NCBI RefSeq assembly: GCF_000026545.1 | Contig: NC_011601.1 | Length of the DNA: 64,000 nt | Reading direction: 5' to 3' (one strand) | From: Escherichia coli O127:H6 str. E2348/69 | Lineage (GTDB): Bacteria > Pseudomonadota > Gammaproteobacteria > Enterobacterales > Enterobacteriaceae | In this document: positions 1 through 64,000 of the stretch, one piece after another | Numbering within the stretch: position 1 is the first letter of the stretch | Layout of the letters: the number at the start of each line of letters is the position of its first letter | The notes under the pieces: model-generated | Seen by the model: only the letters and a program-made list of their open reading frames with translations | The model's database searches: none | Told to the model about the DNA's origin: nothing | Program-made: the position numbers and the translations under genes

Positions 1-596
1 TGGAAGATCAGCCTGCCGTGCAACAGGCTGCCACCGAAGTACGTAACGCCTGGCTGGCGCTGGAGCGTACCCGTATTGTCAGTCCGATGACCGGTTATGT
101 CTCCCGCCGCGCGGTACAGCCTGGGGCGCAAATTAGCCCAACGACGCCGCTGATGGCGGTCGTTCCAGCCACCAATATGTGGGTGGATGCCAACTTTAAA
201 GAGACGCAGATTGCCAATATGCGTATCGGTCAGCCGGTCACCATCACCACCGATATTTACGGCGATGATGTGAAATACACCGGTAAAGTGGTTGGTCTGG
301 ATATGGGCACAGGTAGCGCGTTCTCACTGCTTCCGGCGCAAAACGCCACCGGTAACTGGATCAAAGTCGTTCAGCGTCTGCCTGTGCGTATTGAACTGGA
401 CCAGAAACAGCTGGAGCAATACCCGCTGCGTATCGGTTTATCCACGCTGGTGAGTGTCAATACCACTAACCGTGACGGTCAGGTACTGGCAAATAAAGTA
501 CGTTCCACACCGGTCGCGGTAAGCACCGCGCGTGAAATCAGCCTGGCACCTGTCAATAAACTGATCGACGATATCGTAAAAGCTAACGCTGGCTAA
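1..596 (+). CDS. emrA: Multidrug efflux membrane fusion protein EmrA, C-terminal part (5' end outside window)
   Basis: ORF 18..596 open to window start; position immediately upstream of emrB; protein recognised by recall. Confidence 0.88.
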   Translation, partial: EDQPAVQQAATEVRNAWLALERTRIVSPMTGYVSRRAVQPGAQISPTTPLMAVVPATNMWVDANFKETQIANMRIGQPVTITTDIYGDDVKYTGKVVGLDMGTGSAFSLLPAQNATGNWIKVVQRLPVRIELDQKQLEQYPLRIGLSTLVSVNTTNRDGQVLANKVRSTPVAVSTAREISLAPVNKLIDDIVKANAG

Positions 597-612
597 TCCA
601 GAGGTGCGTGTG

Positions 613-2151
613 ATGCAACAGCAAAAACCGCTGGAAGGCGCACAACTGGTCATTATGACGATTGCGCTGTCACTGGCGACATTCATGCAGGTGCTGGACT
701 CCACCATTGCTAACGTGGCGATCCCCACTATCGCCGGGAATCTGGGCTCATCACTCAGTCAGGGAACGTGGGTGATCACTTCTTTCGGGGTGGCGAATGC
801 CATCTCGATCCCGCTTACCGGCTGGCTGGCAAAGCGCGTCGGGGAAGTGAAATTGTTCCTCTGGTCAACCATCGCCTTTGCTATTGCGTCGTGGGCGTGT
901 GGTGTCTCCAGCAGCCTGAATATGCTGATCTTCTTCCGCGTGATTCAGGGGATTGTCGCCGGGCCGCTGATCCCGCTTTCGCAAAGTCTATTGCTGAATA
1001 ACTACCCGCCAGCCAAACGCTCGATCGCGCTGGCGTTGTGGTCGATGACGGTGATTGTTGCGCCAATTTGCGGCCCGATCCTCGGCGGTTATATCAGTGA
1101 TAATTACCACTGGGGCTGGATATTCTTCATCAACGTGCCGATTGGCGTGGCGGTGGTGTTGATGACACTGCAAACTCTGCGCGGACGTGAAACCCGCACC
1201 GAACGGCGGCGGATTGATGCCGTGGGGCTGGCACTGCTGGTTATTGGTATCGGCAGCCTGCAGATTATGCTCGACCGCGGTAAAGAGCTGGACTGGTTCT
1301 CATCACAGGAAATTATCATCCTCACCGTGGTGGCGGTGGTGGCTATCTGCTTCCTGATTGTCTGGGAGCTGACCGACGATAACCCGATAGTCGATCTGTC
1401 GTTGTTTAAGTCGCGCAACTTCACCATCGGCTGCTTGTGTATCAGCCTCGCGTATATGCTCTACTTCGGCGCGATTGTTCTGCTGCCGCAGTTGTTGCAG
1501 GAGGTCTACGGTTACACGGCGACGTGGGCAGGGCTGGCCTCTGCGCCGGTAGGGATTATTCCGGTGATCCTGTCGCCGATTATCGGCCGCTTTGCGCATA
1601 AACTGGATATGCGCCGACTGGTAACCTTCAGCTTTATTATGTATGCCGTCTGCTTCTACTGGCGTGCCTATACCTTTGAACCGGGTATGGATTTTGGCGC
1701 GTCGGCCTGGCCACAGTTTATCCAGGGTTTTGCGGTGGCCTGCTTCTTTATGCCGCTGACCACCATTACGCTGTCCGGTTTGCCACCGGAACGACTGGCG
1801 GCGGCATCAAGCCTCTCCAACTTTACGCGAACGCTGGCGGGGTCTATCGGCACGTCGATAACCACGACCATGTGGACCAACCGCGAGTCACTGCACCATG
1901 CACAGTTGACTGAGTCGGTAAACCCGTTCAACCCGAATGCTCAGGCGATGTACAGTCAACTGGAAGGGCTTGGTATGACGCAACAGCAGGCATCAGGCTG
2001 GATTGCCCAGCAGATAACCAATCAGGGGCTGATTATTTCCGCCAATGAGATCTTCTGGATGTCAGCCGGGATATTCCTCGTCCTGCTGGGGCTGGTGTGG
2101 TTTGCTAAACCGCCATTTGGCGCAGGTGGCGGCGGGGGTGGTGCGCACTAA
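613..2151 (+). CDS. emrB: Multidrug efflux MFS transporter EmrB
   Basis: ORF 604..2151; ATG at 613 gives MQQQKPLEG N-terminus; polytopic membrane protein ending in native Gly-run GAGGGGGGAH. Confidence 0.93.
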   Translation: MQQQKPLEGAQLVIMTIALSLATFMQVLDSTIANVAIPTIAGNLGSSLSQGTWVITSFGVANAISIPLTGWLAKRVGEVKLFLWSTIAFAIASWACGVSSSLNMLIFFRVIQGIVAGPLIPLSQSLLLNNYPPAKRSIALALWSMTVIVAPICGPILGGYISDNYHWGWIFFINVPIGVAVVLMTLQTLRGRETRTERRRIDAVGLALLVIGIGSLQIMLDRGKELDWFSSQEIIILTVVAVVAICFLIVWELTDDNPIVDLSLFKSRNFTIGCLCISLAYMLYFGAIVLLPQLLQEVYGYTATWAGLASAPVGIIPVILSPIIGRFAHKLDMRRLVTFSFIMYAVCFYWRAYTFEPGMDFGASAWPQFIQGFAVACFFMPLTTITLSGLPPERLAAASSLSNFTRTLAGSIGTSITTTMWTNRESLHHAQLTESVNPFNPNAQAMYSQLEGLGMTQQQASGWIAQQITNQGLIISANEIFWMSAGIFLVLLGLVWFAKPPFGAGGGGGGAH

Positions 2152-2157
2152 GGTTGC

Positions 2158-2186
2158 CAAAGGGAGCTGCGGCTCCCTTTTTATTT
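2158..2186 (+). terminator. Rho-independent terminator downstream of emrB
   Basis: GC-rich hairpin aaagggagc-tgcg-gctcccttt followed by T-run. Confidence 0.65.
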
Positions 2187-2408
2187 GCTCATTCTGCAAA
2201 CGGTTGTTTTATACACTCATTCGGTGTATCTTTTCGCCGCCCCAAACTCTTCCATTCACCATTAGCCGGTTCTGAGCATTCGCTCAGGTTGTTAATTCTC
2301 TTTTTCCTTCGCCCTTGCTTTCGCGGGTGATACTCACATTTTTATTTTAACCCCATAACTCGCACCCTCGCGGGCGTACATTTATTACACACAAAATAAT
2401 GGATTATT

Positions 2409-3116
2409 ATGAATACCCAACGAAAATACGGGAGAACCTGGCATTACCCCTTCTCTCCAGGCACCACCAGCGATGACCGCATTAACACCGATTACTGGCA
2501 GGATTTAAAGGCCATCACGCAATTGGTGCACACAGAAAAACTCGATGGCGAAAATAACTGCCTTAACCGCTACGGCGTGTTTGCCCGCTCCCATGCCACG
2601 CCTACGCAGTCGGCATGGACCTATAAAATTCGCCAACGCTGGCAACTGCTGAAAAACGATCTCGGCGACCTGGAGTTGTTTGGTGAAAATCTCTACGCCG
2701 TTCATTCCATTGAATACCGCGCGCTGGAACAGGACTTTTACCTGTTTGCCGTTCGCTGCCAGGATATGTGGCTGAGCTGGGAAGAGGTGCAGTTTTACGC
2801 CGCTCTGTTTGATTTCCCCTGCGTTCCCGAAATCTCCGGCCCGCAGCCGGGGAATGATGAAAAAAGCTGGCAACGTGATTTTCTGGCGCTGGCCAATGCG
2901 CGCGGCACATTCGATCCCTGGGATACGCAAACCTGGCAACCCTGTACGCTGGAAGGCATTGTCAGCCGAAATCATGATGCGTTTTCTGTCGCTGACTTTT
3001 CGCATAACGTCTTCAAGTATGTGCGCAAAAATCATGTCAAAACCACTGTGCACTGGAAACGCCACTGGCAACGGGCGCGGATGGCCCATGAGTTCGTTTA
3101 TGGAGAACAGTCATGA
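2409..3116 (+). CDS. ATP-dependent RNA ligase family protein (nucleotidyltransferase domain)
   Basis: 235 aa ORF; covalent nucleotidyltransferase motif I K-x-D-G in TEKLDGEN; ligase-like FGENLY and KYVRK motifs; no K-12 counterpart at this locus. Confidence 0.65.
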
Positions 3117-4225
3117 TTTGGCAACTTACCGACGATAAACGCTGGTCGGCGCTACGTCAGCGTTTTAGCTGGGTTGAGGAGATGCATCACACGCCACAAG
3201 ACCCTGAGCATCATGGTGAAGGCGACGTCGGCGTACATACCGAAATGGTGCTTAACGCCCTCATTACTCTGCCAGAATTCCAGCAACTCCCCGCTCAACA
3301 GCAGGAAGTTTTATGGGCGGCGGTGTTATTGCATGATGTTGAAAAGCGCAGCACTACCGTGCAGGAAAACGGACGTATTCAGTCTCCTGGTCATGCTCGT
3401 CGGGGCGAACTGACGGCCCGACAAATTTTATGGCGCGATATCCCAACGCCGTTCGTGCTGCGCGAGCAAATTGTTGCACTGGTGCGTCTGCATGGGTTAC
3501 CGCTATGGTTACTGGAACGCCCGGAACCGGAGCGTTTGTTGCTCACGGCTGCAATGCGCATCGACACGCGTCTGCTCGCTTTGCTTGCTCGTGCCGATCT
3601 GCTTGGTCGCCAAAGCCCGGATCAGCAATCAATGCTGGAACGCATCGATCTGTTCGAGCTGTTTTGCCATGAGCAACAATGCTGGGGAAAAATGCGCCCG
3701 TTCGTTTCTGATTCCGCACGCTGGCATTACCTGACCCATGAGCAAAGTTCTCCTGATTTTGTTCCCTGGGGGGCTGAACCTTTTGAGGTTATTTTGCTGT
3801 GTGGCTTACCGGGTATGGGCAAAGATCGCTATATCAGTGAACAGTGCCAGGGAATTGACGTTATCAGCCTTGATGATATGCGGCGGCGAATCAATGCCAG
3901 CCCGGATGACAAAACCGCTACCGGGCGTATTGTGCAACAGGCAAAAGAAGAGGCGCGCGTTTTTTTACGCCAGAAAAAGCCGTTCATCTGGAATGCAACG
4001 AACATTACCCGCCAGCTGCGTAGCCAGCTCATCAGTCTGTTTACGGCTTACGGCGCACGAGTAAAAATCGTTTATCTGGAAGTGCCATGGGCGCAATGGA
4101 AGCAGCAAAATGCCAGACGCGAGTATGCAGTTCCTGAAGCGGTCGTGATGCGGATGGCCTCAAGGCTGGAAGTTCCTCAACCTGATGAAGCACATAGCGT
4201 GGAGTATCGGGTGATTGAAAGGTAA
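3113..4225 (+). CDS. HD-domain phosphohydrolase fused to P-loop kinase-like domain (putative RNA end-healing enzyme)
   Basis: 370 aa ORF; start overlaps upstream stop (ATGA); N-terminal H..HD motifs ([17 protein letters not shown]); C-terminal Walker A-like [10 protein letters not shown]. Confidence 0.65.
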
Positions 4226-4247
4226 ATAAATATCCTCCGGCATAGCC

Positions 4248-5797
4248 CTGTCTCTTATACACAAATCCCCACCCGGGGATTTGTGATGTCTGTCAGTCTG
4301 CTTTAGGGGGACTCTTTCCATCCGGTAGTTTCCTTCCTCCCCGGCAGCGATTTTTTGAACTTTTTCCTCACCTGTTGATCTTCTCTTATATTTCATTTTC
4401 TTCGGGTCTGTTATGGTACTTTCTGATTGTTATTCATGGGCTAACGAGCAGTTTGGACATGCCCGTCTCGGTGATCCGCGTCGTACACGACGCCTTGTGT
4501 CACTGGCCTCTTCTCTCGCTCAGCATGCAGGTCTTTCTATTGTGAAATCATCCCAGTCCACTGCTCAGGTTGAAGGTGCGTACCGCCTGATACGTAACCC
4601 GTCTGTGTCCCCGCAAGCCATTGCCGAAGCCGGATTTACCGCCACTGTAAGGGCATGTGAGGCTCATCCGCTGCTCCTCGCGCTGGAAGACACCACCACC
4701 ATTAACTTCAGTCACAGTACGGCATCTGATGACCTGGGGAATACCACCACTAACCCGAAGACGCGCGGGCTGCTGGCTCACTCTGTCCTGATGTACGCCC
4801 CCGACAGCGCCCTGCCAGTCGGTCTTATCGAACAGCAGCGCTGGAGTCGTGCCACGGACACCTACGGTGTTAAGCACCAGCGAAAAGAACGTCCCTATGA
4901 AGAAAAAGAAAGTTACCGCTGGCAGCAGGCTTCGGAGCGCATGGCCGAACGGCTGGGGGAGATACAGAAACGGGTAATCACTGTCTGTGACCGGGAAGCG
5001 GATATCTGGCATTACCTGCATTATAAAGTCAGCCACGGGCAGCGCTTCGTGGTGCGTGCAGCACAGAATCGCCGGCTGGAAGAAGCACCCGGCAAGCTCT
5101 TCGAACTGCCGGAAGTCCTGGCAACCGCGGGAAGCCACACGCTGAATGTGATGCAAAAAGGCGGGCGGGCAGCCCGCCAGGCCCGGATGTTCATCAGTTA
5201 CAGCGAAGTCAGCATAAAAAATCCCGACAACAGCGGCCAGGCGCTCCCGCTCACGTATGTCTGTTGCCGGGAGCAGGCAGAGGACGGCGCCTGCTGGCAT
5301 CTGCTGACGTCAGAAAAAGTGGCGAGTGCCGCCGATGCGCGACGTATCGTCAGCCATTACGAGCGACGCTGGCTGATAGAGGAATACCACAAGGCGTGGA
5401 AAAGTGGTGGTACATGTGTGGAATCGCTGCGAATGCAGACCCGGGATAACCTCGAGCGCATGGTGGTTATCAAGGCGTTTATCGCGGTGCGGGTGCTGGG
5501 CCTGCGGCAGGGCGGTATCAGTGAAGAAACACAAAATGACAGCTGTGAGAAAATACTGACGCCGACAGAGTGGAAACTGCTGTGGGTTAAGCTGGAAGGA
5601 AAACCGCTTCCGTCACAGATGCCGACACTGAAATGGGCCTGTCTGAAACTGGCGAAACTGGGGCGATGGCATGACAGCAAACGCACCGGTCGCCCCGGTT
5701 GGGTAGTCATGTGGGATGGCTGGTTCAGACTTCAGGATATGGTTGAGGGTTACCTGGTGATGAAGTCTCTTGATCAGGAGATCTGATCAAGAGACAG
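4248..5797 (+). mobile_element. IS4-family IS50(Tn5)-like insertion sequence, copy 1 (1550 bp)
   Basis: Ends CTGTCTCTTATACACAAATCC and AGATCTGATCAAGAGACAG (the latter matching the Tn5 inside end as recalled); 9-10 bp duplication cggcatagcc; identical to copy 2. Confidence 0.85.
4413..5786 (+). CDS. IS4-family DDE transposase (Tn5 Tnp-like)
   Basis: 457 aa; Tn5 transposase-like motifs GDPRRT, VCDREADI, RWLIEEYHKAWKSGG, DNLERMV, DSKRTG. Confidence 0.88.
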   Translation: MVLSDCYSWANEQFGHARLGDPRRTRRLVSLASSLAQHAGLSIVKSSQSTAQVEGAYRLIRNPSVSPQAIAEAGFTATVRACEAHPLLLALEDTTTINFSHSTASDDLGNTTTNPKTRGLLAHSVLMYAPDSALPVGLIEQQRWSRATDTYGVKHQRKERPYEEKESYRWQQASERMAERLGEIQKRVITVCDREADIWHYLHYKVSHGQRFVVRAAQNRRLEEAPGKLFELPEVLATAGSHTLNVMQKGGRAARQARMFISYSEVSIKNPDNSGQALPLTYVCCREQAEDGACWHLLTSEKVASAADARRIVSHYERRWLIEEYHKAWKSGGTCVESLRMQTRDNLERMVVIKAFIAVRVLGLRQGGISEETQNDSCEKILTPTEWKLLWVKLEGKPLPSQMPTLKWACLKLAKLGRWHDSKRTGRPGWVVMWDGWFRLQDMVEGYLVMKSLDQEI

Positions 5798-5893
5798 CGG
5801 CATAGCCGGAGGTTTTTCAAATGCGCCTATAAGGCTCTCTTACCAGCCGCGCCCTAACAGGCGCACACGATCTGACATTTGCATCCAACTTCG

Positions 5894-6352
5894 TTACTTA
5901 CGGCCCGTAAACGGGCTGCCCGGATAGGGAATCGATAACTGCTCTCCCATTTTATCCTCTTCAAGCTGGTGCTTTATGTAATCCTGTATCTTCGCCGTGT
6001 TCTTACCCACCGTATCGACGTAATACCCTCTGCACCAGAACTCCCTGTTCCTGTACTTGAATTTCAAATCACCAAACTGCTCGTAAAGCATCAGACTGCT
6101 TTTCCCTTTCAGATATCCCATAAAGCCGGATACGCTCATTTTGGGCGGGATCTCCACAAGCATATGGATATGATCTGCACAGCATTCAGCTTCCAGAATC
6201 CGTACACTTTTCCACTCACACAGCTTTCTCAAAATACAGCCTATTGCTCTACGCTTCTCTCTGTAGAACACCTGTCTTCGGTATTTTGGCGCAAATACTA
6301 TGTGATATTTACAGTTCCATCGGGTGTGCGCTAAGCTCTTTTCGTTCCCCAT
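5894..6352 (-). CDS. tnpA: IS200-family transposase TnpA (Y1 HuH)
   Basis: MGNEKSLAHTRWNCKYHIVFAPKYRR N-terminus, HIHMLV HuH motif, C-terminal catalytic Tyr region; ORF 5894..6403 with start at internal Met. Confidence 0.85.
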   Translation of the reverse strand: MGNEKSLAHTRWNCKYHIVFAPKYRRQVFYREKRRAIGCILRKLCEWKSVRILEAECCADHIHMLVEIPPKMSVSGFMGYLKGKSSLMLYEQFGDLKFKYRNREFWCRGYYVDTVGKNTAKIQDYIKHQLEEDKMGEQLSIPYPGSPFTGRK

Positions 6353-6544
6353 TGGGACCCCCTTTTGATTTCTTGTTTGACACTTGCAGTTGCCAGACCG
6401 CAAGGTGTTTTAACAAATCAAAAGGGGTTTTAATAACTGGCTCAAAGCTGAAAGCTTTCCGGAACCCCCAGCCTAGCTGGGGGTTTTCTGTGCACAAAAA
6501 ACCGGGCGGTGGTGTCACCTGCCCGGCTTCTTTTGTTCCACTGA

Positions 6545-7060
6545 CTAAATGTGCAGTTCCTGCAACTTCTCTTTCGGCAGCGCCAGTTCTTCGTTGCTGT
6601 TGATGCGCACGTCACGTTCCAGAATGCTACGCGCAATATCCTGCGCTTCCTGCAACGAGTGCATCTGGTAAGTGCCACACTGGTAGACGTTCAGTTCCGG
6701 GATCTGATTCTGATCCTGCACTTTCAGCACGTCTTCCATTGCCGCTTTCCAGGCATCAGCGACACGCTGCTCATCTGGCGTACCAATCAGACTCATATAA
6801 AAACCGGTGCGGCAGCCCATTGGCGAGATATCGATAATCTCTACGCCATTACCGTTAAGATGGTTACGCATAAAACCAGCAAACAGGTGCTCCAGGGTAT
6901 GGATCCCTCTTTCTGGCATCACTTCTTTGTTCGGCACGCAGAAGCGCAGATCGAACACGGTGATTGCGTCGCCATGCGGGGTGTTCATTGTTTTCGCCAC
7001 CCGAACTGCAGGCGCTTCCATCCGGGTATGATCGACTGTGAAGCTATCTAACAACGGCAT
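6545..7060 (-). CDS. luxS: S-ribosylhomocysteine lyase LuxS
   Basis: 171 aa ORF, LuxS sequence by recall. Confidence 0.95.
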
Positions 7061-7094
7061 TTAGCCACCTCCGGTAATTTTTTTAAAAATTTTC

Positions 7095-7122
7095 TGAACT
7101 CTTTCTTCCCAGGCGAGTCTGA
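7095..7122 (+). promoter_or_regulatory. sigma-E type promoter of micA (-35 tgaact, -10 tctga)
   Basis: Spacing and sequence fit the sigma-E consensus about 7 nt upstream of the MicA 5' end. Confidence 0.6.
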
Positions 7123-7128
7123 GTATAT

Positions 7129-7205
7129 GAAAGACGCGCATTTGTTATCATCATCCCTGAATTCAGAGATGAAATTTTGGCCACTCACGAGTGGCCTTTT
7201 TCTTT
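7129..7205 (+). ncRNA. micA: MicA (SraD) small regulatory RNA
   Basis: Sequence gaaagacgcgcatttgttatcatcatccctgaattcagagatgaaattttggccactcacgagtggccttttt matches MicA by recall; terminator hairpin plus T-run; between luxS and gshA. Confidence 0.85.
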
Positions 7206-7209
7206 TCTG

Positions 7210-8793
<1,584 letters not shown>

Positions 8794-8838
8794 TTAATTA
8801 GCATAACTGTAATGGTGACCATATGTGCAGGCCTACAA

Positions 8839-9267
8839 TTAGTGCCACCACATCATGCCCTGAACGGTAGCTGCTGCAACTGCAACATAGCGTAACGCTT
8901 TACCAAGGCACAAAAAAAAGATTACCGGTCCCCACGAGATGCGCATCCATCCCGCTAACAGACACAGTAAATCGCCAACCACGGGCATCCAGCTTAATAA
9001 TAGCGTGACTGCACCATAGCGTTTCAGCCAGCCGGTAGCTTTCTCTTGCCAGCGCGATGTTTTACGCAATGGAAAGAAACGCCCAAGGATAACGTTAGTT
9101 AACCCTCCAAGGCTATTACCCATTGTTGCTGTTAAAACTAAAACCCAGGGATGACTCACTCCGGAAAGCAACATTGCCACCAGCACGACTTCGGAGTTGC
9201 CGGGTAATAGTGTAGCGCTGAGAAAACTACTGGCAAACAACGAGAAAAGCGATAACGCTTCACTCAC
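8839..9267 (-). CDS. yqaA: Inner membrane protein YqaA (DedA/SNARE-associated family)
   Basis: 142 aa hydrophobic ORF, conserved position. Confidence 0.85.
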   Translation of the reverse strand: MSEALSLFSLFASSFLSATLLPGNSEVVLVAMLLSGVSHPWVLVLTATMGNSLGGLTNVILGRFFPLRKTSRWQEKATGWLKRYGAVTLLLSWMPVVGDLLCLLAGWMRISWGPVIFFLCLGKALRYVAVAAATVQGMMWWH

Positions 9268-9830
9268 AGCAAGCGAACATCCACGGCGTCCATGCCTGCT
9301 GCACGGGCCGCCTGAATACCGAAATCGGCATCTTCAAAGACCACACACTGCGTCGGTTGCACGCCCATACGCTGCGCGCACAACAAAAATGTGTCTGGCG
9401 CGGGTTTATGGTGTTTGACGTGATCGGCAGCGACGACGGCGTCAAAATAACGGCGTAATCCCAGGTGTGCCAGCAATGCCTCAGCGATGGCGCTTTCACT
9501 CCCCGTTCCTACAGCCATTGGGCGACGACCATGCCAGCTTTTCACCACTTCAACAAGAGGAAGCGGCTCGACACTATCCAGCAGCATACTTCTTACTGCT
9601 TCTGTTTTTTCACGCGCTAACGCATGCGGGTCGAGATCGGCCTGATTCAGCTCAATAATCGCCTGAGCAATACGCCAGGTGGGCGAGCCATTAAGCGCAA
9701 TCATCGCCTGAACATCGTACTGAAGACCGTAGTGCCCTAATACTTCGCGCCACGCTTTACGGTGCGTAGGCTCGGTATCCAGGATGGTGCCATCCATATC
9801 AAAAATTAAACCTGCATAACGCTCGTACAT
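9264..9830 (-). CDS. yqaB: HAD-family sugar phosphatase YqaB
   Basis: 188 aa, HAD motif FDMDGTILDTE. Confidence 0.9.
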   Translation of the reverse strand: MYERYAGLIFDMDGTILDTEPTHRKAWREVLGHYGLQYDVQAMIALNGSPTWRIAQAIIELNQADLDPHALAREKTEAVRSMLLDSVEPLPLVEVVKSWHGRRPMAVGTGSESAIAEALLAHLGLRRYFDAVVAADHVKHHKPAPDTFLLCAQRMGVQPTQCVVFEDADFGIQAARAAGMDAVDVRLL

Positions 9831-9977
9831 GGTCTTCTCGCAAGTCGAAAAATATGACGCTACTTTAGCGTAATTGCTTGATTTTGTCGCTGATGGCGAA
9901 GGAGAAGAAAATTCAGGAAATGGATAAAGTAGTTATTTAGAAATGAGATATTTTTGAAGGAAATTTTTTGGAGAATA

Positions 9978-10054
9978 TGGTGCATCCGGGAGGATTCGAA
10001 CCTCCGACCGCTCGGTTCGTAGCCGAGTACTCTATCCAGCTGAGCTACGGATGC
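9978..10054 (-). tRNA. argQ: tRNA-Arg (ACG)
   Basis: 77-nt reverse complement of tRNA-Arg with CCA end; first of four identical copies; copy naming nominal. Confidence 0.9.
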
Positions 10055-10117
10055 ATCGGGAAAATTTATTTTACTACTGATATTGATATCGCTACTAAAG
10101 CCATATCAAGTAAGAGA

Positions 10118-10194
10118 TGGTGCATCCGGGAGGATTCGAACCTCCGACCGCTCGGTTCGTAGCCGAGTACTCTATCCAGCTGAGCTACGGATGC
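10118..10194 (-). tRNA. argZ: tRNA-Arg (ACG)
   Basis: Identical 77-nt copy. Confidence 0.9.
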
Positions 10195-10257
10195 ATCGGG
10201 AAAATTTATTTTACTACTGATATTGATATCGCTACTAAAGCCATATCAAGTAAGAGA

Positions 10258-10334
10258 TGGTGCATCCGGGAGGATTCGAACCTCCGACCGCTCGGTTCGT
10301 AGCCGAGTACTCTATCCAGCTGAGCTACGGATGC
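10258..10334 (-). tRNA. argY: tRNA-Arg (ACG)
   Basis: Identical 77-nt copy. Confidence 0.9.
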
Positions 10335-10397
10335 ATCGGGAAAATTTATTTTACTACTGATATTGATATCGCTACTAAAGCCATATCAAGTAAGAGA

Positions 10398-10474
10398 TGG
10401 TGCATCCGGGAGGATTCGAACCTCCGACCGCTCGGTTCGTAGCCGAGTACTCTATCCAGCTGAGCTACGGATGC
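10398..10474 (-). tRNA. argV: tRNA-Arg (ACG)
   Basis: Identical 77-nt copy. Confidence 0.9.
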
Positions 10475-10477
10475 AAA

Positions 10478-10570
10478 TGGCGGTGAGGCGGGGATTCGAA
10501 CCCCGGATGCAGCTTTTGACCGCATACTCCCTTAGCAGGGGAGCGCCTTCAGCCTCTCGGCCACCTCACC
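10478..10570 (-). tRNA. serV: tRNA-Ser (GCU)
   Basis: 93-nt reverse complement of tRNA-Ser with long variable arm and CCA end. Confidence 0.88.
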
Positions 10571-10885
10571 ACACGCCTCTTACGAGTGCTTCGAAGAACT
10601 TGTTTATCGCTCATCGTCGCTGCGTGGCGCACATATTACTTTCTGAGACTTATAAGTCAAACAATTTTTCCCACACTTTTATCGTTTGCACACTTCACGC
10701 TCAATTAGTCTGTAAAAACGTCAAAAAGAGTGTTTTATCAACAGAAAAACGGAGGTCTGACAGATAGCAGTAATGCAAAAAAATGGAGACTTAAGTTGAA
10801 TGAACGGGAGTAAAGCGAAAAGACAATGGAGTGAAAGAGAAATTTTGAGGGTGCGTCTCACCGATAAAGATGAGACGCGGAAAGA

Positions 10886-11071
10886 TTAGTAACTGGACTG
10901 CTGGGATTTTTCAGCCTGGATACGCTGGTAGATCTCTTCACGGTGAACAGAAACTTCCTTCGGGGCATTTACGCCAATACGTACCTGGTTGCCCTTTACC
11001 CCTAAAACTGTCACGGTGACCTCATCCCCAATCATGAGGGTCTCACCAACTCGACGAGTCAGAATCAGCAT
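10886..11071 (-). CDS. csrA: Carbon storage regulator CsrA
   Basis: 61 aa [61 protein letters not shown]. Confidence 0.97.
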
Positions 11072-27135: not shown

Positions 27136-29388
27136 TTATCCGTTCTGGACTTCCCCTGCCAACCAACGCGCCGCAACAATAACCCCCTGCCCCAGAGACA
27201 ACCCGCCGTCACCCGCCGGTAAACTCTGTGGAAAGAGCAATGTGAAATCAGCGAGATAATGCGCCAGACGTGCACGCAGCAAACGGTTATGAATAACCCC
27301 GCCGCTAAATACCAGCGTAGTGATACCACGCATCGTGGCCTGCTCACGCATCAACGCAGCAAAACCCTGCGCCAGCGCATCATGAAACGCCCACGCGCGT
27401 TGATTAACCGGAGCCTGCCAGTTCAGCCACTGCTGCCAGAAAGTGGCGAGATCCAGTTGATTATCCACCAGCGGCATCGTCACCGGATGCGTCACTCCCT
27501 GGCTCGAAGCCGCCAGCGCCTCGAGAGCACAAGCCGCTTCACCTTCATAACTTAACGTGGCTGGCGCACAGCCCAGCGCCGCCGCTACGGCATCGAACAA
27601 ACGTCCACACGATGATGCCATCGGCGCGTTAATTCCACGCTCAATAGCCCGCGCCAGCACGCTCCAGTTTTGCTGTTGCACTCTTGCCGTTTCAGAGTAA
27701 TTCTGCCACTCCGGCACAAAGCGCAGGCACTGCGCCAGCAGGTTTCGCCACGGCTGCTTCGCAGCCAAATCGCCCCCCGGAAGCGCCACCGCAGGCAAGC
27801 CGCCCAGGTGCTGGCATTCACGATAGTTCACCCGCAAGCACTCGCCGCCCCACAAAGCGCCGTTCTCCCCCATACCAATACCGTCGAGCGTCAACGCAAT
27901 GACATCTCCGCCATCCAGAGGCCAGAGGTGTTCTGCCAGACACGCCGCTGCGTGGGCATGATGATGCAGTACCGTTTGCGTCGGCAGATTCATTTCGCGC
28001 GCCCACTGGCTGGAGACATAGCCCGGATGCGCGTCATGCACAACGTATTGCGGAGTGAAATCGTAGATGTTTTGCATCAGGCGTAACGCTTCGCGCCACT
28101 GCATCTGGATGCCATCGTCACTTAAATCGCCCAGATGCTGACTCAACACCGCTTGTTCGCCGCGCACCAGGCAGAAGGTATTTTTCAGATCCGCGCCGAG
28201 ACACAGCACAGGCGGAACATTTTTAAAGCCCGGAGGCAAAGCCAGCGCATCCGGCACATACCCCCGCGAACGGCGCAGCATTTCGCCGCTTTCGCGCACC
28301 ACCGAATCATCCATCCGCTGCACGATGTCGCGGTTATGTATCAAGAATCCGTCGGCAATGCCCTGCAAATCCGCCAGCGCCTGTTCGTTGCTGATAGCCG
28401 GTGGTTTACCGCTCAGGTTGCCGGAGGTCATCACCAGCGGGCATTGCAGTTCCTGTAACAGCAAATGCTGGAGCGGGTTCGCAGGCAACATTACCCCGAC
28501 TTCGTTAAGGCCAGGGGCGATATCATCACAAAGCTCAGGAACGTATTTTTTATCCACCAGCACAATCGGCGCGGCGGGCGTGGTAAGCAACTGACGGGCA
28601 GCGTCTGGTAAACCTTCTGCCGTTGGCAACATGACCGCCAGCGGTTTCGCCGGGCGATGTTTGCGCGCCCGAAGTGTCGCCACCGCGTTACTGTTACGTG
28701 CATCGCAGGCAAGATGAAATCCGCCAATCCCTTTGATGGCGACAATGTTGCCCATTTTTAACTGTGCGATAGCTGCCTGTAATGCCGCCTCTTGTTCTGC
28801 ATGTTCACCATGACTTACCCATTCAAGATGGGGGCCACACTCCGGGCAGGCCACCGGCTGGGCGTGGAAGCGACGATCGAGCGGGTCACAGTACTCTTTG
28901 TCACAAGCCGGACACAGCGGAAACGCCGCCATCACGGTAAACGGGCGGTCGTAAGGCATGGCGCGAATAATGGTGAAACGCGGGCCACAGTGGGTACAGT
29001 TGATAAACGGATAACGCCAGCGTCGTTCGCCTGGGGTATTCATTTCGGCAAGGCAAGCAGGGCAAGTCGCGGCATCGGGAACAATTTGCGTATTCATGAC
29101 GCCACCCGCGCTCTGGCGGATGGTGAACTCAGTGGGCAGTTGTGACCAGATAAACGGCTCACGCTCGACGCTATCAATACGCGCCAGTGGCGGGCAGTGC
29201 TGATGCAATTGAACAAGAAACGTTTCCGGATCTTCCAGCAGCCGGACTTCTACGCCATCGCCGTCATTACAGACATCGCCGTGAAGATTTAATTACTGTG
29301 CCAGTTGCCAGACAAACGGACGAAAACCGACGCCCTGCACTTTGCCACGAATACGCAGTTGGACACCGCAAGATGTGTTTTTTGCCAT
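27136..29388 (-). pseudogene. hypF: Carbamoyltransferase HypF with premature ochre stop at codon 32
   Basis: Reading from ATG (rc of 29386..29388): [31 protein letters not shown] then TAA (rc of 29293..29295), then in frame LNLHGDV... through the 690-aa ORF. Confidence 0.85.
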
Positions 29389-29540
29389 TGAGTTATTCCC
29401 GCCATCATGAATTGCGTAACCCGCCCAGCCGGACACGACAGCGTCGCATCCGGCAGTCACAGGTCGGCGATACTGCCCGCTTCGTATTCTACGAATATTT
29501 CCGGGAATTCCTTTGATACCAGAACAGTTCTGTAAGATTT

Positions 29541-30068
29541 TTAGAACATCAGCGCCGTGCGGCGGCGTTTTTCTGCGCTCAGTTGTTCAAGTTTATTACG
29601 ATCGACACAAATCAGCGCATGGGTCGGGCAAGCCGCCATACACGCCGGGCCGTCTTCACGATGGTTGCACAGGTCGCATTTATTGGCTTCGGCTTTGTCA
29701 GCCCGTACATTCAGTCCTGCGCCGCTGTTGCGAATCACCGGACGCACCACCACTTCCATCGCACCATACGGGCAAGCCACAACGCAGGTTTTGCAACCAA
29801 TACAACGTTCCTGCATGACATGAACAAACCCTTTATCACGGCTGATAGCACCATTCGGGCAGACGTTAGCGCACGGTGCATCTTCACACTGACGGCAAAC
29901 TGTCGCCGTGGAAATGTTCACACCTTTAATGACATGGATACGCGGTAAAAATGTTTCCGGGGTCAGCGATGCACAGTCCTGATTTTCCTGATGAGAAACC
30001 ACGCACGCCACTTCACAGGTACGGCAACCAATACATTTACTCGCGTCAGCAATGATGAAACGGTTCAT
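29541..30068 (-). CDS. hydN: Electron transport protein HydN (4Fe-4S ferredoxin-like)
   Basis: [22 protein letters not shown]..., multiple CxxCxxCxxxCP motifs. Confidence 0.93.
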
Positions 30069-30436
30069 CAAATTCTCCAGCAATAACAGTTAATGCGCCG
30101 ATACATTCACAAATCATGCCAGTTTTTAATTTACTGTTATTTAAGGAAATTAAATTCTGTAATGCAGGAAAAACGATGTCATCGACACTAGTGACGATGA
30201 CATGTGATGACAGTATTTATCGTTGCCAGTCCACATCTGGGTACTTTTTTCCGACAAGTCGTTCTGGTGGTATAAAAAAGTAATTGCCAGTAACGGGGAG
30301 GATTTAAGGGAAGCAACCGTGCCGGATACGGCGTGAACAATGACCACTTTGTCAGCTATCCATATGATTGTATTTTGAGGTTCATCGCAGATTAGCGATG
30401 AACCTTTATTGTGCACAGAAAACCCCCAGCTAGGCT

Positions 30437-31986
30437 CTGTCTCTTATACACAAATCCCCACCCGGGGATTTGTGATGTCTGTCAGTCTGCTTTAGGGGGA
30501 CTCTTTCCATCCGGTAGTTTCCTTCCTCCCCGGCAGCGATTTTTTGAACTTTTTCCTCACCCGTTGATCTTCTCTTATATTTCATTTTCTTCGGGTCTGT
30601 TATGGTACTTTCTGATTGTTATTCATGGGCTAACGAGCAGTTTGGACATGCCCGTCTCGGTGATCCGCGTCGTACACGACGCCTTGTGTCACTGGCCTCT
30701 TCTCTCGCTCAGCATGCAGGTCTTTCTATTGTGAAATCATCCCAGTCCACTGCTCAGGTTGAAGGTGCGTACCGCCTGATACGTAACCCGTCTGTGTCCC
30801 CGCAAGCCATTGCCGAAGCCGGATTTACCGCCACTGTAAGGGCATGTGAGGCTCATCCGCTGCTCCTCGCGCTGGAAGACACCACCACCATTAACTTCAG
30901 TCACAGTACGGCATCTGATGACCTGGGGAATACCACCACTAACCCGAAGACGCGCGGGCTGCTGGCTCACTCTGTCCTGATGTACGCCCCCGACAGCGCC
31001 CTGCCAGTCGGTCTTATCGAACAGCAGCGCTGGAGTCGTGCCACGGACACCTACGGTGTTAAGCACCAGCGAAAAGAACGTCCCTATGAAGAAAAAGAAA
31101 GTTACCGCTGGCAGCAGGCTTCGGAGCGCATGGCCGAACGGCTGGGGGAGATACAGAAACGGGTAATCACTGTCTGTGACCGGGAAGCGGATATCTGGCA
31201 TTACCTGCATTATAAAGTCAGCCACGGGCAGCGCTTCGTGGTGCGTGCAGCACAGAATCGCCGGCTGGAAGAAGCACCCGGCAAGCTCTTCGAACTGCCG
31301 GAAGTCCTGGCAACCGCGGGAAGCCACACGCTGAATGTGATGCAAAAAGGCGGGCGGGCAGCCCGCCAGGCCCGGATGTTCATCAGTTACAGCGAAGTCA
31401 GCATAAAAAATCCCGACAACAGCGGCCAGGCGCTCCCGCTCACGTATGTCTGTTGCCGGGAGCAGGCAGAGGACGGCGCCTGCTGGCATCTGCTGACGTC
31501 AGAAAAAGTGGCGAGTGCCGCCGATGCGCGACGTATCGTCAGCCATTACGAGCGACGCTGGCTGATAGAGGAATACCACAAGGCGTGGAAAAGTGGTGGT
31601 ACATGTGTGGAATCGCTGCGAATGCAGACCCGGGATAACCTCGAGCGCATGGTGGTTATCAAGGCGTTTATCGCGGTGCGGGTGCTGGGCCTGCGGCAGG
31701 GCGGTATCAGTGAAGAAACACAAAATGACAGCTGTGAGAAAATACTGACGCCGACAGAGTGGAAACTGCTGTGGGTTAAGCTGGAAGGAAAACCGCTTCC
31801 GTCACAGATGCCGACACTGAAATGGGCCTGTCTGAAACTGGCGAAACTGGGGCGATGGCATGACAGCAAACGCACCGGTCGCCCCGGTTGGGTAGTCATG
31901 TGGGATGGCTGGTTCAGACTTCAGGATATGGTTGAGGGTTACCTGGTGATGAAGTCTCTTGATCAGGAGATCTGATCAAGAGACAG
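30437..31986 (+). mobile_element. IS4-family IS50(Tn5)-like insertion sequence, copy 2 (1550 bp)
   Basis: Same termini as copy 1; perfect 9-bp target duplication agctaggct at 30428..30436 and 31987..31995. Confidence 0.88.
30602..31975 (+). CDS. IS4-family DDE transposase (Tn5 Tnp-like)
   Basis: Identical 457-aa protein to copy 1. Confidence 0.88.
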   Translation: MVLSDCYSWANEQFGHARLGDPRRTRRLVSLASSLAQHAGLSIVKSSQSTAQVEGAYRLIRNPSVSPQAIAEAGFTATVRACEAHPLLLALEDTTTINFSHSTASDDLGNTTTNPKTRGLLAHSVLMYAPDSALPVGLIEQQRWSRATDTYGVKHQRKERPYEEKESYRWQQASERMAERLGEIQKRVITVCDREADIWHYLHYKVSHGQRFVVRAAQNRRLEEAPGKLFELPEVLATAGSHTLNVMQKGGRAARQARMFISYSEVSIKNPDNSGQALPLTYVCCREQAEDGACWHLLTSEKVASAADARRIVSHYERRWLIEEYHKAWKSGGTCVESLRMQTRDNLERMVVIKAFIAVRVLGLRQGGISEETQNDSCEKILTPTEWKLLWVKLEGKPLPSQMPTLKWACLKLAKLGRWHDSKRTGRPGWVVMWDGWFRLQDMVEGYLVMKSLDQEI

Positions 31987-32112
31987 AGCTAGGCTGGGGG
32001 TTCCGGAAAGCTTTCAGCTTTGAGCCAGTTATTAAAACCCCTTTTGATTTGTTAAAACACCTTGCGGTCTGGCAACTGCAAGTGTCAAACAAGAAATCAA
32101 AAGGGGGTCCCA

Positions 32113-32571
32113 ATGGGGAACGAAAAGAGCTTAGCGCACACCCGATGGAACTGTAAATATCACATAGTATTTGCGCCAAAATACCGAAGACAGGTGTTCT
32201 ACAGAGAGAAGCGTAGAGCAATAGGCTGTATTTTGAGAAAGCTGTGTGAGTGGAAAAGTGTACGGATTCTGGAAGCTGAATGCTGTGCAGATCATATCCA
32301 TATGCTTGTGGAGATCCCGCCCAAAATGAGCGTATCCGGCTTTATGGGATATCTGAAAGGGAAAAGCAGTCTGATGCTTTACGAGCAGTTTGGTGATTTG
32401 AAATTCAAGTACAGGAACAGGGAGTTCTGGTGCAGAGGGTATTACGTCGATACGGTGGGTAAGAACACGGCGAAGATACAGGATTACATAAAGCACCAGC
32501 TTGAAGAGGATAAAATGGGAGAGCAGTTATCGATTCCCTATCCGGGCAGCCCGTTTACGGGCCGTAAGTAA
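32113..32571 (+). CDS. tnpA: IS200-family transposase TnpA (Y1 HuH)
   Basis: Identical to copy 1 TnpA. Confidence 0.85.
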   Translation: MGNEKSLAHTRWNCKYHIVFAPKYRRQVFYREKRRAIGCILRKLCEWKSVRILEAECCADHIHMLVEIPPKMSVSGFMGYLKGKSSLMLYEQFGDLKFKYRNREFWCRGYYVDTVGKNTAKIQDYIKHQLEEDKMGEQLSIPYPGSPFTGRK

Positions 32572-32722
32572 CGAAGTTGGATGCAAATGTCAGATCGTGT
32601 GCGCCTGTTAGGGCGCGGCTGGTAAGAGAGCCTTATAGGCGCATTTGAAAAACCTCCGGCTATGCCGGAGGATATTTATTGAATAATACTATTTCGACTG
32701 AAATAACAGGTAAGGATACAAA

Positions 32723-33151
32723 ATGGGTTCATGGGGAATGGAGGCTCTCGAAAGCGACGAAGGGCTGGATTTGATTAATTGGGTAGAGGAACAACTGCAA
32801 GATGATTCGACCTTTGATGCCGAGTCAATTGTTCAACGCTTAAGCCAGCATGAAGATTTGTTCGGATTTCAGGGAGATGAAGAATTTCTCTACGATAATA
32901 ATGTTATCGGTCTCGTTGAACTTATCATTCAAAAAGCAGCCGGGAAAAAAATCACATCGAGTAAACAAATTGATCAACTCGACGGTTATCAGCTCACGTC
33001 GACTTTCAGCAAAAAACTCCAGGGCCGTTTACAAACAATCGACGACACACATGAGTGGATAATGCTTTTCGAGGGGCGAGCACGCGAAAAAGCAAAAGCA
33101 TATCTGATTGAGCTTACTGATAAATTAAGAGTAGTAAAGACAACAGCCTGA
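32723..33151 (+). CDS. Hypothetical acidic protein (142 aa), function unknown
   Basis: Intact ORF with downstream hairpin terminator; no family recognised by inspection. Confidence 0.5.
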   Translation: MGSWGMEALESDEGLDLINWVEEQLQDDSTFDAESIVQRLSQHEDLFGFQGDEEFLYDNNVIGLVELIIQKAAGKKITSSKQIDQLDGYQLTSTFSKKLQGRLQTIDDTHEWIMLFEGRAREKAKAYLIELTDKLRVVKTTA

Positions 33152-33242
33152 ATGACAAACAAGGGCGCGCAAAATTAAGAATCTGCGCCCTTTCAAAGCC
33201 CGACAGGCGTAGCGCATCAGGCGATTTAGCGTCTGCCATCAG

Positions 33243-33662
33243 TCAAAGAAACCATTCCGGCTTAACGCCAAATCGGGCTGAAAGTGCCTTAATGTGGGAT
33301 ATCGTCAGGGATCGTTGTCCAGATAAAATCTGACTGACCAGGGATTTAGAGCCGATTTCGTTCTTCAAATCCGCATAGGTCAGATTATGTTGATCAATCA
33401 GCGTACGAAGTAACGCCACGCCAACCGACATTGCTGCAACGGCTTTGTCGAACTCTGCAAACTTTTCGTTATTGTTTTCATATTCTGCAATGCGGCTCGC
33501 CAGAAAGTCGATAAGTGGATTGGTGTCATCTTCTTCAATCAAATATTCGACCAGTTCCAGTGCTTCACGATAATCATCTTCTGAGTCACTGCCTCCCAGA
33601 AAGGGGACTGCATTGACCAGTTCTCTTGTTGCTTTAACAGCGCGTGCAGCATTAGCAGTCAT
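33243..33662 (-). CDS. higA: HigA-like antitoxin (HTH, Xre family)
   Basis: 139 aa; resembles K-12 HigA as recalled (AVPFLGG, ALELVEYL, IGSKSLVSQILSGQRSLT, FGV); start overlaps toxin stop. Confidence 0.75.
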   Translation of the reverse strand: MTANAARAVKATRELVNAVPFLGGSDSEDDYREALELVEYLIEEDDTNPLIDFLASRIAEYENNNEKFAEFDKAVAAMSVGVALLRTLIDQHNLTYADLKNEIGSKSLVSQILSGQRSLTISHIKALSARFGVKPEWFL

Positions 33663-33970
33663 TCTTTGTTCTCTCTGTAGTAACGTGTCAGTTTGTCATA
33701 CTCTGCGTGATTCGTGATGTGCTTCACAAAGAACCGCTTATTAACAAAGTTTATGTAGGCAATAACCCTAAGATTGTTCCCGCCGACATCCAGAACGTAC
33801 CATTTGTTGCGATATTTAAAATTGTCGAGGTTGGGAAAAGCCGTTCGCATTTCTTCTGGCGTAGAAAAATCCGTTTCCTTAATAACCCGATACAATGAGT
33901 GTAGAGCCAGAGCGTCGTTAGGATATTTGCGCGCACACTCTTCAAATGGCGCTTTCGAAATGATGTGCAT
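33659..33970 (-). CDS. higB: HigB-like mRNA interferase toxin (RelE/ParE superfamily)
   Basis: 104 aa from internal Met with SD aggaag; FPNLDNFKY...YVLDVGGNNLRV...HAEYD resembles K-12 HigB as recalled. Confidence 0.75.
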   Translation of the reverse strand: MHIISKAPFEECARKYPNDALALHSLYRVIKETDFSTPEEMRTAFPNLDNFKYRNKWYVLDVGGNNLRVIAYINFVNKRFFVKHITNHAEYDKLTRYYRENKE

Positions 33971-34136
33971 TTTAACTTCCTTATTAGCGCCTGAATGACT
34001 AAACCTGGACAACCATTCCTTGGGATTTATTTTTCTATAGTAGTTGATCACACGGGTGTTCACAATATGTAAACACCCGTCTACACGTCACAATAGCACG
34101 TCCAAATTCCAAAACGTGAACATGTTTGTCTACGAA

Positions 34137-34607
34137 CTACTCTTCTTCCGCCGCTAACTGCGCGAAGCCGCCATTTCCTTCCCAGCCTTCCAGCCGCTGA
34201 TACACCGTTTCCACCGCATCTTTAATCTGCTGAGTCATCGGGTAGTAAAAGCCGACGATATCCGGCTGGATGCCAAGGAAAATCACTTCGCCAATATCTT
34301 CTTTCAACTGGTCGATAAGATAGTTCAGCGGCATGTTATGGGTAGTCATCATAAACATCTCGGCGATGTCAGCCGGGTCGATGATGCGGATCTCGCTAGG
34401 GTTTAGCCCCATATCCGTGGCGTCGACAATAAGCAGCCGTGTCGGGCGCAGTTCGCGGATAGCGACAATGTCGTTTTCCGGTGCGCTACCGCCGTCAATC
34501 ACTACCCAGTTACCTTTCGGCGCGGCAGCGCACTTTTCCGCCAGTAGCGGGCCTGCGCCATCATCGCCCATCATGCTATTGCCAACACAGAGTAAAACGT
34601 CAGTCAC
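34137..34607 (-). CDS. hycI: Hydrogenase 3 maturation protease HycI
   Basis: 156 aa, HycI sequence by recall. Confidence 0.93.
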   Translation of the reverse strand: MTDVLLCVGNSMMGDDGAGPLLAEKCAAAPKGNWVVIDGGSAPENDIVAIRELRPTRLLIVDATDMGLNPSEIRIIDPADIAEMFMMTTHNMPLNYLIDQLKEDIGEVIFLGIQPDIVGFYYPMTQQIKDAVETVYQRLEGWEGNGGFAQLAAEEE

Positions 34608-35010
34608 GCAGTCTCCTCACCATCAAATAGATGGCGTTTTCCTGATGAATATCATGCAGCATACTTAACAGCATTGTACTCCATTCCTTCTGCTGCGAAG
34701 TTTGCGCTGCCCGGGCTTTATCGAATGCGTTGGCCAGCATCGGCACATGGTTAATGTCGATGACGATCTCACCATATTTCGGCACGCCTTCCATTTTGCG
34801 GCGGGCTTCGCTGCCCGCCTCCAGAGTGGCAATCCATGCCAGATATTCATCCCACGGGCAGGTAAGCGCCGCTTCCAGGCAATCGATAACCCCAAGGTGG
34901 TGACCAATCGCCAGACTGTAATAGACCACCTGCTGCGCCTCGGCGGGCGTGGCATCGTTCTCATCAATAAATTTACGGCTCAGTTGACTGAACACCACCT
35001 TTTCACTCAT
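34600..35010 (-). CDS. hycH: Formate hydrogenlyase maturation protein HycH
   Basis: 136 aa, conserved operon position. Confidence 0.9.
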
Positions 35011-35774
35011 CGGATACGCGCCTCTTCAACAACATGATTCAGATGGCTGACAATCTCGTTCAGACGCGGATCGTTTTCCGCTTCCAGCCAGCGTGCAACC
35101 TGTTCTTCGCCCTGCCCTAATTGCGTCAGGAAATCATCGGCAATCTGGCGACCATAACGATAACCCGCCAGACGACGCGCTTCACGGTCCACTTTCACAC
35201 GCAACGGTTGCACCATATCAGGATGTAGAATGTCTGCCGGCTGCTCATCTTGCTCACCCGGCCCACGGGCGTGGATTTTCTGCTCCAGCAGGCCGAGCGC
35301 CATCGCAAAGCCGTACAGCGTGGCGGCAGGCGTTGGCGGGCAGCCAGGGATATAAACATCCACTGGGACGATTTTATCCGTACCGCCCCACACGCAGTAG
35401 AGATCGTGGAAGATCCCGCCGCTGTTACCGCAGGCACCGTAGGAGATACAGATTTTCGGGTCCGGCGCGGACTGCCACGCACGCAGCGCAGGGGATCGCA
35501 TTGCACGGGTGACCGCGCCGGTAAACAGTAAAATATCCGCATGACGCGGTGACGGAACGACTTTAATGCCGAAGCGTTCTGCATCGAACAGCGGCGAAAG
35601 CGTGGCGAAAATTTCGATTTCGCAACCGTTACAGCCGCCGAAGTCCACGCGATAAACGTAGGCAGAACGTTTGATTTTTTTCAGTAACGACGCCTTCATG
35701 CTGGCGATGGATTCATCCACCGTCATCGGGACCGGAATGCCGTTGGCGTCACGGGGGCCTAATAAATTGCTCAT
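35007..35774 (-). CDS. hycG: Formate hydrogenlyase small subunit HycG
   Basis: 255 aa NiFe-hydrogenase small subunit. Confidence 0.93.
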
Positions 35775-36316
35775 CAGATGGCCTCTTTCATATGGCGAGT
35801 CAGTTCAATACGGTCGGACGGCACCAGGCATTTCTGGCGCTTACATTCCGGGCAAGTCTCAAAGCTTTCGCGGTGGTTTTCCGCGCGGCTGTCGCCATTG
35901 TGCTTAAGCAGCGCAATGGCGTAGTCGATCTCTTTCTGGACGGCGAAAGGACGATTGCAGACGCGGCAGTTGCACAGCGCGAAGCGGGACTGTTGCAGGA
36001 AGTCTTCTTTCTTCCACACCGCCAGTTCGTATTCTTGCGACAGCTTAATCGCCACCGTCGGACAGACTTCTTCACAGCGTCCACAGAAGATGCAGCGCCC
36101 GAGATTGAACTGCCACGCCAGCTCTCCTGTGGCGAGGTCAGTTTCAACCGTTAAGGCATTTGACGGGCAGGCATTGACGCAGGCCGCACAGCCTATGCAC
36201 TGCTGCGGGTTCTGCTCTGGCTTACCACGGAAGTTTTTATCAACCGCAATCGGCTCCAGCGGATAAGACGAAGTCGCCGTGCCGGTTTTGATGACTTTTT
36301 TGATAAAGGTAAACAT
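35774..36316 (-). CDS. hycF: Formate hydrogenlyase Fe-S subunit HycF
   Basis: 180 aa with two 4Fe-4S Cys clusters. Confidence 0.93.
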
Positions 36317-36325
36317 GGCGATTCC

Positions 36326-38035
36326 TTATTTCAGCGGCGAGTTTTTACGCTCAATGCTGTAACGCTCGAGTTCTTTGTACGGCACCACTTTGCTCTTCTT
36401 CTTACGCACATCGACCACGGTCATGCGGTCGGTACAGGAGTAGCAAGGGTCCAGGCTACCGATAATCAACGGCGCATCGGAAACGGTGTTGCCGCGCAGC
36501 ATGTAGCGCAGGGTCGGCCAGTTCGCGTAGGTCGCCGCACGGCAGCGCCAGCGGTACAGCTTCTGGTTGTCGCCGGTCATGCTCCAGTGGATATCATCGC
36601 CGCGCGGCGCTTCGGCAAAGCCCAGCGCAAAGCGGTGCGGAATGTAGGTAAAGCCTTCCACCATCAGCGGGCCGCCCGGCAGGTTATCCAGACCGTAATC
36701 GATCATATTCAGCGCGGTATAGACTTCGTTGATACGCACTTTCAGACGGGAAATAACGTCGCAGCCCTGCTCGCTGTGGACTTCCATTGGCAGCAGGCCA
36801 TAACCAACAAACGGGTGATCGGCACGGGTATCACGGGCGTGACCGCTGGCACGAACCATCGGGCCAACGTTACTGAAGTCGCGAGCGATTTCCGGGTCCA
36901 GACGACCAATGCCGACGGTGCGTTGTTCCATGTTCGGTGTGCTCAGCAGCACATCCACCAGCTCCTGCACTTCACGACGCATCTGTTGTGCCAGCTGGCG
37001 GGTCTGGATCATGTCGTCTTTCAGCAGATCGCGACGAATCCCACCGATCAGGTTCAGGCCGTAGGTTTTACGCGCACCGGTAAGGATCTCTGCCATTTTC
37101 ATGGAGGTTTCACGCACGCGGAAGAACTGCATAAAGCCGGAGTCGAAGCCGGTAAAGTGACAGGCCAGGCCGAGGTTGAGCAGATGCGAGTGCAGGCGTT
37201 CTACCTCCAGCAGAATGGCGCGGATCATCTGCGCGCGTTCTGGCACCTGAATACCCATCGCGTTTTCCACCGAAGTGGTATAGGCGGTGCTGTGAGCAAA
37301 GCCGCAGATCCCGCACACACGGTCAGAGAGGAAGGTCACTTCGTTGTAACCCATACGGGTTTCCGCCAGTTTTTCCATGCCGCGATGGACGTAGAACAGG
37401 CGGTAGTCGGCGTCGATAATGTTTTCACCATCGACGAACAGACGGAAGTGACCCGGTTCGTCAGAAGTGACGTGCAGTGGACCAATCGGCACGACGTTGT
37501 TTTTCTTGTCGCCCAGTTCGTTGATGAACTCGTAGGTTTCAGCATCGGTAGTCGGTGCCGGACGCTGACGATAATCCATGCTGTCTTTACGCAGAGGATA
37601 AAGTTCATCCGGCCAGTCATCCGGCAGCACCAGACGACGTTCATCCGGCAGACCAACCGGAATCAAACCGTACATATCGCGCACTTCACGCTCGCCCCAC
37701 ACCGCCGCCGGAACGCGCGGCGTCACGGAAGGATACTCCGGTTTGTTGGCGTCAACTTCGACGCGAACCGTTACCCAACACTTGGTGCCCTTCTCCATCG
37801 ACAGCACGTAATAAACGGCGTAATGACCATTCAGTTTGCGTTCGTCGTTACCAAACAGCACCGACAGCCAACCCCCTTGTTTGTAGTAGAGAAACTCCAC
37901 CACTTCCGGCAGGTAGTTCACCTTCACGGTGACGGTTAGCTGATCTTTGGTCTGCCAGGCGTGGTCCAGCACGACGCCAGGAAATGCCTCATTCAGCGCG
38001 GCGAGATAATGTTGACCTAATTTTTCTTCAGACAT
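36326..38035 (-). CDS. hycE: Hydrogenase 3 large subunit HycE
   Basis: Start MSEEKLGQHYL at 38035; NiFe large subunit with C-terminal DPCYSC. Confidence 0.95.
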   Translation of the reverse strand: MSEEKLGQHYLAALNEAFPGVVLDHAWQTKDQLTVTVKVNYLPEVVEFLYYKQGGWLSVLFGNDERKLNGHYAVYYVLSMEKGTKCWVTVRVEVDANKPEYPSVTPRVPAAVWGEREVRDMYGLIPVGLPDERRLVLPDDWPDELYPLRKDSMDYRQRPAPTTDAETYEFINELGDKKNNVVPIGPLHVTSDEPGHFRLFVDGENIIDADYRLFYVHRGMEKLAETRMGYNEVTFLSDRVCGICGFAHSTAYTTSVENAMGIQVPERAQMIRAILLEVERLHSHLLNLGLACHFTGFDSGFMQFFRVRETSMKMAEILTGARKTYGLNLIGGIRRDLLKDDMIQTRQLAQQMRREVQELVDVLLSTPNMEQRTVGIGRLDPEIARDFSNVGPMVRASGHARDTRADHPFVGYGLLPMEVHSEQGCDVISRLKVRINEVYTALNMIDYGLDNLPGGPLMVEGFTYIPHRFALGFAEAPRGDDIHWSMTGDNQKLYRWRCRAATYANWPTLRYMLRGNTVSDAPLIIGSLDPCYSCTDRMTVVDVRKKKSKVVPYKELERYSIERKNSPLK

Positions 38036-38052
38036 GCTCAAACTCTCTTTAA

Positions 38053-38976
38053 TCACGCCGCCAGCAAGGAGACGAACGCTAAAAATGCAAAGCCAAACCC
38101 GGCCCAGGTAATGCGCGGAGTAATATCAAGACGCAGACGGGCCATGCTGTTTTCGAACAGCGCGATAACCAGGACGCCAACCACCAGTTTGACGATGGCA
38201 ATCACCAGCGCCAGCAGCAGCCCACCGACGGTGAAGGTTTCCATTTGTCCCCACGGAATAAACACCCCGACGAACATCTGCAACACCACCAACTGTTTCA
38301 GGTTGATGCCCCATTTCATGACGCCAAAACCGCTGCCGCTGTACTCAGAGAGCGGACCTTCCTGCAACTCCTGCTCGGCTTCCGCCAGGTCGAACGGCAG
38401 TTTGCCCATTTCGATAAAAGTGGCGAACGCACAGGCACAAAGCGCCAGCACCAGCGGGATGCTCTGGCTCAGTGGCCAGTGATAAACGGTGTCGGTGATG
38501 TTGCTGATGTTGGTGGAACCGGCAACCTGTGCGGCGACCCACAGACCAAGCAGCAACATCGGTTCAACCAACACGCCAAGCATCGCTTCACGGCTCGCGC
38601 CGATAGCGGTAAACGGGCTACCAGTATCCAGACCAGAAATGGCAAAGAAGAAACGCGCGATGGCGAAGAGATACAGTAAGGTGATCAAATCGCCAAGTTG
38701 CGGCAGCGGAGAACCGACGGTCACCACCGGCAGCGCAGTGGCGATAGTCAGCATGACGCCCACCATCACATACGGCGTCAGGCGGAACACCCAGCCGGAG
38801 GCATCCGGGCCAACGCTCTGGCGGCCCAGCAGTTTGATAATGTCGCGATACTCCTGCAACACGCCCGGCCCGCGACGGTTATGCAGACGGGCACGCGCCA
38901 CACGGGTAATACCGGAGAGCAGCGGCGCAACGGCAAATAGCACCAGCGCCTGAATTAACGGATATAAAACACTCAT
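38053..38976 (-). CDS. hycD: Formate hydrogenlyase membrane subunit HycD
   Basis: 307 aa membrane protein. Confidence 0.93.
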   Translation of the reverse strand: MSVLYPLIQALVLFAVAPLLSGITRVARARLHNRRGPGVLQEYRDIIKLLGRQSVGPDASGWVFRLTPYVMVGVMLTIATALPVVTVGSPLPQLGDLITLLYLFAIARFFFAISGLDTGSPFTAIGASREAMLGVLVEPMLLLGLWVAAQVAGSTNISNITDTVYHWPLSQSIPLVLALCACAFATFIEMGKLPFDLAEAEQELQEGPLSEYSGSGFGVMKWGINLKQLVVLQMFVGVFIPWGQMETFTVGGLLLALVIAIVKLVVGVLVIALFENSMARLRLDITPRITWAGFGFAFLAFVSLLAA

Positions 38977-38978
38977 TC

Positions 38979-40805
38979 TCAGGCTCCTCGTGAAACAATA
39001 ATCACCACCAGCACCGCCAGTTCAACCAGCGCCATCCGGCAGAACAGCAACGCACTCCCCTCGCACTGCCAGCCCGGCACCAGCGACACCGGATTCAACC
39101 ATTTGCGTAGTTTCAGCACCGGCGCAAACGCCTGTTTCACCGGCATGGCAAAACCGTGAGCGGTAATCACCATTGATTTTTCATGATCGTAGCCGCACAC
39201 CCAGGCCGCGCCGCGGGAACGCGACGGCAAACGATCGCCTTTGCAAATCGCCATAATGATGAATGGCAGCAGCGGGCAGGCAATCAGCAGCAACGTGATC
39301 ATCGGTTGAGAAACGGTGGTGTTAGCAGGCTCCAGCGGCAGAGGTACAGCAGCAGAGAGCATCGGCAGTAGCCACGGCGCAGCAACACCGCCAATTACGC
39401 AGCAAATCGCCAGTGCCACTACGCTTACGCTCATCAGGAGCGGCGCACAGGTGGCGTTTTCGGTCTCTTTGGTACGCGGCGCGCCGAGGAAAGTAACGCC
39501 ATAAACTTTCGCCATACACATCACCGCCAGCGCACCGGTAATTGCCAGCCCCACGGCGAGCAGCGGCCCGAGAAGACGGGCAACAAACGCGCCACTATTG
39601 CTCAGTTTGAAGAAGGATTGATAGATAACCCATTCCCCGGCAAAACCGTTCAGCGGCGGCAGCGCAGCCATTGCCATCAGCCCGACTAACATGGCGATGG
39701 AGATAACCGGCATTTTCTTGCCAATACCACCGAGTTTTTCGATATCGCGATGACCGGTACGGAACCAGACGCTCCCCGCACCAAGGAACAGTACGCTCTT
39801 GAACAGGCTATGGTTAAGCAGATGGTACAGACCACCAACCAGACCAAGGGCAATCAGCGCCGGTTGTTCGAGCGCGATACCCGTTACGCCAGCGCCCAGC
39901 CCCAGCAGGATAATGCCGATATTCTCCAGGGTGTGGTAAGCCAGCAGACGTTGGATATTATGTTCCATCAACGCATACAGACCGCCGACGAATGCGGTGA
40001 TCATACCGAGCACCAGCAGCGCGATCCCCCACCACAGCGGTGCATTACCGCCCAGTAGTGACAGAGTTAAAATGCCCAGCAGGCCAATTTTCATGACTAC
40101 CGTGGAAAACAGCGCGGCAGCTGGCGCAGAGGCGTTGGCATGTGCCTGTGGCACCCAGCCGTGCAGCGGAATAATCCCGGCCAGCAGGCCAAAGCCAATC
40201 ACACCGAGCAGCCAGATATCGGAACCGAGCGGCAGCTGTTGCATACGCATATCCAGCAGGCGCAGATCCAGCGTGCCGTAACGCTGCCACAGCAGCCAGC
40301 AGGCAATCGCCAGCAGCAGAGTGCCAAGACGCCCCAGCGCAAACCACAGTTTGCCCTCTTTGCTGTTGCTGGTGAGGAACACCGCACACAGGGCCATGAT
40401 TTCGGCCATTACCACGAACATGCCGAGGTTGCTGGCGATGACGGCACAGACGGCGGCAGCCATCAACATATTGATCTGCAAGCCGTTGCATTTCACCTGC
40501 GCGTGGCGATGCCAGTCAATGTTGTAGAGGCTGACAAACAGACCGCATAGGCCGAGTGTAATCAGCCAAATCGCATTAAGCGGAGAGATTTGCACATCGT
40601 AGCTTACCAGCGACAGCGCACCGCTCACGCCAACCGCGCCAGTCAGCACAGTGAAGCCCGCGGCTGCCGTATACAGGCTACCCACCGCGCCGCCAATTCC
40701 GGCTATCCAGCCACTTAGCGCTTTTTGAAAAGAAAAGAGAAATGCCAGAACAGCGGCGGCGACAAACCACGCCACGCCGCTATTGATCAGGGAAATTGCG
40801 CTCAT
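38979..40805 (-). CDS. hycC: Formate hydrogenlyase membrane subunit HycC
   Basis: 608 aa antiporter-like membrane protein. Confidence 0.93.
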   Translation of the reverse strand: MSAISLINSGVAWFVAAAVLAFLFSFQKALSGWIAGIGGAVGSLYTAAAGFTVLTGAVGVSGALSLVSYDVQISPLNAIWLITLGLCGLFVSLYNIDWHRHAQVKCNGLQINMLMAAAVCAVIASNLGMFVVMAEIMALCAVFLTSNSKEGKLWFALGRLGTLLLAIACWLLWQRYGTLDLRLLDMRMQQLPLGSDIWLLGVIGFGLLAGIIPLHGWVPQAHANASAPAAALFSTVVMKIGLLGILTLSLLGGNAPLWWGIALLVLGMITAFVGGLYALMEHNIQRLLAYHTLENIGIILLGLGAGVTGIALEQPALIALGLVGGLYHLLNHSLFKSVLFLGAGSVWFRTGHRDIEKLGGIGKKMPVISIAMLVGLMAMAALPPLNGFAGEWVIYQSFFKLSNSGAFVARLLGPLLAVGLAITGALAVMCMAKVYGVTFLGAPRTKETENATCAPLLMSVSVVALAICCVIGGVAAPWLLPMLSAAVPLPLEPANTTVSQPMITLLLIACPLLPFIIMAICKGDRLPSRSRGAAWVCGYDHEKSMVITAHGFAMPVKQAFAPVLKLRKWLNPVSLVPGWQCEGSALLFCRMALVELAVLVVIIVSRGA

Positions 40806-41413
40806 TTAGCCTCTCCACTTTGAGCCTGCTGAAACAAGGTGAGATCGCCAAAGTCCGTGTTAAAAGTCAGCTCACGCTTACGTTTGCTGACGCGGGCGAT
40901 ATCGGTGTTATCCACCAGATGCAGGGCTTTAGTCGGGCACATCCGCACGCAGGCCGGACCTTGTTCATCAAAGCTACAAAGGTCACATTTGACGGCGATC
41001 GCGCGAATACCTGGCACCCAGTCAAGCAATGTGCTGACACGCGCCGGAGCAGGCGGTGCCGGTGGCGCTTTCGGGGTATTGGCGTTTGCCGGAATATCCA
41101 GCGGACGGCTGCCGGAAAATTCAATTGCGCCAAACGGGCAGGCGATACCACACAGTTTGCAGCTTACGCACAGACTTTCATTCAACTGCACAGCACCATC
41201 AACACGAGTGATGGCGTTAACCGGGCAGACCACCGCGCAGGGTGCATCTTCACAGTGATGACAGAGCTGCGGCGCAGATTCTTTTTCATTTAGCATCACT
41301 CGCAGGCGCGGCATTGATTGCAGGCCGTGCTGGCGATGCGTCTCTGAACAGGCAGCCTCACAAGTGTGGCAGCCGATACAGAGCGTGGAGTCAGCAATTA
41401 CAAAACGATTCAC
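40802..41413 (-). CDS. hycB: Formate hydrogenlyase Fe-S subunit HycB
   Basis: 203 aa ferredoxin-like, four Cys clusters. Confidence 0.93.
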   Translation of the reverse strand: MNRFVIADSTLCIGCHTCEAACSETHRQHGLQSMPRLRVMLNEKESAPQLCHHCEDAPCAVVCPVNAITRVDGAVQLNESLCVSCKLCGIACPFGAIEFSGSRPLDIPANANTPKAPPAPPAPARVSTLLDWVPGIRAIAVKCDLCSFDEQGPACVRMCPTKALHLVDNTDIARVSKRKRELTFNTDFGDLTLFQQAQSGEAK

Positions 41414-41537
41414 CAGGCATTCCTCAGGTGATTGTCATTTTTGACGAAAACATGCCGATGAAATGTCATTTTCGACACTCATCGACACGCCCATCCCCAA
41501 ACAGGCGTAACGCCTGCAAAACGGGCAAAGCCTCAGC

Positions 41538-41999
41538 TCATGCTACCGGGCTTTGTCCCTTTACCAGTTGGCTTAAATTCACCGGCACATTGTTTTCAAT
41601 GGCGGTATATAAGCTGTCGTAAACGCCAGCGATTTTTTCGAGATAGTGTTCCAGAACTTGTTCGCGATCGCGGATGTTGACCTTGCCATCAATCATGCCG
41701 TCAATGCTCAACTGCGCCTGCGCAATCCGCTGTTTGTCTTCGCCATCTTTTGTTTCGACGTAATACTCGATGGTGTGGCTGTTAAAGCCATCCGCCAGGG
41801 TGACGTAAATGCGAAAATGTTCAAAAAGGACGAAACAGAGTTCTTTGTCCGGCGCGCAGCTCATGGCGTGATGCAGGCGCGCTTTCGATAACGTGATCCC
41901 CTGAACCAGCGAATTGCAGTAGATGTGCCACTGGTCCTGTAGGCGACGATGCCGCTGTGCGATGTAATCGGCTTTCTCGCTTATTTCCCAAATAGTCAT
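41538..41999 (-). CDS. hycA: Formate hydrogenlyase regulatory protein HycA
   Basis: 153 aa, first gene of the hyc operon. Confidence 0.92.
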   Translation of the reverse strand: MTIWEISEKADYIAQRHRRLQDQWHIYCNSLVQGITLSKARLHHAMSCAPDKELCFVLFEHFRIYVTLADGFNSHTIEYYVETKDGEDKQRIAQAQLSIDGMIDGKVNIRDREQVLEHYLEKIAGVYDSLYTAIENNVPVNLSQLVKGQSPVA

Positions 42000-42033
42000 T
42001 GTCAGGTTACCCGTTTAACAGAGATGCCAGCTT

Positions 42034-42052
42034 TAAGCATTTTCTGTGCCAA
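42034..42052 (-). promoter_or_regulatory. sigma-54 promoter of the hyc operon (tGGcacagaaaatGCtt on minus strand)
   Basis: GG-N10-GC element upstream of hycA. Confidence 0.7.
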
Positions 42053-42089
42053 CTTTTAATTCATTGTTATTAAAGCGATTTCTAAGCTA

Positions 42090-42140
42090 AAGATGAATTT
42101 CGTCGCCGTGTCGACGTGTCATTTCGACATCATCGACATT
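42090..42140. promoter_or_regulatory. FhlA upstream activating sequence in the hycA-hypA intergenic region
   Basis: Repeated tgtcgacgtgtcatttcgacatcatcgaca-type motifs; a similar block lies at 41440..41480. Confidence 0.55.
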
Positions 42141-42164
42141 ATTCACCGCAGGGATAATCAACAC

Positions 42165-42180
42165 TGGCACAATTATTGCT
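42165..42180 (+). promoter_or_regulatory. sigma-54 promoter of the hyp operon (tGGcacaattattGCt)
   Basis: GG-N10-GC element about 30 bp upstream of hypA. Confidence 0.75.
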
Positions 42181-42210
42181 TGTAGCTGGCAATAGTTAAT
42201 GGGAGGCGAT

Positions 42211-42561
42211 ATGCACGAAATAACCCTCTGCCAACGGGCACTGGAATTGATCGAACAGCAGGCCGCAAAACACGGCGCAAAACGCGTAACTGGGGTCTGG
42301 CTCAAAATTGGCGCATTTTCTTGTGTCGAAACCAGCTCTCTTGCCTTTTGTTTTGATCTGGTTTGCCGCGGCAGCGTGGCGGAAGGTTGTAAACTGCACC
42401 TCGAAGAACAAGAGGCCGAATGCTGGTGTGAAACATGCCAACAGTATGTGACGCTACTGACCCAGCGCGTCCGCCGCTGTCCACAGTGTCATGGTGACAT
42501 GCTACAGATTGTGGCAGACGACGGTTTACAGATTCGGCGGATAGAAATAGACCAGGAGTGA
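42211..42561 (+). CDS. hypA: Hydrogenase nickel incorporation protein HypA
   Basis: 116 aa from MHEITLCQRALE; Zn site CxxC...CxxC. Confidence 0.94.
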   Translation: MHEITLCQRALELIEQQAAKHGAKRVTGVWLKIGAFSCVETSSLAFCFDLVCRGSVAEGCKLHLEEQEAECWCETCQQYVTLLTQRVRRCPQCHGDMLQIVADDGLQIRRIEIDQE

Positions 42562-42564
42562 GCG

Positions 42565-43437
42565 ATGTGTACAACATGCGGTTGCGGTGAAGGCAACCTG
42601 TATATCGAGGGTGATGAACATAACCCTCATTCCGCGTTTCGTAGCGCGCCATTTGCCCCGGCGGCACGCCCGAAGATGAAAATCACCGGCATTAAAGCGC
42701 CTGAATTTACCCCCAGCCAGACTGAAGAAGGCGACCTGCATTACGGTCATGGCGAAGCGGGCACTCACGCGCCGGGCATGAGCCAGCGTCGGATGCTGGA
42801 AGTCGAAATTGACGTGCTGGACAAAAATAACCGTCTGGCTGAACGCAACCGCGCGCGCTTTGCTGCCCGCAAGCAACTGGTGCTCAACCTGGTTTCCAGC
42901 CCTGGTTCCGGTAAAACCACCCTGCTGACGGAAACTTTAATGCGCCTGAAAGACAGCGTTCCGTGCGCGGTTATTGAAGGTGACCAGCAAACCGTGAACG
43001 ATGCCGCACGCATTCGCGCTACCGGCACCCCAGCGATTCAGGTGAACACCGGTAAAGGCTGCCATCTTGACGCACAGATGATTGCCGACGCCGCGCCGCG
43101 CCTGCCACTGGACGATAACGGTATTCTGTTTATCGAAAACGTCGGTAACCTCGTTTGCCCGGCCAGCTTCGATCTCGGTGAAAAACACAAAGTGGCGGTG
43201 CTTTCCGTTACCGAAGGTGAAGACAAACCGCTGAAATATCCGCACATGTTTGCCGCCGCCTCGCTGATGCTGCTCAACAAAGTTGACTTGCTGCCGTATC
43301 TCAACTTTGACGTTGAGAAGTGCATCGCCTGCGCCCGCGAAGTCAATCCAGAAATTGAAATCATCCTTATTTCCGCCACCAGCGGCGAAGGGATGGACCA
43401 GTGGCTGAACTGGCTGGAGACACAGCGATGTGCATAG
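42565..43437 (+). CDS. hypB: Hydrogenase nickel-binding GTPase HypB
   Basis: 290 aa; N-terminal [10 protein letters not shown]-loop GSPGSGKTT. Confidence 0.95.
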
Positions 43438-43700
43438 GCGTTCCCGGCCAGATCCGCACCATTGACGGCAACCAGGCGAAAGTCGACGTCTGCGGCATTC
43501 AGCGCGATGTCGATTTAACGTTAGTCGGCAGCTGCGATGAAAACGGTCAGCCACGCGTGGGCCAGTGGGTACTGGTTCACGTTGGCTTTGCCATGAGCGT
43601 AATTAATGAAGCCGAAGCACGCGACACTCTCGACGCCTTACAAAACATGTTTGACGTTGAGCCAGATGTCGGCGCGCTGTTGTATGGCGAGGAAAAATAA
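43428..43700 (+). CDS. hypC: Hydrogenase maturation factor HypC
   Basis: 90 aa beginning MCIGVPGQI. Confidence 0.93.
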
Positions 43701-44821
43701 TGCGTTTTGTTGATGAATATCGCGCGCCGGAACAGGTGATGCAGTTAATTGAACATCTGCGCGAACGTGCTTCACATCTCTCTTACACCGCCGAACGCCC
43801 TCTGCGGATTATGGAAGTGTGTGGCGGTCATACCCACGCCATTTTTAAATTCGGCCTCGACCAGTTGCTGCCGGAAAACGTTGAGTTTATCCACGGTCCG
43901 GGTTGCCCGGTGTGCGTACTGCCGATGGGTAGAATCGACACCTGCGTGGAGATTGCCAGCCATCAGGAAGTCATCTTCTGTACCTTTGGCGATGCCATGC
44001 GCGTACCAGGGAAACAGGGGTCGCTGTTGCAGGCAAAAGCACGCGGTGCCGATGTGCGCATCGTTTACTCGCCAATGGATGCGTTAAAACTGGCGCAGGA
44101 GAATCCAACCCGTAAAGTGGTATTCTTCGGCTTAGGTTTTGAAACCACCATGCCGACCACCGCCATCACTCTGCAACAGGCGAAAGCCCGCGATGTGCAG
44201 AATTTTTACTTCTTCTGCCAGCACATTACGCTTATCCCGACGCTGCGCAGTTTGCTGGAACAGCCAGATAACGGTATCGACGCGTTCCTCGCGCCGGGCC
44301 ACGTCAGTATGGTTATCGGCACTGATGCCTATAATTTTATCGCCAGCGATTTTCATCGTCCGCTGGTGGTCGCTGGTTTCGAACCCCTTGATCTACTGCA
44401 AGGCGTGGTGATGCTGGTGGAGCAGAAAATAGCGGCCCATAGCAAGGTAGAGAATCAGTATCGTCGGGTGGTGCCGGATGCCGGTAACCTGCTGGCGCAA
44501 CAGGCAATTGCTGATGTGTTCTGTGTCAACGGCGACAGCGAATGGCGCGGCTTAGGCGTGATTGAATCTTCTGGCGTGCACCTGACGCCGGATTATCAAC
44601 GATTCGATGCCGAAGCACATTTCCGCCCGGCACCGCAGCAGGTCTGCGATGACCCGCGTGCGCGTTGTGGCGAAGTCTTGACGGGCAAATGTAAGCCGCA
44701 TCAATGCCCGCTGTTTGGTAACACCTGTAATCCTCAAACCGCGTTTGGTGCGCTGATGGTTTCCTCCGAAGGAGCGTGCGCCGCGTGGTATCAGTATCGT
44801 CAGCAGGAGAGTGAAGCGTGA
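43700..44821 (+). CDS. hypD: Hydrogenase maturation factor HypD
   Basis: 373 aa, CGGHTH and GPGCPVC motifs. Confidence 0.95.
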   Translation: MRFVDEYRAPEQVMQLIEHLRERASHLSYTAERPLRIMEVCGGHTHAIFKFGLDQLLPENVEFIHGPGCPVCVLPMGRIDTCVEIASHQEVIFCTFGDAMRVPGKQGSLLQAKARGADVRIVYSPMDALKLAQENPTRKVVFFGLGFETTMPTTAITLQQAKARDVQNFYFFCQHITLIPTLRSLLEQPDNGIDAFLAPGHVSMVIGTDAYNFIASDFHRPLVVAGFEPLDLLQGVVMLVEQKIAAHSKVENQYRRVVPDAGNLLAQQAIADVFCVNGDSEWRGLGVIESSGVHLTPDYQRFDAEAHFRPAPQQVCDDPRARCGEVLTGKCKPHQCPLFGNTCNPQTAFGALMVSSEGACAAWYQYRQQESEA

Positions 44822-45828
44822 ATAATATCCAACTCGCCCACGGTAGCGGCGGCCAGGCGATGCAGCAATTAATCAACAGCCTGTTTATGGAAGCCTTTGC
44901 CAACCCGTGGCTGGCAGAGCAGGAAGATCAGGCCCGTCTTGATTTGGCACAGCTGGTAGCGGAAGGCGACCGTCTGGCGTTCTCCACCGACAGTTACGTC
45001 ATTGACCCGCTGTTCTTTCCTGGCGGTAATATCGGCAAGCTGGCGATTTGCGGCACCGCCAATGACGTTGCGGTCAGTGGCGCAATTCCGCGCTATCTCT
45101 CCTGTGGCTTTATCCTCGAAGAAGGATTGCCGATGGAGACACTAAAAGCCGTAGTGACCAGCATGGCAGAAACCGCCCGCGCGGCAGGCATTGCCATCGT
45201 TACTGGCGATACCAAAGTGGTACAGCGCGGCGCGGCAGATAAACTGTTTATCAACACCGCTGGCATGGGCGCAATTCCGGCGAATATTCACTGGGGCGCA
45301 CAGACGCTAACCGCAGGCGATGTATTGCTGGTTAGCGGTACACTCGGCGACCATGGGGCGACTATCCTTAACCTGCGTGAGCAACTAGGGCTGGATGGCG
45401 AACTGGTCAGCGACTGCGCGGTGCTGACGCCGCTTATTCAGACGCTGCGTGACATTCCCGGCGTGAAAGCGCTGCGTGATGCCACCCGTGGTGGTGTAAA
45501 CGCGGTGGTTCATGAGTTCGCGGCAGCCTGCGGTTGTGGTATTGAACTTTCAGAAGCGGCACTGCCGGTTAAACCTGCTGTGCGCGGCGTTTGCGAACTG
45601 CTGGGACTGGACGCCCTTAACTTTGCCAACGAAGGCAAACTGGTGATCGCCGTTGAACGCAACGCAGCAGAGCAAGTGCTGGCGGCGTTACATTCCCATC
45701 CATTGGGAAAAGATGCGGCGCTGATTGGCGAAGTAGTAGAACGTAAAGGTGTTCGTCTTGCCGGTCTGTATGGCGTGAAACGAACCCTCGATCTACCGCA
45801 CGCCGAACCGCTTCCGCGTATATGCTAA
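44818..45828 (+). CDS. hypE: Carbamoyl dehydratase HypE
   Basis: 336 aa ending PRIC. Confidence 0.95.
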   Translation: MNNIQLAHGSGGQAMQQLINSLFMEAFANPWLAEQEDQARLDLAQLVAEGDRLAFSTDSYVIDPLFFPGGNIGKLAICGTANDVAVSGAIPRYLSCGFILEEGLPMETLKAVVTSMAETARAAGIAIVTGDTKVVQRGAADKLFINTAGMGAIPANIHWGAQTLTAGDVLLVSGTLGDHGATILNLREQLGLDGELVSDCAVLTPLIQTLRDIPGVKALRDATRGGVNAVVHEFAAACGCGIELSEAALPVKPAVRGVCELLGLDALNFANEGKLVIAVERNAAEQVLAALHSHPLGKDAALIGEVVERKGVRLAGLYGVKRTLDLPHAEPLPRIC

Positions 45829-45901
45829 TAAAATTCTAAATCTCCTATAGTTAGTCAATGACCTTTTGCACCGCTTTGCGGTGCTTTCCTGGAAGAACAA
45901 A

Positions 45902-47980
45902 ATGTCATATACACCGATGAGTGATCTCGGACAGCAAGGGTTGTTCGACATCACTCGGACACTATTGCAGCAGCCCGATCTGGCCTCGCTGTGTGAGGCT
46001 CTTTCGCAACTGGTAAAGCGTTCTGCGCTCGCCGACAACGCGGCTATTGTGTTGTGGCAAGCGCAGACTCAACGTGCGTCTTATTACGCATCGCGTGAAA
46101 AAGACACCCCCATTAAATATGAAGACGAAACTGTTCTGGCACACGGTCCGGTACGCAGCATTTTGTCGCGCCCTGATACGCTGCATTGCAGTTACGAAGA
46201 ATTTTGTGAAACCTGGCCGCAGCTGGCCACAGGTGGGCTATACCCCAAATTTGGTCACTATTGCCTGATGCCACTGGCGGCGGAAGGGCATATTTTTGGT
46301 GGCTGTGAATTTATTCGTTATGACGATCGCCCCTGGAGCGAAAAAGAGTTCAATCGTCTGCAAACATTTACGCAGATCGTTTCTGTCGTCACCGAACAAA
46401 TCCAGAGCCGCGTCGTTAACAATGTCGACTATGAGTTGTTATGCCGGGAACGCGATAACTTCCGCATCCTGGTCGCCATCACTAACGCGGTGCTTTCCCG
46501 CCTGGATATGGACGAACTGGTCAGCGAAGTCGCCAAAGAAATCCATTACTATTTCGACATTGACGATATCAGCATCGTCTTACGCAGCCACCGTAAAAAC
46601 AAACTCAACATCTACTCCACTCACTATCTTGATAAACAGCATCCCGCTCACGAACAGAGCGAAGTCGATGAAGCCGGAACCCTCACCGAACGCGTCTTCA
46701 AAAGTAAAGAGATGCTGTTGATTAATCTCCACGAGCGGGACGATTTAGCCCCCTATGAACGCATGTTGTTCAACACCTGGGGCAACCAGATTCAAACCTT
46801 GTGCCTGTTACCGCTGATGTCTGGCGACACCATGCTGGGCGTGCTAAAACTGGCGCAATGCGAAGAGAAAGTCTTTACCACTACCAATCTGAATTTACTG
46901 CGCCAGATTGCCGAACGTGTGGCAATCGCTGTCGATAACGCCCTCGCCTATCAGGAAATTCATCGTCTGAAAGAACGGCTGGTTGATGAAAACCTCGCCC
47001 TGACCGAGCAGCTCAACAATGTTGATAGTGAATTTGGCGAGATTATTGGCCGCAGCGAAGCCATGTACAGCGTACTTAAACAAGTGGAAATGGTGGCGCA
47101 AAGTGACAGTACCGTTCTGATCCTCGGTGAAACTGGTACAGGTAAAGAGCTGATTGCCCGCGCGATCCATAATCTCAGTGGGCGTAATAATCGCCGCATG
47201 GTCAAAATGAACTGCGCGGCGATGCCTGCCGGATTGCTGGAGAGCGATCTATTTGGTCATGAGCGCGGGGCTTTTACCGGTGCCAGCGCTCAGCGCATTG
47301 GTCGTTTTGAACTGGCGAATAAAAGCTCACTATTCCTCGATGAAGTGGGCGATATGCCGCTGGAGTTACAGCCGAAGTTGCTGCGTGTATTACAGGAACA
47401 GGAGTTTGAACGTCTCGGCAGCAACAAAATCATTCAGACGGACGTACGTTTAATTGCCGCGACTAACCGCGATCTGAAAAAAATGGTCGCCGACCGAGAG
47501 TTCCGTAGCGATCTCTATTACCGTCTGAACGTATTCCCGATCCACCTGCCGCCACTACGCGAGCGTCCGGAAGATATTCCGCTGCTGGCGAAAGCCTTTA
47601 CCTTCAAAATTGCCCGTCGTCTGGGGCGCAATATCGACAGCATTCCTGCCGAGACGCTGCGCATCCTGAGCAACATGGAATGGCCGGGCAACGTGCGTGA
47701 GCTGGAAAACGTCATTGAGCGCGCGGTATTGCTAACACGCGGCAACGTGCTGCAGCTGTCATTGCCAGATATTGCTTTACCAAAACCTGAAACGCCGCCT
47801 GCCGCAACGGTTGTCGCCCAGGAGGGCGAAGATGAATATCAGTTGATTGTTCGCGTGCTGAAAGAAACAAACGGCGTGGTTGCCGGGCCTAAAGGCGCTG
47901 CGCAACGTCTGGGGCTGAAACGCACGACTCTGCTGTCACGGATGAAGCGACTGGGAATTGATAAATCGGCATTGATTTAA
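45902..47980 (+). CDS. fhlA: Formate hydrogenlyase transcriptional activator FhlA
   Basis: Start MSYTPMSDLGQQ at 45902; GAF domains, sigma-54 AAA+ ([14 protein letters not shown]) and HTH. Confidence 0.94.
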   Translation: MSYTPMSDLGQQGLFDITRTLLQQPDLASLCEALSQLVKRSALADNAAIVLWQAQTQRASYYASREKDTPIKYEDETVLAHGPVRSILSRPDTLHCSYEEFCETWPQLATGGLYPKFGHYCLMPLAAEGHIFGGCEFIRYDDRPWSEKEFNRLQTFTQIVSVVTEQIQSRVVNNVDYELLCRERDNFRILVAITNAVLSRLDMDELVSEVAKEIHYYFDIDDISIVLRSHRKNKLNIYSTHYLDKQHPAHEQSEVDEAGTLTERVFKSKEMLLINLHERDDLAPYERMLFNTWGNQIQTLCLLPLMSGDTMLGVLKLAQCEEKVFTTTNLNLLRQIAERVAIAVDNALAYQEIHRLKERLVDENLALTEQLNNVDSEFGEIIGRSEAMYSVLKQVEMVAQSDSTVLILGETGTGKELIARAIHNLSGRNNRRMVKMNCAAMPAGLLESDLFGHERGAFTGASAQRIGRFELANKSSLFLDEVGDMPLELQPKLLRVLQEQEFERLGSNKIIQTDVRLIAATNRDLKKMVADREFRSDLYYRLNVFPIHLPPLRERPEDIPLLAKAFTFKIARRLGRNIDSIPAETLRILSNMEWPGNVRELENVIERAVLLTRGNVLQLSLPDIALPKPETPPAATVVAQEGEDEYQLIVRVLKETNGVVAGPKGAAQRLGLKRTTLLSRMKRLGIDKSALI

Positions 47981-48024
47981 CAGATGTGGTTATACTCGAT
48001 CAACATTCAATGAAAGGAGGCAGT

Positions 48025-48453
48025 ATGGCAGTTTCAGCAAGAAATCAATTAACCGGAACAGTTAGCGCAGTAGCAATGGGCGCTGTGAATGATGAAGTAG
48101 AACTGACGCTGGCAGGTGGTGCAAAGCTGGTGGCAATTGTGACTCACAGCAGCCAGCAAGCGCTGGGTCTGGCGAAAGGGAAAGAAGCGATTGCCCTGAT
48201 TAAAGCCCCGTGGGTAACGCTGGCAACGGAAGACTGTGGACTGAAATTCTCTGCTCGCAACCAGTTTGCTGGCAGCGTGTCGACAATCACCGAAGGCGCA
48301 GTGAACGCCACTGTCCATATCAAAACGGATGCGGGTTTTGAAATTGTGGCAGTGGTAACAAATGAAAGTCAGGATGAAATGAAACTCACCACTGGCTCGC
48401 GCGTTATTGCATTGATCAAAGCATCAGCCATCCTGATTGCCACCAAAGCGTAA
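48025..48453 (+). CDS. Tandem TOBE/Mop-domain molybdate-binding protein
   Basis: Two about 70-aa repeats each starting SARNQ(L/F)xG(T/S)VS; start at MAVSARNQ; ORF-track start 47986. Confidence 0.7.
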   Translation: MAVSARNQLTGTVSAVAMGAVNDEVELTLAGGAKLVAIVTHSSQQALGLAKGKEAIALIKAPWVTLATEDCGLKFSARNQFAGSVSTITEGAVNATVHIKTDAGFEIVAVVTNESQDEMKLTTGSRVIALIKASAILIATKA

Positions 48454-48463
48454 GCGCCGTATT

Positions 48464-48487
48464 TGCCGGAGAGTATGGCTCTCCGGC
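48464..48487. terminator. Bidirectional hairpin terminator between the Mop gene and ygbA
   Basis: gccggagag-tatg-gctctccggc flanked by A/T runs. Confidence 0.55.
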
Positions 48488-48491
48488 AGAT

Positions 48492-48836
48492 TTATTTCTT
48501 TGGACGATATTTTTCTGGCAACTCCGGCACCGGACGCTTGTCATCGATGAGATGACGCACGGTTAAGATCGGATGACGCCACAGCATTCTCGGCCCGGCC
48601 CAACGCATAATCTGTTTCATCTCTTCACGCTTTGCAGGCTGGTAACAGTGCACCGGACACTGCTTACAGGCTGGTTTCTCTTCGCCGAACACACATTTAT
48701 CCAGCCGCTTTTGCGCGTAAGCAAACAACGCCTCGTAATGCTCCGGCTCTGCTGACGCCTGCGGGCATTTCGCTTGATAAAGATCGATCATTTTTTTAAT
48801 CGTCAGTTTTTCACGAGAGATACGCTTGCCGGACAT
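48492..48836 (-). CDS. ygbA: Cys-rich small protein YgbA
   Basis: 114 aa with Cys-rich motifs, position between fhlA and mutS. Confidence 0.8.
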   Translation of the reverse strand: MSGKRISREKLTIKKMIDLYQAKCPQASAEPEHYEALFAYAQKRLDKCVFGEEKPACKQCPVHCYQPAKREEMKQIMRWAGPRMLWRHPILTVRHLIDDKRPVPELPEKYRPKK

Positions 48837-49120
48837 GCTGCCTCCATACTCTAAGGTGCATTTATATTACAACTTAACTTTAAAGGGGACTATGGCTCTG
48901 AAGGAGGAGGTTTCTTCAACCGACGAATTTTGCAATCTTGTTTCATCGTCATCACGCAAAAGCTGTAAAGCAGCATTTTTCGCGGAACCGACATCAAGAA
49001 CTCACCTTTCGCGTCTTCCCCTGAAATGATTAACTCCGGTATCATGTGCGCCTTATGTGATTACAACGAAAATAAAAACCATCACACTACATTTAACATC
49101 AGGGAGCCGGACTTAACCCC

Positions 49121-51682
49121 ATGAGTACAATAGAAAATTTCGACGCCCATACGCCCATGATGCAGCAGTATCTCAAGCTGAAAGCCCAGCATCCCGAGAT
49201 CCTGCTGTTTTACCGGATGGGCGACTTTTATGAACTGTTTTATGACGACGCAAAACGGGCGTCGCAACTGCTGGATATTTCACTGACCAAACGCGGTGCT
49301 TCAGCGGGAGAGCCAATCCCGATGGCGGGGATTCCCTACCATGCGGTGGAAAACTACCTCGCCAAACTGGTGAATCAGGGCGAATCCGTCGCTATTTGTG
49401 AACAGATTGGCGATCCGGCGACCAGCAAAGGGCCGGTTGAGCGCAAAGTTGTCCGTATCGTTACGCCGGGCACCATCAGCGATGAAGCGCTGTTGCAGGA
49501 ACGTCAGGACAACCTGCTGGCGGCTATCTGGCAGGACAGTAAAGGTTTCGGCTACGCAACGCTGGATATCAGTTCCGGTCGTTTTCGCCTGAGCGAACCG
49601 GCAGACCGCGAAACGATGGCGGCAGAACTGCAACGTACGAATCCAGCGGAATTACTGTATGCGGAAGATTTCGCCGAGATGTCGCTGATTGAAGGTCGCC
49701 GCGGCCTGCGTCGTCGCCCGCTGTGGGAGTTTGAAATCGACACCGCTCGCCAGCAATTGAACCTGCAATTTGGCACTCGCGATCTGGTCGGTTTTGGTGT
49801 GGAGAACGCACCACGCGGACTTTGTGCTGCCGGTTGTCTGTTGCAGTATGCGAAAGATACCCAACGCACGACCCTGCCGCATATTCGTTCTATCACTATG
49901 GAACGTCAGCAGGACAGCATCATTATGGATGCCGCGACGCGTCGTAACCTGGAAATTACTCAGAACCTGGCCGGCGGTGCGGAAAATACGCTGACCTCAG
50001 TGCTCGACTGCACTGTAACGCCGATGGGTAGTCGTATGCTGAAACGCTGGCTGCATATGCCAGTGCGCGATACCCGCGTGTTGCTTGAGCGCCAGCAAAC
50101 TATTGGCGCATTGCAGGATTTCACCGCCGAGCTACAGCCGGTACTGCGTCAGGTCGGCGACCTGGAACGTATTCTGGCGCGTCTGGCGTTGCGTACCGCT
50201 CGCCCACGCGATCTGGCCCGTATGCGTCACGCTTTCCAGCAACTGCCGGAGTTGCGTGCGCAGTTAGAAAATGTCGATAGTGCACCGGTACAAGCGCTGC
50301 GTGAGAAGATGGGCGAGTTTGCCGAACTGCGCGACCTGCTGGAGCGAGCAATCATCGACACGCCGCCGGTGCTGGTACGCGATGGTGGTGTTATTGCGAC
50401 TGGTTATAACGAAGAACTGGATGAATGGCGTGCGCTGGCCGACGGCGCGACCGATTATCTGGAACGTCTGGAAGTCCGCGAGCGTGAACGTACCGGCCTG
50501 GACACGCTGAAAGTTGGCTTTAATGCGGTGCACGGCTACTACATTCAAATCAGCCGTGGGCAAAGCCATCTGGCACCAATCAACTACATGCGTCGCCAGA
50601 CGCTGAAAAACGCCGAGCGCTACATCATTCCAGAGCTAAAAGAGTACGAAGATAAAGTTCTCACCTCAAAAGGCAAAGCACTGGCTCTGGAAAAACAACT
50701 TTATGAAGAGCTGTTCGACCTGCTGTTGCCGCATCTGGAAGCGTTGCAACAGAGCGCGAGCGCGCTGGCGGAACTCGACGTGCTGGTGAACCTGGCGGAG
50801 CGGGCCTATACCCTGAACTACACCTGCCCGACCTTTATTGATAAACCTGGCATTCGCATTACCGAAGGTCGCCATCCGGTAGTTGAACAAGTACTGAATG
50901 AGCCGTTTATCGCTAACCCGCTGAACCTGTCGCCGCAGCGTCGCATGTTGATCATTACCGGTCCGAACATGGGAGGTAAAAGTACCTATATGCGCCAGAC
51001 CGCGTTGATTGCGCTGATGGCGTATATCGGCAGCTACGTACCGGCGCAAAAAGTCGAGATTGGCCCGATTGACCGTATCTTTACCCGCGTAGGTGCCGCG
51101 GATGATCTGGCTTCCGGGCGTTCAACCTTTATGGTGGAGATGACCGAAACCGCCAATATTTTACATAACGCCACCGAATACAGTCTGGTGTTGATGGACG
51201 AGATCGGGCGTGGAACGTCCACTTACGATGGTCTGTCGCTGGCGTGGGCATGCGCGGAAAATCTGGCAAATAAGATCAAAGCGTTGACGCTGTTTGCTAC
51301 CCACTATTTCGAGCTGACCCAGTTACCGGAGAAAATGGAAGGCGTCGCCAACGTGCATCTCGATGCACTGGAGCACGGCGACACCATTGCCTTTATGCAT
51401 AGCGTGCAGGATGGCGCAGCGAGCAAAAGCTACGGCCTGGCGGTTGCAGCTCTGGCGGGTGTGCCAAAAGAGGTTATTAAGCGCGCACGGCAAAAACTGC
51501 GTGAGCTGGAAAGCATTTCGCCGAACGCCGCTGCTACGCAAGTGGATGGTACACAAATGTCTTTGCTGTCCGTACCGGAAGAAACTTCGCCTGCGGTCGA
51601 GGCACTGGAAAACCTCGACCCGGATTCATTGACTCCGCGTCAGGCGCTGGAGTGGATTTATCGCTTGAAGAGTCTGGTGTAA
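49121..51682 (+). CDS. mutS: DNA mismatch repair protein MutS
   Basis: 853 aa; Walker [10 protein letters not shown]. Confidence 0.97.
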
Positions 51683-51787
51683 TAATAATTCCCAATAGCC
51701 TTTTGCTATCGGGAATATTAACGACAACTGACGAATCAAATAAAAATACCCTGTATAATAGGAAAGCTTATTTTACAGGGTAAAACC

Positions 51788-52444
51788 ATGCCATCTACAC
51801 GCTACCAAAAAATCAACGCCCATCACTATCGCCATATATGGACCGTTGGTGATATTCATGGTGACTATCAATTATTACAATCCCGCTTACATCAACTCTC
51901 TTTTTGTCCTGAAACCGACTTACTTATTTCGGTAGGCGATAACATCGATCGTGGGCCGGAGAGTCTTAACGTACTACGCCTGTTAAACCAGCCCTGGTTT
52001 ACATCGGTTAAAGGCAACCATGAAGCGATGGCGCTTGATGCATTCGAAACTGGCGATGGAAATATGTGGCTTGCCAGCGGTGGTGACTGGTTTTTCGATT
52101 TAAATGATTCAGAGCAACAAGAGGCAATAGATCTGTTGCTGAAATTCCATCACCTTCCACATATTATTGAAATCACTAACGACACCATAAAATATGTCAT
52201 CGCACATGCAGATTATCCGGGGAAGGAGTATCAGTTTGGCAAAGAAATAGCGGAGAGAGAATTACTCTGGCCTGTTGATCGTGTGCAGAAATCACTTAAT
52301 AGCGAATTACAAAAAATAAACGGCGCCGACTTCTTTATATTTGGTCATATGATGTTTGATAACATTCAGACGTTCGCTAACCAGATTTATATTGATACCG
52401 GATCGCCGAAAAGCGGGCGGCTGTCATTTTATAAAATAAAGTAG
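51788..52444 (+). CDS. pphB: Serine/threonine protein phosphatase 2 (PrpB)
   Basis: 218 aa metallophosphoesterase, GDIHGD and GDNIDRG motifs. Confidence 0.9.
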   Translation: MPSTRYQKINAHHYRHIWTVGDIHGDYQLLQSRLHQLSFCPETDLLISVGDNIDRGPESLNVLRLLNQPWFTSVKGNHEAMALDAFETGDGNMWLASGGDWFFDLNDSEQQEAIDLLLKFHHLPHIIEITNDTIKYVIAHADYPGKEYQFGKEIAERELLWPVDRVQKSLNSELQKINGADFFIFGHMMFDNIQTFANQIYIDTGSPKSGRLSFYKIK

Positions 52445-52494
52445 TCTCATGCTTCTTCTGTGAAGCATGAGTAACCCGGCGTTATTGCAGGTCA

Positions 52495-53292
52495 TTATTC
52501 ATTTTTCGCTACCAGCAAAGAGAGATCCAGCTTCGCCAGCGCGCGGCTGGCACTCTCCGGCAGACCATCGTCAGTAATGATCTGATCAAACTCGCTTAAT
52601 GGTAACGCCAGCCATGTCGCCACCTGTCCATATTTCGTCGCATCACAGACCAAAACTCGCTGGCGGCTGGCACTGGCAATCGCCCGTTTCACCGTGACTT
52701 TATCTTCTGCTGGCGTAGAGATCCCCCGCACACTCCATGACGATGCAGAAATAAAAGCCTGATCAATCATCAGGCTACGCAGCATGGTCGCAGCGGCTTC
52801 CCCAACACAGGAACGGTTTTCCCGACACACTGCGCCGCCAGTGTGAATAATTGTGCAATTACTGTTGTCGAGCAAGTAGTCCGCAATAACGAAGTCGTTA
52901 GTAACCACTGTGAGTGGCTCCATGTGAATCAGATGCTGTGCAATCGCTAACGTGGTCGTTCCCGCATCCAGATAGATACAACGTCCCGGCTGAACAAGAC
53001 TTGCCGCCAGCTTGCCAATAGCCGCTTTTTGCGTCATTGCCAGCGCAGTTTTTACCTGATGAGAAGGTTCATGCGCCACGCGTCCCGGAGACTGGACGCC
53101 TCCGGACACCAGCACAACGGCTCCCTGCTGCTCCAGTTTTTGTAAATCCCGACGAATAGTCATATGTGACACATTCATTCTGTCCGTTAGTTCAGCAATA
53201 CTGACAATGCCTTTTTCAGCTACCATCTCAAGGATGATTTGGCGACGCTCTACGGGTATCAACTTTTGCTCCTTCCTTTGTCCTGCGGACAT
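52495..53292 (-). CDS. ygbI: DeoR-family transcriptional regulator YgbI (true start may lie about 10 codons downstream)
   Basis: 265 aa ORF with N-terminal HTH and DeoR sugar-binding domain. Confidence 0.85.
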   Translation of the reverse strand: MSAGQRKEQKLIPVERRQIILEMVAEKGIVSIAELTDRMNVSHMTIRRDLQKLEQQGAVVLVSGGVQSPGRVAHEPSHQVKTALAMTQKAAIGKLAASLVQPGRCIYLDAGTTTLAIAQHLIHMEPLTVVTNDFVIADYLLDNSNCTIIHTGGAVCRENRSCVGEAAATMLRSLMIDQAFISASSWSVRGISTPAEDKVTVKRAIASASRQRVLVCDATKYGQVATWLALPLSEFDQIITDDGLPESASRALAKLDLSLLVAKNE

Positions 53293-53457
53293 TCTACGCT
53301 ATTTGCCTGCGAAACGTGCGCGGCGCAACTAACGCTTAGTTCACATAAAATAACACACAATGTTAATTTTTGTGAATCAGCTCACCATATCGTTATCTTT
53401 CCGCGCTTATATTCACAACATCAAACAAAATATCACTTAAATTAACAAGGAGAGCAG

Positions 53458-54366
53458 ATGAAAACGGGATCGGAGTTTCATGTCGGTATCGTTGGCTTAG
53501 GGTCAATGGGAATGGGAGCAGCACTGTCATGTGTCCGCGCAGGTCTTTCTACCTGGGGCGCAGACCTGAACAGCAATGCCTGCGCTACGTTGAAAGAGGC
53601 TGGTGCTTGCGGAGTTTCTGATAACGCCGCGACGTTTGCCGAAAAACTGGACGCTCTGCTGGTGCTGGTGGTCAATGCGGCCCAGGTTAAACAGGTGCTG
53701 TTTGGTGAAAAAGGCGTTGCACAACATCTAAAACCCGGTACGGCAGTAATGGTTTCTTCCACTATCGCCAGTGCTGATGCGCAAGAAATTGCTACCGCTC
53801 TGGCTGGATTCGGTCTGGAAATGCTGGATGCGTCGGTTTCTGGTGGTGCGGTAAAAGCCGCTAATGGTGAAATGACTGTCATGGCCTCCGGTAGCGATAT
53901 TGCCTTTGAACGACTGGCACCCGTGCTGGAAGCCGTTGCCGGAAAAGTTTATCGCATCGGTTCAGAACCGGGACTGGGTTCGACCGTAAAAATTATCCAC
54001 CAGTTGTTAGCGGGCGTACATATTGCTGCCGGAGCCGAAGCGATGGCGCTTGCAGCCCGTGCGGGGATCCCGCTGGATGTGATGTATGACGTCGTGACCA
54101 ATGCCGCCGGAAATTCATGGATGTTCGAAAACCGGATGCGTCATGTGGTGGATGGCGATTACACCCCGTATTCAGCCGTCGATATTTTTGTTAAGGATCT
54201 TGGTCTGGTTGCCGATACCGCCAAAGCCCTGCACTTCCCGCTGCCATTGGCCTCAACAGCATTGAATATGTTCACCAGCGCCAGTAACGCGGGTTACGGG
54301 AAAGAAGACGATAGCGCAGTTATCAAGATTTTCTCTGGCATCACTCTACCGGGAGCGAAATCATGA
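53458..54366 (+). CDS. ygbJ: L-threonate dehydrogenase (3-hydroxyisobutyrate dehydrogenase family)
   Basis: 302 aa, Rossmann GIVGLGSMG. Confidence 0.9.
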   Translation: MKTGSEFHVGIVGLGSMGMGAALSCVRAGLSTWGADLNSNACATLKEAGACGVSDNAATFAEKLDALLVLVVNAAQVKQVLFGEKGVAQHLKPGTAVMVSSTIASADAQEIATALAGFGLEMLDASVSGGAVKAANGEMTVMASGSDIAFERLAPVLEAVAGKVYRIGSEPGLGSTVKIIHQLLAGVHIAAGAEAMALAARAGIPLDVMYDVVTNAAGNSWMFENRMRHVVDGDYTPYSAVDIFVKDLGLVADTAKALHFPLPLASTALNMFTSASNAGYGKEDDSAVIKIFSGITLPGAKS

Positions 54367-55625
54367 TCAAGATTGGCGTTATCGCCGATGATTTTACCGG
54401 CGCGACGGATATCGCCAGTTTTCTGGTGGAAAACGGTCTACCAACGGTACAAATTAACGGTGTTCCAACAGGTAAAATGCCGGAAGCAATCGACGCACTG
54501 GTGATCAGCCTGAAAACGCGCTCCTGTCCGGTGGTTGAAGCCACACAGCAATCGCTGGCGGCTCTGAGCTGGTTGCAACAGCAAGGTTGCAAACAGATCT
54601 ATTTCAAATACTGCTCTACTTTCGACAGTACGGCGAAAGGGAATATCGGCCCAGTTACCGATGCATTAATGGATGCTCTCGACACACCGTTTACGGTCTT
54701 CTCTCCGGCCCTGCCAGTCAACGGACGTACGGTTTATCAGGGGTATTTGTTCGTAATGAATCAACTGCTGGCCGAATCCGGAATGCGCCATCACCCGGTA
54801 AATCCCATGACCGACAGCTATCTTCCCCGTCTGGTTGAAGCGCAATCCACAGGGCGCTGCGGCGTCGTTTCAGCACATGTTTTCGAACAAGGTGTGAAAG
54901 CCGTTCGTCAGGAGCTGGCTCGCTTACAGCAAGAGGGCTATCGCTACGCGGTGCTTGATGCGCTGACCGAACACCATCTGGAAATTCAGGGAGAAGCCTT
55001 GCGCGATGCCCCACTGGTAACGGGCGGTTCTGGTCTGGCGATTGGCCTTGCCCGGCAGTGGGCGCAAGAAAACGGTAACCAGGCTCGCAAAGCAGGGCAT
55101 CCGCTCGCTGGGCGCGGCGTAGTGCTCTCCGGTTCATGCTCTCAAATGACCAACCACCAGGTAGCACATTACCGTCAAATTGCACCAGCCCGTGAAGTTG
55201 ATGTGGCACGCTGCCTCTCAACCGAAACTCTGGCCGCTTATGCACACGAGCTGGCAGAGTGGGTTCTGGGCCAGGAAAGTGTACTTGCTCCACTGGTTTT
55301 TGCCACCGCCAGCACTGACGCATTGGCAGCAATTCAACAGCAATACGGTGCACAAAAAGCCAGTCAGGCAGTAGAAACTCTGTTTTCTCAACTAGCGGCG
55401 CGGTTAGCAGCGGAAGGCGTGACACGCTTTATTGTCGCAGGCGGTGAGACCTCCGGCGTAGTCACACAGAGCCTGGGCATAAAAGGTTTTCATATTGGCC
55501 CAACCATTTCCCCCGGCGTGCCGTGGGTAAACGCACTGGATAAGCCTGTCTCACTCGCCCTTAAATCTGGCAACTTCGGTGATGAAGCCTTTTTTTCACG
55601 AGCCCAAAGAGAGTTTTTATCATGA
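54363..55625 (+). CDS. ygbK: 3-oxo-tetronate kinase (four-carbon acid sugar kinase family)
   Basis: 420 aa, operon position. Confidence 0.88.
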   Translation: MIKIGVIADDFTGATDIASFLVENGLPTVQINGVPTGKMPEAIDALVISLKTRSCPVVEATQQSLAALSWLQQQGCKQIYFKYCSTFDSTAKGNIGPVTDALMDALDTPFTVFSPALPVNGRTVYQGYLFVMNQLLAESGMRHHPVNPMTDSYLPRLVEAQSTGRCGVVSAHVFEQGVKAVRQELARLQQEGYRYAVLDALTEHHLEIQGEALRDAPLVTGGSGLAIGLARQWAQENGNQARKAGHPLAGRGVVLSGSCSQMTNHQVAHYRQIAPAREVDVARCLSTETLAAYAHELAEWVLGQESVLAPLVFATASTDALAAIQQQYGAQKASQAVETLFSQLAARLAAEGVTRFIVAGGETSGVVTQSLGIKGFHIGPTISPGVPWVNALDKPVSLALKSGNFGDEAFFSRAQREFLS

Positions 55626-56260
55626 GCGATTTCGCAAAAGTAGAGCAGTCTTTGCGAGAGGAGATGACGCGGATTGCCAGTTCATTCTTTCAGCGCGGAT
55701 ATGCAACCGGTTCGGCTGGCAATCTGTCGCTGCTTTTACCTGACGGGAATTTACTGGCGACACCGACAGGTTCATGCCTGGGCAATCTCGATCCGCAGCG
55801 GCTTTCCAAAGTCACCGCGGATGGCGAATGGTTAAGTGGTGACAAACCCTCGAAAGAGGTGCTCTTTCATCTGGCGCTGTACCGCAACAATCCGCGCTGT
55901 AAAGCGGTAGTGCATTTGCACAGTACGTGGTCGACGGCGCTTTCCTGCCTGGAAGGGCTGGACAGCAATAACGTTATTCGGCCGTTCACACCATACGTGG
56001 TGATGCGGATGGGAAACGTCCCGCTGGTGCCCTATTACCGACCGGGCGATAAACGCATCGCACAGGATCTGGCGGAACTGGCAGCAGACAATCAGGCTTT
56101 TTTACTGGCAAATCATGGCCCAGTGGTTTGCGGTGAAAGCCTGCAAGAAGCCGCCAACAATATGGAAGAGCTGGAGGAAACGGCAAAGCTGATTTTTATT
56201 CTCGGTGACCGCCCGATCCGTTATCTGACCGCAGGTGAAATTGCGGAATTAAGGAGTTAA
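55622..56260 (+). CDS. ygbL: 3-oxo-tetronate 4-phosphate decarboxylase (class II aldolase/adducin family)
   Basis: 212 aa, operon position. Confidence 0.88.
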
Positions 56261-56264
56261 TGCA

Positions 56265-57041
56265 ATGCCTCGTTTTGCAGCTAATTTATCCATGATGTTC
56301 ACCGAAGTGCCTTTTATTGAACGCTTCGCCGCAGCGCGAAAAGCCGGGTTCGATGCTGTGGAGTTTCTGTTTCCCTATGGCTACTCCCCCCAGCAAATCC
56401 AGCAGCAACTGGTGCAAAACCATCTGACACTGGCGCTGTTCAATACCGCTCCCGGAGATATTAATGCGGGAGAATGGGGATTATCCGCCCTTCCCGGACG
56501 TGAGCACGAAGCACGCGCAGACATCGACCTGGCACTGGAATATGCATTGGCGCTCAATTGTGAACAAGTCCATGTGATGGCAGGCGTCGTGCCCGCTGGC
56601 GAAGATGCTGAACGGTACCGGGGAGTATTTATTGATAATCTCCGCTACGCTGCCGACCGCTTTGCGCCACACGGCAAGCGAATATTGGTTGAAGCACTCA
56701 GCCCCGGCGTTAAGCCTCATTATCTCTTCTCCAGCCAGTATCAGGCACTGGCTATTGTTGAAGAGGTTGCGCGAGATAACGTGTTTATTCAACTGGATAC
56801 TTTCCATGCGCAAAAAGTAGATGGCAACCTGACACATTTAATCCGCGACTACGCCGGGAAATATGCGCACGTACAAATTGCCGGACTACCTGATCGACAT
56901 GAACCGGACGATGGAGAAATCAACTATCCGTGGCTGTTCCGCCTGTTCGATGAAGTGGGATATCAGGGCTGGATCGGTTGTGAATACAAACCTCGTGGCC
57001 TCACCGAAGAAGGGCTTGGCTGGTTTGACGCCTGGCGCTAA
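56265..57041 (+). CDS. ygbM: 2-oxo-tetronate isomerase (hydroxypyruvate isomerase family)
   Basis: 258 aa, TIM-barrel xylose-isomerase-like. Confidence 0.88.
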
Positions 57042-57129
57042 TTCGCTCAATCCCTAATTACAACGTACCCATACATCCCCCCATCTACGGATGGGGTAGG
57101 TTAACTATAACTTTCAGACAGGGTTTCCC

Positions 57130-58494
57130 ATGTCCACAATTACATTGTTATGCATTGCGTTAGCTGGCGTAATCATGCTGTTGCTACTGGTCATCAAGGC
57201 AAAGGTACAACCATTCGTTGCTCTGCTCCTCGTCAGCCTGTTAGTCGCACTTGCGGCGGGTATACCGGCGGGCGAAGTGGGTAAAGTGATGATCGCCGGG
57301 ATGGGCGGTGTGCTTGGTTCCGTCACTATTATTATTGGTCTGGGCGCTATGCTGGGGCGTATGATCGAACACTCTGGTGGTGCAGAGTCACTGGCTAATT
57401 ATTTCAGTCGCAAGCTAGGTGACAAACGAACTATCGCTGCGCTGACTCTGGCAGCGTTCTTCCTCGGTATTCCCGTCTTCTTTGATGTCGGCTTTATTAT
57501 TCTTGCGCCAATCATTTACGGTTTTGCCAAGGTTGCCAAAATATCACCACTCAAATTTGGCCTGCCTGTCGCTGGGATCATGCTCACTGTTCACGTGGCG
57601 GTACCGCCGCATCCAGGCCCTGTCGCCGCAGCGGGGTTACTCCACGCAGACATCGGCTGGCTAACCATCATCGGTATTGCGATTTCTATTCCCGTAGGGA
57701 TTGTTGGCTACTTTGCAGCGAAAATAATCAATAAGCGCCAATATACGATGTCGGTCGAGGTACTGGAACAGATGCAACTGGCTCCGGCCAGTGAGGAAGG
57801 CGCGACAAAATTAAGCGATAAAATAAATCCACCGGGCGTCGCGCTGGTCACCTCGCTAATTGTTATTCCTATCGCGATTATCATGGCGGGTACGGTTTCC
57901 GCAACACTGATGCCGCCTTCGCATCCCCTGCTTGGTACGCTACAGCTGATCGGCTCACCAATGGTAGCTCTAATGATTGCGCTGGTGCTGGCATTCTGGT
58001 TATTGGCTTTACGTCGCGGCTGGAGCTTACAACACACCAGCGACATTATGGGCTCAGCCCTTCCCACTGCGGCGGTAGTGATTTTGGTTACTGGTGCTGG
58101 AGGGGTATTTGGCAAAGTGCTGGTGGAATCGGGCGTCGGTAAAGCCCTTGCCAACATGTTACAAATGATTGACCTGCCTCTGTTACCAGCCGCATTTATT
58201 ATTTCACTGGCGCTGCGTGCATCGCAGGGGTCAGCAACCGTAGCAATCCTGACAACCGGCGGGTTACTCTCAGAAGCGGTGATGGGATTGAATCCAATTC
58301 AGTGCGTATTGGTGACGCTGGCAGCCTGCTTTGGTGGGCTTGGCGCGTCACATATTAATGACTCAGGGTTCTGGATTGTGACCAAATATCTGGGGTTGTC
58401 GGTAGCAGACGGGCTGAAAACCTGGACAGTGTTAACGACCATTCTCGGTTTTACCGGATTCTTAATTACCTGGTGCGTATGGGCGGTAATTTGA
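57130..58494 (+). CDS. ygbN: GntP-family permease YgbN
   Basis: 454 aa polytopic transporter. Confidence 0.9.
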   Translation: MSTITLLCIALAGVIMLLLLVIKAKVQPFVALLLVSLLVALAAGIPAGEVGKVMIAGMGGVLGSVTIIIGLGAMLGRMIEHSGGAESLANYFSRKLGDKRTIAALTLAAFFLGIPVFFDVGFIILAPIIYGFAKVAKISPLKFGLPVAGIMLTVHVAVPPHPGPVAAAGLLHADIGWLTIIGIAISIPVGIVGYFAAKIINKRQYTMSVEVLEQMQLAPASEEGATKLSDKINPPGVALVTSLIVIPIAIIMAGTVSATLMPPSHPLLGTLQLIGSPMVALMIALVLAFWLLALRRGWSLQHTSDIMGSALPTAAVVILVTGAGGVFGKVLVESGVGKALANMLQMIDLPLLPAAFIISLALRASQGSATVAILTTGGLLSEAVMGLNPIQCVLVTLAACFGGLGASHINDSGFWIVTKYLGLSVADGLKTWTVLTTILGFTGFLITWCVWAVI

Positions 58495-58532
58495 CCTTAA
58501 TAAAAAGGTCCGATGGGCATCGGACCTTTTAT

Positions 58533-58769
58533 CTAGCGCTTACCTTCCGCCAGCAGCGGCGGGATGCTCGGCACCATCGGCGCGTCATCAATATCTTTCT
58601 GCGTCATGCGGAACGCTTCGGGATAATGTTCGCGGCTGGTGCGGCGCAGCGGTTCGGTATCGCGCCAGGTATAGAGGCAATGCTGGCACTGGTAGACCGT
58701 CCAGACATCTTTTACCGGCGATTTCGCCATCACTTCAATCTGTTCATCAGCACAACGTGGACAAATCAT
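58533..58769 (-). CDS. Small Cys-rich subunit of phenolic acid decarboxylase (YclD/EcdD-like)
   Basis: 78 aa with CPRC...CQHC zinc-ribbon pattern, immediately downstream of the UbiD-like gene. Confidence 0.7.
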   Translation of the reverse strand: MICPRCADEQIEVMAKSPVKDVWTVYQCQHCLYTWRDTEPLRRTSREHYPEAFRMTQKDIDDAPMVPSIPPLLAEGKR

Positions 58770-58779
58770 CTTGTTCTCC

Positions 58780-60207
58780 TTATTTACGTGCGGCCAGCAT
58801 AGCGGTCAGTTTTTCAGCCCAGGCTTTGGTTTCCGGTAAATCCACCACCGGCTGGCTGTAGTGACCACGGTTGTCCGGAGCGACAGGCGTGGTGGCGTCG
58901 ATAATCAGCTTGTCGGTGATACCGGCCGGGCTTGAGCCGGGGTCGAGTTCCAGCACGGACATATTCGGCAACTGCACCAAATCCCCTGCCGGGTTCACTT
59001 TCGAAGAGAGCGCCCACATCACCTGCGGCAGGTTGAACGGATCAACGTCTTCATCGACCATAATCACCATCTTCACGTAGCCCAGACCGTGCGGCGTGGT
59101 CATCGCACGCAGGCCCACCGCGCGGGCAAAGCCGCCGTAGCGTTTTTTGGTGGAGATAATCGCCAGCAGGCCGTGGGTGTACATGGCGTTTACCGCCTGC
59201 ACTTCCGGGAACTCGGCTTTCAATTGCTGATACAGCGGCACACAGGTGGCTGGCCCCATCAGGTAGTCGATTTCTGTCCACGGCATGCCGAGGTACAGCG
59301 ATTCGAAAATCGGCCTGGTGCGGTAAGAGACTTTATCGATACGCACCACGGTCATGTTACGCCCGCCGGAGTAGTGCCCGGTAAACTCACCGAACGGCCC
59401 TTCGATTTCGCGTTTACGGCTTTCGATGACCCCTTCGAGGATCACTTCCGAGCCCCACGGCACATCAAAACCGGTCAGCGGGGCGGTGGCGATCGGGTAC
59501 GGGCTTTCGCGCAGCGCGCCTGCCATTTCATACTCAGACTGATCGTATTTCAGCGGCGTGGCCCCCATCAGGGTGATGATCGGATCGTTACCGAGCGTGA
59601 TTGCAATCGGCAGATCTTCACCGCGCTCTTCCGCTTTATGCAGATGCAGGGCGATATCGTGCATCGGCACCGGTTGCAGACCGAGCTTACGCTTACCCTT
59701 CACTTCCATACGGTAGATGCCGACGTTCTGCTTGCCGAAGTTATCCGGATCAAGCGGATCGCGGGAAACCACGCACGCTTTGTCGAGATAGAAACCGCCA
59801 TCACCGTCGTTTAAACGAAACAGTGGCAGAATATCGAACAGGTTGATCTCGTCGCCATCGACGGTGTTCTGCGCCCAGGCTGGATTGGCGCGGCGCTCCG
59901 GGGCAATGGGGAAGTTATCCCAGCGGCGGATAAACTCATCAATCTGTTTTTTAACCGGGGTGTTTGGCGGCAGGCCGAGGGAAATCGCGTGGTTCTGCCA
60001 GGAACCGATGGTGTTCATTGCCACGCGGGCATCGATAAAGCCGCGAATATTATCAAACCAAAGCGCGGGCGCGCCGTCGCCGATACGCCCGGTGGCGTTG
60101 GCTGCGGCTGCCAGATCCGGTTCCGCGTTCACCTCTTCGCTGATTTTCAGTAACTGGCCGTGGTCATCAAGCGCCTGTAAAAAGCTGCGTAAATCATCAA
60201 ATGCCAT
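58780..60207 (-). CDS. UbiD-family (de)carboxylase, aromatic acid decarboxylase subunit C-like
   Basis: 475 aa UbiD-family protein; not present between ygbN and rpoS in K-12 by recall. Confidence 0.8.
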   Translation of the reverse strand: MAFDDLRSFLQALDDHGQLLKISEEVNAEPDLAAAANATGRIGDGAPALWFDNIRGFIDARVAMNTIGSWQNHAISLGLPPNTPVKKQIDEFIRRWDNFPIAPERRANPAWAQNTVDGDEINLFDILPLFRLNDGDGGFYLDKACVVSRDPLDPDNFGKQNVGIYRMEVKGKRKLGLQPVPMHDIALHLHKAEERGEDLPIAITLGNDPIITLMGATPLKYDQSEYEMAGALRESPYPIATAPLTGFDVPWGSEVILEGVIESRKREIEGPFGEFTGHYSGGRNMTVVRIDKVSYRTRPIFESLYLGMPWTEIDYLMGPATCVPLYQQLKAEFPEVQAVNAMYTHGLLAIISTKKRYGGFARAVGLRAMTTPHGLGYVKMVIMVDEDVDPFNLPQVMWALSSKVNPAGDLVQLPNMSVLELDPGSSPAGITDKLIIDATTPVAPDNRGHYSQPVVDLPETKAWAEKLTAMLAARK

Positions 60208-60800
60208 TATTCATTCTCCTGAGAAAAATTCCGGGCCTGCGGCAATCCTTGCCAGCGCCTGGCGTGAGGATGTTCGAGGCCAAATTGATCCAGCACGCGG
60301 GCTACCACGTGGTGGACAATGTCATCTACCGTTTCGGGATGGTTATAAAAGGCAGGCATCGGCGGCACCATCGCCACGCCCATGCGTGAAAGTGCGAGCA
60401 TATTTTCGAGATGGATGGTGCTAAGCGGCGTTTCACGCGGCACCAGCACTAGTTTGCGGCCTTCTTTGAGCACGACGTCCGCCGCGCGCCCCACCAGGCC
60501 ATCGGCGTAACCGGCACGGATACCGGCGAGCGTTTTCATACTGCACGGAATAACGATCATGCCGTCGGTACGAAAGGAACCTGAGGAGATGGTCGCCGCC
60601 TGATCCGCCGGGTTATGGCTGAAGTCTGCGAGGGCAGCAACATCGTGGGCGCTGTAAGGCGTTTCCAGTTCAATGGTGGTTTTCGCCCACGTCGACATCA
60701 CCAGATGAGTCTCGACATTCGGCATCTCCCGCAGCGCTTGCAGTAATGCCACACCAAGAGGCGCACCGGTAGCCCCTGTCATCCCGACGATCAGTTTCAT
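60207..60800 (-). CDS. UbiX/Pad1-family flavin prenyltransferase
   Basis: 197 aa, MKLIVGMTGATGA N-terminus typical of UbiX. Confidence 0.82.
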   Translation of the reverse strand: MKLIVGMTGATGAPLGVALLQALREMPNVETHLVMSTWAKTTIELETPYSAHDVAALADFSHNPADQAATISSGSFRTDGMIVIPCSMKTLAGIRAGYADGLVGRAADVVLKEGRKLVLVPRETPLSTIHLENMLALSRMGVAMVPPMPAFYNHPETVDDIVHHVVARVLDQFGLEHPHARRWQGLPQARNFSQENE

Positions 60801-60913
60801 TGCTTACTCTCTAAATTGTTCGTATACGAACGTTATTATTAAAATACGCCTCTGTTTTCATCGCGGCAAGCGCTGAAAAGTAACAACATCTTCTTCGTCA
60901 CTGAAAAACCGCT

Positions 60914-64000: not shown

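Follow-up and report, generated by a model that had tools for sequence, protein, structure and literature searches.

The window, the whole 64,000-nucleotide stretch of DNA analysed here, is a 100% match to the Escherichia coli E2348/69 chromosome. Downstream of emrB, which ends at 2151, it carries a cassette of two plus-strand genes that stands alone between emrB and luxS. The RefSeq product names are generic: 'RNA ligase family protein' for ORF1, referred to below as LIG, and 'ATP-binding protein' for ORF2, referred to as HD-Pnk. The features of the locus, in window coordinates, are as follows.

2159–2180, plus strand: emrB terminator hairpin, AAAGGGAGC-TGCG-GCTCCCTTT, followed by a T run (terminator scan)
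2190–2408, plus strand: non-coding leader, conserved across six Enterobacteriaceae genera
2409–3116, plus strand: ORF1 (LIG), 235 amino acids
2532–2555, plus strand: ligase motif I, TEKLDGEN, residues 42–49
2538–2540, plus strand: codon of K44, the predicted AMP-accepting lysine, which aligns with K40 of DR_B0100
3102–3116, plus strand: translational-coupling junction, a GGAG Shine–Dalgarno sequence in the 3′ end of LIG and then the ATGA stop/start overlap
3113–4225, plus strand: ORF2 (HD-Pnk), 370 amino acids
3113–3742, plus strand: HD domain, residues ~1–210, with predicted metal ligands H42, H74-D75, H94, H127 and D162
3332–3337, plus strand: codons of H74-D75
3776–4225, plus strand: predicted P-loop 5′-OH polynucleotide kinase domain, residues ~222–370
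3803–3826, plus strand: P-loop GLPGMGKD, G231–D238

The ATGA at 3113–3116 contains both the ATG of ORF2 (3113–3115) and the TGA of ORF1 (3114–3116), and the GGAG at 3102–3105 lies nine bases 5′ of that ATG. The initial annotation, which was made from the sequence alone, had described two translationally coupled genes at a site where K-12 has only a short spacer, and both points are borne out. In K-12 MG1655, the stop codons of emrB and luxS are separated by 63 bp, and the sequence ceases to resemble the window right after the emrB stop. Comparison with other Enterobacteriaceae (dN/dS 0.04–0.17) identifies both ORFs as real genes under strong purifying selection. The emrB terminator hairpin is kept in other Enterobacteriaceae, and K-12 has a different terminator at the site. 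As this terminator stands between emrB and the two genes, they are probably transcribed from a promoter of their own, and the leader is presumed to be a candidate promoter or regulatory region. It carries an invariant hairpin, CTGAGC-N4-6-GCTCAG, at 2271–2288. A scan for sigma-70 promoters and terminators returned only the emrB terminator and the leader hairpin, with no sigma-70 consensus match in the leader. RNAalifold analysis of the leader found the hairpin invariant and free of covariation, which supports no claim of an RNA structure, and an Rfam search at E ≤ 1 matched nothing within 2100–4450.

ORF1 is a predicted one-domain lysine–AMP nucleotidyltransferase of the ATP-dependent polynucleotide-ligase type. 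It matches the Pfam family RNA_ligase (1e-27), and NCBIfam has no model for it. In an alignment of 41 sequences extending to Deinococcus and jumbo phages, ligase motifs I, III, IIIa, IV and V are kept, with K44, D46, G47, E93, F113, E182, G183, K203 and R206 invariant. The AlphaFold model (pLDDT 92) consists of a single domain, and structure comparison of this predicted model placed it nearest to Rnl5 and Rnl2; DNA ligases scored ~9–12, Trl1 11.3 and capping enzymes 7–9. Both the C-terminal domain of Rnl2 and the N-terminal OB domain of Rnl5 are absent from the predicted model. LIG is thus the adenylyltransferase domain alone and differs from the nick-sealing ligases of the Rnl2 and Rnl5 groups (the latter including NgrRnl and DraRnl), each of which has a signature accessory domain.

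ORF2 is predicted to be an HD phosphohydrolase fused to a 5′-OH polynucleotide kinase of the Pnkp/T4 Pnk type. Among 40 aligned sequences, the HD ligands H74, D75, H94 and D162 are invariant, and H42 and H127 are present in at least 90%. The conserved residues of the kinase domain are the P-loop, D254, R257, R303 and R336. Pfam assigns AAA_33 (2e-31) together with an HD match that is weak by itself (0.14), and NCBIfam gave only partial, sub-threshold matches. In the AlphaFold2 model (pLDDT 95), the HD domain is helical and lies nearest to the CCA-enzyme family, with matches to HD proteins too, and the kinase domain lies nearest to CthPnkp, PSTK and T4 Pnk. The predicted activity of the HD domain is the healing of 2′,3′-cyclic-phosphate and 3′-phosphate ends; the phosphoesterase metals of HD-Pnk, according to what Munir and Shuman are said to have found in 2017, would be Ni, Cu or Co. 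Profile and structure searches thus place ORF1 nearer to RNA ligases than to DNA ligases or capping enzymes, and they do not place ORF2 in an unrelated HD or ATPase family. Both domain assignments made by the initial annotation stand, and the healing and ligation chemistry that it predicted appears right at the level of domains and homologues.

This combination of proteins has been described before. Taken as a whole, the cassette is very probably the E. coli orthologue, found in phylogroup B2 and its relatives, of the published LIG + HD-Pnk end-healing and sealing operon, of which the E. coli pair is an uncharacterised member. The identification follows from the clear homology of ORF1 and ORF2 to the proteins of that operon and from the published architecture, operon overlap and enzymology of two members; a specialist in RNA repair would know the operon at once. 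[quoted passage not shown] For comparison we used the orthologue from a Runella sp. that is congeneric with R. slithyformis and was chosen for the published gene order; its locus likewise runs Tpt1 (PF01885), MTase-HIT, RNA_ligase, HD-Pnk. Its LIG shares 58% identity with ORF1 (E 9e-104), and its HD-Pnk shares 49% with ORF2 over the full length with one gap (E 1e-135). The E. coli cassette shares with the Runella operon both proteins, the HD-then-Pnk order, sizes of ~235 and 370 amino acids and the ligase/HD-Pnk overlap, but Tpt1 and MTase-HIT, which are adjacent in Runella, are not found beside the E. coli pair.

The second characterised member is the Deinococcus operon DR_B0100 (LigB)–DR_B0099 (PARG)–DR_B0098 (HD-Pnk) (Blasius et al. 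2007, PMC1997131). Here too a homologous ligase comes first and a homologous HD-Pnk last, but the PARG gene sits between them. ORF1 is 35% identical to DR_B0100 (E 7e-27), and ORF2 is 29% identical to DR_B0098 end to end (residues 5–369, E 2e-33), the Deinococcus protein having in addition an insert of ~40 residues between its domains. DR_B0100 adenylylates at K40, the equivalent of K44, and the K40A substitution abolishes adenylylation; DR_B0098 is a 5′-OH kinase with an HD domain and was assayed on a DNA oligonucleotide (PMC1997131). The Deinococcus operon differs further in being megaplasmid-borne and radiation-induced (PMC5397189). LIG + HD-Pnk has also been described by Shuman's laboratory in 2017–2018, for R. 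slithyformis and for D. radiodurans (Schmier & Shuman 2018). By analogy with these homologues, in which others have demonstrated kinase, phosphoesterase and ligase adenylylation activities, we predict that ORF1 forms an AMP adduct, as DR_B0100 and Runella LIG do, and that ORF2 has the 5′-OH kinase and metal-dependent 2′,3′-phosphoesterase activities known for the Runella and Deinococcus enzymes.

The cassette can be set apart from the other known repair systems. In the Pnkp/Hen1 systems (Clostridium thermocellum; Pnkp1/Rnl/Hen1 of Capnocytophaga), kinase, metallophosphoesterase and ligase form one polypeptide that is accompanied by Hen1. By contrast, ORF2 scores 32 bits against the NCBIfam Pnkp model TIGR04075, the cut-off being 750, with the kinase part alone matching, and no Hen1-like gene is annotated near the cassette. 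RtcB joins a 3′-phosphate directly to a 5′-OH with GTP, and no healing is needed. It is homologous to neither ORF, ORF1 being by its motifs a lysine–AMP ligase, although RtcB/RtcA and RtcB2–PrfH would face the same presumed problem, RNA breaks with 2′,3′-cyclic-phosphate and 5′-OH ends. Neither rtcB nor prfH was found by tblastn in the 64-kb window. In phage T4, where Pnkp acts with Rnl1 and Rnl2, the phosphatase belongs to a superfamily other than HD. The fungal and plant enzyme Trl1 (LIG–KIN–CPD) is a single polypeptide whose 2H cyclic phosphodiesterase leaves the 2′-phosphate needed for ligation; HD-Pnk, by contrast, reportedly removes a 2′-phosphate, according to the abstract of the HD-Pnk paper.

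Homologues of the two proteins number in the thousands. With each species represented by a single genome, at least 578 species proved to have an ORF2 relative, and gene neighbourhoods were counted at the best 80 of these. A LIG homologue lies directly upstream on the same strand at 78 of the 80 loci; of the other two, one is on a truncated contig and one, in Alysiella, has LIG 4.9 kb away. [quoted passage not shown] Munir and Shuman, in their 2017 work, are said to have counted HD-Pnk homologues in ~129 genera of 11 phyla, nearly always beside a ligase. Among more distant HD-Pnk relatives, those on a Pseudomonas megaplasmid and a Vibrio replicon have no LIG upstream, and a cyanobacterial one has a diverged LIG upstream. 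Clustering of the flanking ORFs of the 80 best loci revealed no further gene common to more than 10 of them. In this set, no recurrent neighbour has a suggestive function except rtcB, which is usually accompanied by prfH. The nine of the 80 species in which rtcB or rtcB–prfH immediately precedes the pair in the same orientation come from two phyla (three Serratia, four Bacteroides/Phocaeicola, one Mucilaginibacter and one Taibaiella).

Within E. coli, the pair occurs in 998 of 5,426 complete genomes (18%; query coverage ≥ 80%). It also occupies the same site, 3′ of emrR–emrA–emrB, in seven Enterobacteriaceae species from six genera. In six of the seven, luxS follows the pair, directly or past an extra insertion; at the Phytobacter locus, luxS was not detected within the stretch examined. 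EmrB and LuxS of these species are 91–94% identical to the E. coli proteins, and the two cassette proteins 70–84%. The shared emrB–luxS site in six genera fits a pair that has long resided there and that K-12-like lineages have lost, not one that B2 strains gained by recent insertion. The E. coli proteins are 50–65% identical to proteins of Bacteroidota, a likeness that suggests an old horizontal transfer. In Nissle 1917, the ligase gene is annotated as frameshifted, which implies that some strains, at least, can do without the pair.

These results bear on two alternative views of what the cassette is. The initial annotation had taken it for a novel system, and here its interpretation divides: the reading of the domains stands and the claim of novelty falls. 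The separation from Pnkp/Hen1 and RtcAB that it drew is genuine, given the low TIGR04075 score and the lack of a Hen1 or RtcB gene at the locus, and together with the generic RefSeq names it could suggest an RNA repair system unlike any described before. Such a system is hardly credible, as it is refuted by the published LIG + HD-Pnk architecture, the operon overlap, the enzymology of two members and the clear homology of the E. coli proteins, which are 29–58% identical to members from Runella and Deinococcus. Also very improbable is that the pair is cargo of a mobile or defence island, such as a counter-defence or anti-phage module that B2 strains acquired recently. Its accessory status in E. 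coli, the two insertion sequences that adjoin it in E2348/69, the LIG homologues found in jumbo phages and the resemblance to Bacteroidota proteins would suit that view. However, Nissle has 48 bp in place of the insertion sequences, which are therefore peculiar to E2348/69; the phage LIG homologues, whose neighbourhoods were checked, have no adjacent HD-Pnk; neither protein matched a defence family of PADLOC-DB 2.0 at E ≤ 0.1; and the shared site in six genera argues against a recent arrival.

As a member of the LIG + HD-Pnk family, the E. coli cassette would act on breaks with 2′,3′-cyclic-phosphate (or 3′-phosphate) and 5′-OH ends, which HD-Pnk would heal. Its C-terminal P-loop domain would phosphorylate 5′-OH ends, and its N-terminal HD domain would strip 2′,3′-cyclic, 3′- or 2′-phosphates to leave a 3′-OH. 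LIG would charge K44 with AMP, as two of its homologues do at the equivalent step, and is presumed to pass the AMP to the 5′-phosphate made by HD-Pnk and then to seal the break. The isolated N-terminal domain of T4 Rnl2 is defective in the AMP-transfer step. The bare nucleotidyltransferase domain of LIG and the translational coupling seen almost everywhere suggest that sealing depends on HD-Pnk (or another partner), presumably in a complex, and on a specific structured substrate. In neither of the characterised systems did LIG by itself join any DNA or RNA substrate on which it was tried (Runella, PMC6097658; Deinococcus, PMC1997131 and PMC5397189). DNA ligation by DR_B0100, described by one group and, in the accessible text of that report, observed only when DR_B0098 and PprA were present, points the same way in its requirement for DR_B0098.

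What the pair repairs, and whether LIG seals at all, can be read differently. The pair might act mainly in DNA strand-break repair, with HD-Pnk healing the 3′-phosphate and 5′-OH 'dirty' ends left by oxidative damage or irradiation and with LIG (with partners) or LigA sealing them, a view that we regard as doubtful but far from negligible. The fold of LIG is nearest to RNA ligases, not DNA ligases, and LIG has no OB domain, which DNA ligases use to encircle the nick. On the other hand, the Deinococcus operon is induced by radiation, its kinase was assayed on a DNA oligonucleotide and its ligase reportedly joined DNA in the three-protein mixture just mentioned; the Runella enzyme, moreover, is called a DNA/RNA end-healing enzyme in the title of its description (Munir & Shuman 2017, J Bacteriol 199:e00739-16). 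The recurrent neighbours of the pair, rtcB–prfH and Tpt1, are RNA-repair genes, and inspection of the E. coli leader by eye recognised no LexA-type or other DNA-damage signal, both of which weigh against DNA as the main target.

An improbable reading, though one that would explain the adenylylation without ligation seen in three reports, is that LIG does not seal: its lysyl-AMP would adenylylate or cap a 5′-phosphate end or another acceptor, and HD-Pnk would add or remove terminal phosphates. The bare nucleotidyltransferase domain is compatible with such a role, as is the linkage in some taxa to enzymes of end ADP-ribosylation or 2′-phosphate metabolism (PARG in Deinococcus, Tpt1 and HIT in Runella), but LIG has kept all ligase motifs, including the motif IV and V residues that serve the later steps. 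Its near-universal pairing with an enzyme that makes exactly the ends used by classical ligases is most simply explained by sealing.

If the pair does heal and seal, translation-apparatus RNAs cut by ribotoxins, which leave 2′,3′-cyclic-phosphate and 5′-OH ends, would be its most likely substrates. Three features together point to this target, namely the likeness of the LIG fold to RNA ligases, linkage to Tpt1 in Runella and linkage to PARG in Deinococcus; a 2025 paper on the Deinococcus PARG discusses the removal of ADP-ribose from RNA and DNA 5′-phosphate ends. Two observations run against an RNA target. The adjacency to rtcB is limited to nine of the 80 best loci and is absent at the E. coli locus, and, in the accessible text of the reports, the sole published phenotypes are the sensitivities of D. 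radiodurans mutants (including DR_B0098) to ionising radiation and mitomycin C, all of them obtained with DNA-damaging agents.

After cleavage of 16S rRNA by colicin E3, the damaged ribosomes are rescued and religated by RtcB2–PrfH (PMC9304027, PMC9223846). We found no mention of the adjacency of rtcB–prfH and LIG–HD-Pnk in the accessible papers on the RtcB2–PrfH module; Burroughs & Aravind 2016 might have it. The placement beside rtcB–prfH leads to a concrete hypothesis on the substrate of the ligase, a question since 2007, namely that it is ribotoxin-damaged ribosomes or tRNAs, and this can be tested with E. coli genetics and colicins. More specifically, and as a tentative proposal that we hold to be rather unlikely, LIG–HD-Pnk might be a partner-dependent, substrate-specific repair module for rRNA in ribosomes or for tRNA, working alongside or as a back-up to RtcB2–PrfH against colicin-type ribotoxins, with sealing by the bare ligase requiring both binding to HD-Pnk and the native structured substrate. 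If true, partner-dependent sealing would explain the failed attempts at ligation with the ligase alone since 2007, and the native copy in E. coli B2 strains would make the proposal directly testable. The value of the E. coli cassette is practical, as well-studied E. coli strains (E2348/69, ST95 and others) carry a natural LIG/HD-Pnk copy at one fixed place in the chromosome, with K-12 as a natural null. The RtcB proteins encoded beside the pair differ between the two phyla, measuring 373 amino acids in Serratia versus 465–501 in Bacteroidota and scoring 584 versus ~130 bits against TIGR03073; with proteins so different, the linkage must be old or have arisen more than once.

An rtcB gene lies immediately upstream of LIG–HD-Pnk, in the same orientation, in 9 of the 80 species represented by the best loci from a scan of one genome per species. 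These loci (L015, L016, L017, L023, L032, L034, L036, L037 and L053; about 3000–5300 in most) come from Serratia, Bacteroides/Phocaeicola, Mucilaginibacter and Taibaiella. In six of the nine, rtcB is accompanied by prfH, with which it forms a ribosome-repair module, and L034 carries a 26-aa prfH remnant. We found no mention of this adjacency in the accessible literature on rtcB–prfH.

Stand-alone LIG homologues, 28–45% identical, are encoded by the jumbo phages Phosso, CcrSC, LR756502 and ME3 (L088–L091), and no HD-Pnk is encoded near them. The CcrSC and ME3 proteins have an N-terminal domain of about 150 aa fused to the ligase domain. Distant relatives of HD-Pnk, 25–34% identical, were identified on the Pseudomonas amygdali megaplasmid pMPPla107 (L006) and a Vibrio parahaemolyticus replicon (L007), neither of which has LIG upstream. 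The Pseudomonas gene is flanked by genes for an aminoacyl-tRNA hydrolase and a Sir2-family protein.

In E2348/69, the cassette is preceded by a non-coding leader that is conserved across six Enterobacteriaceae genera and contains two inverted repeats:

2190–2408, non-coding leader from the emrB terminator to the ORF1 start, roughly 215 nt
2271–2288, invariant hairpin CTGAGC-N4-6-GCTCAG, with a loop of variable length
about 2369–2386, second inverted repeat, GC-rich

The leader may serve the cassette as a promoter/operator or as an attenuator. Across 2190–2408 there was neither an Rfam match nor a sigma-70 consensus, and covariation was absent. Just upstream, the emrB terminators of E2348/69 (within 2151–2200) and K-12 (L092, within 2655–2718) are unrelated, and similarity between the two strains ends at the emrB stop codon; the terminator region is therefore part of the presence/absence polymorphism.

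On the other side of the cassette, two insertion sequences (4249–6403) separate ORF2 from luxS in E2348/69; in Nissle 1917, the ORF2–luxS gap is only 48 bp. The elements are as follows:

4249, start of the Tn5-like end of ISEc13, CTGTCTCTTATACACAA
4413–5786, transposase of ISEc13, IS4-like
5894–6403, minus strand, tnpA of IS200C

The E2348/69 chromosome contains 29 matches to this ISEc13 end. Further downstream, outside the cassette but in the same chromosome region, a tRNA array of four tRNA-Arg and one tRNA-Ser lies between yqaB and csrA (15679–16271 in locus L001); these genes are a normal part of the E. coli gene set.

In Nissle 1917, the ligase gene (L093, 1610–2307) is annotated as frameshifted, next to an intact HD-Pnk gene, and the protein database also holds truncated alleles of both LIG and HD-Pnk (for example, P0133 and P0024–P0027). 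Some strains thus carry a decaying copy of the pair.

Follow-up and report, generated by a model that had tools for sequence, protein, structure and literature searches.

An aspartate in the P-loop of a predicted HD-Pnk polynucleotide kinase from Escherichia coli E2348/69 and its pairing with a Walker-B asparagine

The window analysed here, 64,000 nucleotides of contig NC_011601.1 from Escherichia coli O127:H6 strain E2348/69, contains an open reading frame whose product carries the Walker A motif GLPGMGKD, in which an aspartate follows the P-loop lysine in place of the usual Mg-binding serine or threonine. The question raised by this locus is whether such a protein can still be a working polynucleotide kinase. 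The initial annotation, made from the letters alone, had drawn attention to the motif and suggested either a degenerate or regulatory NTPase or a variant phosphotransfer mechanism. In our view the best explanation, to which we assign a probability of about 0.72, is that the frame encodes an orthologue of the HD-Pnk enzymes in which GKD marks an active kinase and the metal-site carboxylate has shifted from Walker B to Walker A. The sequence, its conservation and covariation across the family, the orthology to a tested enzyme and the shared gene context are observed; that the E. coli protein is active, and how Asp238 and Asn294 are arranged in space, we infer.

The motif forms residues 231–238 of the 370-residue product, as read in the translation of 3791–3850, with Lys237 encoded by AAA at 3821–3823. 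The gene and its relevant features are:

3113..4225, + strand: HD-Pnk gene, 370 aa, with a predicted N-terminal HD phosphoesterase and C-terminal P-loop polynucleotide kinase, from a full-length match to the Runella HD-Pnk
3113..3727, + strand: predicted HD phosphoesterase domain, about residues 1–205, with invariant H34, H42, H74-D75 (nt 3332–3337), H94, H127 and D162
3788..4177, + strand: Pnk-type P-loop kinase domain, residues 226–355 (Pfam AAA_33, E 1.1e-31)
3803..3826, + strand: Walker A or P-loop, G231-L-P-G-M-G-K237-D238, from the translation and a HMMER alignment
3824..3826, + strand: Asp238 (GAT), directly following the P-loop lysine, at the usual Mg2+-binding Ser/Thr site
3872..3883, + strand: D254-D-M-R257, putative equivalents of the general base Asp38 and the acceptor-positioning Arg41 of CthPnk, aligned to VISSDFCR of that enzyme
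3992..3994, + strand: Asn294 (AAT) of WNATN, at the structural Walker-B position at the C-terminal end of strand β3, from alignment to the aspartates of CthPnk, PSTK and T4 Pnk
4106..4120, + strand: lid segment Q332-N333-A-R-R336, with NTP phosphate and base contacts predicted by analogy, aligned to the lid helix of CthPnk

Because the motif opens the AAA_33 domain, we regard it as a true Walker A and not as a chance glycine-rich string. HMMER aligns it column by column to GSSGSGKS in the kinase domain of Clostridium thermocellum Pnkp (CthPnk), with Asp238 opposite the Mg-binding Ser22. The initial annotation was therefore correct in describing a noncanonical Walker A, in placing it within a kinase-like P-loop domain and in locating the aspartate at the position that canonically coordinates magnesium.

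The N-terminal half of the protein is all-helical, with weak matches to the HD regions of HDIG and CCA-enzyme families. Profile searches also match the class II nucleotidyltransferase chains 3WFO–3WFS, PF01966 is precomputed for many HD-Pnk homologues, and the histidines and aspartates listed above for this domain are all invariant columns in our family alignment A1. When searched against the PDB, a family profile finds PSTK (7e-11), CthPnk (3e-9) and T4 Pnk (1e-4). No HD-Pnk structure was found in sequence and profile searches of PDB chains; the AF2 model of the E. coli protein (pLDDT 94, pTM 0.93) has as its top Foldseek match in the PDB the CthPnk kinase domain, with a TM score of 0.74 on the target and an r.m.s.d. 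of 2.6 Å; after it come mammalian PNKP, fungal tRNA-ligase-type kinases, PSTK and T4 Pnk. DSSP analysis of the model assigns residues 291–294 to strand β3. The catalytic set of the Pnk clade is present, with the P-loop Lys237, Asp254 after β2, Arg257 and the lid Arg336 all aligning to CthPnk. Where the protein breaks with the textbook Walker motifs, it does so at just two positions, 238 and 294, which covary within the family: Asp238 occupies the Ser/Thr site of GxxxxGK[S/T], and Asn294 the strand-end site of the canonical Walker-B aspartate.

These features point to the family of the Runella slithyformis HD-Pnk, which has been purified and biochemically analysed as a 2',3'-phosphoesterase/5'-OH polynucleotide kinase, and whose frame is overlapped by an upstream ligase frame and adjoins genes for Tpt1 and an MTase-HIT protein (PMC6097658). 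We traced the Runella sequence from PDB entry 7KW8, which is RslTpt1 with R16-H17 as published, through its cluster to the native protein AEI48608.1 and thence to the chromosome CP002859.1 (locus L005). There, the Tpt1 and MTase-HIT genes, a spacer of about 150 nt, the ligase gene and an overlapping gene for a 368-residue HD-Pnk reproduce the published layout. The Runella P-loop reads GLPGTGKD and its β3 strand ends in FVFNATN. The E. coli and Runella proteins are 52% identical over 367 aligned residues (E 3e-138), which is their full length, and they share the two-domain architecture, the size (368 versus 370 residues), GKD, the Walker-B asparagine and an overlapping upstream ligase gene. The E. 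coli locus, in contrast, lacks the adjacent Tpt1 and MTase-HIT genes and is located in the emrB–luxS interval, adjoining IS elements. The likeness to a 5'-OH polynucleotide kinase that had been suspected at the outset is borne out by this identity and by the fold match to CthPnk. Full-length homology, the HD-domain ligands, a C-terminal kinase domain, the catalytic residues and an overlapping ligase are all found in the E. coli gene, and by homology it is an ordinary, if new, member of the known HD-Pnk family and not a new kind of system. Since the kinase activity of this family was established on the Runella enzyme, which has the same GKD, we do not regard GKD as the sign of a broken kinase. 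An Mg-dependent 5'-OH kinase together with a transition-metal-dependent 2',3'-phosphoesterase is reportedly established for the Runella and Deinococcus HD-Pnk enzymes only, the primary studies being those of Munir & Shuman (2017, J Bacteriol 199:e00739-16) on the Runella enzyme and of Schmier & Shuman (2018, J Bacteriol 200:e00151-18) on the Deinococcus radiodurans enzyme.

The conservation of the aspartate was assessed in several sets of sequences. Position 238 is aspartate in 113 and asparagine in one of 114 near-full-length homologues, which share 53–98% identity and range from Enterobacterales to Bacteroidota. A search at the DNA level for the HD motif HD[VI]EKRSTT, which takes no account of the kinase site, identified at least 120 species genomes; these include Bacteroidota from many orders, Enterobacterales, Cardiobacterium, Neisseria, Limnohabitans, Thalassovita, Paenochrobactrum, Rothia and Ignavibacteria, and among the matches listed 98 of the 99 readable loci carry GKD and have the state (D,N), where the first letter denotes the residue after the lysine and the second that at the Walker-B position. 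The peptide patterns used for viral contigs did include GKD, and the loci recovered lacked an exact match to the GKD pattern and entered through the HD pattern. An exhaustive HMMER search of 1.84 billion cluster representatives returned 560 relatives at E ≤ 1e-30, and GKD is found in 112 of the best 150 of these (34–55% identity). The sequence sets pooled without this broader search, aligned as the initial annotation had proposed, comprise 337 distinct kinase domains drawn from many phyla, of which 316 have the state (D,N), 14 (S/T,D) and seven (N,N). Across the same domains Lys237 is invariant, Asp254 and Arg257 are each found in 336 and Arg336 in 335, the remainder being alignment gaps; Asn333 is found in 334, and Gln332 is invariant in the family alignments. 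Across these alignments, the main HD-Pnk branch has GKD as its standard Walker A.

The second departure from the consensus varies together with the first. Asn294 of WNATN aligns to the aspartate of VVDATN in CthPnk (Asp78), IVDDTN in PSTK and IISDTN in T4 Pnk. GKD is accompanied by asparagine in the enzymes from E. coli, Runella, Sphaerospermopsis and Rhizobium, and GKS or GKT by aspartate in the HD-Pnk of the D. radiodurans plasmid pMP1, in other Deinococcus, in Vibrio and Methylorubrum and in a viral-contig clade around locus L012. A third combination, GKN with asparagine, occurs on megaplasmids of Ralstonia, Variovorax, Pseudomonas and Bosea. The members of this GKN and WN(S/A/T)T branch (loci L138–L140, L144 and L145, from Ralstonia, Variovorax, P. 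aeruginosa pF051, Bosea and P. amygdali plasmids) are divergent and have no carboxylate at either coupled site; we note that they have an invariant FDD after β2. Mixed states were not found among the 337 distinct kinase domains. In the best 150 of the 560 representatives, aspartate after the lysine is combined with a Walker-B asparagine in 112 cases, with serine in two and with aspartate in none, and serine or threonine after the lysine is combined with a Walker-B aspartate in 18 of 24; among the mixed states in this set, (S,N) occurs four times, (D,S) twice, and (S,S) and (S,E) once each. The combination of two aspartates was observed in none of more than 400 family sequences. All of these counts refer to phylogenetically non-independent sequences, and the real support for the coupling lies in about three or more switches on the neighbour-joining trees.

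These trees were built without columns 238 and 294 and with 100 bootstraps. Rhizobium, which is (D,N), and Methylorubrum, which is (S,D), are sisters in 89 of the 100 replicates, and the (S,D) clade of the L012 type lies inside the (D,N) clade in all 100. Fitch parsimony gives six state changes on 80 taxa. The outgroups CthPnk, PSTK and T4 Pnk, as well as the D. radiodurans HD-Pnk, are all (S,D); rooting a separate tree by kinase-domain outgroups places the (S,D) clade as basal in only 42 of 100 bootstraps, and the full-length trees with divergent members are more informative in this respect. On these trees, the paired state has changed at least three times. All the single-nucleotide intermediates on the way from (S,D) through (S,N) and (N,N) to (D,N) are represented in the HD-Pnk family, and since (N,N) and (S,N) members exist, the retention of one carboxylate is not a strict rule. 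In the full-text literature that we searched, the two primary HD-Pnk papers aside, there is no mention of GKD in connection with a Walker A, a P-loop or a polynucleotide kinase. As far as this search extends, and with the same two papers set aside, the coupling of residues 238 and 294 appears to be undocumented, and we consider it to be a modest new observation.

What this pairing might mean for catalysis can be considered in the light of CthPnk. In that enzyme the catalytic Mg2+ has a single protein ligand, Ser22, and this serine is essential; the transition state is stabilized by Lys21 and Mg2+, Asp38 acts as general base, Arg41 places the acceptor, and the γ phosphate is held by lid arginines (PMC3902929). 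A survey covering over 3000 P-loop active sites describes the Ser/Thr after the lysine as Mg ligand number 4, hydrogen-bonded to the Walker-B aspartate in all P-loop classes save some NMP kinases (PMC9599734). The exceptions catalogued there at the position after the lysine are glycine in NMP kinases and asparagine in torsinA and DnaC, and aspartate is absent from that catalogue (PMC9599734). An exception at Walker B is C. elegans Clp1, in which the residue is Asn229 and the acid has moved to Glu149; fungal Clp1 shows the reverse, an aspartate at Walker B with an asparagine (PMC9599734). Clp1 is thus a precedent for the relocation of Asp and Asn around the metal in a polynucleotide kinase.

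By analogy, Lys237 and Mg2+ of the E. coli enzyme would bridge the β and γ phosphates of the NTP, Asp254 would activate the 5'-OH, Arg257 would position the acceptor strand and the lid Arg336 would contact the NTP. The carboxylate of Asp238 would fill the Mg2+ ligand position of the usual Ser/Thr hydroxyl, and Asn294, replacing the Walker-B aspartate, would donate a hydrogen bond to Asp238, with the polarity of the canonical interaction reversed. The Ser/Thr–Asp pair would in this way be inverted to Asp–Asn, with one carboxylate kept beside the metal. An arrangement of Asp238 as metal ligand and Asn294 as hydrogen-bond donor may also be why two aspartates are avoided, a proposal that we draw from covariation and analogy. 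The suggestion of a variant phosphotransfer mechanism survives in this milder form only, as a rearranged metal site proposed from covariation. We put forward the Asp/Asn pair as a working inversion of the near-universal Ser/Thr–Asp Walker A/B module tentatively, and rate it as somewhat less than an even chance.

One could instead suppose that the kinase is active and that Asp238 is not a direct ligand of Mg2+, a water molecule occupying ligand position 4 and the Asp/Asn pair serving some other end, for example to suppress futile NTP hydrolysis or to set metal preference or donor promiscuity. NMP kinases do function with glycine after the lysine and water as ligand 4, and it has been argued that a kinase which lacks the Ser/Thr is thereby kept from futile hydrolysis (PMC9599734). 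In the present family, the variants (N,N), (S,N) and (D,S) are consistent with a site that tolerates several chemistries. However, aspartate is one atom longer than serine and carries a charge beside the cation, so that one would most simply expect it to bind the metal directly or tightly in the second sphere, and the lack of any Asp+Asp pair suggests that the two side chains lie near each other and near the metal, as they do in the canonical hydrogen-bonded pair. We consider a water ligand unlikely on balance, and return to the reading in which Asp238 itself approaches the metal.

A more radical alternative, raised in the initial annotation, is that the domain binds NTP as a degenerate or solely regulatory module and carries out no phosphotransfer, GKD reflecting lost Mg2+ binding. 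Serine or threonine after the P-loop lysine is almost universally required, the S22A change kills CthPnk (PMC3902929), and asparagine at the same site in torsinA and DnaC gives very low ATPase activity (PMC9599734). Such decay would also agree with two representatives among the best 150 of the 560, P0395 and P0479, in which the P-loop is clearly broken, and with some E. coli alleles that are frameshifted ahead of the P-loop. Against this, the Runella enzyme, with its GKD and Walker-B asparagine, is reported as a 5'-OH polynucleotide kinase (PMC6097658); the aspartate is itself conserved across phyla; and the retention of Lys237, Asp254, Arg257 and Arg336 in essentially all 337 domains indicates purifying selection on a working active site. 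Taken together, these observations make a degenerate module very improbable, and an active kinase is the reading that we retain. The notion that the aspartate is a sequencing error or an inactivating, strain-specific lesion of E2348/69 can be dismissed as already refuted, because region 2300–4400 is 100% identical to three independent E2348/69 or O127:H6 assemblies, the ligase/HD-Pnk pair is found at ≥80% query coverage in 998 of 5426 complete E. coli genomes, every full-length E. coli protein cluster has GKD, aspartate predominates in the family alignment as given above, and GKS or GKT is found only in distant relatives (27–42% identity) which also carry the compensating Walker-B aspartate.

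Two different frameshift alleles of the E. coli gene, P0053 and P0056, truncate the protein shortly before the P-loop and give 252-residue HD-only products. P0053 comprises 216 member sequences; the two alleles may reflect genuine pseudogenization of the kinase half or errors of assembly.

The gene lies downstream of a probable functional partner, and the neighbourhood contains:

2409..3116, + strand: ATP-dependent RNA-ligase-family gene, 235 aa (Pfam PF09414 RNA_ligase, E 7.6e-28)
2538..2549, + strand: ligase motif I, K44-L-D-G, with the putative adenylylation lysine, from the translation; conserved in the Runella ligase (HTEKLDGEN)
4413–5786, + strand: ISEc13 (IS4-like) transposase, between HD-Pnk and luxS
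5894–6403, − strand: IS200C tnpA, between HD-Pnk and luxS
6362–6485, − strand: STnc490 (Rfam, 146 bits, above the gathering score), adjoining the IS200 tnpA
7129–7200, + strand: MicA sRNA (Rfam, 84 bits, above the gathering score), between luxS and gshA

The ligase stop overlaps the HD-Pnk start by 4 nt (3113–3116). The E. coli ligase is 58% identical to that directly upstream of the Runella HD-Pnk, and in 109 of the 112 HD-Pnk genome loci with enough flanking sequence a ligase frame on the same strand immediately precedes the HD-Pnk gene. Searches of solved structures gave no sequence homologue of the ligase, the only matches being spurious ones to hemocyanin. The Runella ligase forms ligase-AMP yet sealed none of the substrates tested (PMC6097658). 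RefSeq names the two E. coli products 'RNA ligase family protein' and 'ATP-binding protein'. The pair forms a 2-kb insert between emrB and luxS, and in E2348/69 it is followed by ISEc13 and then IS200C. In strain FHI_NMBU_03 (L148) the same insert is accompanied by IS200C alone, which indicates that ISEc13 is a later, strain-specific insertion. The PADLOC models of anti-phage defence did not match either the ligase or HD-Pnk, and scans for promoters and terminators around the pair gave nothing above the shuffled expectation except the emrB terminator. Cultured phages rarely carry the HD-Pnk family. On the viral contig IMGVR_UViG_3300025438_000007 (L012), a 355-residue frame is found at 4640–5707, downstream of a GKS-type HD-Pnk. 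In an Adhaeribacter MAG (L001, 5009–9110), genes for RtcB and an RF-1-like protein of the PrfH type lie directly upstream of the ligase/HD-Pnk pair, placing two RNA-repair modules side by side.

As a practical consequence, the RefSeq 'ATP-binding protein' can be named as a predicted HD-Pnk, 2',3'-phosphoesterase/5'-OH polynucleotide kinase, paired with a ligase, and its unusual P-loop gives no ground for calling it inactive. A putative heal-and-seal module would then be present at emrB–luxS in about 18% of complete E. coli genomes. If the coupling is real, HD-Pnk is a case in which evolution has repeatedly exchanged the two catalytic residues that are most conserved among P-loop enzymes, and it would offer a natural test system for the proposed catalytic role of the hydrogen-bonded Ser/Thr–Asp pair of Walker A and Walker B.

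The D. radiodurans HD-Pnk resembles that of E. coli in being a fusion of HD and Pnk domains that is clustered with an RNA-ligase-family gene, in this case on pMP1, but it shares only about 31% identity and has a canonical GSGKS and a Walker-B aspartate (VWDATT). The arrangement of its locus (L136, 3500–6203 and 8338–9366) also differs, in that a TIGR02452-family gene lies between the ligase-family gene and HD-Pnk. A separate gene annotated as 'RNA ligase (ATP)' is found on pMP1 about 2 kb away on the other strand.

Among solved structures, CthPnk (PDB entries 4GP6, 4GP7 and 4MDE) is the best match to the E. coli HD-Pnk in both sequence and fold, and equivalents of its lysine, Asp38, Arg41 and lid arginine are all present. 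It differs in having Ser22 as Mg ligand and an aspartate in VVDATN, and in being fused to a metallophosphoesterase and a ligase domain, with no HD domain. T4 Pnk and archaeal PSTK share the kinase fold and the order of motifs, their DxTN at the end of β3 aligning with NATN, whereas they have GKS with aspartate and have different partner domains and substrates. C. elegans Clp1 (PDB entry 4OI1) is likewise a polynucleotide kinase with a Walker-B asparagine and a relocated acidic function, but it retains threonine after the lysine, its acid is Glu149 on the neighbouring strand and it belongs to a different family of P-loop kinases. The NMP kinases, with glycine, and torsinA and DnaC, with asparagine, resemble the E. 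coli HD-Pnk as natural departures from GK[S/T], and it is the (N,N) branch of the HD-Pnk family, rather than the E. coli enzyme, that comes closer to the torsinA and DnaC case.

What the first reader, a model, noticed from the sequence alone, without database searches (positions are those of the whole stretch)
4225..6496. IS50-like element inserted in terminal hairpin loops of IS200-like elements, twice and independently
Both 1550-bp IS50-like copies lie inside an IS200-like element with a 9-10 bp duplication that falls in a terminal hairpin loop. Copy 1 sits 23 bp from the IS200 right end (duplication cggcatagcc in cctccggctatgccggagg). Copy 2 sits 27 bp from the left end of an oppositely oriented IS200 copy at 30410..32680 (duplication agctaggct in cccccagctaggctggggg). 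Two separate events at structurally equivalent positions suggest this IS4-family element targets the IS200 subterminal hairpins. Such insertions probably inactivate IS200 end recognition by TnpA.
Basis: seen in the sequence. Interest (0 to 1): 0.65.

Follow-up and report, generated by a model that had tools for sequence, protein, structure and literature searches.

The report
ISEc13 targets C-run/G-run hairpin palindromes
The two Tn5-like insertion sequences (ISEc13) really do sit in the end hairpins of two IS200 copies, but this is because ISEc13 targets a class of GC-rich hairpin palindromes (CCCC–loop–GGGG, typical of transcription terminators) wherever they occur, and the IS200 ends are simply good multi-copy examples.

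Summary
Two 1550-bp copies of ISEc13 (IS4 family, Tn5/IS50-like) lie at 4248-5797 and 30437-31986. Each has a perfect direct repeat (10 bp and 9 bp) and splits a terminal hairpin of a separate IS200C copy. The window is EPEC E2348/69, and both junctions occur only in that lineage among 5,426 E. coli genomes.

About 50 other ISEc13 insertion sites (another genome, viral and metagenome contigs, 13 hold-out sites) nearly all lie in palindromes with a 5' C-run arm and a 3' G-run arm, consensus CCCC(T)-N8/9-(A)GGGG. Most are terminator-like hairpins unrelated to IS200. The duplication is 8 bp (15 sites), 9 bp (7) or 10 bp (1), and in 17 of 23 sites it is centred exactly on the dyad. Occupied sites have longer stems than core-matched background sites.

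IS200 ends are recurrent hot spots: a third hit in E2348/69, an old plasmid module, and further metagenome loci. They match the general rule and account for roughly their share of suitable hairpins. The closest precedents are the palindromic target preferences of IS231A, IS186 and IS10. No description of this preference for ISEc13 was found.

The parts
4248..5797 (+). ISEc13 copy 1 (1550 bp; ends CTGTCTCTTATACACAAATC / CTGTCTCTTGATCAGATCTC)
   Evidence: 100% identical to annotated ISEc13 in E2348/69
4413..5786 (+). ISEc13 transposase gene, 457 aa, intact
   Evidence: ORF; aligns over its full length to Tn5 transposase, E=6e-84; DDE and Y-2-R-3-E-6-K blocks visible in the alignment; Pfam Tnp_DNA_bind, DDE_Tnp_1
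4238..4247 (.). left copy of the 10-bp target duplication CGGCATAGCC of copy 1
5798..5807 (.). right copy of the 10-bp target duplication of copy 1
4225..6496 (-). IS200C copy A, interrupted in its right-end hairpin by ISEc13 copy 1 (RE outer 23 bp at 4225-4247; remainder at 5808-6496)
   Evidence: (annotation IS200C)
5894..6352 (-). IS200C tnpA of copy A, 152 aa, intact
6463..6485 (.). intact left-end hairpin of IS200 copy A (AACCCCCAGC-cta-GCTGGGGGTT). It is an unoccupied ISEc13-type target and the 5' end of the Rfam STnc490 match at 6362-6485.
   Evidence: published as the IS200 nt 12-34 terminator
30437..31986 (+). ISEc13 copy 2 (1550 bp)
30602..31975 (+). ISEc13 transposase gene of copy 2
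   Evidence: same offset as in copy 1; the only difference between the copies is at IS nt 126, outside the ORF
30428..30436 (.). left copy of the 9-bp target duplication AGCTAGGCT of copy 2
31987..31995 (.). right copy of the 9-bp target duplication of copy 2
30410..32680 (+). IS200C copy B, interrupted in its left-end terminator hairpin (nt 12-34) by ISEc13 copy 2
32113..32571 (+). IS200C tnpA of copy B, intact
   Evidence: sequence read directly; same protein as copy A
32653..32671 (.). intact right-end hairpin of IS200 copy B (CCTCCGGC-tat-GCCGGAGG); unoccupied target; scores as terminator-like on both strands
31980..32103 (+). Rfam STnc490 match whose first 7 nt lie in ISEc13 (117 bits, against 146 bits for the intact copy); the IS200 5' region is split by the insertion
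4260..4285 (.). ISEc13's own subterminal C-run/G-run hairpin CACAAATCCCC-accc-GGGGATTTGTG (also at 30449-30474)
   Evidence: -17.5 kcal/mol with RNA parameters

Best explanation
ISEc13 is an intact Tn5/IS50-like cut-and-paste DDE element with a strong target-site preference. It inserts into short palindromes whose 5' arm carries a C-run and whose 3' arm carries the complementary G-run, with consensus CCCC(T)-N8/9-(A)GGGG. In E. coli these sequences are mostly GC-rich stem-loops such as intrinsic terminators.

The two strand-transfer sites lie at the inner edges of the two arms, symmetric about the dyad. The loop plus the inner stem base pairs are therefore duplicated: 8 bp when the loop is even, 9 bp when it is odd, rarely 10 bp.

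The IS200 left-end terminator hairpin (nt 12-34) and the IS200 right-end hairpin both fit this rule, and IS200 is multi-copy (8 copies in E2348/69). IS200 ends are therefore hit again and again, as one class of hot spot among many.

Shown: the motif, the dyad-centred duplication, independent repeat hits on the same hairpins, and longer stems than in matched background.

For: Motif: in 56 non-redundant half-sites, C occupies positions -13 to -10 from the IS end in 75-89% of cases and G is almost absent there.

Hold-out: in 13 new distinct sites from unrelated complete genomes, 23 of 26 half-sites have at least 3 C at those positions, against 4.8% in background (p about 1e-27).

Reconstructed empty sites.

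Dyad centring: 17 of 23 sites are exactly centred, and 11 of 12 with stem >=6 (p about 7e-15). Duplication lengths are 8 bp x15, 9 bp x7, 10 bp x1.

Independent hits on the same hairpin: L006 against L026 (opposite orientations), L003 against L095 and L090 against L097 (8 bp against 9 bp), and IS200 LE in both orientations within E2348/69.

Palindromy beyond the conserved bases: mirrored positions are complementary above column-shuffle expectation (p about 0.001). Stems are longer than at core-matched background sites (median 6.5 against 3, p=3e-5), and still longer than at intergenic background sites (p=0.0014).

Within the healed window, only about 6 of 46 strong inverted repeats have a C-rich 5' arm. 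Four of those are IS200 ends, and two of the four are occupied.

The transposase is intact and Tn5-like. The IS200 LE hairpin is the published terminator.
Against: A simple position-independent half-site profile trained without IS200 sites scores the two window sites poorly (7.2 and 2.2, against 14 for unoccupied sites). The sequence model is therefore incomplete or noisy.

All sites are natural survivors, so purifying selection may inflate the share of harmless terminator sites.

A few sites, mostly in coding regions, have only a weak or one-sided motif (L087, L015, L099).

Window copy 1 has an off-centre 10-bp duplication.

No de novo insertion data or biochemistry were available. The coding/intergenic background mask was crude.
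Confidence: 0.82

Rival explanations
1. IS200-specific targeting: ISEc13 recognises IS200 ends as such, through IS200-specific sequence or an IS200-bound protein such as TnpA.
For: At least 6 apparently independent hits on IS200 LE or RE hairpins: window copies 1 and 2; L088; the plasmid LE27-ISEc13-RE23 module; L030 and the L039-type loci. At least 3 of the 16 IS200 end hairpins in E2348/69 are occupied.
Against: Most sites (about 85% or more) are unrelated to IS200 and share the same motif. The LE and RE hairpins differ from each other in sequence except for the C/G-run arms. IS200's share of ISEc13 copies (about 10% in E2348/69) is close to a rough estimate of its share of suitable hairpins: 16 of about 120 per genome, extrapolated from 16 sites with stem >=8 in 666 kb. 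That extrapolation is my inference.
Confidence: 0.05
2. Structure-specific capture: the primary determinant is an extruded hairpin or cruciform (non-B DNA) at GC-rich palindromes, not base-specific reading of duplex half-sites. The C-runs merely make the stem stable.
For: Complementarity at non-conserved mirrored positions. Longer stems than at core-matched sites, including intergenic ones. The mononucleotide profile fails to rank the IS200 hairpins. The stagger adapts to loop parity.
Against: The polarity is strict: C-run 5' and G-run 3', with G almost never at -13 to -11. A pure structure reader should accept GGGG...CCCC hairpins as well. Sites with C/G-run half-sites but little or no stem are used (L001, L002, L087, L089, L093). 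An 8-9 bp stagger is the normal duplex geometry for IS4-family DDE enzymes. Stems of 7-12 bp rarely extrude in vivo (general knowledge).
Confidence: 0.2
3. Survivorship only: ISEc13 inserts nearly at random, and only insertions in harmless intergenic hairpins persist.
For: Many sites lie between convergent genes, where insertion spares coding sequence.
Against: Selection cannot create a base-specific C-run at a fixed distance, exact dyad centring, or repeated use of the same nucleotide positions. Insertions inside genes (ygfK, tssH) still carry the motif at least partly. Other intergenic DNA is not used.
Confidence: 0.02
4. The two window junctions arose by recombination or gene conversion between IS copies, not by two separate transpositions.
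For: IS-IS recombination does occur in this family of genomes: L007/L008 have swapped flanks, pMAR2 copy L086 lacks a duplication, and the LE-ISEc13-RE module lacks the IS200 body.
Against: Both window copies have perfect flanking duplications, and each healed site reconstitutes the intact IS200 hairpin seen in the partner copy. The two insertions lie at opposite ends of IS200.
Confidence: 0.02

Closest known systems
IS231A (IS4 family) inserting preferentially into the terminal inverted repeats of Tn4430; target motif GGG-N5-CCC
   Same: It is an IS4-family DDE element with a G/C-run palindromic target motif (Table 1 of PMC2577343). That motif makes the ends of another transposon a preferred target, and its duplication length is variable. 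The Tn4430 preference is recalled knowledge; supporting titles are.
   Different: The polarity is reversed (G-run 5', C-run 3'), the duplication is 10-12 bp, and the spacer is shorter. The victim is a Tn3-family element, not IS200, and the subgroup is different (IS231, not IS50).
IS186 hot spots, GGGG-N6/7-CCCC (for example the lon promoter)
   Same: G/C-run palindromic consensus in E. coli. The consensus is recalled; the paper title is cited.
   Different: Reversed polarity, a different subgroup, and no link to hairpins or terminators that I know of. The paper could not be read.
Tn5/IS50 and IS10/Tn10 (staggered-cut palindromic target motifs AGNTYWRANCT and GNNGCTNAGCNNC)
   Same: The ISEc13 transposase aligns over its full length to Tn5 transposase. 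Its right end is identical to the IS50 inside end over 19 bp, and its left end matches the outside end at 17 of 19 bp (end sequences recalled). The target model is symmetric.
   Different: Tn5 has a weak consensus and a fixed 9-bp duplication, and it is used as a near-random tool. ISEc13 has a sharp C-run/G-run motif outside the duplication and mostly 8-bp duplications.
REP-targeting insertion sequences (IS1397, ISKpn1 of IS3 family; ISPpu9/ISPpu10)
   Same: They insert into the loop or centre of multi-copy palindromic extragenic hairpins. ISPpu9 in REP is (abstract); the others are recalled.
   Different: The transposase families differ (IS3, IS110). Their targets are REP sequences, which lack the C-run arms. 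The IS110 type uses a different chemistry.
Group IIC introns inserting at intrinsic terminator stem-loops; IS4321/IS5075 inserting in Tn21-family inverted repeats
   Same: These are mobile elements that home to terminator hairpins, or to the ends of other transposons, as safe sites (recalled knowledge; group IIC is mentioned).
   Different: Retrohoming into single-stranded DNA, or DEDD transposases, are unrelated mechanisms.

Membership tests
IS4 family, IS50 subgroup (ISEc13) | Single-ORF DDE transposase with DDE triad and Y(2)R(3)E(6)K motif | tested here: met
   full-length alignment to Tn5 transposase (E=6e-84). The EDTT, DREADI and Y-ER-R-WLI-E-EYHKAW-K blocks are aligned. Pfam Tnp_DNA_bind and DDE_Tnp_1.
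IS4 family, IS50 subgroup (ISEc13) | Terminal inverted repeats of the IS50 type (5'-CTGTCTCTT...) | tested here: met
   left end CTGTCTCTTATACACAAATC, right end (reverse complement) CTGTCTCTTGATCAGATCTC.
IS4 family, IS50 subgroup (ISEc13) | Target duplication of about one helical turn (9 bp for IS50) | tested here: met
   8 bp (15 sites), 9 bp (7), 10 bp (1). This is within the family range but more variable and shorter than IS50's fixed 9 bp.
IS4 family, IS50 subgroup (ISEc13) | Identity with the named element ISEc13 | tested here: met
   100% identity to loci that PGAP annotates as 'IS4-like element ISEc13 family transposase'. The ISfinder reference entry itself was not available.
IS200/IS605 family (IS200C, the host element) | Small Y1 HUH TnpA, no terminal inverted repeats, no target duplication, subterminal hairpins at both ends | tested here: met
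   152-aa TnpA containing HIHMLV. PGAP annotation as IS200C. LE and RE hairpins. Rfam STnc490; flanks differ between loci and show no duplication.
IS200/IS605 family (IS200C, the host element) | The hairpins hit are the ones TnpA needs for end recognition | not testable with these tools
   Only family-level statements were found (abstract), plus the terminator role of LE nt 12-34. No binding data for IS200C were available.
Staggered-cut palindromic target-site elements | Two-fold symmetric target motif centred on the duplication, used in both orientations | tested here: met
   (symmetric C-run/G-run, dyad-centred). (the same site used in both orientations).
Structure-specific (hairpin or cruciform) targeting elements | Targeting depends on secondary structure independent of stem sequence | tested here: inconclusive
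   Complementarity and stem length exceed controls. However, strict C-run polarity and the use of weak-stem sites argue for sequence reading. Biochemistry is needed.

The most novel reading that the evidence does not exclude
ISEc13 transposase, a close relative of the 'random' Tn5 enzyme, would be a true hairpin or terminator reader. It would sense the extruded or easily melted stem-loop as well as its C/G-run arms, and set its cut spacing (8 or 9 bp) by the geometry of the loop instead of by a fixed stagger. If so, this would be a natural Tn5-like enzyme with programmable-looking, structure-guided specificity for terminators and for the end hairpins of single-strand transposons.
Probability: 0.2. 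Interest if true: 0.6.

Novelty: new member of a known kind. Interest (0 to 1): 0.42.

Why it matters
ISEc13 is a close relative of Tn5, the standard near-random transposase, yet it shows sharp natural target selectivity. This gives a ready comparison pair for working out how Tn5-like enzymes choose targets.

It also explains where ISEc13 lands in EPEC and other E. coli: terminators between convergent genes, Ibs/Sib loci, prophage hairpins and IS200 ends. It predicts the resulting terminator disruption, IS200 inactivation, and IS-mediated rearrangements, such as the inversion and the deletion module seen here.

One practical point: the first 16 nt of the ISEc13 left end match the Nextera/mosaic-end adapter prefix, so adapter trimmers may clip reads at ISEc13 junctions.

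Tried and rejected
1. A position-independent half-site profile trained without IS200 sites did not rank the IS200 hairpins highly in the window. I dropped it as a predictor and kept it as evidence that mononucleotide sequence alone is insufficient.

2. A genome-contig scan for the 26-nt left end found nothing in 100,044 species-representative genomes. ISEc13 with these exact ends appears confined to particular E. coli lineages. The second scan was not used.

3. I considered whether variable duplication length was an artefact of misplaced IS boundaries or of 1549-bp copies. It was not: the missing base is an internal G at IS nt 59.

4. I considered whether the LE27-ISEc13-RE23 module is a mobile composite or an insertion into an IS200-derived miniature element. 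I rejected both because it has no duplication and each flank keeps only half a hairpin. Two same-orientation hits followed by deletion between the ISEc13 copies is the simplest origin. This remains an inference.

5. The E2348/69 genome paper and the IS186 consensus paper could not be read. One literature query was malformed.

6. An ncbifam scan failed because of a wrong frame for the IS200 gene and was not repeated.

7. I could not enumerate all of the roughly 30 ISEc13 sites in E2348/69 with the available tools.
Full report
THE OBSERVATION

Reading the sequence and exact matching confirm two 1550-bp elements at 4248-5797 and 30437-31986. Both are on the + strand and they differ at a single base. 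Their ends are Tn5/IS50-like: CTGTCTCTTATACACAAATC on the left, and CTGTCTCTTGATCAGATCTC for the reverse complement of the right end.

Copy 1 is flanked by a perfect 10-bp repeat, CGGCATAGCC. Copy 2 is flanked by a perfect 9-bp repeat, AGCTAGGCT. Removing each element together with one repeat copy restores cctccggc-ata-gccggagg and aacccccagc-tag-gctgggggtt. These are the same hairpins that are intact at the other end of the partner IS200 copy (32653-32671 and 6463-6485).

The host elements are two oppositely oriented IS200C copies, 4225-6496 on the minus strand and 30410-32680 on the plus strand. Both have intact 152-aa tnpA genes (annotation).

Two random insertions both landing at the centres of two of the four IS200 hairpins in a 61-kb window would have a probability of about 4e-8. 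The perfect repeats show simple transposition and not recombination.

IDENTITY AND PROVENANCE

Megablast against 5,426 complete E. coli genomes names the element ISEc13 (IS4 family). About 30 places occur in the chromosome of EPEC O127:H6 strain E2348/69, and 873 genomes carry a full-length copy. Both ISEc13/IS200 junctions of the window occur only in the three E2348/69 assemblies. The window is therefore E2348/69, next to luxS and gshA, and the two insertions are recent events specific to that lineage.

The 457-aa transposase aligns end to end with Tn5 transposase (E=6e-84), with the catalytic and YREK blocks in place.

WHAT ISEc13 ACTUALLY TARGETS

Ten other copies of the identical transposase gene in another genome (CP148541.1) are not in IS200. 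Several sit in the few bases between convergent genes. Reconstructing their empty sites showed the same thing each time: a palindrome with a C-run in the 5' arm and a G-run in the 3' arm, with the duplication covering its centre. Two copies without repeats (L007, L008) have swapped flanks. Exchanging the flanks restores two perfect 8-bp repeats, so an inversion between two ISEc13 copies occurred.

Scans of viral and metagenome contigs with the IS ends raised the sample to 56 non-redundant half-sites. Positions -13 to -10 from the IS end are C in 75-89% of them and almost never G or A, with a T bias at -9 and a G bias at -1. The consensus is CCCC(T)-N8/9-(A)GGGG.

Eighteen loci fetched from complete-genome hits yielded thirteen new distinct sites as a hold-out. 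In these, 23 of 26 half-sites have at least three C at those positions, against 4.8% in background (p about 1e-27), and 11 of 13 sites have the motif on both halves.

The same hairpins are hit independently. One prophage hairpin carries the IS in both orientations (L006 and L026). The agp-yccJ hairpin and a tRNA-Pro-adjacent hairpin each carry insertions with 8-bp and 9-bp duplications in different strains. Paralogous Ibs/Sib hairpins are hit at different loci.

GEOMETRY

Across 23 sites with both flanks, the duplication is 8 bp (15 sites), 9 bp (7) or 10 bp (1). It is centred exactly on the dyad of the palindrome in 17 of 23 sites, and in 11 of 12 sites with a stem of at least 6 bp (p about 7e-15 against chance). 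Even loops therefore give 8 bp and odd loops give 9 bp.

Window copy 1, with 10 bp and an offset of half a base, is the one outlier among strong hairpins. The boundaries are not misdefined, because the 1549-bp copies lack an internal G.

SEQUENCE OR STRUCTURE?

Mirrored positions are complementary more often than column composition predicts, both inside the duplication and outside the C-run (p about 0.001 each).

Background sites matching the bare core CCC-N8-11-GGG occur about once per 1.4 kb in 666 kb of fetched E. coli and phage DNA. Against these, occupied sites have far longer perfect stems (median 6.5 against 3; 58% against 10% with stem >=6; p=3e-5). The excess persists against a crude intergenic-only background (p=0.0014).

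A mononucleotide half-site profile trained without IS200 sites ranks the window's two occupied sites poorly. Yet of 46 perfect inverted repeats with stem >=7 in the healed window, only about six have a C-rich 5' arm. Four of those are the IS200 ends, and two of the four are occupied.

Selection against disruptive insertions cannot explain a preference for hairpins over other intergenic DNA, so extended palindromy appears to be a real preference.

Against a purely structural reader, the polarity is strict (C-run 5', G-run 3'). In addition, several sites, mostly inside genes, have C/G-run half-sites with little or no stem. Finally, an 8-9 bp stagger is ordinary duplex geometry for this family.

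My best reading is symmetric capture of a duplex target, with base-specific contacts to the C/G-runs just outside the cuts. Palindromy or ease of deformation would add to affinity. Primary recognition of an extruded hairpin remains possible (about 0.2).

IS200 ENDS AS HOT SPOTS

The IS200 left-end hairpin hit by copy 2 is exactly nt 12-34. That hairpin is published as a bidirectional rho-independent terminator which shields tnpA from outside transcription (PMC4513863). The intact right-end hairpin scores as terminator-like on both strands. Both fit the general rule.

Hits recur:
- E2348/69 has 8 IS200 copies and a third ISEc13 in an IS200 LE hairpin beside trpA. It has the same 9 bp duplicated and the opposite orientation.
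- A diverged (about 95% identical), often internally deleted ISEc13 is flanked by only the outer 27 bp of LE and the outer 23 bp of RE. It occurs on about 100 plasmids and at a second locus. This is best explained by two same-orientation hits in one IS200 followed by deletion between them.
- A further LE hit sits at another locus in metagenomes.

IS200 ends account for roughly 10% of ISEc13 copies in E2348/69 (at least 3 of about 30). That is about the share expected from 16 hairpins among roughly 120 comparably strong C-run hairpins per genome, which is my extrapolation. There is therefore no sign of IS200-specific recognition.

CONSEQUENCES (INFERRED)

Each insertion separates the two arms of a subterminal hairpin by 1.55 kb. 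Family-level knowledge is that TnpA recognises subterminal secondary structures (PMC6006769 abstract). The interrupted copies are thus probably immobile in cis, although their tnpA genes are intact.

In copy B the terminator upstream of tnpA is destroyed, and the Rfam STnc490 match loses its 5' end (117 against 146 bits). Transcription from the co-oriented ISEc13 transposase gene could now enter IS200.

COMPARISON AND NOVELTY

Palindromic target motifs are common for cut-and-paste elements: IS231A GGG-N5-CCC, Tn5 AGNTYWRANCT and Tn10 GNNGCTNAGCNNC (PMC2577343). From recall, IS231A preferentially hits the ends of Tn4430, and IS186 prefers GGGG-N6/7-CCCC. REP-targeting ISs and group IIC introns are functional analogues.

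ISEc13 differs in several ways. Its polarity is reversed. The motif lies outside the duplication. The duplication is 8 or 9 bp and set by the dyad. There is an apparent preference for long stems, and the element is a close Tn5 relative.

The eight papers that mention ISEc13 only list it as detected. The IS4-family review describes no such target for the IS50 subgroup. I could not consult ISfinder.

It is of moderate interest.

Noticed in passing
window 6497-6535 and 30370-30409; loci L030, L031, L039: Every IS200 copy examined lies immediately 3' of a host terminator-like hairpin plus T-run. Examples are the luxS terminator, and AGGTTCATCGC-agatta-GCGATGAACCT followed by ttat. IS200 itself seems to insert just downstream of intrinsic terminators.
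   Followed up: partly
window 4260-4285 and 30449-30474; 5767-5797 and 31956-31986: ISEc13 carries its own subterminal C-run/G-run hairpin at the left end (CACAAATCCCC-accc-GGGGATTTGTG, -17.5 kcal/mol). Its right end is a near-perfect palindrome containing two GATC sites (-20.1 kcal/mol). These might replace the terminator that the insertion destroys and shield the transposase gene from read-through. This is speculation.
   Followed up: partly
window 4248-4264 and 30437-30453: The first 16 nt of the ISEc13 left end (CTGTCTCTTATACACA) are identical to the Tn5 mosaic-end/Nextera adapter prefix (recalled sequence). Adapter trimmers may clip reads at ISEc13 junctions and hide such insertions in short-read data.
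   Followed up: no
L035, L036, L040, L048, L051, L061, L068, L031, L043, L030; about 100 E. coli plasmids: This module consists of IS200 LE (27 bp), an ISEc13-like element (about 95% identical, often missing nt 532-1120) and IS200 RE (23 bp), with the IS200 body gone. It is widespread on plasmids and present at a second locus with different flanks.
   Followed up: partly
L007 and L008 (CP148541.1, about 2,303,817 and 2,364,294); L086 (pMAR2): Flank swapping between two inverted ISEc13 copies about 60 kb apart indicates an inversion by IS-IS recombination. One pMAR2 copy also lacks a duplication.
   Followed up: partly
L039, L047, L054, L058, L059, L065, L072: In these metagenome contigs only ISEc13 nt 1-50 follow the IS200 LE half-hairpin, and the sequence then switches to unrelated DNA (ttgaaccgccccgtg...). 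The same truncation occurs behind two different left flanks, which suggests a further rearrangement or another inserted element.
   Followed up: no
window 53960-53977: CCCCATC-tacg-GATGGGG is an unoccupied hairpin of the ISEc13 target type. It is the only non-IS200 C-run hairpin with stem >=7 in the window.
   Followed up: no
window 26568-26690 (-), 7129-7200 (+), 9981-10570 (-): Rfam matches to the isrC sRNA, the MicA sRNA and a cluster of five tRNA genes (four of them with identical scores at a 140-bp spacing).
   Followed up: no
window 2409-4225 (+): Two overlapping ORFs of 235 aa and 370 aa lie just upstream of IS200 copy A, in the region next to luxS. The 370-aa ORF ends at the IS200 right end. 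Their function was not examined.
   Followed up: no

Follow-up and report, generated by a model that had tools for sequence, protein, structure and literature searches.

IS200C in the terminator tract shared by a putative RNA-repair cassette and luxS in Escherichia coli E2348/69, and its interruption by ISEc13

In the 64,000-nt stretch of Escherichia coli O127:H6 strain E2348/69 that we analyzed (contig NC_011601.1; hereafter the window), the last base of the TAA stop codon of a putative kinase gene is also the first base of an IS200-like terminal sequence. How does an insertion sequence (IS) come to begin inside a stop codon, and what became of the host sequence that lay there before? According to the original prediction, the native 3' UTR and terminator of a putative RNA-repair operon had given way to the mobile elements at this joint, which might alter the expression of the operon or indicate that the cassette belongs to a mobilised island. 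We find that the observation holds in each of its parts, namely the boundary, the IS200-like nature of the element and the presence of a second element behind it, and that the claims of replacement and of a mobilised island do not survive comparison with other genomes. We are confident in reading the locus instead as a 712-bp IS200C, apparently directed to T-tracts, that was inserted within the shared A-run adjacent to the stop codon and later received an ISEc13 in the loop of its right-end (RE) hairpin. The finding itself is minor, being the correctly spotted joint of an annotated IS that disrupts no gene. It offers a worked example of an apparent overlap between an IS and a stop codon that arises from a terminator tract shared by convergent genes together with an IS that targets that tract. 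Its by-products are base-level evidence for the placement of IS200C after T-tracts, and a Tn5-like family that is found in the tips of hairpins, those of IS200C included.

In the RefSeq annotation the gene order is emrB, an RNA ligase family protein, an ATP-binding protein, ISEc13, IS200C and luxS; the two mobile elements are labelled 'IS4-like element ISEc13 family transposase' and, on the opposite strand, 'IS200/IS605-like element IS200C family transposase'. The first cassette gene (2409..3116, plus strand), the RNA ligase family gene of RefSeq, matches Pfam PF09414 RNA_ligase (E=7.6e-28). The second (3113..4225, plus strand, with its TAA at 4223-4225) encodes an HD-like/P-loop kinase of 370 aa, with Pfam AAA_33 at residues 226-355 (E=1.1e-31), weak NCBIfam matches to the bacterial Pnkp kinase, the CCA-enzyme HD region and HDIG, and PDB matches to the kinase domain of C. 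thermocellum Pnkp (4gp6 and others). The C-terminal P-loop kinase domain and the adjacent ligase are both clear from Pfam, NCBIfam and PDB; the scores of the HD domain are sub-threshold (HDIG, 16 bits against a cut-off of 27.6; CCA-enzyme HD region, E=2.4e-5). The pair is thus a candidate HD-Pnk/ligase RNA-repair cassette, a type that combines an N-terminal HD phosphoesterase domain and a C-terminal P-loop 5'-OH kinase domain with a neighbouring ATP-dependent ligase, and its kinase gene may be comparable to the HD-Pnk of Runella. The luxS gene (6545..7060, minus strand), present both in the ORF list and in RefSeq, is convergent with the cassette. Both the cassette and the ISs are missing from K-12-type strains, whose emrB-luxS gap is 63 bp long and has a different terminator.

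The IS200C copy and its boundary with the kinase gene

The sequence that starts inside the stop codon, AATAAATATCCTCCGGCATAGCC, forms the right-end terminus of a copy of IS200C with its tnpA on the minus strand. It occupies window positions 4225-4247, which aataaatatcctccggcatagcc fills exactly, and ISEc13 starts at 4248 (CTGTCTCTTATACAC...). These outer 23 nt, severed from the rest of the element by ISEc13, include the left half and loop of the RE hairpin (CCTCCGGC-ATA-GCC, 4234-4247), the right half of which (GGAGG, 5808-5812) belongs to the main body of IS200C (5808..6496, minus strand; Pfam Y1_Tnp E=1.7e-37, NCBIfam transpos_IS200 E=6.7e-43). The main body contains, all on the minus strand, tnpA (5894-6352; Y1_Tnp PF01797, with PDB matches to the TnpA proteins of IS608 and ISDra2), the 5'UTR/art200 region (6362-6485; Rfam STnc490, 146 bits) and the left-end (LE) hairpin (6463-6485). 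The left terminus reads ...CTGTGCAC(A) and its end falls at 6495-6497; after subtraction of ISEc13 and its repeat, the length of IS200C is 711-712 nt. A Y1 (HUH) tnpA is the sole gene, with no tnpB ORF in the ~712 bp of the element. The subterminal hairpins at both ends fold, the RE hairpin being intact in strain 1105 (L001 3435-3453), and there is no inverted-repeat relationship between the two ends, AATAAAT... and ...CTGTGCAC.

The element is an ordinary copy of the IS200 group of the IS200/IS605 family, annotated and already known, and its description as IS200-like was accurate. It shares with the IS200 of Salmonella and E. coli a length of ~707-712 bp, a single Y1 tnpA, a left-end hairpin (nt 12-34 in IS200) reported to act as a terminator (PMC4513863), the 5'UTR/art200 region of Rfam STnc490, and the lack of both terminal inverted repeats and a target duplication. 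Nothing essential differs in this copy, in which the RE hairpin is interrupted by ISEc13.

The boundary was aligned with the window's other IS200C copy, the corresponding locus of strain 1105, which lacks ISEc13, and eight copies elsewhere, drawn from other genomes and one plasmid. All 11 copies, at 10 loci, share the sequence from AATAAATATCC... to ...CTGTGCAC(AA), conserved from the AATAAAT that starts at window position 4225, and the base before AATAAAT varies by locus among A, C, G and T. When the uninterrupted IS200C with its flanks was used as a BLAST query, hits in foreign contexts began at query positions 125-127, where 127 corresponds to window position 4225, the third base of the stop codon. 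The multi-copy alignment and the BLAST starts in unrelated contexts thus identify 4225 as the conserved terminus of the element, in agreement with the start originally proposed at the final A of the TAA. The joint can slide by 1-2 nt, because in the filled and empty sites compared at two loci it lies within an A-run.

An alternative would place the boundary elsewhere, with AATAAATATCC...hairpin...TTTTT as the native terminator of the kinase gene and IS200 starting further in. The right end is uninterrupted in strain 1105 (L001 3426-3453), where an 8-bp GC hairpin and T5 directly after the stop codon do, taken alone, resemble an intrinsic terminator. However, IS200C copies at nine further, unrelated loci terminate in the identical sequence with the same start base. 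The sequence is absent from the IS-free cassette loci that we read, none of which has AATAAATATCCTCCGGCATAGCCGGAGG after the stop codon, and the genome search found most cassette loci as one uninterrupted piece. We give this placement of the boundary practically no chance of being correct.

The second filled and empty pair is an IS200C between sbcB and plaP, compared with Nissle 1917. There, TGA|AACAAAAAAGCC becomes TGA-A-(AATAAAT..GTGCAC)-AACAAAAAAGCC, a 712-nt insert with zero duplication that likewise lies 1 nt past the stop codon of a convergent gene. If the element is defined as 711 nt (AATAAAT...GTGCAC), the luxS locus balances (1+6 = 7 A) and the sbcB locus is one A over; with a 712-nt definition the count is even at sbcB and one A is missing at the joint in the window. 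On this strand the element would be either AATAAAT...GTGCACA or ATAAAT...GTGCACAA, and the sequence comparison places the true joint between 4224|4225 and 4226|4227. Compared with E2348/69, the LE junction of strain 1105 and its relatives is longer by three bases (AAC) and contains a C-to-T change, differences that may reflect either two insertions or a single one, with three bases of the donor flank carried along or a later mutation.

The IS-free site and the terminator shared with luxS

We searched 5426 complete genomes for empty sites with a synthetic IS-free query. The cassette is present beside luxS, at the same emrB/luxS site, in 996 of the 5426, nearly always as one unbroken 604-bp piece. 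IS200C occupies this site in only ~30 cassette-bearing genomes, and ISEc13 is there too in only three assemblies, all of E2348/69, which indicates that the ISs are late, lineage-restricted arrivals. Some 97% of the roughly 1000 cassette-bearing E. coli genomes have no IS at the site and read GGTAAAAAAACCGGGCGG....

In IS-free strains the native TAA continues directly into an A7 tract (GGTAAAAAAACCGGG...), and a strong hairpin comes next. The closest empty sites (L005, L006 and L007) read GGT-A7-CCGGGCGGTGGTGTCACCTGCCCGGCTTCTTTTGTT, that is, GGT-A7-CCGGG; with the stop codon set apart they read ...GAAAGG TAA AAAAA CCGGGCGGTGGTGTCACCTGCCCGGCTTCTTTTGTTCC..., followed by the luxS stop codon on the other strand. 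A diverged allele (L003) reads GGTAACAAAAGCCGGG. The corresponding sequence of the window is GGTA | AATAAAT...GTGCAC | AAAAAACCGGGCGGTGGTGTCACCTGCCCGGCTTCTTTTGTT / AAAAAACCGGGCGG..., in which the central part is IS200C with ISEc13 inside it. When the ends of IS200C are set at the conserved sequence, the A count at the window joint, 1+6 = 7, is equal to that of the empty site; to within one base of the homopolymer run, host sequence was neither deleted nor duplicated. The comparison with cassette genomes that lack the IS, which have the native TAA, the A7 tract and the hairpin instead, upholds the IS boundary, and none of the empty sites read shows the same 3' sequence without an IS200-like element.

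Since the empty sites already have a complete TAA, the IS neither created nor changed the stop codon. We also considered whether the insertion had created or shortened the kinase ORF, and rejected this possibility: in IS-free genomes the kinase CDS has the same 1113-nt length and the same TAA stop, and the 370-codon ORF is unchanged in the window.

The hairpin beyond the A-run belongs to luxS. The minus-strand RNA of the empty site folds with -26 kcal/mol (z=-5.6) ahead of a U7 run, or U6 in the window, as in a textbook intrinsic terminator predicted for luxS. A simple terminator scanner with a loop limit of 3-8 nt misses this structure, because the limit disallows the inner stem, and it was recovered by folding. 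On the plus strand the terminator hairpin is followed by CTTCTTTTGTT / CUUCUUUUGUU, and the shared hairpin can serve the kinase gene as a predicted terminator too. In the window, this bidirectional intrinsic terminator of luxS, formerly also that of the kinase gene, is predicted at 6496..6527 on the minus strand, with its T-tract at 6496-6501 and its hairpin at 6502-6527. The hairpin is intact; it now stands 2.27 kb from the kinase stop codon and is still directly 3' of luxS, which retains the hairpin and six of the seven T.

These comparisons bear on the idea of a replaced 3' UTR and terminator and of a mobilised island, an idea that draws on the two ISs directly after the cassette and on the K-12-type strains that lack it. 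Against replacement, the empty sites show zero host loss: with all 7 A preserved and the hairpin intact at 6502-6527, the terminator was displaced only. Against mobilisation, IS200C is found in ~30 genomes whereas the cassette sits at the same site in 996, and in most carriers no IS accompanies it at emrB/luxS; the ISs are thus no sign of its mobilisation. Furthermore, no IS or repeat is present on the emrB side of the cassette, and the insertion joints of IS200C and ISEc13 are each explained separately. We consider it very improbable that the elements replaced the 3' UTR or mobilised the cassette.

Placement of IS200C after T-tracts

If the host sequence was only moved aside, why does IS200C sit at this position? 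We surveyed the 45 nt 5' of the left end, on the transposase-sense strand, in 13 IS200 copies at 12 loci. Every one of the 13 flanks is a GC-rich hairpin with a T-tract, directly after which the element starts, and the left end is in each case preceded by a T-run ending TT. Over these 13 copies, the mean MFE is -16.6 kcal/mol for the LE flanks and -6.8 for the RE flanks. The second IS200C of the window also lies directly 3' of a hairpin and T-tract, and comparison of filled with empty sites at two loci shows that IS200C inserts without target duplication. At the locus considered here the terminator is that of luxS, with which tnpA is co-directional. The end of the IS appears inside the stop codon because the last two bases of that codon are part of the complement of the luxS T-tract, the tract that the IS targets.

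An association between IS200 and terminators is already known statistically from a 2025 preprint, which reports an enrichment of terminator-like sequences immediately upstream of ISs that is strongest for IS200/IS605. We did not find placement after T-tracts stated at the present resolution, documented here for 13 copies, in the literature that we consulted.

The known systems of single-strand 'peel and paste' transposition, with base pairing between guide and target, suggest how such a target might be read. With IS608 and ISDra2, IS200C shares a homologous TnpA, subterminal hairpins at both ends, the absence of a duplication, and insertion 3' of a short target that is kept beside the left end. 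In IS608 the target is TTAC, and it is read by a 4-nt guide immediately 5' of the LE hairpin, which base-pairs with the target tetranucleotide. IS200C differs from IS608 in that it has no tnpB and in that a T-run appears to be its target; at the inferred guide position, directly 5' of the LE hairpin, it has AAAA (GTGCACAG-AAAA-CCCCCAGC...). By analogy with IS608, this AAAA would pair with a TTTT target in single-stranded DNA, and IS200C would home through it to the last bases of terminator T-tracts. In its placement IS200C is like the group IIC introns, which insert immediately behind the hairpin and T-tract of an intrinsic terminator, oriented along the transcript that it ends; the introns do so by an RNA-based retroelement mechanism, in contrast to the single-strand DNA transposase of IS200C. 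The pattern of placement is plain in all the copies surveyed, and we infer from it that the position of IS200C reflects its target choice. Selection against insertions elsewhere, or survivorship, could contribute to the association with terminators.

ISEc13 in hairpin tips and predicted consequences at luxS

The second mobile element, correctly noticed to follow from 4248, is ISEc13, a Tn5/IS50-like member of the IS4 family of 1550 bp (4248..5797, plus strand; transposase 4413-5786). Pfam finds Tnp_DNA_bind, DDE_Tnp_1 and Dimer_Tnp_Tn5 in the transposase, with PF14706 and PF01609 above their curated cut-offs and PF02281, at 24.1 bits, just below 26.7; NCBIfam transpos_IS4_3 matches with E=2.6e-154, and the Tn5 transposase (1MUH, 4DM0) matches over the full length with E=6e-84. 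The element has the ends CTGTCTCTTATACACAA... and ...GATCAAGAGACAG, short terminal inverted repeats starting CT (CTGTCTCTT... / ...AAGAGACAG) and an internal hairpin at 4260-4285. The RE hairpin of IS200C, CCTCCGGC-ATA-GCCGGAGG, is split by it within the loop, and copies of a 10-bp direct repeat, CGGCATAGCC, border it at 4238..4247 and 5798..5807, to be compared with the uninterrupted hairpin CCTCCGGCATAGCCGGAGG in strain 1105. ISEc13 arrived after IS200C, into the loop of the RE hairpin.

A second nested pair in the window (30410..32680, plus strand) has ISEc13 at 30437-31986, 99.9% identical to the first copy, within the LE hairpin loop of another IS200C (CCCCCAGC-TAG-GCTGGGGG); the 9-bp duplication AGCTAGGCT is found at 30428-30436 and 31987-31995. 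Target duplications are 10 bp and 9 bp for these two copies and 8-9 bp at eight other loci, and the range given for the IS50 subgroup is 8-9 bp (PMC2266710).

Junctions of this kind were sought in other genomes with 40-mer queries and a 28-nt megablast word, which forces a match across the joint. IS200-ISEc13 joints number 8 in E2348/69, where ISEc13 has ~29 left ends, and 411 of the 5426 genomes have at least one. Two joints that we read, one in a chromosomal relic near dsdC and the other in a plasmid copy after parB, involve different IS200 variants and contexts and have an identical insertion point. Another E. coli chromosome provided 10 further loci with an identical transposase, most of them ~25 nt beyond a gene end. 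At 8 of the 10, an 8-9 bp duplication is centred on the loop of a perfect GC-rich hairpin; the other two have no duplication and look like exchanged flanks.

The same preference extends to relatives of ISEc13. Species-representative genomes contain 81 occurrences of its exact 23-nt left end, every one in aquatic Gammaproteobacteria. The 77 distinct left-end flanks yield a sharp profile, in which positions -19 to -14 are an A-run, -13 to -8 a GC stem, -7 to -4 an AT-rich loop and -2 a G. The A-run is present in 78% of these flanks, compared with 7% of random positions in the same loci. At the six marine sites with both ends on one contig the elements are ~1480 bp long, and for the four with a target duplication the reconstructed sites are hairpins of -21 to -24 kcal/mol. 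The orientation of the marine set, with the A-run towards the left end, is not strict in E. coli. We considered whether contamination with Nextera/Tn5 adapters lay behind the CTGTCTCTTATACACA matches in draft genomes and rejected this, as the 23-mer continues with AATCCCC, a sequence that belongs to ISEc13 rather than to the mosaic end; the two-ended elements of ~1480 bp, four of six with target duplications, also argue against it.

Apart from the copy next to the kinase gene, the family likewise lies in a hairpin tip in every case that we could reconstruct. Both end hairpins of IS200C, GAAAAA-CCTCCGGC-TAT-GCCGGAGG and GAAAA-CCCCCAGC-TAG-GCTGGGGG, match the target profile of ISEc13, including the A-run before each, and this explains why ISEc13 nests in IS200C.

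In principle, the distribution of both elements might result from near-random insertion, with the bias towards terminators and hairpins produced by selection that removed the other insertions. Neutral landing sites are available in the intergenic regions downstream of convergent genes, and the 2025 preprint reads upstream terminators as favouring IS persistence. Nevertheless, IS200 lies directly after a T-tract in 13/13 copies, with joints precise to the base; ISEc13 duplications are loop-centred at 8/10 E. coli and 4/6 marine loci and in both copies of the window; and at least 8 of the ~29 ISEc13 copies of E2348/69 occupy the same positions in IS200 hairpins. Selection alone gives no such base-level precision, which disfavours a purely selective explanation, and we regard it as unlikely. 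Both patterns more probably reflect target choice.

ISEc13 shares with IS50/Tn5 a transposase alignable over its full length (E=6e-84) and a target duplication of ~9 bp, and we take its ends to resemble the outside end (CTGACTCTTATACACAAGT) and inside end (CTGTCTCTTGATCAGATCT) of Tn5. The target consensus of Tn5 is weak, whereas nearly all insertions of ISEc13 and its relatives lie in the tips of GC-rich hairpins. Other ISs are known to seek palindromes, among them IS1397 and ISKpn1 (IS3), IS621 and ISPpu9/10 (IS110) and ISRm22 (IS4) in REP sequences (PMC1525189), as well as IS231A with the target GGG-N5-CCC (PMC2266710). Like these, ISEc13 occupies a defined position in extragenic palindromes, but its targets, in contrast to those of the REP-directed elements, do not belong to a single repeat family but are terminator-like hairpins of diverse kinds, the ends of another IS included. 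In the literature searched we found no paper describing a hairpin preference of ISEc13, and the text of 'IS4 family goes genomic' has nothing on hairpin targets for the IS50 subgroup.

We tentatively propose, while rating its chances at somewhat below even, that ISEc13 and the relatives sharing its 23-nt left end are structure-directed Tn5-type elements and that IS200C homes by an AAAA guide, the two together forming a previously undescribed two-level stack of terminator-seeking elements. ISEc13 would make a staggered cut of 8-10 bp centred on the loop of a terminator-like hairpin, usually with its left end towards the A-tract, and IS200C, which offers two such hairpins, would be disabled by it repeatedly. 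The target rules predict where both elements will be found and explain the nesting of one IS in another in EPEC E2348/69, with its ~29 ISEc13 copies. ISEc13 suggests a natural Tn5 relative with strong structural target selectivity; its hairpin targeting is of more interest than the stop-codon joint and merits a separate study.

The order of events at luxS also has implications for transcription of the cassette. The original suggestion of a change in its expression is plausible. As judged from the sequence, the kinase operon would be left without an adjacent terminator, its former one now lying 2.27 kb downstream. In strains that carry only IS200C, such as 1105, the RE hairpin and T5 directly after the stop codon fit the pattern of an intrinsic terminator and could act as a substitute. 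In E2348/69, where the RE hairpin is split, the next structure is the strong hairpin in the left end of ISEc13 (4260-4285), which has no U-tract, and cassette transcripts probably read through into ISEc13, in the sense direction of its transposase. Since a hairpin required by its transposase has been destroyed, this copy of IS200C is probably immobile and fixed in place.

Probable target choice of IS200C at terminators

A hairpin followed by a T-tract, the arrangement of an intrinsic terminator, lies immediately 5' of the left end on the transposase-sense strand in all 13 of the IS200 copies examined: the two copies in the window (left ends within 6463-6501 and 30370-30411), the copy at the luxS site of strain 1105 (L001) and those at ten other loci (L008-L017). 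Directly 5' of its left-end hairpin, IS200C carries the tetranucleotide AAAA, which by analogy with the guide-type targeting of IS608 may be a guide for a TTTT target.

A further IS200C copy is found in the sbcB-plaP intergenic region of other strains (L009 and L018), where the element lies within the A/T tract of a shared terminator, 1 nt past the stop codon of the convergent sbcB gene. Overlap with a stop codon, as seen at 4225, is thus an outcome that this target choice produces repeatedly.

At the luxS site, strain 1105 and its relatives carry the left-end junction GTGCAC-AAC-AAAAAA-TCGGG (L001 4131-4146), whereas E2348/69 has GTGCAC-AAAAAA-CCGGG (6490-6503). The T-tract may have been hit twice, in separate events; alternatively, the element may have brought three donor-flank bases with it, as at the sbcB site.

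The cassette between emrB and luxS

The two-gene RNA-ligase/HD-kinase cassette (2152-4225) stands in place of the entire 63-bp emrB-luxS spacer of K-12-type strains, with divergence starting directly after the emrB stop codon and ending at that of luxS. No IS is present on the emrB side. The cassette occupies this site in approximately 18% of complete E. coli genomes (996/5426). The annotation of O145 strains lists the kinase gene as a pseudogene, with an internal stop. The interval from luxS to gshA holds the MicA sRNA gene (7129-7200, plus strand; Rfam RF00078, 83.9 bits) at its expected position in E. coli.

ISEc13 insertion into hairpins

The 8-10 bp duplications made by ISEc13 are centered on the loops of GC-rich, terminator-like hairpins; the comparison covered the window copies, L016, L017, ten further E. 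coli loci (L100-L109) and left-end matches elsewhere (L019-L099). The same hairpin profile is found at the insertions in 8 of the 10 other E. coli loci and recurs across 77 marine Gammaproteobacteria flanks, with an A-run in 78%, compared with 7% of control positions.

Both window copies (4248-5797 and 30437-31986) are hosted by end hairpins of IS200C. E2348/69 contains eight such joints among its roughly 29 ISEc13 copies, and at least one is present in 411 of 5426 E. coli genomes. In the second nested pair (30410-32680; duplication AGCTAGGCT), ISEc13 lies inside the IS200C left-end hairpin; because a different hairpin was struck, this nesting is an event independent of that at 4225-6497.

Just within the ISEc13 left end is a strong 11-bp hairpin, CACAAATCCCC-ACCC-GGGGATTTGTG (4260-4285), which is followed by no U-tract and may dampen read-through from outside or play a role in end recognition. 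It begins with ACAAATCCCC, within the 23-nt left-end sequence that the distant relatives also carry.

Follow-up and report, generated by a model that had tools for sequence, protein, structure and literature searches.

An ochre codon early in hypF in one sequence of Escherichia coli E2348/69, a candidate clone-private nonsense mutation

Does Escherichia coli O127:H6 strain E2348/69 lack a complete HypF, and with it the ability to mature its hydrogenases, or is the loss confined to one sequence of the strain? The question is raised by the 64,000-nucleotide stretch analyzed here (the window), in which hypF is interrupted by a stop codon shortly after its start. Below, we describe the lesion and its surroundings, compare the window with other records of the strain and with public sequence collections, and weigh the explanations for the stop together with its expected effect.

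The interrupted hypF gene and its surroundings

The hypF coding region (750 codons and a stop) occupies positions 27136 to 29388 on the minus strand, and the Pfam domains and RefSeq annotation agree with the gene name given in the initial annotation. Translation from the native ATG (29388 to 29386) halts exactly where that annotation had placed a stop, at an ochre TAA in codon 32 (29293 to 29295); the frame then continues as LNLHGDV... and stays open for 718 more codons, ending with the native stop (27136). The substitution lies at 29295, an A on the plus strand and a T on the coding strand, and the window reads GCACAGTAATTAAAT where all the full-length hypF copies that we fetched read GCACAGCAATTAAAT. 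The proposed C-to-T origin from CAA is borne out by these copies, since all three E2348/69 RefSeq assemblies, like each of the other full-length copies obtained, have CAA (Gln) there. The site lies in neither a homopolymer nor a repeat, and because the stop is a single-base event, a chance statistic is not applicable to it. The gene is hypF, and yet as written, with a premature stop where its close relatives have a sense codon and the 750-residue frame broken, it cannot encode full HypF. In all other respects it equals the intact E2348/69 allele (WP_001107656.1): we found no extra stops, frameshifts, or deletions relative to that allele across the gene, and this lack of secondary decay means that the lesion must be very young if it is real at all.

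The conceptual full-length protein is near-identical to the E. coli HypF in the PDB and shows the four-domain architecture of the family, with Pfam E-values from 1e-15 to 1e-66: an acylphosphatase domain at residues 10 to 77, zf-HYPF zinc fingers at 108 to 141 and 158 to 190, a YrdC-like domain at 209 to 373, and a Kae1-like domain at 390 to 486 and 499 to 734. The stop falls within the acylphosphatase domain, past its phosphate-binding motif. Translation from the native start yields nothing beyond a stub of 31 codons (29296 to 29388, minus strand), which includes the GKVQGVGFR motif and lacks a foldable domain.

The genes around hypF appear undisturbed. In the annotation of base-identical records, hypF belongs to the hydN-hypF unit, a known operon (PMC6004506), beside the hyc/hyp/fhlA cluster, and the upstream gene hydN (29541 to 30068, minus strand) is annotated as intact. 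The initial annotation also described hyc, hypA-E, and fhlA as intact, and this stands, as a record in which these genes are annotated as complete matches the window base for base over them. Since hypF comes second and last in its operon, the stop should have no polar effect on other genes. Polarity on downstream genes was considered and set aside, none being expected when what comes after hypF is convergent IS remnants and a convergent norW.

Several other features of this region deserve mention in their own right. Nested and broken IS elements (IS1397, ISEc21, and IS3-family remnants) fill the space from norW to the end of hypF (window 23173 to 27062); in the close relative RM14723, norW directly follows hypF. 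We considered an IS-remnant reading frame beside hypF as a marker for the E2348/69 neighborhood and rejected it as too widespread (375 blocks). A pair of elements, ISEc13 and IS200C, occurs twice, at about 4413 to 6352 and about 30602 to 32571, some 26 kb from each other. The two copies of ISEc13 form direct repeats (1,550 bp, 99.9% identical) and those of IS200C an inverted pair (681 bp, 100%), so that deletion or inversion of the segment carrying recA, alaS, csrA, norRVW, and hypF could occur between them. In K-12-type strains ascGFB lies between hycI and hydN; here that gap (about 32723 to 33970) holds a HigB-toxin/HTH-antitoxin pair together with a DUF4259 gene, an island that is also present, free of IS elements, on the Nissle-type contig L009 described below. 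Finally, the formate hydrogenlyase activator gene (window 45902 to 47980) is labeled flhA rather than fhlA by RefSeq in the E2348/69 records, a naming slip that invites confusion with the flagellar export gene.

Other E2348/69 records and recurrence of the change

A 2.4-kb query around hypF gave near-perfect matches to three RefSeq assemblies of E. coli O127:H6 E2348/69 (NZ_CP059840.2, NZ_LT827011.1, and NZ_LT903847.1), all other matches being at most 98.8% identical. In each of the three, hypF is annotated as an intact gene of 750 amino acids (WP_001107656.1) with no pseudogene flag, and the gene differs from that of the window by one mismatch, at 29295, where the coding strand has T in the window and C elsewhere. 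Over its whole length, the window equals NZ_LT827011.1 at 63,999 of 64,000 bases, the hypF base being the sole difference. Against NZ_CP059840.2 there are two differences over the same 64,000 bases, namely, the hypF base and one G inserted in rpoS.

The rpoS difference places the window within the history of the strain. In rpoS (about 61474 to 62467), GGG stands for GG at 62076 to 62078 on the minus strand, and RpoS is cut short to a product ending in ...LIRAGREV*. The same insertion is present at 100% identity in LT827011.1, described as "variety 2" from the Sanger Centre stock, and in its derivative LT903847.1, where rpoS is flagged as frameshifted; it is absent from CP059840.2. It agrees with the "G insertion at position 390" of rpoS published for the streptomycin-resistant stock of E2348/69, the source of the genome of Iguchi et al. 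(PMC5491219). As this insertion is shared, the window belongs to the streptomycin-resistant lineage, and the insertion shows that the stock acquires loss-of-function mutations. A search for truncated RpoS products in the protein collection used below returned a single Logan match, because NCBI entries follow the deposited annotation.

The stop cannot be called a property of E2348/69 as a strain, since the three other assemblies carry CAA and one of them is the streptomycin-resistant stock resequenced. The initial annotation had proposed comparison with related strains as a check on the stop and had named read data showing CAA as a refutation of it. On this point the resequenced stock comes close to a refutation, although the clone that was resequenced is a different one from the clone sequenced for the window.

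The accession lists of the protein collection, which are sorted and of which the first four entries are given for each protein, offer a further clue to where the T resides. For five other E2348/69 proteins that the window encodes, the list includes a CAS105xx accession directly after a CAM44 accession (CAS10499, CAS10500, CAS10516 [NorW], CAS10528, and CAS10544 [FhlA]). In the list for intact HypF, CAM4505853 is followed by an EFA... accession, with no CAS entry between them. The CAS105xx accessions are presumably the protein series of FM180568, and the lack of a CAS entry for intact HypF then implies that this 2009 record annotates no intact HypF of such sequence. The missing entry fits a stop lying in the deposited FM180568 record; taken together with the rpoS marker, it makes FM180568 the likely origin of the window, with hypF probably carried there as a pseudogene.

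Outside the strain, the allele is very rare. A 61-mer centered on codon 32 and bearing the T matched none of 5,298 complete E. coli genomes perfectly, the best matches all having one mismatch. The products that the stop would leave (690, 653, 635, 607, and 598 amino acids, together with a 55-amino-acid stub from an upstream start) were absent from a collection of approximately 15 billion proteins that includes de novo gene calls from public read sets and in which intact HypF was found. The 31-residue stub itself occurs on many contigs, all of which, apart from one contig and one similar place, are cut at the contig end with C or CA at codon 32.

The exception, L009, is a 51-kb contig (contig 79) of the Logan run ERR12735642, with hypF at 4001 to 6253 and a true TAA at codon 32. 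Its de novo gene calls comprise the 31-residue stub and a separate 653-residue product that starts at the ATG of codon 98. This hypF has 36 other differences from that of the window, and its bit score of 4429 against Nissle 1917 and ATCC 25922 is the value that corresponds to one mismatch in the E2348/69 comparison. Judged by this score, the CAA-to-TAA change is apparently its only difference from those strains. The Nissle-type background of the contig implies that the same codon-32 change arose there independently, and its presence in real read data of another strain shows that Q32* is a viable natural allele. A recurrence of this kind is unsurprising, given that the contig was found by searching for the exact stub in a very large collection. 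As a side observation, the hypF-norW segment is matched in two places in the Nissle 1917 genome NZ_CP007799.1 (about 3049457 to 3054414), the second with its own "carbamoyltransferase HypF" feature, which suggests either a local duplication or an assembly artifact.

The initial annotation had likened the expected phenotype to that of Shigella, and for this we found no support. A 32-amino-acid entry named "acylphosphatase, partial [Shigella sonnei]" was considered as a parallel disruption at the site and was rejected as an assembly artifact: such fragments end at scaffold N-gaps, at contig ends, and once at adapter sequence.

Origin of the stop and its expected effect

HypF has three active sites linked by an internal channel: the acylphosphatase domain converts carbamoyl phosphate to carbamate, the YrdC-like domain forms carbamoyl-AMP, and the Kae1-like domain passes the carbamoyl group on to HypE, at its C-terminal cysteine (PMC6022934, PMC6594144). 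That all NiFe hydrogenases need HypF, as the initial annotation held, is confirmed by hypF deletion mutants, in which all hydrogenase activity is gone (PMC2853565), and in vitro hydrogenase maturation likewise needs HypF (PMC9418501). On the strength of this literature, the stop, if it is carried by living cells, is expected to be a null allele. Translation from the native start would halt after 31 residues, inside the acylphosphatase domain; with that domain missing, HypE would stay uncarbamoylated and the cyanide ligands would not be made. The Fe(CN)2CO cofactor would then go unformed, hydrogenases 1, 2, and 3 would be inactive, and formate hydrogenlyase would give no H2 gas despite intact hyc, hypA-E, and fhlA. 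A literature search found no phenotype data for E2348/69 that bear on this expectation and no paper mentioning E2348 together with hypF.

Our preferred account, in which we place moderate confidence, is that the stop is a real nonsense mutation private to a clone of the streptomycin-resistant E2348/69 lineage, a single G:C-to-A:T transition that turned Gln32 (CAA) into an ochre codon. The change would be private and very recent, given that the remainder of the gene is base for base the intact allele, and it would most probably have originated in the sequenced clone, as with the rpoS frameshift in the same laboratory lineage. The data fit an error in the record too, whether a miscalled base, a consensus fault, or a change introduced later, with the bacteria themselves carrying CAA and a working hypF. 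Because no independent data set has the T in an E2348/69 background, a base-call error fits equally well, and the CAA of every other E2348/69 assembly, the same laboratory stock included, is what such an error predicts; so are the 61-mer missing from all 5,298 genomes, the truncated product missing from the de novo calls on public read sets, and the freedom of the gene from secondary decay. A clone-private mutation would produce the identical pattern, however, and the site is an atypical context for an error, being neither homopolymeric nor repetitive. Moreover, the one other difference from CP059840.2, in rpoS, is a documented real mutation, and the same codon-32 change occurs in an unrelated read set. 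We therefore regard an erroneous record as quite possible, though we lean against it. A laboratory origin by cytosine base editing was also examined. A 20-nucleotide protospacer with a CGG PAM would put the C at position 7, but position 4 still has its C, the editing of which would turn codon 31 into TAG; the target C stands in a disfavored GC context, and we found no positive evidence for such an origin.

Whether a real stop would abolish HypF altogether depends on what the ribosome can do beyond it. The first in-frame start past the stop is the TTG of codon 61 (29206 to 29208, minus strand), as the initial annotation stated; it would give a product of 690 residues. The suggestion made there, that restart at this codon could yield an N-terminally truncated HypF without the acylphosphatase domain, holds as to the product; as to the site, the TTG is weaker than the ATG of codon 98 (29095 to 29097, minus strand), being a non-ATG codon with Shine-Dalgarno pairing near the mean. 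Calculated pairing with the anti-Shine-Dalgarno sequence of 16S rRNA is −5.3 kcal/mol for the native start, −5.9 for codon 98, and −3.5 for codon 61, against a mean of −2.7 kcal/mol over all hypF positions, about 26% of which score −4 or stronger and about 10% −6 or stronger. The ATG of codon 98 lies 195 nucleotides downstream of the stop behind a Shine-Dalgarno-like GGGTGG, is the start that the gene caller chose in L009, and would yield 653 residues lacking only the acylphosphatase domain, with the zinc fingers and all later domains retained. In the predicted local fold, the codon-98 region is paired in a stem and the Shine-Dalgarno-like site is buried. Codon 98 is thus the better restart candidate of the two, and still an unconvincing one; restart there would be inefficient, and either product is without the first catalytic domain.

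That the allele is real and leaky, with such a product supporting some hydrogenase maturation, is in our view unlikely. A fragment of nearly this extent, HypF(92-750), is folded and stable in crystals (PDB 3TSP/3TSQ), and the in-frame ATG with its ribosome-binding motif offers a route to it. But a pairing score of this order is equaled at roughly 10 to 26% of arbitrary positions in hypF, the predicted fold hides the site, and the restart is distant from the stop. The absent domain, moreover, performs the first step and feeds a labile intermediate into the channel (PMC6022934, PMC6594144), and the nearest natural counterpart, the truncated HypF1 of Cupriavidus necator, is reported not to function in E. 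coli under anaerobic conditions (PMC9100943, PMC7460606). The narrower proposition, that the stop is real and that HypF(98-750) made from Met98 works in vivo, maturing some hydrogenase and making the acylphosphatase domain dispensable under some conditions, seems very unlikely to us.

We give practically no credence to decoding of the TAA itself, by programmed readthrough or a suppressor tRNA, to give full-length HypF, and we found no support for it at codon 32. The codon is UAA rather than UGA, so that selenocysteine insertion does not apply, and there is no stop conserved in orthologues, all relatives having a plain Gln codon, CAA, there. The five tRNAs of the window, four Arg(ACG) and one Ser(GCT), include no suppressor. 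The base after the stop is U, and in E. coli termination is reportedly most efficient at UAA followed by U (attributed to Poole et al. 1995).

Significance and comparison with known systems

The stop is a real feature of this sequence, an ordinary nonsense allele of a fully characterized gene that is private to the window sequence. Its consequence can be foreseen from what is already known and teaches nothing new about HypF or hydrogenase maturation; its weight is practical, as a caution for users of the reference genome or of the stock. Should the window be the 2009 E2348/69 reference that is in wide use, annotation based on it, along with metabolic models and with RNA-seq or transposon analyses of enteropathogenic E. 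coli, will treat hypF and all hydrogenase activity as absent, whereas resequenced E2348/69 stocks have an intact hypF. In view of the link drawn between hydrogenase-3 and anaerobic acid resistance (PMC2853565), stocks that differ at the hypF base could differ in acid-survival or anaerobic experiments.

The closest parallel within the window is the rpoS insertion 33 kb away, which, like the hypF stop, is an inactivating single-base lesion of the same laboratory lineage. The two differ in that the rpoS insertion is found in three records of the lineage and in print, while no other record has the hypF stop. L009 shares the CAA-to-TAA change at codon 32 exactly but differs in carrying an allele of the Nissle 1917/ATCC 25922 type and in having no IS elements upstream.

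As to the protein that might remain, the crystallized E. coli HypF(92-750) (PDB 3TSP, 3TSQ, and 3TTC) almost equals the Met98 restart product, so that such a fragment could fold; it is, however, an engineered and overexpressed construct. C. necator HypF1 resembles the restart product in its lack of N-terminal domains, although it differs in keeping only one of the three canonical domains. As to function, the nearest known systems are the K-12 strains DHP-F2 and Keio hypF::Km, in which loss of HypF leaves no hydrogenase activity and no H2 from formate hydrogenlyase (PMC2853565, PMC9418501). Compared with those hypF deletions, the window lesion is a point nonsense change in an enteropathogenic background, with the rest of the gene intact, and the same loss of hydrogenase activity would be expected of any cells that carry it.

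Follow-up and report, generated by a model that had tools for sequence, protein, structure and literature searches.

What occupies the interval between hydN and hycI in Escherichia coli O127:H6 str. E2348/69, and how would the toxin-first gene pair found there work? Genome comparison places ascG-ascF-ascB in this interval in K-12, and E2348/69 lacks these genes, as an earlier note on this DNA had stated. That note put a HigBA-type toxin–antitoxin (TA) module in the asc position and described it as a second, island-borne one. We examined these claims in a window of 64,000 nucleotides of contig NC_011601.1, which is 100% identical to E2348/69 record NZ_CP059840.2 (features are listed in the table below). 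The pair is very probably an intact, horizontally acquired chromosomal type II TA operon of the HigB_toxin (PF09907)/Xre-HTH HigA kind, and its closest studied lineage member is SehA/SehB of Salmonella Typhimurium.

Features of the hydN–hycI interval of E2348/69 (positions in the window)
Feature	Position	Strand	Basis
ascB 3' remnant, 83 bp, 85% to K-12	30256-30338	+	Sequence comparison
IS200C, interrupted by ISEc13; tnpA 32113-32571	30411-32680	+	RefSeq annotation; insertion mapped against strain PAR
ISEc13, IS50-like, IS4 family; transposase 30602-31975	30437-31986	+	RefSeq annotation, insertion mapping
STnc490 (IS200 5' sRNA)	31980-32103		Rfam, E 6e-24
ORF142, 142 aa, pI 4.5, acidic	32723-33151	+	ORF list
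GC-rich hairpin separating ORF142 from the convergent antitoxin gene	33161-33192		Terminator-like site on the minus strand
REP-like sequence after the hairpin	about 33198-33225		From sequence
Antitoxin gene, 139 aa, pI 4.7	33243-33662	-	ORF list, Pfam, PDB match
Toxin gene, 103 aa, pI 9.2; HigB_toxin (PF09907), SehA-like lineage	33659-33970	-	Pfam, PDB match
Shine-Dalgarno AAGGAAG, 5 nt 5' of the toxin ATG	33976-33982	-	From sequence
Putative sigma-70 promoter: -35 TTGTGA 34060-34065, 17-nt spacer, -10 TACTAT 34037-34042	34037-34065	-	From sequence
Putative operator, 29-bp palindrome ACGGGTGTTTACA-TAT-TGTGAACACCCGT; 13-nt arms, 3-nt spacer, 1 mismatch	34052-34080	-	Inverted-repeat search
Operator core GTTYACA-N3-TGTRAAC	34058-34074	-	Motif

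The asc deletion scar starts at about 30223, which is the ascG stop, and only the IS elements and the segment with a DUF4259 ORF lie there. In strains that have retained the asc genes, the same TA pair, where present, is found between ascB and hycI. The pair is therefore not at the asc position, and loss of asc and presence of the pair are independent of each other. The IS200 and IS50-like elements described in the earlier note are real, but the composite transposon that they were thought to form is ruled out by the nested insertion of ISEc13 within IS200C. ISEc13 has IS50-like ends and a transposase that matches the Tn5 transposase (E 6e-84). It is inserted in the loop of the hairpin at the left end of IS200C and is bordered at 30428-30436 and 31987-31995 by the two copies of a 9-bp target duplication, AGCTAGGCT. 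"Island-borne" proved too strong a term, as the IS elements are later, strain-specific insertions in a locus common to E. coli lineages, and K-12, from which the whole TA block has been lost, retains a deletion scar between ascB and hycI. The TA segment is low in GC (42–44% versus 52–53% in the flanks), no further defence genes adjoin it in the RefSeq annotation, and an Rfam scan of 30000-34600 returned nothing beyond the IS200 sRNA. The pair is a member of a known TA family that lies beside hycI in the accessory genome of E. coli.

The acidic 142-aa ORF is present as the earlier note had it. It is a divergent member of the DUF4259 family and lies outside the TA operon. Its own Pfam match to DUF4259 (PF14078) is weak (E 0.011), but among 15 aligned relatives, 10 reach E<=0.001. 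An AF2 model of the protein is all-helical (pLDDT 88) with TM scores of 0.75–0.82 to DUF4259 models, and the N-terminal motif MGxWG..SD..LD is invariant across the alignment. ORF142 was found in 725 of 5426 E. coli genomes and is absent from the asc-positive strains that carry the TA pair. The hairpin that separates it from the antitoxin gene is, on its sequence, likely a bidirectional terminator.

The gene anatomy of the pair agrees with much of what the earlier note had described. Both genes run on the minus strand with the toxin first, and the toxin stop and antitoxin start share the sequence ATGA. The toxin had been given 104 residues; the ATG start, with its Shine-Dalgarno sequence, sets this to 103. 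A longer reading of the toxin ORF from a GTG at 34063 (134 aa) was rejected, as it crosses the operator and disagrees with the lengths of homologues. Profile HMMs upheld the family assignments of both proteins, with the toxin matching PF09907 (E 4.6e-23) and residues 85-138 of the antitoxin matching HTH_3 (E 8e-9). In a PDB search, residues 1-100 of the toxin aligned with K-12 HigB (5IFG_A, E 7e-22) and residues 9-138 of the antitoxin with HigA (5IFG_B, E 3.5e-34). The antitoxin is thus of the proposed Xre-HTH HigA type, with an N-terminal toxin-binding/dimerisation domain followed by the C-terminal Xre-type HTH. NCBIfam profiles matched none of the four proteins tested. RefSeq already names the toxin (WP_000547555.1) "type II toxin-antitoxin system HigB family toxin," and the pair is an ordinary accessory TA module. 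Literature searches on the RefSeq protein accessions, and on higBA together with these flanking genes, turned up no publication about the E. coli locus.

Membership of the HigB family, whose mRNA interferase the toxin had been said to resemble, thus stands, but among characterised toxins its closest relative is SehA rather than K-12 HigB. Toxin identity is 39% to K-12 HigB and 58% to SehA, the latter sequence being taken from metagenome contigs and matched to published primers and residue numbers rather than to the LT2 record. SehA and SehB were recovered through a 24-mer of the published sehB primer. Typhimurium SehA was not among the best 120 protein-database matches to the window toxin or to published-primer fragments, and a peptide-pattern scan of genome contigs missed Salmonella because the patterns do not occur in SehA. 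One Salmonella-type copy (L050) had a C-terminal frameshift, which was repaired with GNKE from the published primer and L049. The eight residues of SehA at which an exchange for alanine removes toxicity (Y53, D61, H88, Y91, K93, T95, Y97, and Y98) are all present in the E2348/69 toxin, as compared with four of eight in K-12 HigB, which has N, F, V, and H in place of D61, K93, Y97, and Y98. The greater closeness to SehA/SehB holds for the toxin only, however: the antitoxin is 43–45% identical to SehB versus 46% to K-12 HigA, and it shares 70% identity with a copy from a Salmonella prophage.

Upstream of the toxin gene, the -35 box of the putative promoter lies within the right arm of the palindrome. 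This promoter matches the consensus at only 8 of 12 positions and for this reason was not listed by a promoter scan. Relatives show the same placement of -35 and -10 boxes relative to the operator. Within the 64-kb window the operator core has a single occurrence, where 0.02 would be expected. One or two copies of it lie immediately 5' of the toxin gene in 20 of the 34 loci examined in other genera (L014-L047), and the same holds for two of four Salmonella prophage loci. Relatives usually have two core sites, one on either side of the -10 box and 38 bp from each other. E2348/69 has a single site, and a degenerate second site is present in other E. coli alleles; SehAB, with palindromes at the -35 and -10 boxes, has two, as do most relatives.

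From this arrangement we predict that a single sigma-70 promoter would drive first the toxin and then the antitoxin gene, with translation coupled through the ATGA overlap. A dimer of the antitoxin bound to the 29-bp palindrome would cover the -35 box and repress the operon, and the N-terminal domain of the antitoxin would sequester the toxin. Degradation of the acidic antitoxin, or a failure to replace it, could set free the basic toxin with its RelE fold, leading to translation shutdown and growth arrest. K-12 HigA is known to repress its own promoter, and activation there requires Lon (PMC2814082).

Both TA genes are present in 1091 of 5426 complete E. coli genomes (about one-fifth), including those of EPEC E2348/69, Nissle 1917, and O111 STEC, and at least the antitoxin gene is present in 2508 of the 5426. 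Of the antitoxin-bearing genomes, more than half lack the toxin through deletion, and at least two independent forms of such deletion are seen, which indicates that the toxin is dispensable and perhaps costly. Synonymous changes outnumber nonsynonymous ones in every informative comparison of E. coli alleles (5:0 to 11:3 for the toxin, 1:0 to 14:0 for the antitoxin), as under purifying selection, and the toxin protein of EC581 is identical to that of E2348/69. This dominance of synonymous changes, together with the strong family matches of both proteins, shows that the pair is not a chance observation. Outside E. coli, relatives of 77–79% identity are found on Cronobacter phage JK004 and large plasmids, 1041 plasmid records having matches in all, and 69% copies adjoin the cI/cro region of Salmonella lambdoid prophages. 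At the canonical rlmG-fadH locus of E2348/69, higA is intact and higB is a pseudogene of which only the last 78 bp are left. The pair beside hycI is therefore not a second complete module; of the two loci compared, only the one beside hycI was found to have both genes of this HigB type intact.

How the toxin acts can be read in two ways. One, a serious candidate at somewhat below even odds, is that it is a ribosome-dependent mRNA interferase like K-12 HigB, cleaving translated mRNA at the A site with RNase III uninvolved. The full-length alignment to the K-12 HigB structure and the shared Pfam family are consistent with this mode, and K-12 HigB cut only translated mRNA in vivo (PMC2814082). 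Residues K56, R68, H88, Y91, and T95 are, moreover, invariant in K-12 HigB and the SehA-like lineage; judged by kind rather than from a mapped active site, they could be residues that act in RelE-type catalysis. Identity is nonetheless on the side of SehA, as are D61, K93, Y97, and Y98. According to its report, SehA is not an RNase and instead inhibits RNase III by binding its dsRBD, blocking rRNA processing with rnc-dependent toxicity (PMC12817084). The negative in vitro RNase test, as described there, combined purified toxin with a total RNA extract and no translating ribosomes, so that ribosome-dependent cleavage would be undetectable by this test alone. The RNase III mechanism of SehA comes from one study. 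As for the antitoxin, it is about equally distant from SehB and K-12 HigA (43–46%). Our second and more tentative suggestion is that the toxin, common in E. coli at roughly 20% of complete genomes, might inhibit RNase III as SehA does and not be an mRNA interferase. The toxin-less alleles, which are commoner still, and the orphan canonical HigA could then be kept as anti-addiction antitoxins or regulators against the many plasmid and phage relatives.

Two further explanations bear on what the operon is for and on whether it is alive. Instead of stress dormancy, the operon could serve chiefly for defence or for competition among mobile elements, which seems unlikely; it would then act by abortive infection against phages, or be an addiction module that came from a plasmid or prophage and is now chromosomal, with the toxin-less alleles as anti-addiction antitoxins. 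The plasmid, phage, and prophage relatives are in keeping with such a role, and the orphan antitoxin protein WP_000126294.1 is unchanged between toxin-positive and toxin-negative strains across 13–14 synonymous differences. PADLOC also matched the toxin to PD-Lambda-2_A (E 1e-15) and the antitoxin to PD-Lambda-2_B in its N-terminal part (E 9e-14). Experiments have validated PD-lambda-2, which has a HigB-like component, as an Abi system (PMC9519451). In that system, however, the HigB-like protein is the neutraliser and not the toxin (PMC9519451), the pair does not qualify as PD-lambda-2 (see below), and its neighborhood holds no other defence genes. Less probable still, and in our view improbable, is that E2348/69 carries only a decaying remnant of the module, one that is silent or inactive. 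The repeated decay of the locus, including the K-12 scar, would fit a remnant, as would the weak promoter and the missing second operator. Against this, both ORFs are full length with Shine-Dalgarno sequences and a coupled stop and start, every conserved family residue is intact, and the substitutions between alleles are mostly synonymous. Only toxin-first deletions were seen, for which an active toxin is the simplest reason. An intact operon thus remains our preferred reading.

If the toxin is SehA-like, the recently reported and unconventional mechanism in which a RelE-fold toxin inhibits RNase III instead of cutting mRNA would extend to E. coli, a species in which it could readily be tested with rnc mutants and ribosome-profiling tools. 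Regardless, the locus offers, at one chromosomal site in one species, a natural series of intact pair, orphan antitoxin, and empty scar, which lends itself to the question of why a chromosome loses its toxin genes but keeps the antitoxins under purifying selection. In annotation, calling this toxin HigB should not imply the activity of K-12 HigB.

The pair shares the toxin-first order, a toxin of RelE-superfamily fold, and an Xre-type antitoxin with the HigB-HigA system of Proteus vulgaris/Rts1 (PF05015), but that toxin is of a different Pfam family and the domain order of its antitoxin is reversed relative to the E. coli type (PMC7160566). A PDB search with the toxin gave no sequence match to Proteus vulgaris/Rts1 HigB, and SehA is reported to be only 25% identical to it (PMC12817084). 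In PD-lambda-2 (Vassallo et al. 2022), the A component is HigB-like and of the same family as the toxin, and B begins with a HigA-like Xre HTH that matches the antitoxin. PD-lambda-2 has three genes, however; B is its toxic part, with a C-terminal ImmA/IrrE-type peptidase, and a P4-antitoxin-like third gene is needed for defence. The antitoxin covers only positions 9-115 of the 402-position PD-Lambda-2_B profile, and neither the window ORFs nor the RefSeq annotation hold a third gene between it and ORF142. Membership of PD-lambda-2 was accordingly rejected, the antitoxin lacking the peptidase domain and the pair the third gene.

K-12 HigB/HigA (YgjN/YgjM; PDB 5IFG, 6KML) has the same Pfam family, gene order, ATGA-type coupling, and antitoxin domain order, and its palindrome has the same geometry (12-nt arms, 3-nt spacer) with a different sequence. 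It differs in its chromosomal site, in four of the eight SehA-critical positions, and in the identities given above. SehA/SehB (STM4031/STM4030.S; toxin of 103 aa) belongs to the same Pfam toxin family but is not an orthologue: its neighbours are an esterase gene on one side and a yiiD-like gene on the other, and the identities are 58% for the toxin and only 43–45% for the antitoxin. The operator half-site is GTTTACA here versus GTTTTCA in SehAB, with one site here versus two in Salmonella (PMC7160566). Common to both systems are the toxin-first order, the overlapping start, a C-terminal HTH in the antitoxin, palindromic operators (here putative) at the promoter, and the C-terminal helix motif H88-x2-Y91-x-K93-x-T95-x-Y97-Y98 of SehA, which is conserved in the E2348/69 toxin.

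Judged by its sequence matches, the gene pair between hydN and hycI forms a genuine type II toxin-antitoxin module of a known kind, which is intact and has been annotated before. The toxin matches the Pfam family HigB_toxin (PF09907, E 4.6e-23) and its residues 1-100 can be aligned with the crystal structure of K-12 HigB (5IFG_A, E 7e-22). The antitoxin carries a C-terminal HTH_3 domain (Pfam); its residues 9-138 align with K-12 HigA (5IFG_B, E 3.5e-34). Together with the RefSeq label of the toxin, 'type II toxin-antitoxin system HigB family toxin', these matches support the HigBA-type reading made in the earlier note. The present analysis adds the affinity of the toxin to SehA rather than to K-12 HigB, a conserved, lineage-specific putative operator, and a decay of the locus within E. 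coli in which the toxin is lost first.

The sequences of the Salmonella pair SehA/SehB were recovered from metagenome contigs with a 24-mer of a published sehB primer, the lead being a paper citing 5IFG, and are consistent with the published primers, residue numbers and 40% identity to K-12 HigB. The first description of SehAB, from 2013, is marked retracted, and the facts used here come from papers of 2020 and 2026. The toxin shares 58% of its residues with SehA against 39% with K-12 HigB, and the antitoxin is roughly equidistant (43-45% to SehB, 46% to K-12 HigA). Alanine at Y53, D61, H88, Y91, K93, T95, Y97 or Y98 abolishes SehA toxicity (PMC12817084); all eight residues are present in the window toxin and four of them in K-12 HigB. 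K56, R68, H88, Y91 and T95 are common to all lineages compared.

These affinities bear on how the toxin may act. SehA reportedly does not cleave RNA, and its in vitro RNase test, as described, used a total RNA extract without translating ribosomes (PMC12817084). K-12 HigB cleaves only mRNA that is being translated (PMC2814082). The sequence alone is compatible with both modes and does not decide between them: inhibition of RNase III, as reported for SehA, would be close to an even prospect for the window toxin, and ribosome-dependent mRNA cleavage, as by K-12 HigB, is a substantial possibility.

Positions of the features discussed (L handles denote loci fetched from other genomes or from outside the window)
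Feature	Position	Strand	Remark
RNA ligase family protein and ATP-binding protein genes	about 2409-4225		between emrB and the luxS-side IS pair
Second IS nest	4245-6505		ISEc13 at 4245-5797
gutQ-mltB junction	about 16417-18721
IS remnant cluster	about 23173-27062		hypF-norW
ascG stub			5 nt; between hydN and IS200C
ascB 3' remnant	30256-30338		83 bp; 85% to K-12
IS200C	30411-32680		interrupted by ISEc13
ISEc13	30437-31986		inside IS200C
STnc490	31980-32103	+	Rfam, 117 bits, E 6e-24
ORF142	32723-33151	+	142 aa
Hairpin and REP-like spacer			between ORF142 and antitoxin gene
Antitoxin gene	33243-33662	-	139 aa
Toxin gene	33659-33970	-	103 aa; precedes antitoxin gene
Interval with the leader of E2348/69	33971-34136		160 bp
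Palindrome	34052-34080		29 bp; upstream of toxin
Canonical higBA, E2348/69	L009:7419-7909		rlmG-fadH
K-12 ascB-hycI spacer	L006:7401-7580
Toxin-less loci examined	L003:6578-7208; L051:2501-3746; L052:2501-3746
251-253-aa ORF	L002:6902-7663; L004:7459-8214		toxin-hycI interval
Salmonella prophage pairs	L010-L013, 5001-5728
Listeria costaricensis ORF142 homologue	L054:5001-5444

The gene-by-gene layout described previously was confirmed, except that the toxin has 103 residues, not 104, and that the 'IS200/IS50 composite' is a nested insertion. The two genes of the pair overlap by ATGA, and NZ_CP059840.2 matches a 1537-bp query spanning the locus at 100%, in line with the EPEC strain E2348/69. 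ISEc13 has IS50-type ends and a transposase resembling that of Tn5 (E 6e-84), is flanked by a 9-bp target duplication, AGCTAGGCT, and lies in the loop of the left-end hairpin of IS200C. The window holds a second such nest, in which ISEc13 occupies the right-end hairpin loop (target duplication about GGCATAGCC) of an IS200 in the opposite orientation. The two independent insertions suggest a preference of ISEc13 for IS200C terminal hairpins. STnc490, an sRNA that binds Hfq and stems from the 5' region of IS200, begins at the ISEc13 insertion point, so that its upstream sequence has been replaced by the IS end. Elsewhere, the hypF-norW cluster consists of a partial transposase, a frameshifted IS3-family gene, ISEc21, an integrase-core fragment and a frameshifted IS1397. 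The RNA ligase and ATP-binding genes, possibly an accessory module or one for defence, occupy a site where K-12 presumably has nothing. The direct junction of gutQ with mltB, between which K-12 carries srlAEBD-gutM-srlR, makes the sorbitol operon appear to be missing from E2348/69.

The earlier note placed the pair in the asc position, which K-12 fills with ascG-ascF-ascB, and called it island-borne; the first description does not hold, and the second is too strong. Strains that retain asc have the same pair between ascB and hycI, with or without a secreted-looking 253-aa ORF between toxin and hycI, and some strains have the pair with ORF142 where asc would be. Among 5426 complete E. coli genomes, 2508 carry at least the antitoxin gene, always single-copy and chromosomal, and 1091 carry both genes, Nissle 1917 and O111 strains among them. 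In the other approximately 1400 carriers the toxin is deleted to about its last nine codons, in at least two forms, one in which most of the 253-aa ORF went with the toxin and one that took just the toxin and its promoter. Despite 13-14 synonymous differences at the gene level, orphan antitoxins and those of toxin-bearing strains have the same protein sequence, a sign that the orphan may still be under selection. Three pieces survive in the K-12 spacer: the sequence just past the antitoxin stop, some 26 bp from the 3' end of the 253-aa ORF, and the end next to hycI. Since short remnants of either flank of the block are present, the spacer is a scar of whole-block deletion rather than an empty site. 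Relatives with 77-79% identity are carried by a Cronobacter phage and by large plasmids (1041 matching plasmid records in all, mostly Klebsiella), and a 69-70% identical pair sits beside a cI-like repressor and cro in Salmonella enterica lambdoid prophages. The low GC content of the segment (42-44% vs 52-53% in the flanks), these relatives, the K-12 scar and the toxin-less alleles together indicate that the locus is an old resident derived from a mobile element, with the toxin the first part to decay, rather than a recently gained island of E2348/69.

The 251-253-aa ORF found in many strains has a signal-peptide-like N-terminus and gave no match in NCBIfam, PADLOC, PHROGs or libraries derived from Pfam. 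In E2348/69 and EC581 it is absent, its place being taken by an unrelated 160-bp leader. ORF142 (pI 4.5), preceded by an SD sequence of its own, runs towards the antitoxin gene. It is carried by 725 genomes of the E. coli set; many E. coli copies are truncated (81-115 aa). It is nearly confined to E. coli, the exceptions being a 64-66% identical Listeria costaricensis protein, whose gene stands by itself with a GH65 hydrolase gene on one side and cdaA on the other, and weaker Firmicute relatives. ORF142 and the pair each occur without the other and are thus independent. ORF142 is a divergent DUF4259 protein: its own match to the Pfam family is weak (E 0.011), but E<=0.001 is reached by 10 of 15 aligned relatives, and its AF2 model (pLDDT 88, pTM 0.85) superposes on DUF4259 models; a structure search found no solved structures resembling it. 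The predicted fold also appears as a domain in proteins annotated as Knr4/Smi1-like, DUF2185, DUF3592 or MORN-repeat, from which an immunity-type role would be only a guess.

Nor is the module a 'second' HigBA, as had been proposed. At the canonical rlmG-fadH locus of E2348/69, higB is reduced to its final 78 bp and higA is intact, a pattern also reported for other B2 strains (PMC7232551), so the hycI-side pair is the only intact pair of its toxin family found in E2348/69 when the two loci are compared. The orphan canonical HigA is 44.5% identical to the window antitoxin, and cross-talk between them is possible. Decay at the canonical locus has been toxin-first, like that at the hycI locus of other strains.

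The palindrome upstream of the toxin, ACGGGTGTTTACA-TAT-TGTGAACACCCGT, has 13-nt arms with one mismatch; a -35-like TTGTGA lies inside the right arm, and a TACTAT -10 box follows 17 nt on. Its core, GTTYACA-N3-TGTRAAC, has a single match in the 64-kb window (0.02 expected). The same core is found immediately 5' of the toxin gene in relatives from Leclercia, Mangrovibacter, Yokenella, Kluyvera, Citrobacter, Photorhabdus, Hafnia, Xenorhabdus and the Salmonella prophages. These relatives usually have two core sites, 38 bp apart, bracketing the -10 box; E2348/69 has no second site, a different leader and a promoter with 8/12 consensus positions, and other E. coli alleles share with it only the 19-bp core between unrelated flanks. 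SehAB has the two-site layout of the relatives but a different half-site, GTTTTCA; this layout agrees with the two palindromes published for its -35 and -10 boxes (PMC7160566). The K-12 higBA palindrome has the same geometry as that of the window but a different sequence. Autorepression by lineage-specific HTH antitoxins would produce such a pattern.

The PADLOC profiles of the defence system PD-lambda-2 also match the pair, A the toxin (E 1e-15) and B the antitoxin (E 9e-14). However, the antitoxin spans only the first 115 of 402 positions of the B profile and thus has no peptidase domain, and the third gene of PD-lambda-2 is absent beside the pair, which excludes an assignment to that system. 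A PADLOC match alone does not show that the window pair is used in defence. What PD-lambda-2, in which the HigB-like protein is the neutraliser and not the toxin (PMC9519451), shows is that the HigB-like toxin family can serve in defence.

Follow-up and report, generated by a model that had tools for sequence, protein, structure and literature searches.

The stretch of DNA that we analyzed (the window; 64,000 nucleotides) takes in the hydN–hycI region of Escherichia coli E2348/69 (EPEC O127:H6). In this region an open reading frame for an acidic protein of 142 residues lies between a composite insertion element and the toxin-antitoxin genes higA and higB, which are transcribed towards it. The DNA from 32600 to 33260 is 100% identical to that of three E2348/69 assemblies. 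The features on which the analysis draws, in the coordinates of the window, are as follows.

30412..32674 (or 32681), plus strand: composite insertion, IS200C split by ISEc13 (annotation, alignment with an IS-free strain, Pfam, Rfam)
32675..32722, plus strand: native leader remaining after the IS insertion (alignment with the IS-free strain CU532-9)
32711..32716, plus strand: Shine-Dalgarno-like TAAGGA, 6 nt 5' of the ATG (read from the sequence)
32723..33151, plus strand, stop codon included: coding sequence of the 142-aa acidic DUF4259-like protein, WP_000536065.1 (ORF list, RefSeq annotation)
33161..33192, no strand assigned: hairpin 3' of the DUF4259 stop codon, with a 9-bp stem (33161..33169 paired with 33184..33192) and a 14-nt loop
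33198..33240, no strand assigned: REP-like element, right border of the DUF4259 cassette, present also in strains without the gene (four-way alignment)
33243..33662, minus strand: higA (Pfam HTH_3, RefSeq)
33659..33970, minus strand: higB (Pfam HigB_toxin, RefSeq)

The reading frame begins cleanly, as an earlier note on this DNA had proposed from the letters alone. Its first possible start codon is the ATG, and 6 nt upstream stands the AAGGA core of a Shine-Dalgarno sequence (32712..32716), which is kept in IS-free strains and in the allele of a diverged Escherichia lineage. All homologs in the alignment share the N-terminus M-G-[SA]-W-G, which fixes the start. The acidic N-terminal half described in that note is equally evident, with 18 D/E against 2 K/R in residues 1–71, compared with 9 D/E against 13 K/R in the remaining residues; the pI of the whole protein is 4.5. 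The N-terminus, MGSWGMEALESD, is unlike a signal peptide (judged by eye), and the AlphaFold2 model is all-alpha with a mean pLDDT of 88.

The composite insertion upstream has Pfam matches to Y1_Tnp and to DDE/Tn5 transposases. ISEc13, whose ends (CTGTCTCTTATACACA) are IS4/Tn5-like, lies within the left-end hairpin of IS200 and is bordered by a 9-bp duplication, AGCTAGGCT. The right junction of IS200 is ambiguous by 7 nt (32674 or 32681), because IS200 has at its right end a heptamer, TTTATTG, that is present in the target too. Alignment with CU532-9 places the insertion 41–48 nt upstream of the ATG, where it parts the gene from the sole promoter-like site of IS-free strains. In those strains the native leader is preceded by a hairpin (GGTTCATCGC..GCGATGAACC) and by this site, TTGTCA-16-TATTTT (L002:5945-5972), a pattern no more frequent than expected by chance; in E2348/69 both have been pushed ~2.3 kb upstream, near 30360..30411. 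Promoter scans gave no site close to the ATG and only chance-level sites farther upstream. From the alignment, the insertion is specific to E2348/69 and is foreign to the native context of the gene. The placement between mobile elements and a toxin-antitoxin module, on which the note had remarked, is therefore accurate for E2348/69 and does not extend to IS-free strains, the composite being strain-specific. Directly after the right end of ISEc13, in the 5' region of IS200, Rfam reports the Hfq-binding sRNA STnc490 (31980..32103, 116.9 bits).

Downstream, the hairpin that had been described as the gene's own terminator is present, with its 9-bp stem and a folding energy of −13.6 kcal/mol, a stability not above that of shuffled sequence (z = −1.0). 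The plus strand continues after it with UUUCAAAG and has no U-tract, and a consensus terminator scan returned the hairpin on the minus strand only, that is, for higA. The structure thus stands; as a terminator of the DUF4259 gene it is weak, and it scores better as one for higA. The locus of strain O111:H8, which is without the gene, is also without the hairpin, so the hairpin is part of the DUF4259 cassette.

Membership in DUF4259

Against Pfam PF14078 (DUF4259), the protein scores 17.5 bits (E 0.0076), residues 2–82 aligning with profile positions 1–78 of 133, and so falls below the gathering cut-off of 22.8 bits. Neither NCBIfam nor PADLOC returned a family for it. RefSeq names the 142-aa allele 'DUF4259 domain-containing protein' and the commoner 145-aa allele, which carries an in-frame duplication of YDN, 'hypothetical protein'. 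A search with phmmer, run exhaustively against 1.8 billion representative proteins, returned no more than 25 matches, among them two long repeat proteins (P0132 and P0139) that proved on inspection to be low-complexity artefacts. A profile made from the phmmer matches retrieved 448 proteins of 150–160 aa, most of which have a precomputed PF14078 assignment; Paenibacillus, Faecalibacterium, Fusobacterium, and metagenomes are the sources of most of these.

PF14078 matched 14 of 15 relatives (best E 8e-11). We then compared a profile of the E. coli clade (the E. coli protein, the diverged Escherichia allele, and the proteins of Listeria costaricensis and Isobaculum) with 18 canonical DUF4259 members by HHalign. 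The result, a probability of 99.6% with an E-value of 2e-24 over 137 aligned columns, places the protein in DUF4259 as a divergent but full-length member, and ten columns are invariant in 32 sequences (M1, G2, W4, L9, D12, G14, L15, D58, E66, and E111). Judged by these alignments, the E. coli protein is a divergent full-length DUF4259 homolog, as RefSeq already has it. The earlier note had recognized no family and advised a profile search; that search supplies the family.

The protein and PF14078 are alike in MG[AS]WG from residue 1, in D12, G14, and L15, in an F-L-Y-D-N block, and in E66. Members of PF14078 have ~130–170 aa and are predicted to be helical; the E. coli protein is of the same length class and all-helical in its model. 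It differs in its sub-threshold score, confined to the N-terminal 82 residues, and in the C-terminal half of the sub-clade that it forms with the proteins of E. albertii, Listeria costaricensis, and Isobaculum, in which DDTHEW replaces the usual DEDGEREIVELW and which is ~10–15 residues shorter. Acidity is uniform and pronounced across the family (median pI 4.25, median net charge −21).

Sequence searches of the PDB gave no match to the single 142-aa protein and, with a profile, a best E-value of 0.11, which is chance-level; no solved structural relative was found in these searches. A structure search with the model returned generic helical scaffolds and BAG-type co-chaperone domains as best matches, all with low scores. 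The literature that we found on DUF4259 consists of a passing mention in a lanthipeptide cluster, and a search for the RefSeq accessions of the E. coli protein returned no publication.

Distribution and history in Escherichia

The DUF4259 gene occurs in 725 of 5426 complete E. coli genomes (~13%), always as one chromosomal copy and with at least 97.5% DNA identity. The E. coli carriers seen as examples, which include EPEC E2348/69 and ST131, belong to B2, and E. albertii records include an identical protein as well. At the protein level the gene has no match among the 50,697 records of the phage collection or the 72,556 of the plasmid collection, so an origin as mobile-element cargo, which we considered, is not supported.

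Comparison of gene orders defines the unit that varies. In the IS-free B2 strain CU532-9 the order is hydN, a 3' remnant of ascB, the DUF4259 gene (plus strand), higA, higB, and a gene for a 251-aa hypothetical protein (all three on the minus strand), and hycI. The diverged Escherichia lineage has the whole ascGFB operon 5' of the DUF4259 gene, and O111:H8 has ascB, higA, higB, the hypothetical gene, and hycI with no trace of it. A four-way alignment delimits a cassette of ~600 bp, consisting of the gene, ~115 bp upstream of it, and the downstream hairpin, which lies between ascB and higA and stands in for the ~33 bp found between two REPs in gene-free strains.

The gene has a GC content of 42% (GC3 40%), against 53% for the window. 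The E2348/69 and diverged Escherichia alleles are separated by 13 synonymous and 12 non-synonymous differences (dN/dS 0.22), and 11 of the 12 replacements fall in the C-terminal half of the protein. A scan of one genome per species across 100,044 species identified the nearest relatives in Listeria costaricensis (64% identity) and Isobaculum melis (36%) and no further proteobacterial copy, save one of canonical type in a betaproteobacterial metagenome-assembled genome (MAG). Taken together, the cassette structure, the low GC content, the dN/dS ratio, and the species distribution indicate that the gene came into E. coli laterally, belongs to its accessory genes, and is under purifying selection.

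The comparison brought out other differences at the locus. Loci of the B2 type (E2348/69 and CU532-9) retain beside hydN only the last ~60 nt of ascB (~30250..30340 in the window; encoding ...KKSFWWYKKVIASNGEDL and the stop); deletion has removed the ascGFB operon there and spared the DUF4259 cassette. Between higB and hycI (33971..34136), E2348/69 is without the 251-aa hypothetical gene that is present in CU532-9 (L002:7459-8214), O111:H8, and the diverged lineage. No Pfam family was found for this 251-aa protein, and a 254-aa protein encoded beside the Isobaculum gene proved, on comparison, to be unrelated to it. Between E2348/69 (32723..34607) and the diverged lineage (L094), dS is 0.34 for hycI, 0.17 for the DUF4259 gene, 0.075 for higA, and 0.064 for higB, values that come from a small number of sites and hint that the islet of DUF4259, higA, and higB was exchanged more recently than the flanking core.

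Gene neighborhoods and a possible role in immunity

Zhang et al., 2012 (PMC3482391) defined two arrangements, heterogeneous polyimmunity loci and polyimmunity proteins, that involve Imm33, Imm51, Imm68, SUKH, and SuFu. DUF4259 is absent by name from the searched text and supplement of that paper; its homologs lie in co-directional arrays of the same type and are fused to the Imm68-Imm33-SUKH-SuFu giants that the paper describes. In Fusobacterium, for instance, one co-directional array encodes DUF4274, DUF5713, Imm51, DUF6630/DUF4241, DUF4253, DUF1963, WGR, and DUF2262 in its 5' part, and continues with DUF4259, SUKH-3, UPF0167, MORN, Ank, and SUFU. Contigs of the Oscillospiraceae/Faecalibacterium type carry Imm51 and other small genes 5' of DUF4259 and, only 3 nt downstream of it, a gene for an 1866-aa protein that comprises Imm68, Imm33, DUF4261, SUFU, DUF7832, and DUF4253, and then SMI1_KNR4 or Imm32. 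The order is DUF5713, DUF4259, TPR+Imm51 in Paenibacillus and SUFU, DUF6138, Ank/DUF4274, an unknown gene, DUF4259 in Lysinibacillus sphaericus. A stand-alone Imm68 gene directly follows DUF4259 in a Cytophagales genome; 5' of DUF4259 lies a SUFU-DUF7832-Imm33 protein in Peptococcaceae and an Imm-NTF2 protein in four Clostridia genomes. Such co-directional polyimmunity loci were seen for homologs in Fusobacterium, Clostridia, Paenibacillus, Lysinibacillus, and Cytophagales and not for the E. coli gene or its closest relatives: the copies of E. coli, Listeria costaricensis, and Isobaculum are single genes amid housekeeping genes, and that of E. coli stands alone, outside any array.

In three genomes (Lachnospiraceae AM48-27BH, Anaerosacchariphilus hominis, and Lacrimispora), the DUF4259 domain continues in frame into a giant polyimmunity protein; joining to further immunity domains was seen in homologs only. 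Two of the fusions (L073, 507 aa, and L076, at least 592 aa) join DUF4259 to Imm68 and Imm33. The third (L074, 2232 aa) comprises these three domains and, in addition, SUKH, DUF4261, SUFU, DUF7832, and DUF4253; TPR is also among the fused domains. The fusions stem from two different stop-codon substitutions, TGA to CGA or to CGG, and could be neutral, as they amount to single stop-codon changes in a locus that is ~93% identical across genera. This DNA identity, over the pair formed by DUF4259 and the giant polyimmunity gene (L071-L077, L022, ~8420..8520), extends across the gut Clostridia genera Oscillibacter, Clostridium (sp. AT4), Anaerosacchariphilus, and Lacrimispora, and suggests that the polyimmunity locus has recently spread among them horizontally.

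For at least 31 of 74 species-level DUF4259 loci, a phmmer census with 30 labelled reference proteins detected an immunity-type neighbor no more than three genes away, nearly always co-directional; the references were taken from DUF4259 neighborhoods, so the count reports recurrence, not unbiased enrichment. The 43 loci with no such neighbor include all actinobacterial ones, most of those in Paenibacillus/Brevibacillus, and those of the three closest relatives of the E. coli protein. Pooled immediate neighbors are heterogeneous, with 96 families in 108 proteins and no dominant family among the matches listed. In the loci scanned, a non-exhaustive set, no toxin gene lies beside the E. coli gene or its homologs. 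As none adjoins any family member examined, no cognate toxin can be named, and DUF4259 was not found in the position that Zhang et al. (2012) use as a criterion, directly 3' of a toxin gene whose C-terminal toxin domain varies.

We propose that the E. coli protein may be an orphan immunity protein, small, cytoplasmic, strongly acidic, and all-helical, of the type that belongs to polymorphic toxin systems. When competitors inject a protein toxin, it would bind the toxic domain and neutralize it; the toxin would perhaps be basic and directed at nucleic acid, and the negative charge of the immunity protein may reflect mimicry of nucleic acid. The strain itself makes no cognate toxin at this locus. 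Because the relatives sit in toxin-immunity gene arrays, a stand-alone immunity protein is the most likely role, ahead of that of a HigBA partner, and we put the identification of the E. coli protein as an orphan cytoplasmic immunity protein against an interbacterial toxin at somewhat short of an even chance. That the DUF4259 family neutralizes toxins, and that the E. coli copy retains this activity, we infer. A fuller statement is more tentative still: DUF4259 would be an uncatalogued family of polymorphic-toxin immunity proteins, of which B2 E. coli holds an orphan copy from the Firmicutes that protects against a specific toxin, probably one targeting nucleic acid.

In favor of an immunity role we count the co-directional arrays of immunity families in four phyla, the in-frame fusions in three gut Clostridia genomes, the uniform acidity of the family, and the patchy, accessory-gene behavior in E. 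coli. Against it count the lack of a toxin-immunity pair in the loci scanned, the lone position of the closest copies, the 43 of 74 loci with no immunity neighbor, and the shallowness of the fusions. Acidity is also common in small cytoplasmic proteins, and the polyimmunity role of several of the DUFs that accompany DUF4259 is itself only a prediction. The earlier note had suggested 'an immunity or accessory protein' from the placement between mobile elements and a toxin-antitoxin module. That argument falls away, and the immunity part of the suggestion gains support by another route, through the polyimmunity loci and fusions of the relatives.

Known systems offer partial parallels. Like polymorphic-toxin immunity proteins, the DUF4259 protein is small, cytoplasmic, patchy in distribution, and laterally transferred. 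The colicin DNase immunity proteins (Im7/Im9) and barstar inhibit nucleases; like the DUF4259 protein they are small, helical, strongly acidic, and cytoplasmic, and charge complementarity to a basic toxin is a plausible mode of action. In the case of orphan immunity genes and of acquired interbacterial defense (AID) clusters, an immunity gene is kept without its effector, is laterally acquired, and varies among strains, and protection against defined T6SS effectors of non-kin has been shown by experiment (Ross et al., bioRxiv 10.1101/471110; PMC12247911; PMC10539506). The E. coli gene would fit this concept in being lateral, variable, and effector-free; by contrast, its closest relatives are in Gram-positive bacteria, the toxins of which are not known to reach E. 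coli.

The main rival to an orphan immunity role is that DUF4259 is a conserved cytoplasmic protein unrelated to toxins, such as a stress-related, chaperone-like, or regulatory helical adaptor, that hitch-hikes in variable accessory regions, of which some happen to gather immunity genes as well. The loci with no immunity neighbor would be expected under this explanation, as would the efflux pumps, regulators, esterases, and two-component systems among the pooled neighbors, the housekeeping surroundings of the closest relatives, and the low-scoring structural matches to generic helical scaffolds and BAG-type domains. It leaves unexplained, however, that in four phyla DUF4259 is repeatedly found in tight co-directional adjacency to Imm68, Imm33, SUFU, Imm51, and Imm-NTF2, that a 3-nt spacing and in-frame fusions couple it to polyimmunity genes, and that its distribution is patchy and laterally transferred; we consider it less likely than the immunity role.

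We think it improbable that the protein serves a different conflict system, for example as an accessory of anti-phage defense or by inhibiting a protein of a phage or plasmid. Small, acidic, and laterally mobile, the gene lies in a variable islet beside a HigBA pair similar to PD-Lambda-2 A and to the N-terminal part of PD-Lambda-2 B, and inhibitors of DNA-binding proteins are commonly acidic and helical. Yet PADLOC assigns no family to the DUF4259 protein at E-values up to 1, only its higBA neighbors giving a match; the phage and plasmid records hold no copy; and the homologs are surrounded by immunity arrays and by no recognized defense system. As to the pair itself, HigB matches the PADLOC model PD-Lambda-2_A (E 2e-15) and HigA the N-terminal 115 of the 402 positions of PD-Lambda-2_B (E 9e-14); with a HigA of only 139 aa, the two do not make up a full PD-Lambda-2 system.

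A role as third, accessory component of the HigBA module, which the earlier note invited by proposing a co-occurrence analysis with higBA-like pairs, is very improbable. The DUF4259 gene and higA are physically adjacent, with the hairpin at 33161..33192 between their 3' ends, and a low GC content (41–45%) is common to DUF4259, higA, and higB. These 3' ends are convergent, however, so the genes do not share an operon. Nor is co-occurrence obligatory: higA or higBA is present at the locus in 2508 genomes (in 1091 with 80% or more of the pair covered) and the DUF4259 gene in only 725, and O111:H8 has ascB, higA, and higB and no DUF4259 gene. Outside Escherichia, none of the DUF4259 homologs examined has HigB or HigA as a neighbor. 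The orientation, the wider spread of higBA, and its absence beside the homologs examined make the link positional only, and we reject the accessory role, which the distribution largely refutes by itself. In many E. coli genomes higB has been deleted and higA alone is left.

That the frame is spurious or a decaying, functionless remnant is the least credible explanation of all: its inconsistent annotation (a 145-aa 'hypothetical protein' and a 142-aa DUF4259 protein), the truncated variants that exist in the protein database, the lack of a convincing promoter, and the severance of the native upstream region by the IS in E2348/69 are set against the dN/dS of 0.22, a YDN indel that keeps the frame, full-length homologs across phyla with ten invariant columns, and the confident AlphaFold2 model. 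The earlier note had named lack of conservation, or a spurious frame, as what would undo its proposal; with the gene conserved in 725 genomes and this dN/dS, the objection fails, and the ORF at 32723..33151 is a real gene, far beyond chance.

Were the orphan immunity reading to hold, DUF4259 would have a testable function, and there would be one more immunity family with which to profile interbacterial warfare in gut metagenomes. Gut and extra-intestinal B2 lineages would be protected from a specific interbacterial toxin, and a lineage-restricted gene of clinically important E. coli would become a possible determinant of competitive fitness. Should it be wrong, what is left is an accessory gene of the ordinary sort, annotated before this analysis. 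In both cases the proposed tie to HigBA can be dropped.

The one further proteobacterial copy has a setting of its own. In the betaproteobacterial MAG (L036, 5437..9661), the canonical DUF4259 gene lies in an array of seven small genes, closely packed and all in the same direction, for proteins of 150–200 aa. Four neighbors of DUF4259 were scanned there, none with a Pfam family, and on the strength of this arrangement the array may consist of uncatalogued immunity-like proteins.

Follow-up and report, generated by a model that had tools for sequence, protein, structure and literature searches.

The hycI-higB intergenic region of Escherichia coli O127:H6 strain E2348/69 carries a near-perfect palindrome, and we propose that its inner 17 bp are the operator through which the HigA antitoxin autorepresses the higBA operon. 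We put the probability of this reading at about 0.85. It draws on the conservation of the motif across genera, its fixed offsets to higB, the conservation of HigA's helix-turn-helix (HTH), the family identity of the two genes and the analogy with the higBA operon of K-12; from these we infer both binding by HigA and repression. The site is very probably the ordinary autoregulatory operator of a type II toxin-antitoxin (TA) operon, which is the usual arrangement for such gene pairs. An earlier note on the 64-kb stretch of DNA analyzed here (the window) had also proposed a HigA operator, but had defined it by its perfect 9-bp arms. Comparison with other strains and genera supported the function and changed the definition: because EC195-type strains of E. 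coli share only the core, and because strain variants leave the inner 16 bp intact, we take the 17 bp of the core as the conserved unit and exclude six outer bases of each arm. The features discussed below are listed in the table.

Coordinates of the palindrome, the proposed operator, the predicted promoter elements and the neighboring genes in the window
Feature	Position	Strand	Basis or remark
Conserved core, proposed HigA operator of O1 type: GTTTACA-TAT-TGTGAAC	34058..34074	-	exact match to GTTYACANNNTGTRAAC
Full near-perfect palindrome	34052..34080		repeat search, shuffle controls
Outer left arm extension ACGGGT	34052..34057		lineage-specific, outside the conserved operator; absent from the EC195 type and other genera
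Outer right arm extension ACCCGT (plus strand)	34075..34080		lineage-specific; absent from the EC195 type
Isolated half-site-like repeat TATTGTGAC	34088..34096	-	direct repeat; the 8-mer recurs 28 bp downstream, in the operator
Predicted -35 hexamer TTGTGA, within the right operator half-site	34060..34065	-	positional homology to orthologues
Predicted -10 hexamer TACTAT	34037..34042	-	15 nt after the core; place of TATAGT/TATAAT in the EC195 type and orthologues
Shine-Dalgarno-like AAGGAAG	33976..33982	-	5 nt upstream of the higB ATG
higB, toxin, 103 aa, RelE-like HigB_toxin family	33659..33970	-	PF09907, E 3.8e-23; RefSeq WP_000547555.1
higA, antitoxin, 139 aa, C-terminal HTH_3 at residues 85-138	33243..33662	-	PF01381, E 2.1e-9; WP_000126295.1
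hycI, last gene of the hyc operon	34137..34607	-	PF01750; K-12 homology ends at about 34135

On the plus strand the palindrome reads ACGGGTGTTCACAATATGTAAACACCCGT. Both the sequence and a repeat search confirmed an inverted repeat with perfect 9-bp arms between hycI and higB, ACGGGTGTT at 34052-34060 and AACACCCGT at 34072-34080. The hyphenation in the earlier note (9-12-8) was off by one base, the true spacing being 11 nt. In full, the repeat search returned 13-nt arms (34052-34064 and 34068-34080) around a 3-nt centre; they contain one mismatch and are 92% complementary. The distance from the palindrome to the higB ATG (33970, minus strand) is 82 bp, and the site spans 82-110 bp upstream of the gene. 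Its other end lies 56 nt downstream of the hycI stop codon (34137-34139).

Chance expectations were obtained from 100 dinucleotide shuffles of the whole window and 5000 shuffles of the 166-bp intergenic region. A single 9-bp inverted repeat in 64 kb is unremarkable, since shuffled windows contained a mean of 3.7 perfect repeats of at least 9 bp with a loop of at most 15 nt. For 13-nt arms with one mismatch the mean was 0.22 per shuffled window. When the intergenic region was shuffled, a 9-bp repeat appeared in 47 of the 5000 sequences and a 13-nt one-mismatch repeat in 3. Past the shared 8-bp arms, five further bases on each side are perfectly complementary, which would occur by chance about once in 1000. 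The operator model gives no account of these five extra bases, and they remain unexplained.

Sequences resembling single half-sites were also seen nearby. The 8-mer TCACAATA is present twice, 28 bp apart, and no left half matching the isolated half-site TATTGTGAC was found in the sequence adjoining 34088-34096. Another half-site-like sequence, GTTCACG, lies on the minus strand at 34113-34120, upstream of the operator. These isolated half-sites may be remnants of an earlier operator, or they may serve as weak auxiliary sites.

The gene order on the minus strand is hycI, the 166-bp spacer, higB and higA, with the higA ATG overlapping the higB stop codon (ATGA). RefSeq names the two products "type II toxin-antitoxin system HigB family toxin" and "helix-turn-helix domain-containing protein", and a search of NCBIfam gave no family for HigB or HigA. 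HigA matches chain B of PDB entry 5IFG (E 3.5e-34), and its only solved relatives are the K-12-type and Shigella-type structures 5IFG and 5YCL. The antitoxin is encoded 400 bp downstream of the proposed operator.

The core is composed of two 7-bp half-sites and a 3-bp spacer, which places the half-site centres 10 bp apart, about one helical turn, and suits an HTH dimer. In the proposed mechanism, a dimer of HigA, either by itself or in complex with HigB, would set one C-terminal HTH on each half-site. The predicted -35 hexamer is separated by 17 nt from the predicted -10 hexamer; at the same place orthologues have TTGTAA, 17 nt before TATAGT or TATAAT. Each of the two predicted hexamers matches the consensus at 4 of 6 positions, and a consensus promoter scan called no promoter on the minus strand. 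As the hexamers are weak and escaped the scan, the promoter is to be regarded as putative, and so is the transcription start of higBA that we place near 34030 on the minus strand. Since the right half-site contains the predicted -35 hexamer, HigA bound there would block RNA polymerase over the -35 region and repress higBA, and the operon would be derepressed when HigA is lost.

We also compared the loci of other genera. A scan of one genome per species returned 17 related loci, 10 of which have an intact higB and a HigA 74-81% identical to that of E2348/69; they belong to Leclercia, three Mangrovibacter species, Citrobacter, Phytobacter, Yokenella, Kluyvera, Pluralibacter and another enterobacterium. 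Protein look-ups gave four further orthologues, in Salmonella, Cronobacter, Pantoea and Morganella (HigA 71-78% identical). All 14 orthologous loci with intact higB have an exact GTTYACA-TAW-TGTRAAC upstream of higB. In most of them one site, O1 (GTTYACATATTGTAAAC), starts at -73 from the higB ATG and is followed by 15 nt and then by TATAGT or TATAAT, while another, O2 (GTTYACATAATGTAAAC), comes directly after the -10 box and starts at -35. Because Cronobacter and Pantoea have an exact match at O2 only and none at O1, the -35-proximal site is not universal. A multiple alignment of the upstream regions showed conservation of the O1, -10 and O2 blocks alone, the remaining DNA being unalignable.

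In the window, the pattern GTTYACANNNTGTRAAC matched only at the core, even when two mismatches were allowed, and across the loci fetched before the viral scan described below, every match with at most one mismatch lay upstream of higB. The HTH region EIGSKSLVSQILSGQRSLTI.HIKALSARFG is nearly invariant among the orthologues, E2348/69 included, and the alignment showed that K-12 HigA differs from it at several positions. The higBA operons of other Enterobacterales resemble that of E. coli in HigA (71-81% identical overall), in a near-identical HTH, in the motif and in the 15-nt distance from O1 to the -10 box. They differ in having the second site, O2, directly behind the -10 box, and their leader measures about 40 nt. 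In E. coli the leader is longer, at about 60 nt, and the -10 box (TACTAT) is weaker.

The genomic contexts of the orthologous higBA operons are unrelated to one another: some are prophage-like, others lie by Tn3 or by various housekeeping genes. The Salmonella operon adjoins a phage holin-like gene and DUF6864, and that of Morganella a Tn3-family transposase and an HNH gene. As these two contexts are mobile, they suggest that the higBA module moves horizontally together with its operators. We also came across a 1.6-kb contig binned as a Collinsella MAG, on which a truncated higB accompanies the gene for a HigA that shares 99% identity with that of E. coli; it is probably a misbinned E. coli contig.

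A collection of viral contigs was then scanned for the 17-mer pattern without reference to genes, and tblastn was used to identify the neighbors. The scan yielded 66 loci with an exact match, which by our rough estimate is about background for a 17-mer. At seven of them the match lies directly beside a higBA homologue, and these seven comprise all three loci with double matches, each pair spaced 38 bp, and four with single matches. In six of the seven the match is found 28-74 bp upstream of the higB start (28, 35/73, 36, 36/74 and 73 bp); in the seventh, higB is N-terminally truncated.

The HigBA system of K-12 (ygjNM) is among the closest known. Its operon is transcribed from one promoter, whose start site has been mapped and which HigA represses, so that autoregulation was demonstrated experimentally (PMC2814082). 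According to Jadhav 2020, as cited in a review (PMC11869752), binding to the operator is equal for HigA and the HigBA complex. The K-12 proteins are 46% (HigA) and 39% (HigB) identical to those of E2348/69 and belong to the same families; higB likewise comes first, the genes have the same ATGA overlap, and HigA has a C-terminal HTH_3. The K-12 promoter similarly carries two 7-3-7 palindromes, CCGTTGCCA-ATC-TGGCAACGG, then TATCAT, then ATTGCCA-ATT-TGTCAAC. These two sites are 29 bp apart, whereas E2348/69 has one, and the K-12 operon occupies a different chromosomal locus. The K-12 half-site differs from that of E2348/69 at two central positions (GTT-GC-CA versus GTT-TA-CA), a difference that goes with substitutions in the recognition region of HigA (SMVSRVLSGKRK in K-12, SLVSQILSGQRS in E2348/69).

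SehAB of Salmonella Typhimurium is another HigBA-like system, in which the antitoxin SehB combines a dimerisation domain at the N-terminus with an HTH at the C-terminus. In EMSA, SehB shifts a fragment of its own promoter, and mutations in the HTH abolish the shift (PMC7160566). A paper that is marked retracted (PMC3868539) describes a pair of palindromes covering the -35 and -10 boxes, and we take this description as a lead only. SehB is a separate paralogue of 142 aa with another N-terminus, as judged from published primers. The Salmonella homologues that we retrieved are the orthologue of E2348/69 higBA and not SehB. In Proteus vulgaris (Rts1), a dimer of the HTH antitoxin HigA binds inverted repeats O1 and O2 that overlap the promoter of a toxin-first operon (cited in PMC7160566). 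The logic is the same as that proposed for E2348/69, while the HigB/HigA sequence type and the operator sequence probably differ.

Within E. coli, the E2348-type region was found in 343 of 5426 complete genomes, at exactly one place per genome and never on a plasmid. Positions 34040-34092 are identical in 333 of the 343. Three variant strains could be read through the region and together show four palindrome substitutions. Each of these falls either in an outer arm or on the outermost base of the core, and the inner 16 bp are free of them. In isolate 362 the change is a G>A of the left outer arm (ACGGGT, 34052-34057). In N96 it is a C>T of the outer arm that is the right one in the minus-strand reading (34052-34057 in plus-strand coordinates). 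WL297 has two C>T changes, one in that same right outer arm (minus-strand reading, 34052-34057 on the plus strand) and one at the outermost core base.

In EC195-type strains the higBA coding region is 97.7% identical to that of the window, but the sequence upstream is otherwise unrelated: the only block common to the two upstream regions is a 19-bp core (GTGTTTACATATTGTGAAC), together with 17 bp of weaker similarity toward the -10 region, and sequence comparison detected no significant homology between the two types beyond the core. In the EC195 type the G+C-rich outer arms ACGGGT/ACCCGT are replaced by other sequence, and TATAGT occupies the -10 position. The outer six bases on each side belong to a single E. 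coli variant of the region and are probably needless for binding.

Of the second site, the EC195 type retains a degraded left half, the right half-site (TGTAAAC) being deleted; O2 reads CACATAATGTAAACGGATGGAAC in other genera and CACATAAGGATAGAAC in the EC195 type, which appears to have lost exactly the right half-site. The E2348 type has no recognisable O2 and keeps the single -35-proximal site. The loss or degradation of O2 fits a locus that is eroding in E. coli, and the chromosomal higBA of this species fits a decaying copy with a single operator. Without O2, repression in E. coli might be weaker or organised differently.

The palindrome lies within the accessory higBA segment and not within the core DNA of hycI: K-12 and most E. 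coli match the window only from about 34135 onward, and in K-12 the DNA after hycI is unrelated and continues into a hairpin shared with ascB. The hycI-ascB junction is empty in K-12, holds a hypothetical ORF of 253 aa plus higBA in the EC195/Shigella type, and has higBA directly after hycI in the E2348 type. In several forms, including AVS0528 and Escherichia sp. E2661, higA is kept while higB and the promoter are gone. K-12 itself keeps the last bases of the 253-aa ORF (GGGGTGAACCAG) fused to sequence downstream of higA, as if by deletion. The idea that the palindrome is the ancestral 3' flank of hycI was rejected, as the match to K-12 ends with the hycI stop codon, and the spacer of K-12 has nothing in common with this one except for the remnant of the 253-aa ORF. 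On the other side of higBA, E2348/69 is without the ascGFB operon, which in K-12 lies between hydN and hycI. Its place (30500-33200 in the window) is taken by an ISEc13 transposase, the tnpA of IS200C (32062-32571) and a DUF4259 gene (32723-33151).

Could the palindrome act as RNA, instead of or besides binding a protein as DNA? In transcripts that read out of hycI, a 13-bp hairpin might terminate the hyc mRNA, make it more stable, or shield higBA against read-through, and we regard such a role as unlikely. The minus-strand RNA does fold into a hairpin of 13 pairs at -21.3 kcal/mol (z = -6.4 against shuffles), the DNA mismatch becoming a U-G pair, and the plus-strand hairpin is weaker (-15.2 kcal/mol). 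The loop of the hairpin, however, is merely 3 nt. Three of the four polymorphisms are C>U on the minus strand and keep G-U pairing; against this, C>T is in any case the most frequent kind of mutation, a test would need more than four events, and the G>A of isolate 362 breaks one pair. The arm extension exists only in the variant that has hycI directly upstream, where there is no other terminator between hycI and higB. In the EC195 type and the other genera, which are without the extension, the hairpin has at most 7 pairs and, at -6.6 kcal/mol (z = -0.6), is no better than shuffles.

The suggestion of the earlier note that the repeat could instead be a terminator for hycI found no support. Although a G+C-rich stem-loop is present, it is followed by GUGAUCAACUAC, with no U-tract immediately 3', and we rejected it as an intrinsic terminator; the absence of a T-run, which the note had itself remarked on, was seen on both strands. 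A terminator scan called none on either strand, and the sequence downstream of hycI in K-12 is unrelated. A search of 33600-34500 against the covariance models of Rfam likewise returned no known RNA family at E ≤1. It is conceivable, if doubtful, that the 13-bp extension of the E2348 type was selected for dual use, serving as HigA operator in the DNA and as a hairpin at the 3' end of the hyc transcript in the RNA. If so, the hairpin and a HigA roadblock would uncouple the toxin operon from formate-induced read-through of hyc, the hydrogenase operon that ends 56 nt upstream.

A neutral origin has also to be considered, in which the repeat is a functionless chance or mutational quasi-palindrome, perfected for example by hairpin template switching. 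About four perfect 9-bp inverted repeats are expected by chance in a 64-kb window, the outer arms are conserved only within one E. coli lineage, and the E. coli locus is decaying, with higB deleted in many strains and the second operator lost. Yet the probability of such a repeat arising by chance in the 166-bp spacer is 0.001-0.01, and many genera conserve the inner 17 bp, always equally far from higB, without conserving the flanks. Chance can account for the outer arm extension only and not for the core, so that as an explanation of the whole site it is very improbable. For the outer arms taken by themselves, perfection by template switching is as plausible as a role at the RNA level. Least credible of all, to the point that we give it almost no weight, is a binding site for a different regulator or a mobile-element end. 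IS200/IS605 ends carry hairpins, and IS200C and ISEc13 lie 1.5-3 kb from the palindrome; but the motif accompanies higBA into unrelated contexts that have neither element, and a dispersed repeat (REP) or IS end is excluded because the sequence is single-copy, with one place per genome in the 343 genomes, none on plasmids, and one motif match in the window. The TGTGA and TCACA pentamers resemble CRP half-sites, but they are spaced by 3 nt and not 6 nt, and the wrong spacing excludes a CRP-type site.

The autoregulatory HigA operator is therefore the reading that we retain for the inner 17 bp. Searches of the open full-text literature for exact stretches of the motif as text found no papers, and neither did a search of the open literature for higB together with hycI. 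The finding leaves the understanding of type II TA autoregulation unchanged. It would be of use for annotation and for work on TA regulation in EPEC and phylogroup B2 strains, and it provides a candidate operator motif, GTTYACA-N3-TGTRAAC, for a widespread uncharacterised HigBA subgroup of the Enterobacterales.
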